A DNA stretch of 15,352 nt from Armatimonadia bacterium. GTDB lineage: Bacteria; Armatimonadota; Zipacnadia; Zipacnadales; UBA11051. The notes under the pieces are model-generated. The model did no database searches and was not told the DNA's origin. It saw only the letters and a list, made by a program, of their open reading frames with translations. Below, piece after piece: positions 1 through 15,352 of the stretch (within the stretch, counting starts at the first letter, position 1; every line of letters starts with the position of its first letter). The position numbers were made by a program, and so were the translations under genes. The stretch spans positions 1-15,352 of the forward strand of contig JBDKRC010000172.1 in the NCBI GenBank assembly GCA_039683575.1. Direction: 5' to 3'.

Positions 1-2
1 TT

Positions 3-190
3 CTGACCCCTGACCCCCGCCATTTGGGGGGCACTGCCCCCGACAGCCCCCCAACACGCGTGTCATTCTGAGGAGCGTCGTCTGCGACGAAGAATCTCCG
101 GCCCCCACCAAGCCCCGCGCTCCTTCACTTCGTGCAGGATGACAACCTTGCGCGCCCGCCGTTCCTGAAACCTGACCCCTGACCCCCGCC
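3..190. repeat. 19-nt direct repeat CTGACCCCTGACCCCCGCC (built on a CTGACCC heptamer) at 3-21 and 172-190, enclosing palindromic elements
   Basis: Two exact copies read directly from the sequence, just downstream of the stop of the minus-strand oxidoreductase gene. Confidence 0.75.
61..144. repeat. TGTC/CGTC-tagged palindromic (REP/MITE-like) element
   Basis: Ends TGTCATTCTG (61-70) and CAGGATGACA (135-144) form an inverted repeat with one mismatch. The internal GTCATTCTGAG...GAAGAATCT pattern resembles CGTC-type palindromic repeats. Confidence 0.55.
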
Positions 191-197
191 TCTACTC

Positions 198-1052
198 TCA
201 CACAAAGGCCGCCGCATGCTCCAGCGCCCACGCCCGCACGTCCTGCGGCACCTTCCCGGTAATCATCTCCACATTCTTGTTCACCTTCGACAGCCCGCCC
301 GACCGGTCGTAGGCCGCCAGGTCCAGCAGCGCCTCAACCACCCACTCGGGCATCTGTTTGCCCATCGCCTCTCGCGCCTGGTCGTCGGTGATGCTCACAT
401 ACTGCACATTCCGCGCCGTCGCCTTGCCGATCGCGTCGGCGATCTCGCCGTAGGTCACGGCTTCCGGCCCGGTGAGATCATACGATTGGTTCTCGAAGCC
501 CTCGTTGGTGAGCACGTGCGCCGCGACCGCCCCAATATCCTTCGCCGCGATCATGCTCATGCGCGCCTCCCCCGATGAGCTATGCAGCTTCCCTTCCGCC
601 TTCACGGTCCCTGCCATCCCCAGCAGATTCTCCATGAAGTGGTTCGGCCGCAGGATCGTCGCCGTCATCCCCGAGGCCAGCAGATAAAGCTCGACCGCGC
701 GGTGCACCTGCCCGATGGTATACCCGGGGCTCACATCCGCCCCCAGCGCCGACTGCCGCACGATATGCTCAACCCCCGCCTCCCGCGCCGCGTCAATCAC
801 CGCCTTGGCCTGCGGGTCATCCGGCGGTTCCCCCGGTGTCAGCAGATAGATCTTCTTCGCGCTCTGCATCGCCCGCTTCAGCGATGCCGGGTCATCAAAA
901 TCCAGCGGCACGGCCAGTATATCCGGCCCCAGCACCTCTTTGACCTTCTCGGGATGCCGCGCCCCCACCACAAACTTGACCTTCCGCGCCAGCAACTCCG
1001 CCACCACATATCTCCCCACAGTCCCAGTAGCGCCAGTAACCAGTATCATCAT
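198..1052 (-). CDS. NmrA-like / atypical SDR NAD(P)H-binding oxidoreductase (~284 aa)
   Basis: Rossmann motif ILVTGATGTVG at the N-terminus, followed by 'TILRPNHFMEN', 'DIGAVAA' and 'YDLTGPEAVTY', typical of NmrA/SDR_a5. Start moved from 1160 to ATG 1052 (or 1049) because a GAGGTG SD lies just upstream and the longer extension runs through a repeat. Confidence 0.9.
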   Translation of the reverse strand: MMILVTGATGTVGRYVVAELLARKVKFVVGARHPEKVKEVLGPDILAVPLDFDDPASLKRAMQSAKKIYLLTPGEPPDDPQAKAVIDAAREAGVEHIVRQSALGADVSPGYTIGQVHRAVELYLLASGMTATILRPNHFMENLLGMAGTVKAEGKLHSSSGEARMSMIAAKDIGAVAAHVLTNEGFENQSYDLTGPEAVTYGEIADAIGKATARNVQYVSITDDQAREAMGKQMPEWVVEALLDLAAYDRSGGLSKVNKNVEMITGKVPQDVRAWALEHAAAFV

Positions 1053-1091
1053 CTCCACCTCTCTCTCGCCTTGTCTCTCAGCCGTTCGCCG

Positions 1092-1130
1092 GGAGCGCGG
1101 GCATCCTTGCCCGCAGCCGTTATCGCCGAC
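1092..1130 (+). repeat. REP-like hairpin plus conserved tail
   Basis: GGAG-C-GCGGGCA-TCCT-TGCCCGC-A-GCCGTTATCGCCGAC; same architecture as the units at 5042-5290, 7384-7540, 12620-12904 and 15009-15274. Confidence 0.7.
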
Positions 1131-1171
1131 AGACCTGCATCCGAAACCAAACCTCTCCACTTCCCCTCCCC

Positions 1172-1280
1172 ATCCCAGTCATCCTCACTATCCTCAACAT
1201 CCTCTGAAAGACGTGCCTTTCCCCCTTCTGGCCTCTCATCCTGTCCATCCGGTCTCTATCCTGTCCATCCTGACAAGCTC
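1172..1280. repeat. ATCC (GGAT on minus strand) array with ~9-nt period
   Basis: ATCC at 1172, 1181, 1190, 1199, 1238, 1247, 1258, 1267; ATCCTGTCCATCC occurs twice; a related array lies at 3268-3360. Confidence 0.7.
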
Positions 1281-1281
1281 T

Positions 1282-2211
1282 TTACAAGCATTTCACCACA
1301 TACACATGACGCTTCAGCGCGCCTTTCGGCACTGTCGCCTTCCTCACCAATTCCCACCCCGTCTCCCCCAGAACCTCCTCCAGCGGCCCCGCCGACACCA
1401 CAGCCACCCGCTTCGCCGCTCCTCGCAACGCCAACAGAATATCCCGCGCCAAGTCCTTATCCAAAAGCAGGTTCCGCCCATACGGCAGATCCACCACCGC
1501 CGCCTCCCAATGCCCCACAAGCTGCCGCGCATCCGTCCGAAACAGCCGCAGCGGCATCCCCAGGTGCTTCAGATTCTGCGCCAGCCCGCGCAGCATCTTC
1601 ACATTGTAATCCGCCCCAAAGGCAAGCATCCCCGCCTCCGTCGCCTCAATCAACGGCGTCCCAATCCCGCAGCACGGGTCAATCAGCGTATCCCCCGGCG
1701 AAGCCACCAGATTCACCAGCGCCCGCGAAAACCTCTGCGGCAGCGCGCTCGAAAAATGGATCGGCCGCTCAATCCCCTCCAGCCACCGGTTCAGCCCCAC
1801 GGAGATCAGCCTCCCCATCATCCATCGCCCCTGCGTCGCCACCACCGCCAGCTCCACCTGCGGGGCAGTCAAATCCGGCTTCCCGGTGATGGCATTGGCC
1901 ACCCGCAGCACGACTTCATCTGCCCGCTCCGGCACCTTCGGCGGCGGCCTGAGCAGCGTAATCCGAAACCGCTCATATGCGACACCAGTAGCCTTACAAT
2001 CCTCCAAAAGCCCCTCCAGCGTCTCCCCCTGCGCCTCGATGTGCACGCAGTGCCGCAGATAAGCCGACCGCGCCACATCCACGCCCCAGGGCGCATACAC
2101 CACCCGCCCCAGCATCTCTGCACCAGTAAAGGCCCACGCCTCCGCCGCCGCCAACTCCGCCTCCGGATCCTGGCAGTGCACCGTATAGACATATCCCAAA
2201 CTGCGTGTCAT
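1282..2211 (-). CDS. Class I SAM-dependent methyltransferase, Trm11/UPF0020-like (putative RNA amino-methyltransferase), 309 aa
   Basis: SAM-binding motif 'LIDPCCGIGT', motif IV-like 'DLPYG', and 'FSSALPQRFSRALVNL' preceding the Rossmann fold; N-terminal half may be THUMP-like. Substrate unknown. Confidence 0.85.
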   Translation of the reverse strand: MTRSLGYVYTVHCQDPEAELAAAEAWAFTGAEMLGRVVYAPWGVDVARSAYLRHCVHIEAQGETLEGLLEDCKATGVAYERFRITLLRPPPKVPERADEVVLRVANAITGKPDLTAPQVELAVVATQGRWMMGRLISVGLNRWLEGIERPIHFSSALPQRFSRALVNLVASPGDTLIDPCCGIGTPLIEATEAGMLAFGADYNVKMLRGLAQNLKHLGMPLRLFRTDARQLVGHWEAAVVDLPYGRNLLLDKDLARDILLALRGAAKRVAVVSAGPLEEVLGETGWELVRKATVPKGALKRHVYVVKCL

Positions 2212-2242
2212 ATCTGTTCCATTCTTAGAAAACCAACCCGGC

Positions 2243-2336
2243 TGCCTGTAGGAGCGGTCACCAGACCGCGATTATCTACGACCAACCGCTGCGCTGGCCG
2301 ATACAAATCGCGGTCTGGTGACCGCTCCTACAGGCA
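2243..2336. repeat. REPIN-like doublet: perfect 31-bp inverted repeat of a GTAG-type REP with 32-nt spacer
   Basis: TGCCTGTAGGAGCGGTCACCAGACCGCGATT (2243-2273) and its exact reverse complement (2306-2336). Each arm has GTAG plus an internal hairpin GCGGTC-ACCA-GACCGC. Confidence 0.9.
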
Positions 2337-2420
2337 ACGTTACTGCCCGTCTCAAAAGGCAACCGATCCTGCCCATCCTCCGCTCCACCATAATTCTCTA
2401 ACATTAGCGAAGCATCAAGA

Positions 2421-2447
2421 GAGGATATCGCCGACCAGCCGCGAACT
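2421..2447 (+). promoter_or_regulatory. Putative sigH/ECF-like promoter GAGGA-N16-CGAACT
   Basis: Same motif and spacing recur at 5317-5343 upstream of the other + strand unit; resembles Bacillus sigH promoters (AGGA ... GAAT). Confidence 0.35.
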
Positions 2448-2503
2448 CCTCCGCAGACGCACCAATCAGGGCCCTGGACGCCCGCTGACATGGAGGGATT
2501 GTC

Positions 2504-3154
<651 letters not shown>

Positions 3155-3166
3155 CCAGCGCCGCGG

Positions 3167-3240
3167 GGGCGGACCGCAGTCCGCCCGCTCGCCCACCTAA
3201 CGATGGCGCGCCGGCGTCACAAACCATAGCCGGCGCGCCA
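3167..3240. terminator. Two GC-rich hairpins between convergent genes (possible terminator or RNA-stability elements)
   Basis: GGGCGGAC-CGCA-GTCCGCCC (3167-3186) and a 12-bp perfect stem TGGCGCGCCGGC/GCCGGCGCGCCA (3204-3215/3229-3240). No strong U-tract. Confidence 0.45.
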
Positions 3241-3267
3241 CAAAGCCTTTACCCCTCCAGCCGGTTC

Positions 3268-3360
3268 ATCCTCCCCATCCTCGCCTCTATCCTTCTCATC
3301 CTCTGAATCCTCTCACCCATCCTGCCCATCCGCCGTTATCCTGCCCATCCTGTAAAGCTC
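3268..3360. repeat. Second ATCC/GGAT array
   Basis: ATCC at 3268, 3277, 3289, 3298, 3307, 3319, 3328, 3338, 3347; ATCCTGCCCATCC occurs twice; ends in AAGCTC like the array at 1172-1280. Confidence 0.7.
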
Positions 3361-3369
3361 CCTCTCCCC

Positions 3370-4905
3370 CTACTCCTCACACCGCATCTCAACCACCTTC
3401 CCCCCCATCTCCGCCCCCTCCTCAACCCTCCCCAACAACCCCTCATAGTCCAGCCCTTCCGCCTCCAGACTCTTCACCAGCTCCGTAAACCCCACCGACG
3501 GCCGCTTCGCCAGCGCCCTCCCCAGCCTCTCATCCGACCGCGAAAACGCCGCCTGCATCCCTGCCCATCGCGCCGAATCCGTCGAGACTTCCACATGCGG
3601 CACCGATTTCAGGCTCTTCTGCACCCGCGAGAGCCAGTTCCGCAGCTCCCGCAGCGGCGGGAGCGCCTCCCGCTCGAAAGCCGTATGCGGCCGCGGCGAG
3701 AACACCCCGACATTGCACCTGAAATGCAGCCGCGGAAACGCCGCCGTCAGCCTCCGCGCCAGCGCCGTGATCTCCTCCCGGTCCTCCGCCGTTTCGGTCG
3801 GTAATCCGATCATGAGATAGAGCCGTATTCGCGTCAGTTCCGCCGTCGCCGCTCTCTCCACCGCCGCAAACAGCTCTTCCTCCGCCAATCCCTTCCCAAT
3901 CGCCTTCCGCAGCCTCTCCGTCGCCGCTTCCGGCGCATAAGTCACCGTCCGCTGTCCCCCGCGCGCCAGCAGCCGCAGCAGTTCATCCGTCGCCGATTCC
4001 AGTCGTATCGACGACGTGCTCACCTGTAGCTCCGGCGACAGCCCCTCCAGCGCCCCGCAAAGCTCCGCAAGCTCCGGGTAATCCGACACTGCCGCCGCAA
4101 TCAGCCCCACTTCCTTAGTATATTGCAGACCCCGCCGCACCGCCTCCACGATCCGCCCCACCGACCGCCACCGCTGTGGCCGGTACAGCCTCCGCGCCAG
4201 GCAGAAGCTGCAAGACCGCCCGCACCCGCGCCCGATCTCCACCAAAAACCGGTCCGCGAACTCCGCCTCGGGCGTGAGGATCACGGACGTGGTATCGAAC
4301 TCATCCAGGTTCATGGCGCACCGCCGCGCCAGCGCCCCCGCCTCCGGCCGTCCCTGGAGCTCCGGCACATAGAACCCGCGCGTCGCCGCCAGCCTCTCCA
4401 GCGTCTCCTCCCGCCTCCCCGCCGCCAGCGCCTCACGAAGCACCCCCATGGCCGGCTCAATCTCCCCTATGTAGGCCACATCATAGATCTCCGCCAACGG
4501 CAGCGGCGCCGCCGATATCGCCGGCCCGCCCACGATCACTAGTGGCCCGTCCGAACGGTCCTCGCGCAGCGGCGGCACGCCTCCGGCCTCCAAAGCCGCC
4601 GGGATGGCTGGCCAGTCCAGTTCATAGGAGGACGTTATGGCAATAGCCTCGAAATCCCGCAGCAGCGCGCGCGACTCCAGGGAACAAACCGCCGAAGAGC
4701 GGGTCGAATCCCGTGCCGGATCGACAAAAGCCCGCTCCCAAAGCATCTCCCCCGTGGCGTTCAACTCCGCATACAGCGTATGTGTCGCCAAAGAAGACAT
4801 GCCCACAGCATAGGAATGTGGGTACAGAAGGACTCCGCGCCGCGGCGCGGAACTGTTGGGGGTGGGAATGAGCAGTCGTTCGCTGTCGAGGATATCCATC
4901 CGCAT
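3370..4905 (-). CDS. Radical SAM protein with N-terminal B12-binding-like domain (~511 aa)
   Basis: 'VEIGRGCGRSCSFC' CxxxCxxC motif; 'YPHSYAVGMSSLA', 'LVIVGGPA', 'TYAPEAATERLR..IGK', 'LYLMIGLPTET' and 'FSPRPHTAF' match the TIGR03960-like group. Start 4905 or 4899. Confidence 0.9.
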   Translation of the reverse strand: MRMDILDSERLLIPTPNSSAPRRGVLLYPHSYAVGMSSLATHTLYAELNATGEMLWERAFVDPARDSTRSSAVCSLESRALLRDFEAIAITSSYELDWPAIPAALEAGGVPPLREDRSDGPLVIVGGPAISAAPLPLAEIYDVAYIGEIEPAMGVLREALAAGRREETLERLAATRGFYVPELQGRPEAGALARRCAMNLDEFDTTSVILTPEAEFADRFLVEIGRGCGRSCSFCLARRLYRPQRWRSVGRIVEAVRRGLQYTKEVGLIAAAVSDYPELAELCGALEGLSPELQVSTSSIRLESATDELLRLLARGGQRTVTYAPEAATERLRKAIGKGLAEEELFAAVERAATAELTRIRLYLMIGLPTETAEDREEITALARRLTAAFPRLHFRCNVGVFSPRPHTAFEREALPPLRELRNWLSRVQKSLKSVPHVEVSTDSARWAGMQAAFSRSDERLGRALAKRPSVGFTELVKSLEAEGLDYEGLLGRVEEGAEMGGKVVEMRCEE

Positions 4906-5041
4906 AACCAGTGCCTGACCAGCCTCAGAGTGATGTGGGGACGTGGTAACATGATACCAAAGCCCCCCACCAACAGCAACCCGCCCGCCTCACGCCGTGC
5001 CGCCTCTGGCCGTGGGTGCGCGAAGCGACGTCTGCGTCGCA

Positions 5042-5290
5042 GGGCGTCTCGCCCGCCGCCGCTACCACCGGCAAACCGTAGGCCGTCGGAGGGGCCGAGC
5101 TTCAGCCGGCCCGCCGTTATCACCGACACCCTCGGTCGCGTAGTGCGGGCGTCTCGCCCGCCGCCGTTATCACCGACAAACCCGCACGCCGTTCGGAGGG
5201 GCCGAGCTTCAGCCGGCCCGCCGTTATCACCGACACCCTTGGTCGCGTAATGCGGGCGTCTCGCCCGCCGCCGTTATCACCGACAAACCG
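5042..5290 (+). repeat. BIME-like tandem array (~105-107 bp period, ~2.4 copies) of two alternating hairpins, each followed by GCCGTTATCACCGAC
   Basis: Units start at 5042, 5147 and 5254. Hairpin A is GCGGGCG-TCT-CGCCCGC and hairpin B is GGGCCG-AGCTTCAGC-CGGCCC. Exact tails at 5113, 5163, 5220, 5270; degenerate tail at 5058. Confidence 0.9.
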
Positions 5291-5316
5291 CCCCACAAAC
5301 TTTTTTTCCACCGCAG

Positions 5317-5343
5317 GAGGAATCCCTGCAGGAACGTCGAACT
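5317..5343 (+). promoter_or_regulatory. Putative sigH/ECF-like promoter GAGGA-N16-CGAACT for the transporter operon
   Basis: Same motif and spacing as 2421-2447; preceded by an A/T-rich tract AAACTTTTTTT; ends ~78 nt upstream of ATG 5421. Confidence 0.35.
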
Positions 5344-5420
5344 TGTCCGCGCGGTGGAATGGAAATGCCTCCTCTGAGGCAGCCTTTTCGCCTGCAACGT
5401 TGTCATCGGAGTACCCGCAG

Positions 5421-6146
5421 ATGATTGATACCAAGAAACTGGCTCAGGCGGCAAAAACCAGCACGACCACCGGCCAAATCGAGCGCCAGATCTCGCTGCC
5501 GTGGAAAGACGCCGCCCGCATCAGCATCCGCAACGTCACCCTCCGCCTCGGACGCGCCGCCATTACCGGCGCTGGCGTAGTCCTCGGCATCGCCTTCCTG
5601 GTCTCCGTCTGGACCGGTAAGGTCGTCACCGAGGGCCTCGAGGCCGATCGCGCCAAGAGCGCCCTCAGCGTTACCCAGGTCGCTGGCGAGACCGGCGGCG
5701 CCCCCGGTGAGACCGAGGCCGCCGAAGAGATCATGCAGCGCAACGCGCGTCAGAACTGGCTCGTAGTCATGTCTCTGCTCGTATGCGGCGTCGGCATTAC
5801 CAACTCCATGCTCATGTCCGTCACCGAGCGCTTCCGCGAGATCGGAACCATGAAGTGTCTCGGTGCCCTCGACGGCTTCATCGTCCGCCTCTTCCTTATC
5901 GAATCTATTGTACTGGGCTTCCTTGGCTCGCTGGTCGGCGCTATCGTCGGCCACGTTGCCATGCTACTCATGTCCATGGCCAAAAACGGGGCCGACGTCG
6001 CCGCCAAGATGAACTGGGGACATATGGCTATGTACCTCGTCGCCTCGGTTCTGCTCGGCTGCATCCTGGCTTTCTTTGCAGCCGTAGCCCCGGCGATGCG
6101 TGCCGCCCGAATGCCGGCCGCCGCCGCACTCGCTACCGAAGTCTAG
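5421..6146 (+). CDS. Small FtsX/MacB-family (type VII ABC) permease, 241 aa, 4 predicted TM, very short extracytoplasmic loop
   Basis: 'ISIRNVTLRLGRAAIT' before TM1; FtsX-domain motif 'GITNSMLMSVTERFREIGTMKCLGA....I..LFLIES'; C-terminal 'PAMRAARMPAAAAL'. GGAG SD before ATG 5421; the ORF extension to 5250 is repeat DNA. Confidence 0.92.
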   Translation: MIDTKKLAQAAKTSTTTGQIERQISLPWKDAARISIRNVTLRLGRAAITGAGVVLGIAFLVSVWTGKVVTEGLEADRAKSALSVTQVAGETGGAPGETEAAEEIMQRNARQNWLVVMSLLVCGVGITNSMLMSVTERFREIGTMKCLGALDGFIVRLFLIESIVLGFLGSLVGAIVGHVAMLLMSMAKNGADVAAKMNWGHMAMYLVASVLLGCILAFFAAVAPAMRAARMPAAAALATEV

Positions 6147-6196
6147 AAACCTGGAACTCATCGGGACCTGACCGCTACCAAGCCTATCATAAGCCC

Positions 6197-6221
6197 GTGG
6201 GAGGGCTCTCGCAGAGCCCGA
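6197..6221 (+). repeat. GTGG-tagged REP-like hairpin
   Basis: GTGGGA-GGGCTCT-CGC-AGAGCCC-GA in the permease/ATPase intergenic region. Confidence 0.6.
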
Positions 6222-6286
6222 CCCTCCGCCTCGGCCAACCCGGCCCCGGCGCGCGACACTGCGCAACAGACGCATTGGAGGACACA

Positions 6287-7189
6287 ATGGCCAAAATCGT
6301 ATGCCCGGACTGCGGCAAAGAGATGGAAACGACCGGTATCGTGACCGTCTGTCCGGACTGCAAAGCCGACCTGAGCAAGGTTATGGAAGAGGTCGGGCGG
6401 GTCGAGCGCAAGACCAAGGCCGCCATCGCGACCGACGAGTCTGCGACCACCGCGGAGTTCATCGTCCGCACCAAGAACCTCAAGAAGATCTACAAGATGG
6501 GTGAAGTCGAAGTCCCCGCTCTCCGCGGCGTGGACCTCGCCATCCGTCGTGGTGAGTACCTCTCCATCATGGGCCCGTCCGGGTCCGGCAAGTCCACCCT
6601 CTTCAACATGGTCGGCGGCCTCGACAAGCCGTCCGAGGGCACCTGCTACATTGACGAAGTGGACATGGCCCAGCTTGACGCCGGCGAGCTCGCGTGGCTC
6701 CGCTGCCGCAAGATCGGGTACATCTTCCAGTCCTTCAACCTCATTCCCGTCATGACCGCCCTTGAGAACGTCACCCTGCCGATGATCTTCGCTGGCATGA
6801 GCTCTGACGAGATGATGGAGCGCGGCCAGATGCTCCTCGACCTCGTGGGCCTCGGCGGCCGCCTGCACCACAAGCCCTTCGAGCTTTCTGGCGGTCAGCA
6901 GCAGCGTGTGGCGGTAGCCCGCTCCCTGGCCAACAGCCCCGCGATCATCCTCGCCGACGAGCCCACCGGTAACCTCGACTTGCAGACCGGTAAGGAGATC
7001 ATCGACCTCCTCAGGGAGCTCAACTCCGGCAGCGGCGTGACGATCATCTCGGCTACCCATGACCTCAAGATGATCGACGCCTCCGACCGCATCGTGCACA
7101 TCCGTGACGGAGGCATCGAGCGCATCGAGATGCGCGCAGACATCGACCTGAAGATTGGTTCGTTCGCCGGTGCGGAGGGCGGGGAGTAA
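6287..7189 (+). CDS. ABC transporter ATP-binding protein, LolD/MacB/FtsE family, with N-terminal CxxC-x12-CxxC zinc ribbon (300 aa)
   Basis: Walker A GPSGSGKST, Q-loop 'IGYIFQSFNL', signature LSGGQQQRVA, Walker B/D-loop 'IILADEPTGNLD', H-loop 'ATHD'. GGAGGA SD before ATG 6287. N-terminus CPDCGKEMETTGIVTVCPDC. Confidence 0.95.
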   Translation: MAKIVCPDCGKEMETTGIVTVCPDCKADLSKVMEEVGRVERKTKAAIATDESATTAEFIVRTKNLKKIYKMGEVEVPALRGVDLAIRRGEYLSIMGPSGSGKSTLFNMVGGLDKPSEGTCYIDEVDMAQLDAGELAWLRCRKIGYIFQSFNLIPVMTALENVTLPMIFAGMSSDEMMERGQMLLDLVGLGGRLHHKPFELSGGQQQRVAVARSLANSPAIILADEPTGNLDLQTGKEIIDLLRELNSGSGVTIISATHDLKMIDASDRIVHIRDGGIERIEMRADIDLKIGSFAGAEGGE

Positions 7190-7276
7190 CTCTCCTTGCA
7201 GAGCCGTAAACGGCTGGGATAGAGAGCCCAGGGCGTGCGGCTGAGCAGTCGCGCGCCCTTTTGCATTCTGCTGGCC

Positions 7277-7540
7277 GGAGGGGCCGAGCTTCAGCCGGCC
7301 CTGTCGTTCTGGACACACCTGCCGCGTAGTAACCAGTCCGCCATATGGCGGAGCGACGTCTGCTGTAGGGCGAAGCGATATCTGCTGTAGGGCGGGGGCT
7401 CGTACCCCGCCGGCCGTTATCACCGACATCCTGGGTCGCCGGTAGGAGCGCTCCCCTGAGCGCGATGCCGTTATCACCGACCAACAACCAATCCGCGTAG
7501 TCCGGGCGTCTCGCCCGCTCTCGCCGTTACCATCGGCCAA
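7277..7540 (+). repeat. Cluster of REP-like hairpins with shared tail
   Basis: Hairpin B (7277-7301); 16-bp palindrome TCCGCCATATGGCGGA (7337-7352); GTAG-tagged hairpins at 7387, 7442, 7497; tails at 7413, 7467 and degenerate 7523. Confidence 0.85.
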
Positions 7541-7625
7541 CGAACTCGCACCGCCGCGCGACGATCAGCAAAAACCGCCGTACCCGCAACCTGCCCGCCA
7601 CCTAACACGAAAGTGGTGAACTGTC

Positions 7626-8630
7626 TTGCTGCACAGGTCGCGCCTTGCGCTGCCCGCGCTGTTGATACTCCTCACTCCAGCGCTGGTGCTCGCTCAGCCC
7701 TCCGGCGCCCGCGAAGACTCGGAGATGGTTCTCACCTCCGACGTCAACTACGAGAGCGTTCTGCAGTACGTACAGCAGGACCGCATGACGCGCTTCGTCG
7801 AGCAGCTCGCCTCCTTCGGCTCGCGCGTCACCGGCTATCCCGGCTGTGACCGCGCTGCCGATCTCGTGGAGCAGACCTTCCGCGACCTCGGACTGCAGGT
7901 CGAGACCGAGAAATTCTCAGTTCTCGTCCCCATGCCCAAGTTCGACGCCCAGGGCCGCCCGGCCACCCTCACCGTCGGCGGCTCCCGGCAGTTCAGCCTC
8001 CTCCCCCTCTGGCCCAACCTCGTCCAAATGCCCAAAACCCCGCCCGAAGGTCTCTCCGGCCGCCTCATCTACGCCGCCAAGGGCGATCTGCAGGCCTTCA
8101 ACGGTCTCGACGTCGCGGACAGCATCGTCATGCTCGACTTCGACTCCGGCCGGGAGTGGTTCAACGCCCCGCTCCTCGGCGCCAAGGCCGTCCTCTTCAT
8201 CGAGCCCCGCGAGACCATCCGCGGCGAGGCCGAACAGAAATTCCTCTCCATGCCTGTCAGCATCCCCCGCTTCTGGGTCCCCAAGGAGACCGCCGACCTG
8301 CTGCAGGGCATGATCGCCCAGCAGGGCGAGGTTAACGTCAACGTCTTCTGCGACATCGACTGGCAGAAGGTCACCGGCAAAAACATCCTCGCCCATCTCA
8401 AGGGCACCGATTCGCGCCTCAGCAAGCAGCAAGTCGTCATGCAGGCCTACTACGATTCCATCTCCATCGCCCCGGTGCTCGCTCCCGGCGCCGAAAACGC
8501 CTGCAGCATCGCCGCCCTGATGGAGCTCGCCCGCGCCTTCAAGGCCCACCCGCCCAAGCGCAGCGTCACCTTCCTCGCCACCTCCGGCCACTTCGAGGCC
8601 ATGGCTGGCGAAAAGGCCTTCCTCGCCTAG
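7626..8630 (+). CDS. N-terminal fragment under the standard code: signal peptide + PA domain + first part of M28-like domain (334 aa)
   Basis: Signal 'MLHRSRLALPALLILLTPALVLA'; 'SRVTGYPG...AA'; PA-like 'GRLIYAAKG...GAKAVLFIE'; 'NILAHLKG...AYYDS...APGAENACSIAALMELAR...RSVTFLATSGH'. Confidence 0.6.
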   Translation: MLHRSRLALPALLILLTPALVLAQPSGAREDSEMVLTSDVNYESVLQYVQQDRMTRFVEQLASFGSRVTGYPGCDRAADLVEQTFRDLGLQVETEKFSVLVPMPKFDAQGRPATLTVGGSRQFSLLPLWPNLVQMPKTPPEGLSGRLIYAAKGDLQAFNGLDVADSIVMLDFDSGREWFNAPLLGAKAVLFIEPRETIRGEAEQKFLSMPVSIPRFWVPKETADLLQGMIAQQGEVNVNVFCDIDWQKVTGKNILAHLKGTDSRLSKQQVVMQAYYDSISIAPVLAPGAENACSIAALMELARAFKAHPPKRSVTFLATSGHFEAMAGEKAFLA

Positions 8631-8984
8631 CGCTTCCGCGGCGCCCGCAGCGAAAAGTCCGTCAAGAAGCTCTATGACCTCGTCCGCCAGAGCCGCCGCG
8701 GCCTCGACGAAGCCGCCGCGAGCGTCTGGGAAGAGGAACTCCCCTCCGCCGACGCCGAGCCCAAGACCCCCGATCAGATCGCTGAGGAGCGCGTCCGCGC
8801 CCTCGGCCGCATCGCTCGGGCCGTCCGTCAGGCCGAAAAGAAGCTCCACGCCGCCGAGCGCACCGCCGTCCGCGCCAAGCGCTACGACCCCAACCGCGGC
8901 AAGCTCTACGAGCGCAAGCTCGACGAATCCGAGCTCCAGCGCCGCACGCAGCTCATCGGCGCCCTCGAGACTGCCCTGCCCGCG

Positions 8985-11900
8985 ATGAAGTCCTCCCTCG
9001 CCCAGCTCAAGGGGCTCCTCGACCAGGCCAGGCCCCTGCGCCGCCAGGCCGATACCGCCCAGCGCGAGGCGGCCCTCGCCGGCATCCAGAAGGCCATCTT
9101 CGACTCCAGCGACGCCATGGACTTCTCCGCCGACGACATCTCCCTCTGGCTCTCCGTAGACCTCTCCAGCCACAACCAGTCCTGCGGCGTCTTCTTCAAG
9201 GGCTACTTCTACAACTACCGCGAAGACATCCAGTGGAAGTACTCCCAGATCGGCAAGAAGTGCCGCGAGTACGCCGACATCGTCTCCCGCTACATGGCCG
9301 TCCCCTCCGGCAGCCGCTTCGTGGACGGCATCAACGCCCTCAAGGGCAAGAACTGGCAGACCTACATGTCGGGCAAGCTCGCCCTGGGCAATGAGGTCGC
9401 CACCATCGCCGGCGTCCCCGCCGTCGGGTTCGCCACCATCAACGACTCCCGCCCCTGGGTAGACACGCCCCTCGACCTGCCCAAGCACGTGGACTTCCGC
9501 AACCTCTACGACCAGACCGCCTTCCTCGCCTGCCTCCTGCAGGACATGGTCAGCATCAGCGAGCCCCGCGACCTCTACGACCTCGAACTCGAAGACAACT
9601 TCGTCGAGGTCAAGGGCCGCCTCGTGCTCTTCGATCCTGAAGTCAGCACCTTCCCTGACGAGCCCATCCCCAGTGCCGTAGCCGTCGCCCGCACCGGCCA
9701 GCGAACCGCCATGGGCGTGCGCTGCGAAGTCTTCGACAAGGTCGGCACCGACGGCCGCCTCCACCTCCTCGGTCTCCCCAACGTCCGCACCAAGGGCGGA
9801 GACGTCCCCATCGAGGGCTACCTCCTCGACCCCAGGGACGGCCACGTCTCGATGGCCCCCGACATGGGCGTCAATGGCAACGAAGCCTATCCCTTCAAGG
9901 TCAAGCTCGACCAGGACATCAAGCCCGTCACCTGTGTCATGTTCAACTGCCTGCCCATGGCAATCTTTGACATGGTCGACCAGCGCTTCTTCCAGCTCCT
10001 GCGCGAGATCCATGTCTACGACGCCCAGACCGACGCCACCCCCTACCAGTACGGCTACTGCCTGCCGCTGCCGGCCCAGCAATTCGAATCTTCCTACGAG
10101 CCCGTCGCACTCGTCTTCGCCCCCGCCGGGACCAAGCTCAAGCTCACCATGGGCGCGAGCGTTCTCGGCCTGCGCTTCGTGCTCGTCAACCCCACCGCCA
10201 AGAACAACGAGGGCGAAGGTTACCTCATCGATAACCACCCCTCGATGTACGCCACGCCCTTCCTCGTCGCCCGCGACATGATCGACCTCGACGATCTGCG
10301 CATCAAGGGCCTCGAATCCCACGGCATCAAGAACAGCCGCGTCAAGCGCGCCCACCAGCAGGGCCTTGAATACCTCACGGCCGCCAGCGGCTTCCTCAAG
10401 GATCGCCTCTACGATCGCTTCCTCACTGCCGCCCGCTCGGCCTGGAGCTTTGAATCCCGCGCCTATCCCGACGTCCGCTCCACTGGCAATGATGTCATCA
10501 AGGGCGTGCTCTTCTACCTCGCCATGCTCATGCCGTTCGCCTTCTTCGCCGAACGCCTCATGATCGGCTCGCCCGACATCAAGTGGCAGATCCTCGGCTT
10601 CTTCGGCATCTTCATGGCCGTCTTCTTGCTCCTTGCCCTCGTGCATCCGGCCTTCGCCATCACCTTCACACCAGTCATCATCCTGCTCGCCTTCATCATC
10701 CTCGCCCTCACGATCGTCGTCACGAGCATCATCGTGCAGAAGTTTGAGGAGCAGATGAAGGAGATGCGCTACGAGCAGACCGGCATCCGCACCGCGGACG
10801 TCGGCCGCCTCGGCGCCTCCGCCGCGGCCTTCAGTCTCGGCATCTCCAACATGCGCCGCCGCAAGGTCCGCACGATTCTCACCTGTTTCACCCTCGTGCT
10901 CCTGACCTTCACCGTCCTCTCCTGCACCTCCGTGGTCACCGGAGTGCGCACCAACCGCATCCTCCTGCCCTACAAAGCCCCCTATGAGGGCATCATGATC
11001 CGCGACAAAACCTGGGAGCCCATCGGCGAACCCACCGCCCGGGTCATGCGCAATGAATTCTCCGATCCCAACACCTACGCCGTCGCCCCCCGCGCCTGGT
11101 ACTTCTCCAGCAAGGTCGGCGACCAGTCCTTCGTGGATGTAGCCAACGGTGGCGCCGTCTACTCCGCCACTGCCATGGTCGGCATGTCACCCGAAGAGGC
11201 CCAGGTCTCTCGCCCGCAGGATGCCCTCCTCAAGGGCGGTACCTGGTTCACCAAGGGCGAGACACTAACGTGCATCATCCCTGAGGCAATGGCTGAGAAG
11301 CTGAACATCACTCCCGAAGACGCCGCCGCGGGCGCCAAATCCGTCAACGTCTTCGGCGTCCAGCTCCGCGTCATCGGCATCATGGACAGCAGCAAGCTCA
11401 AGAAGATCGTGGACCTCGACGGCGAGCCCATCACGCCTGTTGACTACCTCCTCATGCAGGAGCAGCAGCAACAGCAGCAGCAGGCCGGCGACAAGATGAG
11501 TGAGGACGAGCTGCGCGAGTACATCCATCTCGCCCCCGACAGCACCTTCTTCGTCCACTACGACTTCCTCATCGGACAGGGCGGCCAGCTCCGCTCCGTC
11601 GGCATTGCCATGAAGGACAAGGCCCTCGTCCAAAAGAACCTCGACGAGCTGATGTCCCGCATCGAGCTCAACCTCTATGGTGGCATGGGCGGCCGGACCT
11701 TCCTGTGCAGCGCCGTCTCGCAGACGGGCTTCAAGAACATCCAGGACCTCATCATCCCGGTCCTCATCGCCGCCATGATCTGTCTCAACACCATGCTCGG
11801 CTCTGTCTACGAGCGCGTGCGTGAAATCTACATCTACAGCTCGCTCGGCCTCGCGCCCACCCACATCGCCCTCCTCTTCATCGCGGAAGCTGCGGTGTAC

Positions 11901-12602
11901 GCCATCCTCGGCGCGGTCGCGGGCTACCTCTTCGGACAGGTCCTCTCCAAGGTCCTGCTCGAAACCGGCCTGCTTGCGGGCCTCAACCTCAACTACTCGT
12001 CACTCTCCGCCGTTGGCGCCACCCTGGTCATCATGGTCACGGTGCTGCTCTCGGTCATCTACCCCGCCCGCCGCGCCTCGGAAATCGCCTCCCCGGGCAT
12101 CGAGCGCCGTTGGCACCTGCCCGAGCCCAAGGGCGACACCATCGACATGTCCCTGCCCTTCACGGTAACCGGCGACCAGGCTCTCGGCGTGAACATGTTC
12201 CTCAACGAGTATCTCGCGGCCCACGCCGACTACTCTCTCGGCAACTTCTCCACGGCCGACATCAGCCTGAAGACCGTGGACAGCGAGTACGGCGAGGGCT
12301 ACGAGCAGGGCCTGATGGTCTGGCTGGCGCCGTATGACCTGGGCGTCTCCGAGCGCCTCTACCTCCGCACCCTGCCGACCGAGGAGGCCGAGGTCTACCA
12401 GATCCACGCAATGATAGTCCGCGAAAGCGGCGACCAGTCATCATGGATGCGAGTGACGCGCAACTTCATCAACATGCTGCGCAAACAGTACCTGCTCTGG
12501 CGCACCTTCCCAGCCGGCCTGAAGGGCGACTACGGCCACCGCGGCCTCGCCATGCTGAACAACGAGCCAGCCAAGCCCAACACCGGCAAAGAAACCGGCT
12601 AG
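8985..12602 (+). CDS. C-terminal fragment under the standard code: extracytoplasmic region, 3 TM, then MacB/FtsX-type permease and C-terminal tail (1205 aa)
   Basis: 'SNMRRRKVRTILT' before permease TM1; FtsX motif 'LNTMLGSVYERVREIYIYSSLGL.P..I..LFIAEA'; 'YPARRAS'. ATG 8985 is probably not a true start. Confidence 0.65.
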   Translation: MKSSLAQLKGLLDQARPLRRQADTAQREAALAGIQKAIFDSSDAMDFSADDISLWLSVDLSSHNQSCGVFFKGYFYNYREDIQWKYSQIGKKCREYADIVSRYMAVPSGSRFVDGINALKGKNWQTYMSGKLALGNEVATIAGVPAVGFATINDSRPWVDTPLDLPKHVDFRNLYDQTAFLACLLQDMVSISEPRDLYDLELEDNFVEVKGRLVLFDPEVSTFPDEPIPSAVAVARTGQRTAMGVRCEVFDKVGTDGRLHLLGLPNVRTKGGDVPIEGYLLDPRDGHVSMAPDMGVNGNEAYPFKVKLDQDIKPVTCVMFNCLPMAIFDMVDQRFFQLLREIHVYDAQTDATPYQYGYCLPLPAQQFESSYEPVALVFAPAGTKLKLTMGASVLGLRFVLVNPTAKNNEGEGYLIDNHPSMYATPFLVARDMIDLDDLRIKGLESHGIKNSRVKRAHQQGLEYLTAASGFLKDRLYDRFLTAARSAWSFESRAYPDVRSTGNDVIKGVLFYLAMLMPFAFFAERLMIGSPDIKWQILGFFGIFMAVFLLLALVHPAFAITFTPVIILLAFIILALTIVVTSIIVQKFEEQMKEMRYEQTGIRTADVGRLGASAAAFSLGISNMRRRKVRTILTCFTLVLLTFTVLSCTSVVTGVRTNRILLPYKAPYEGIMIRDKTWEPIGEPTARVMRNEFSDPNTYAVAPRAWYFSSKVGDQSFVDVANGGAVYSATAMVGMSPEEAQVSRPQDALLKGGTWFTKGETLTCIIPEAMAEKLNITPEDAAAGAKSVNVFGVQLRVIGIMDSSKLKKIVDLDGEPITPVDYLLMQEQQQQQQQAGDKMSEDELREYIHLAPDSTFFVHYDFLIGQGGQLRSVGIAMKDKALVQKNLDELMSRIELNLYGGMGGRTFLCSAVSQTGFKNIQDLIIPVLIAAMICLNTMLGSVYERVREIYIYSSLGLAPTHIALLFIAEAAVYAILGAVAGYLFGQVLSKVLLETGLLAGLNLNYSSLSAVGATLVIMVTVLLSVIYPARRASEIASPGIERRWHLPEPKGDTIDMSLPFTVTGDQALGVNMFLNEYLAAHADYSLGNFSTADISLKTVDSEYGEGYEQGLMVWLAPYDLGVSERLYLRTLPTEEAEVYQIHAMIVRESGDQSSWMRVTRNFINMLRKQYLLWRTFPAGLKGDYGHRGLAMLNNEPAKPNTGKETG

Positions 12603-12619
12603 TGTCTCAGGCCGTCCAG

Positions 12620-12904
12620 GCTGTAGGGCGGGGGCTCGTACCCCGCCGGCCGTTATCACCGACATCCTGGGTCGCGGGTAGGAGCGCTCCCCTGAGCGCG
12701 ACGCCGTCATCACCGACCAACAATGCGCGCCCCGAAGGGGCCATCGCCTATCGCAGGGGCCGAATGCGGACAGCCTAACACCCCGCATCCGGCCCACCGG
12801 CGACGACTTACAACTCTCTTCGTAGGACGGGCGTCTCGCCCGTCACCGTACCGCCATCCGGCTGTAGGGCGGGGGCTCGTACCCCGCCGGCCGTTATCAC
12901 CGAC
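12620..12904 (+). repeat. Cluster of REP-like hairpins with shared tail
   Basis: 12620-12723 matches 7384-7487 at 101/104 nt. Further GTAG hairpins at 12822 and 12864; tails at 12649, 12703, 12890. Segment 12710-12795 resembles 15150-15235. Confidence 0.9.
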
Positions 12905-12949
12905 CAACTGTCGCGCCGTTTCCGAATCGCCGTCTCTCGCCTTTACCAT

Positions 12950-12977
12950 TCAACGATCAACGATCAACGATCAACCA
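12950..12977 (+). repeat. Heptamer tandem repeat (TCAACGA)x3 + TCAACCA
   Basis: Read directly; ends ~10 nt upstream of the GGAGG SD of the next gene. Confidence 0.8.
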
Positions 12978-12998
12978 GCCTTTCCGCGGAGGCAAAAA

Positions 12999-14984
12999 GT
13001 GGCGCACATAGACCCCGAACTCGCACTTTATCGAGACTTGATGGAAGTCCCGGACAAGTTCGAGGAAGGCTTCGATATCAAGTCCGTCATCGGCGCGATC
13101 TTCGTCGGCTTCGTCATGATGCCCGGCGCGATCTACCTCGGCCTTGTCGCCGGGCAGTCTCTCGGACCCGCCGCGGAGTGGACCACTATCATCCTCTTCA
13201 CCGAGGTTGCGCGCCGCTCGTTCATCACGCTCAAGCGCCAGGAAATCTACATCCTCTTCTACATCGCGTCCTCGCTAACGGGCACGATCGGTGGCTTGCA
13301 GCTTGCTGGCGGTGCTTTCGCCGGAAAGATCTGGGACCAGTATTTCGTCCGCTCCCCGGCGGCTGAAGGTATGGGTATCGCGTCTCAGGTGCCCACCTGG
13401 GTCGTCCCGCCCCCCACCTCCGAAGCCATCATGCACCGTACGTTCCTCCATGCCGACTGGCTCATCCCCGGCGCGATTTTGCTCCTGGGCACGCTCCTCG
13501 GCCGTATGAACTGGTTCGGCCTCGGCTACGTACTGTTCCGCATCACCTCTGACTACGAGAAGCTCCCGTTCCCCTTCGCGGCCATCACGGCGCAGGGCTC
13601 GACGGCTCTGGCGGAAGCCACCTCCAAGGAGGAGACCTGGCGCTGGCGCACCTTCTCCATCGGCGCCATGGTCGGTCTGGTCTTCGGCACCTTCTACGTG
13701 GGTATCCCCACGATCACCGGCGCCATCATGACCGAGCCGCTGCAGCTTCTGCCGATCCCGTGGGTTGATCTCACCCGCACCACCGCCTCAATCCTGCCCG
13801 CGGTGCCCACCGGCTTCGTCACCGACCTCGGCACCGTCGGCTCCGGGTTCGTGGTGCCTTACTGGGCGGTGGTCGGCAGCTTCATTTCGGCCATCGGCAC
13901 CTTCATTCTCAACCCCTGGCTCTACCGGCACGGCATCCTGGTCCGCTGGAAGCCCGAGATGGGCACCATCGAGACGCAGTTTAACAATACGGTGGACTTC
14001 TACTTCAGCATCGGGATTGGCGTTTCGTTCGCGGTGGCCGCCATCGGTATCGGCACCATCATCATCCAGCTCATCCGTGACGCCAAGCACAGGCAGCGCG
14101 GAGAGAAGACCGAACGTTCGTGGAAGCCACCGGCAGGCCGTGGCGACCTCCCAATGTGGATTGCCATCGCGCTCTTCGTCGTCTCGACCATCGGCTATGT
14201 CATCCTGTGCTGGGCGCTCGTCCCCAAGTTCCCGCTGATCTACGTGATCCTGTTCGGGTTCGTGCTCACGCCGTTAAACTCGTACATCGACGCCCGCATG
14301 ATCGGTCTGACTGGACAGTGGGTTGGGATCCCGATGGTCAAGGAAGCCGCCATCATCAAGAGCGGCTACCGGGGCATAGATATCTGGTTCGCACCTATTC
14401 CAAACTTCGACCACGGCGCGCAGGCGATGCGCTTCCGCGTGCTGGAGCTAACGGGCACGAGGGTCACGGGCCTCATCAAGGCCGAGCTTTTGATCTGGCC
14501 GATCACGATCTTCTGCAGCCTGCTGTTCTGGCAGTTCATCTGGCGCCTCGCGCCGATCCCGTCCATCTACTACCCGTACGCCCAGAAGATGTGGCACATG
14601 CAGGCCCTGCAGCGCGGCCTGTGGATGACCTCGACGATCAACCCGGAGACCAGCCTGTTCTACAAGGCCTGGAACCTGGACCGGGCAATCTGGGGCTTCG
14701 TCTTCGGCATCGGGTCATACATGATCCTGGCGCGACTGCGCTTACCGATCATGCTCATCTATGGAATTGTGCGTGGCCTGGGGACGTTGCCCCATTCCAT
14801 CTTCCCGGAGATGATCGGGGCGCTGATCAGCCAGTACTACTTCGTCCCACGCTTCGGCGCCAAACGCTGGAAGCAGTACGCCACGGTACTAATGGCGGGC
14901 TACTCCTGCGGCATGGGCCTCATCGGCATGGGCACAGTAGCGATAGCCATGGTCAGTAAATCGGTCTCGCAAATGCCCTACTAG
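12999..14984 (+). CDS. Polytopic membrane protein, OPT/YSL-like putative peptide transporter (661 aa)
   Basis: GGAGG SD (12988-12992) before GTG 12999; many hydrophobic segments over the whole length; 'IYLGLVAG', 'LKRQEIYIL', 'DYEKLPFP.A...A', 'PIPS..YPY' resemble OPT-like family motifs (e.g. the 'L.FP' motif). Family call is by eye. Confidence 0.8.
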   Translation: MAHIDPELALYRDLMEVPDKFEEGFDIKSVIGAIFVGFVMMPGAIYLGLVAGQSLGPAAEWTTIILFTEVARRSFITLKRQEIYILFYIASSLTGTIGGLQLAGGAFAGKIWDQYFVRSPAAEGMGIASQVPTWVVPPPTSEAIMHRTFLHADWLIPGAILLLGTLLGRMNWFGLGYVLFRITSDYEKLPFPFAAITAQGSTALAEATSKEETWRWRTFSIGAMVGLVFGTFYVGIPTITGAIMTEPLQLLPIPWVDLTRTTASILPAVPTGFVTDLGTVGSGFVVPYWAVVGSFISAIGTFILNPWLYRHGILVRWKPEMGTIETQFNNTVDFYFSIGIGVSFAVAAIGIGTIIIQLIRDAKHRQRGEKTERSWKPPAGRGDLPMWIAIALFVVSTIGYVILCWALVPKFPLIYVILFGFVLTPLNSYIDARMIGLTGQWVGIPMVKEAAIIKSGYRGIDIWFAPIPNFDHGAQAMRFRVLELTGTRVTGLIKAELLIWPITIFCSLLFWQFIWRLAPIPSIYYPYAQKMWHMQALQRGLWMTSTINPETSLFYKAWNLDRAIWGFVFGIGSYMILARLRLPIMLIYGIVRGLGTLPHSIFPEMIGALISQYYFVPRFGAKRWKQYATVLMAGYSCGMGLIGMGTVAIAMVSKSVSQMPY

Positions 14985-15008
14985 CCGCCGTCTGCCATTG
15001 ATCGCGTG

Positions 15009-15274
15009 GTAGGCATGCTCCGCATGCCGGACCCAGTCTTAGATCCGCGTAGTGCGGGCGTCCCGCCCGCCGTCGTTGTCACCGACCAACCAACGCGTCC
15101 GCCGCTTCCTTCTGAACCAACCTGTACGAGCGATCACCGATCGCGACCGTCACCGACCAACAATTTGCGCCCCGGAGGGGCCATCGCCTTCCGGAGGGGC
15201 CGAATGCCGACAGCCTCACCGTCTGCATCCGGCCCGCCGTAATCACCGACAACGCGTAGTGCGGGCGTCCCGCC
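15009..15274 (+). repeat. Cluster of REP-like hairpins with shared tail, downstream of the operon
   Basis: GTA-GGCATGC-TCC-GCATGCC (15009-15028); GTAGT-GCGGGCG-TCC-CGCCCGC (15049 on); tails at 15072 and 15236; the last hairpin at 15256 is truncated. Confidence 0.8.
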
Positions 15275-15352
15275 AGTAGTGCCTCACAAAAAACCTAGAC
15301 ACCTTAGCTGGGCCTTTGTGGGCTGCTCCCAGAGCCGTTCGCGCAGTTTTAG

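Follow-up and report, generated by a model that had tools for sequence, protein, structure and literature searches.

The window analysed here, a 15,352-nucleotide stretch of DNA from an uncultured Armatimonadia bacterium, contains four co-oriented genes on the + strand, referred to as A, B, C and D, and ORF calls, profile searches and direct-repeat families agree with a sequence-only reading of this DNA that the spacers between them are filled with repeats. These REP-like direct repeats, to which no strand is assigned, lie between A and a divergent radical SAM gene (5032–5289; repeat families D1, D3, D4 and D7), between B and C (7276–7539; D7, D2, D1 and D3), between C and D (12620–12964; D2, D5 and D3) and 3′ of D (15046–15283; D1, D3 and D5), and their units give 200–253 partial blastn matches spread over >100 contigs of this genome. 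Directly 3′ of B, on the + strand, is a terminator-like hairpin (7230–7259; a 13-bp stem with nine G-C pairs and a T-rich tail, recognised by consensus match alone), which is consistent with the evolutionary separability of A-B from C-D described below, and the locus may comprise two transcription units, A-B and C-D. The remaining ORFs of the window encode an NmrA-like protein, a methyltransferase, a DUF1559 pilin-like protein and the radical SAM protein, the last being kept as a neighbour in one family only; as the sequence-only reading had stated, a profile search finds no substrate-binding protein, adaptor or outer-membrane factor among them.

Gene A (5421–6146, +) encodes a minimal FtsX-fold protein of 241 residues (Pfam FtsX, 6.9e-19, 68.5 bits). 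Its outer domain is nearly absent: a hydrophobicity scan of this FtsX permease predicts four transmembrane (TM) segments and only ~45 residues between TM1 and TM2, and the protein scores far below the NCBIfam cut-offs of FtsX, LolC/E and MacB. Its identity is 51–80% in 19 of 20 relatives' loci, the twentieth locus beginning within B. Gene B (6287–7189, +) encodes a 300-residue ABC ATPase (ABC_tran, 108.9 bits) that sequence comparison places firmly in the LolD/MacB/FtsE clade, with LolD as its best NCBIfam match (229.2 bits, cut-off 307.75) and FtsE at 203.4 bits (cut-off 264.85); its identity is 76–93% in all 20 relatives' loci. The N-terminus of B is a zinc-ribbon module (6287–6373, +) of the form CPxC ... 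VCPxC (CxxC...CxxC), the cysteines of which (C6, C9, C22 and C25) are invariant in all 11 aligned sequences, namely nine B orthologues and two ZnTM proteins encoded beside a paralogous giant.

Gene C (7626–12602, +) encodes the giant subunit in a 1658-codon frame with one interruption, and matches Pfam Peptidase_M28 (38 bits) and FtsX (52 bits). The sequence-only reading had described a PA/M28-like and permease fusion of ~1658 residues; the domain composition stands, but the frame is not open, as codon 335 is an in-frame TAG (8628–8630, +), the only stop within it, so that the longest open pieces are 334 residues and 1323 codons (1205 residues counted from the first ATG). Orthologues of C are single open frames of 1653–1714 residues in 20 of 20 relatives' loci, that of genome G002 being 82% identical, and alignment places a sense codon for R, K, E, D, Q or N at the TAG position in all 20. 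In the contigs of all three metagenome runs that cover base 8628, which belong to one study and are ~98.5% identical, this base is A, giving AAG (Lys). The TAG is private to this assembly, so this copy of C is either freshly broken or mis-called.

C starts with a putative signal peptide read from the sequence (7626–7697, +), a hydrophobic stretch ending in ...LVLAQ, and all aligned C orthologues share such an N-terminal hydrophobic stretch. There follow a PA domain and the first part of an M28-like fold with an altered metal site (7740–8627, +; model, Foldseek and HMM alignment), a coiled-coil-like insertion of four long helices inside this fold (8640–9116, +; residues 345–369, 383–420, 435–473 and 478–498 by DSSP of the model) and the second part of the fold with the invariant D512 L S S (9144–9548, +; alignment, model and residue mapping). 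The insertion is present in all C orthologues and is much shorter in the paralogue C′. The model of the head (pLDDT 78.7, pTM 0.78) retrieves 2ek8 (2.9e-18), 6hc6, 8ac7, TfR1 and GCPII in Foldseek, with probability 1.0 for the bacterial PA-M28 aminopeptidases, TfR1 and GCPII. HMM alignment to 2ek8 and 6hc6 sets aYYds opposite SHHDS and sGhfe opposite GAEEN, and residue mapping gives Y275, Y276, D277, E290, H322 and F323 (window numbering) at the metal site, the altered residues being invariant in 21–25 sequences. Model and alignment together show a predicted PA/M28 aminopeptidase fold that lacks the catalytic Glu-Glu pair and one zinc-binding His, which bears out the giant pseudo-peptidase ectodomain proposed earlier.

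Between head and membrane the model contains a β-rich domain of unassigned kind (9600–10202, +; strands within residues 660–853, at lower confidence with pLDDT blocks of 36–89) and a stalk of three long helices running to the membrane (10254–10487, +; residues 878–955). A hydrophobicity scan places three extra, very conserved TM helices (10494–10733, +) N-terminal to the FtsX/MacB-type module, and many of their alignment columns are invariant, C′ included. The module itself (10872–12059, +; Pfam FtsX and hydrophobicity scan) consists of TM1, an outer domain (10929–11729) and TM2–TM4, so that sequence profiles firmly assign one FtsX-fold membrane module to A and one to C. The C-terminus is a conserved cytoplasmic domain of ~175 residues (12072–12596, +) with invariant columns and a WLAPYDLGVS motif, for which no Pfam family was matched.

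Gene D (12999–14984, +) encodes a polytopic membrane protein of 661 residues, read from a GTG at 12999 in agreement with homologue lengths; a start at the first ATG of the ORF (12723) was rejected. The D model (pLDDT 80.9, pTM 0.83) matches at E≤0.001 only barley Yellow Stripe 1 (YS1; PDB 7WSR/7WST, 2.3e-12), full-length with TM-scores of 0.63–0.70 and an identity of 12–13%, so that D has, by its model, the fold of the OPT superfamily (TC 2.A.67), in keeping with the OPT-like protein of the sequence-only reading. Comparison with DUF6785 by hhalign gives 87.8% probability, and relatives of D carry the NCBI label 'peptide transporter'. Pfam and NCBIfam profile searches assign no family to D itself, and PF03169 (OPT) is matched by three of 39 D-family members (best 1.5e-9). 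Among the profiles that the sequence-only reading had named, FtsX (A and C) and Peptidase_M28 (C) were thus found at the locus, OPT in those relatives and not in D, and MacB_PCD in relatives only (22.3 bits in C′, below the cut-off of 27, and 35 bits in P0232).

The four genes recur together elsewhere, as a neighbourhood comparison proposed with that reading now shows: the order A-B-C-D is found, to the extent of each contig, in all 20 relatives' loci, and complete in 28 of 55 public loci, the others being cut by contig ends with the same order (nine), a bare C fragment (one) or otherwise arranged (17). The giant family occurs in 170 of 201 genomes of the phylum at E≤1e-50 and comprises 1447 representative clusters at E≤1e-30. 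The parts are also separable. Genus g4 has A-B alone in four of four fetched loci, its sole giant being a C′ located elsewhere (both fetched C′ loci of the genus); Fervidibacter-type loci have C-D without A-B (8/8), in Thermosaccharophagus-type loci the fetched flanks of C contain no D (4/4), and paralogues of D (D′) are solitary in five of five loci. The best explanation is that the locus holds one copy of an envelope machine that is conserved in Armatimonadota, is uncharacterised and is also found in Desantisbacteria and Latescibacterota; literature searches found no published description of such a system, as the sequence-only reading had supposed.

The paralogous giant C′ adjoins DUF6785/6784 permeases in eight of nine loci, the exception being L107, and no A or B lies within the fetched flanks in five of five loci. 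Genome G000, which has one A and one ribbon-bearing B, contains ~23 DUF6785 genes without an adjacent giant. The solitary D′ genes and L107 indicate that adjacency of giant and permease is not obligatory. A third, diverged cluster has the order DUF6785-C″-D″-A″-B″-B″ (two genomes), and in Desantisbacteria A-B-DUF6785-C′-D stand in a row. In a sister subfamily, sequence matches show giant and OPT-superfamily permease to be one predicted polypeptide: P0222 of Latescibacterota (2120 residues), one among the best 150 of the giant-family representatives, is a natural fusion of a giant module, FtsX, DUF6785 (9e-120) and DUF6784, in which DUF6785 begins ~24 residues past the conserved cytoplasmic C-terminal domain. 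Its cluster has 56 members, and fusions of this type lie on different contigs, with at least four full-length 2120-residue copies and one 2083-residue NCBI record. The fusion partner is of the DUF6785 type and not D, and the Latescibacterota giant, which has no detectable M28 match, is not C; a search for longer, fused forms of D or of the DUF6785 neighbour found none, which is weak evidence. At the level of sequence, C′ synteny, the third cluster and the natural fusion give independent support for a functional link of the giant FtsX protein to a permease of the OPT superfamily.

As a whole, the locus is best explained, with a probability of roughly 55%, as a type VII ABC mechanotransducer that is asymmetric and coupled to an OPT-fold permease. 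A would pair with C, the heterodimer that the sequence-only reading had also proposed, giving a membrane base of two dissimilar modules on a dimer of B, comparable to LolC/LolE or to BceB with its unequal halves. To our knowledge, FtsX-fold dimers have no substrate or transmembrane pore of their own, and for this reason ATP binding and hydrolysis would move the outer domains of C (mechanotransmission), with D, docked on C, as the only real route across the membrane. With its altered catalytic site, the head may bind a ligand or act as a gate, working on or passing on a peptide-like ligand carried by D; the sequence-only reading had suggested that it might capture a peptide, protein or polymer and transfer this to D. 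Import is the favoured direction, and the same A-B motor probably also powers C′, which lies beside DUF6785/6784 without an ATPase of its own.

Among characterised systems, LolCDE likewise has two different FtsX-fold permease genes and one LolD-like ATPase gene, but B and A remain below the respective cut-offs (A at 31.5 bits, cut-off 362), A has nearly no outer domain, B carries a zinc ribbon, and C has in addition a head of ~930 residues, three TM helices beyond the FtsX module and a tail in the cytoplasm. BceAB similarly pairs FtsX-fold units with and without a large outer domain, but in BceB both are one polypeptide with a small outer domain, and neither a peptidase-like head nor an OPT partner is present. 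We know of no OPT member with an ABC motor. The transferrin receptor and nicalin, both sequence and fold matches of the C head (TfR1 for the former), use a non-catalytic aminopeptidase-like ectodomain for binding or gating within a membrane complex, and nicastrin is likewise a non-catalytic M28/PA-fold membrane protein; the transferrin receptor and nicalin are, however, eukaryotic and single-pass, whereas the C head contains inserted helices and forms one protein with an ABC permease.

The rival that survives best, though unlikely, is a cell-wall mechanotransducer similar to FtsEX-EnvC, in which the motor would move the built-in coiled coil and dead-metallopeptidase module of C, this module would activate a separate peptidoglycan hydrolase or bind the wall, and D would import released (muro)peptides or be linked just loosely. 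FtsEX-EnvC and FtsEX-PcsB/RipC/CwlO, type VII ABC systems that regulate peptidoglycan hydrolases, also combine an FtsX-fold module with an FtsE/LolD-clade ATPase, and the force that they transmit reaches a coiled coil outside the membrane to which a metallopeptidase-like domain without catalytic activity is attached. With its long helical insertion and altered metallopeptidase fold, the C head is formally similar to EnvC with its coiled coil and degenerate LytM domain (see PMC7668044). LysM on some members of the giant family suggests a role at the cell wall more than one in nutrient uptake: P0137 matches LysM (4.5e-16) and, weakly, an NMB0315-like domain, and 19% of an Atlas cluster of 1863-residue relatives have LysM. 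However, a Pfam search finds no LysM in the window's C, the dead peptidase is M28/PA rather than LytM/M23 and is fused to the permease, and the locus has two unequal permease genes and a conserved OPT-fold partner. Elsewhere the genome encodes a canonical FtsE at 273.6 bits (cut-off 264.85) and a canonical FtsX at 251.5 bits (cut-off 225), A and B fall below those cut-offs, and the 20 relatives' and 55 public loci share no conserved hydrolase gene within the cluster. Atlas look-alikes (scores 0.83–0.98, leads only) are also placed in archaea, which have no peptidoglycan.

Less likely still is an extrusion machine similar to the MacB pump, in which D (or Sec) would carry a molecule over the inner membrane, the ABC part would expel it from the periplasm or outer leaflet, and the tall helical-bundle head would replace the missing adaptor. 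The outer part of C, with ~930 residues and four long helices in the model, could span the periplasm, and the window has neither adaptor nor outer-membrane factor. MacAB-TolC and YbbAP-TesA share the MacB-type mechanotransmission module, and the characterised type VII ABC systems are all known to work outward or on periplasmic partners (see the MacB review PMC5985334 and the YbbAP-TesA paper PMC12646458); YbbAP is a MacB-type motor able to work with an attached enzyme (PMC12646458). Our cluster differs from MacAB-TolC and YbbAP-TesA in having no adaptor, outer-membrane factor or hydrolase gene, and in having a secondary-transporter fold as partner. OPT-superfamily members characterised so far are importers, including the only solved relative of D, the iron-phytosiderophore importer YS1, and next to the cluster the 20 relatives' and 55 public loci show no conserved genes for making an exported product, the radical SAM gene being confined to its one family. 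It is least likely of all that A-B-C and D are independent transporters sharing an operon, for example both for peptide nutrition, as the solitary D′ genes, the Thermosaccharophagus-type C without D and the lone DUF6785 genes of G000 would allow, since A-B-C alone, without a substrate pore in an FtsX-fold dimer, would be no transporter, and giant and permease are paired in three paralogous clusters that have diverged and in two further phyla, as a single polypeptide in Latescibacterota.

The locus is a real, well-conserved and uncharacterised system, a variant of the type VII ABC machines that carries an OPT-fold partner. It lies in a 6.2 Mb metagenome-assembled genome that is 96% complete and of which the window is one entire contig; the names borne by homologues and related loci assign it to Armatimonadota. 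Four plus-strand genes make up the cluster: A (5421–6146, 241 aa), a minimal permease matching Pfam FtsX; B (6287–7189, 300 aa), a zinc-ribbon ATPase with an ABC_tran match of 108.9 bits; C (7626–12602, a frame of 1658 codons), a giant subunit with matches to Peptidase_M28 and FtsX; and D (12999–14984, 661 aa), a membrane protein with no Pfam or NCBIfam family of its own. This composition of four co-oriented genes had been proposed, correctly, in the sequence-only reading. The same reading saw no substrate-binding protein, adaptor or outer-membrane factor, and a family scan of the window's other genes (an NmrA-like protein, a methyltransferase, a DUF1559 pilin-like protein and a B12/radical SAM protein) likewise finds none.

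The A-B-C-D order is kept, as far as the contigs reach, in all 20 loci of relatives from the window's own family and the other families of its order. An orthologue of C (at least 54% identity) is present in 28 of 40 relatives; 11 of the 12 that lack one belong to two genera (g3 and g4), and one is a genome that is 71% complete. A public scan, limited to one genome per species, yielded 629 relatives among 649 candidate stretches, from which 55 loci were kept. All four genes stand in the A-B-C-D order in 28 of these, nine are cut by a contig end with their visible genes in the same order, and one is a bare C fragment; eight are of a Fervidibacter type with C-D only, their upstream flanks of up to 10 kb lacking A-B, four of a Thermosaccharophagus type with C alone, four hold C′, a paralogous giant, and one, from Desantisbacteria, has A-B-DUF6785-C′-D in a row. 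At E ≤ 1e-50 the giant family occurs in 170 of 201 sampled genomes of the phylum (144 of the 174 of high quality), and a profile of its membrane half recovers 1447 representative clusters at E ≤ 1e-30 from 1.84 billion proteins.

A, B and C fall into the type VII ABC superfamily, whose members (MacB, LolCDE, FtsEX, BceAB and YbbAP) form a small set of force-transmitting machines. The four-helix FtsX module (PF02687, cut-off 25.5 bits) is matched by A at 68.5 and by C at 52 bits. A has four transmembrane segments, and about 45 low-complexity residues occupy the site of the outer domain in FtsX-fold proteins. B is the partner ATPase of the MacB/LolD/FtsE clade, its top NCBIfam matches being LolD, YbbA, DarD, MacB and FtsE at 203–229 bits, all below their cut-offs. 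The cysteines of its zinc ribbon are invariant in nine of nine aligned orthologues, and the same four-cysteine ribbon stands at the N-terminus of ZnTM, a small membrane protein whose gene lies beside C′ (two of two aligned). P0232, a distant database relative of the giant, has a weak zinc-ribbon match at its own C-terminus.

The three proteins fall short of the curated thresholds for LolCDE, FtsEX and MacB. For LolCDE, B scores 229.2 bits against a LolD cut-off of 307.75, and A and C score 31.5 and 17.3 against 362.45 for LolC/E; for FtsEX, B reaches 203.4 of 264.85 (FtsE) and A 41.4 of 255 (FtsX). For MacAB-TolC, MacB scores of 213.7, 47.2 and 18.8 bits compare with a cut-off of 966, and no adaptor or outer-membrane factor family was found in the window. 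A-B can thus be rejected as LolCDE or MacB, since the scores fall below the curated cut-offs, and as the cell's FtsEX, since a canonical FtsE/FtsX pair that passes its cut-offs is encoded elsewhere in the source genome (G000:C3). The earlier statement that no characterised system of this composition is known agrees with the full-text literature found: papers on type VII ABC systems, mechanotransmission, FtsX, pseudo-peptidases and OPT proteins all concern known systems, a search for FtsX with M28 in Armatimonadetes returned unrelated papers only, and no paper on DUF6785/DUF6784 was found. The Fervidibacter sacchari paper names a hypothetical protein of the ‘OPT superfamily’ that is expressed, along with M28 peptidases; it does not link them, and they could not be matched to C or D orthologues.

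C contains a single FtsX module, with approximately 267 residues between TM1 and TM2, preceded by three extra and highly conserved transmembrane helices. MacB_PCD (PF12704), the family that covers the Porter and Sabre subdomains, is not matched by C; among its relatives, C′ scores 22.3 bits (below the cut-off of 27) and P0232 35 bits. At its C-terminus lies a cytoplasmic domain of ~175 residues that is very strongly conserved and matches no Pfam family.

The outer part was modelled on the orthologue from a relative (G002, residues 1–956, 25 aligned sequences; pLDDT 78.7, pTM 0.78). For the head of this model, Foldseek puts M28 aminopeptidases of bacteria that contain a PA domain first (2ek8 at 2.9e-18, followed by 6hc6 and 8ac7), with the transferrin receptor and GCPII ranking after them, and a profile search of solved structures returns the same families plus nicalin (2ek8 at 2e-13). 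Together with a PF04389 match of 38 bits (cut-off 21.3) over profile positions 1–65 of 193, this shows that the head of C has the M28 fold with a PA insertion.

Catalytic residues of active M28 aminopeptidases, by contrast, are missing from the head. The co-catalytic zinc ligands and the catalytic Glu of M28 enzymes are H-x-D, D, E-E, D and H. When aligned to 2ek8 and 6hc6, HHDS/AHYDS corresponds to aYYds, so that the zinc-binding His of H-x-D becomes Tyr, and AEEN/AEEL corresponds to Ghfe, the Glu-Glu pair (general base and ligand) being replaced by His-Phe; the PGAxD motif reads PGAEN in the structure-profile alignment, and the last two metal ligands were judged by eye only. The replacing residues (Y, Y, H and F) vary little or not at all across 21–25 sequences of orthologues and the paralogue; the site is remodelled and conserved and has not decayed. 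The M28-like fold contains an insertion of four long helices, the counterpart in C′ being much shorter, and beyond the head the model shows a β-rich domain of lower confidence and a three-helix stalk. Extra outer modules occur on two database relatives, a LysM and an NMB0315-like domain on P0137 (2451 aa) and a bacterial Ig-like Big_5 domain on P0151 (3053 aa), suggesting that the head serves as a platform decorated differently by lineage.

D has the OPT/YSL fold. Its model (pLDDT 80.9, pTM 0.83) matches only barley Yellow Stripe 1 (7wst at 2.3e-12 and 7wsr at 3.9e-11, TM 0.63–0.70), the next structure falling to E 7e-3 and TM ~0.1. By sequence D is remote from OPT proteins (PF03169, TC 2.A.67): it has no match to the family at E ≤ 0.01, three of 39 members of the D family do (best 1.5e-9), nothing in the whole source genome matches it, and a sequence-profile search of solved structures gives no match at E ≤ 10. 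D is a distant relative of DUF6785/DUF6784 and not a member; PF20581 and PF20580 do not match it and pairwise BLASTP against a DUF6785 protein is not significant (E 0.10), whilst profile-profile comparison (hhalign) with 19 DUF6785 proteins of its own genome gives 87.8% probability and E 3.3e-6 over 456 columns. PF20581 has 25 matches in the source genome, in about 23 genes, and the scanned copies also carry DUF6784 (e.g. L035–L042). Some of these copies adjoin polysaccharide-lyase-like and β-helix proteins (contig C40), neighbours that hint at a role in the uptake of glycans or oligomers.

Besides C and D, the source genome encodes a further giant, C′ (1574 aa, with 44% identity to C), and a further D-type gene (53% identical to D), but only one A and one ribbon-bearing B. 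Ahead of C′ lie one or two DUF6785/DUF6784 genes and the divergent ZnTM gene (L033:4415–5242, minus strand, 275 aa, on contig C40 in the source genome) in five of five genomes, an arrangement that recurs in three of the four C′ loci of the public scan; no A or B gene is present in the flanks of the five fetched C′ loci. In genus g4, A-B stands alone beside the radical SAM gene (four of four loci) and C′ is the only giant. A third, diverged cluster, found in two genomes of another family (L043, G018:C62; L044, G028:C103), has the layout DUF6785-C″-D″-A″-B″-B″, that is, DUF6785, giant, D-like protein, small FtsX and two tandem ATPase genes. In family f29 the genes that come after a giant of 2030–2243 aa encode a D-like protein, a 301-aa protein, a 623-aa FtsX protein and an ATPase; the long frames of these giants were considered as OPT fusions and rejected, Pfam showing merely larger giants. 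Since A-B and the giant with its OPT-fold permease are found together or apart, they behave as two modules, a motor and a working end.

The strongest evidence that the giant and a permease act as one functional unit is a natural fusion, although of the DUF6785 type and not of D. Among the 150 best representatives, P0222 (2120 aa) is the one that runs on past the cytoplasmic tail of the giant and, after some 24 residues, continues into DUF6785 (9e-120) and then DUF6784 (3.2e-29). Its 90% cluster has 56 members, and among those listed are four of 2120 aa (P0222 and three others) and one NCBI record of 2083 aa from Ca. Latescibacterota, the 2120-aa copies and the 2083-aa record sitting on different contigs. 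The head of P0222 has no Pfam M28 match. Longer, fused forms of D or of the DUF6785 neighbour of C′ were not found, which is weak evidence. A complex prediction, run without controls, of D with the membrane pieces of C (residues 1–185 and 440–565 of its C-terminal half, as two chains) scored 0.28, under the mark of 0.32, and counts neither for nor against a contact.

In type VII ABC systems the binding of ATP is converted into movement of outer domains, one ATPase is bound per FtsX module, and the FtsX-fold pair has no transmembrane pore. A would pair with C: an A2B2 assembly would lack any outer part to set in motion, and where C′ is the only giant alongside A-B, it would need them. D would provide the membrane pathway, and the head of C would bind or gate the ligand. 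Import of a peptide-like ligand is favoured, given the origin of the head in an aminopeptidase and the fact that the OPT members characterised so far import their substrates. With a probability of about one in three, the system is a hybrid transport machine of a hitherto undescribed type: a type VII ABC mechanotransducer powered by ATP (A:C seated on a dimer of B) is permanently docked to D, or to DUF6785 for the paralogue, the non-catalytic aminopeptidase-like head catches, strips or gates a peptide-like ligand for the permease, and several giant-permease pairs in a cell share a single A-B motor. The permease heterodimer and the hand-off from receptor to OPT-like channel suggested earlier from the sequence are reasonable but unproven.

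The main rival to the favoured reading is a role in the cell wall akin to that of FtsEX-EnvC, with which the coiled coil and dead metallopeptidase of C and the LysM domain of some family members would fit; against it, the cluster lacks a conserved hydrolase gene and the canonical FtsEX lies elsewhere in the genome. Further rivals are extrusion in the manner of MacB and two independent transporters that do no more than share one operon. Conserved synteny and a natural fusion tie a type VII ABC motor to an OPT-fold permease, with a remodelled aminopeptidase head aboard. Each new type of partner of the type VII ABC systems has brought new envelope biology to light; should the parts here work together as a single machine, ABC mechanotransmission would for the first time be linked to a secondary transporter, and a function would be at hand for the divergent OPT and large DUF6785/6784 families, the latter with its ~23 copies in this genome alone.

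The window is useful in that it has the motor genes A and B in cis with those of the giant and permease, and its copy of C carries a stop codon in an otherwise conserved system. This single in-frame TAG (8628–8630) does not figure in the sequence-only reading. At this variable position all 20 relatives have a sense codon (CGC/CGG, AAG, GAG/GAA, GAC, CAA/CAG or AAC), and metagenome contigs from all three runs that cover the site, which belong to a single wastewater study and depart from the window at ~9 of 651 bases, have A at 8628 (AAG, Lys) and in no case T. The TAG is thus private to this assembly, and the same observations exclude a recoded codon. The remainder of C is intact and 82% identical to its nearest orthologue, and the four-helix insertion of the head starts a few residues past the site. 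The stop is either a nonsense allele of very recent origin or an error in the consensus. C and D are both missing from two sister genera, so loss of C is biologically possible, and the TAG could be an early step of gene loss as the alternative to an error.

Every spacer of the cluster is filled with short G+C-rich palindromic units and several direct-repeat families (5032–5289, 7276–7539, 12620–12964 and 15046–15283 in the repeat search), whilst the counterpart spacers of relatives measure only ~50–450 nt. The units give 200–253 partial blastn matches on more than 100 contigs of the source genome and, as RNA, would fold into stable hairpins of −35 to −42 kcal/mol; their scatter identifies them as dispersed REP-like elements. 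A sigma-70-like promoter scan gave no sites and is uninformative for this phylum. The B12-binding radical SAM gene (3370–4905, minus strand; TIGR03960-like, 226 bits, below the cut-off of 462.3) is divergent and adjoins A in the window and in loci of family f1, including those with A-B alone. In other families it is not found in the fetched stretch upstream of A (~0.5–3.2 kb), and as it adjoins A only in f1 it was rejected as a member of the system. A hairpin follows B (7230–7259) and fits the encoding of A-B apart from the giant and permease. Between the methyltransferase and pilin-like genes lies an inverted repeat (2243–2336) whose perfect 31-nt arms enclose a loop of 32 nt. GC skew is strongly negative throughout the contig, ranging from −0.05 to −0.39 per 1-kb window, although most long genes are on the plus strand.
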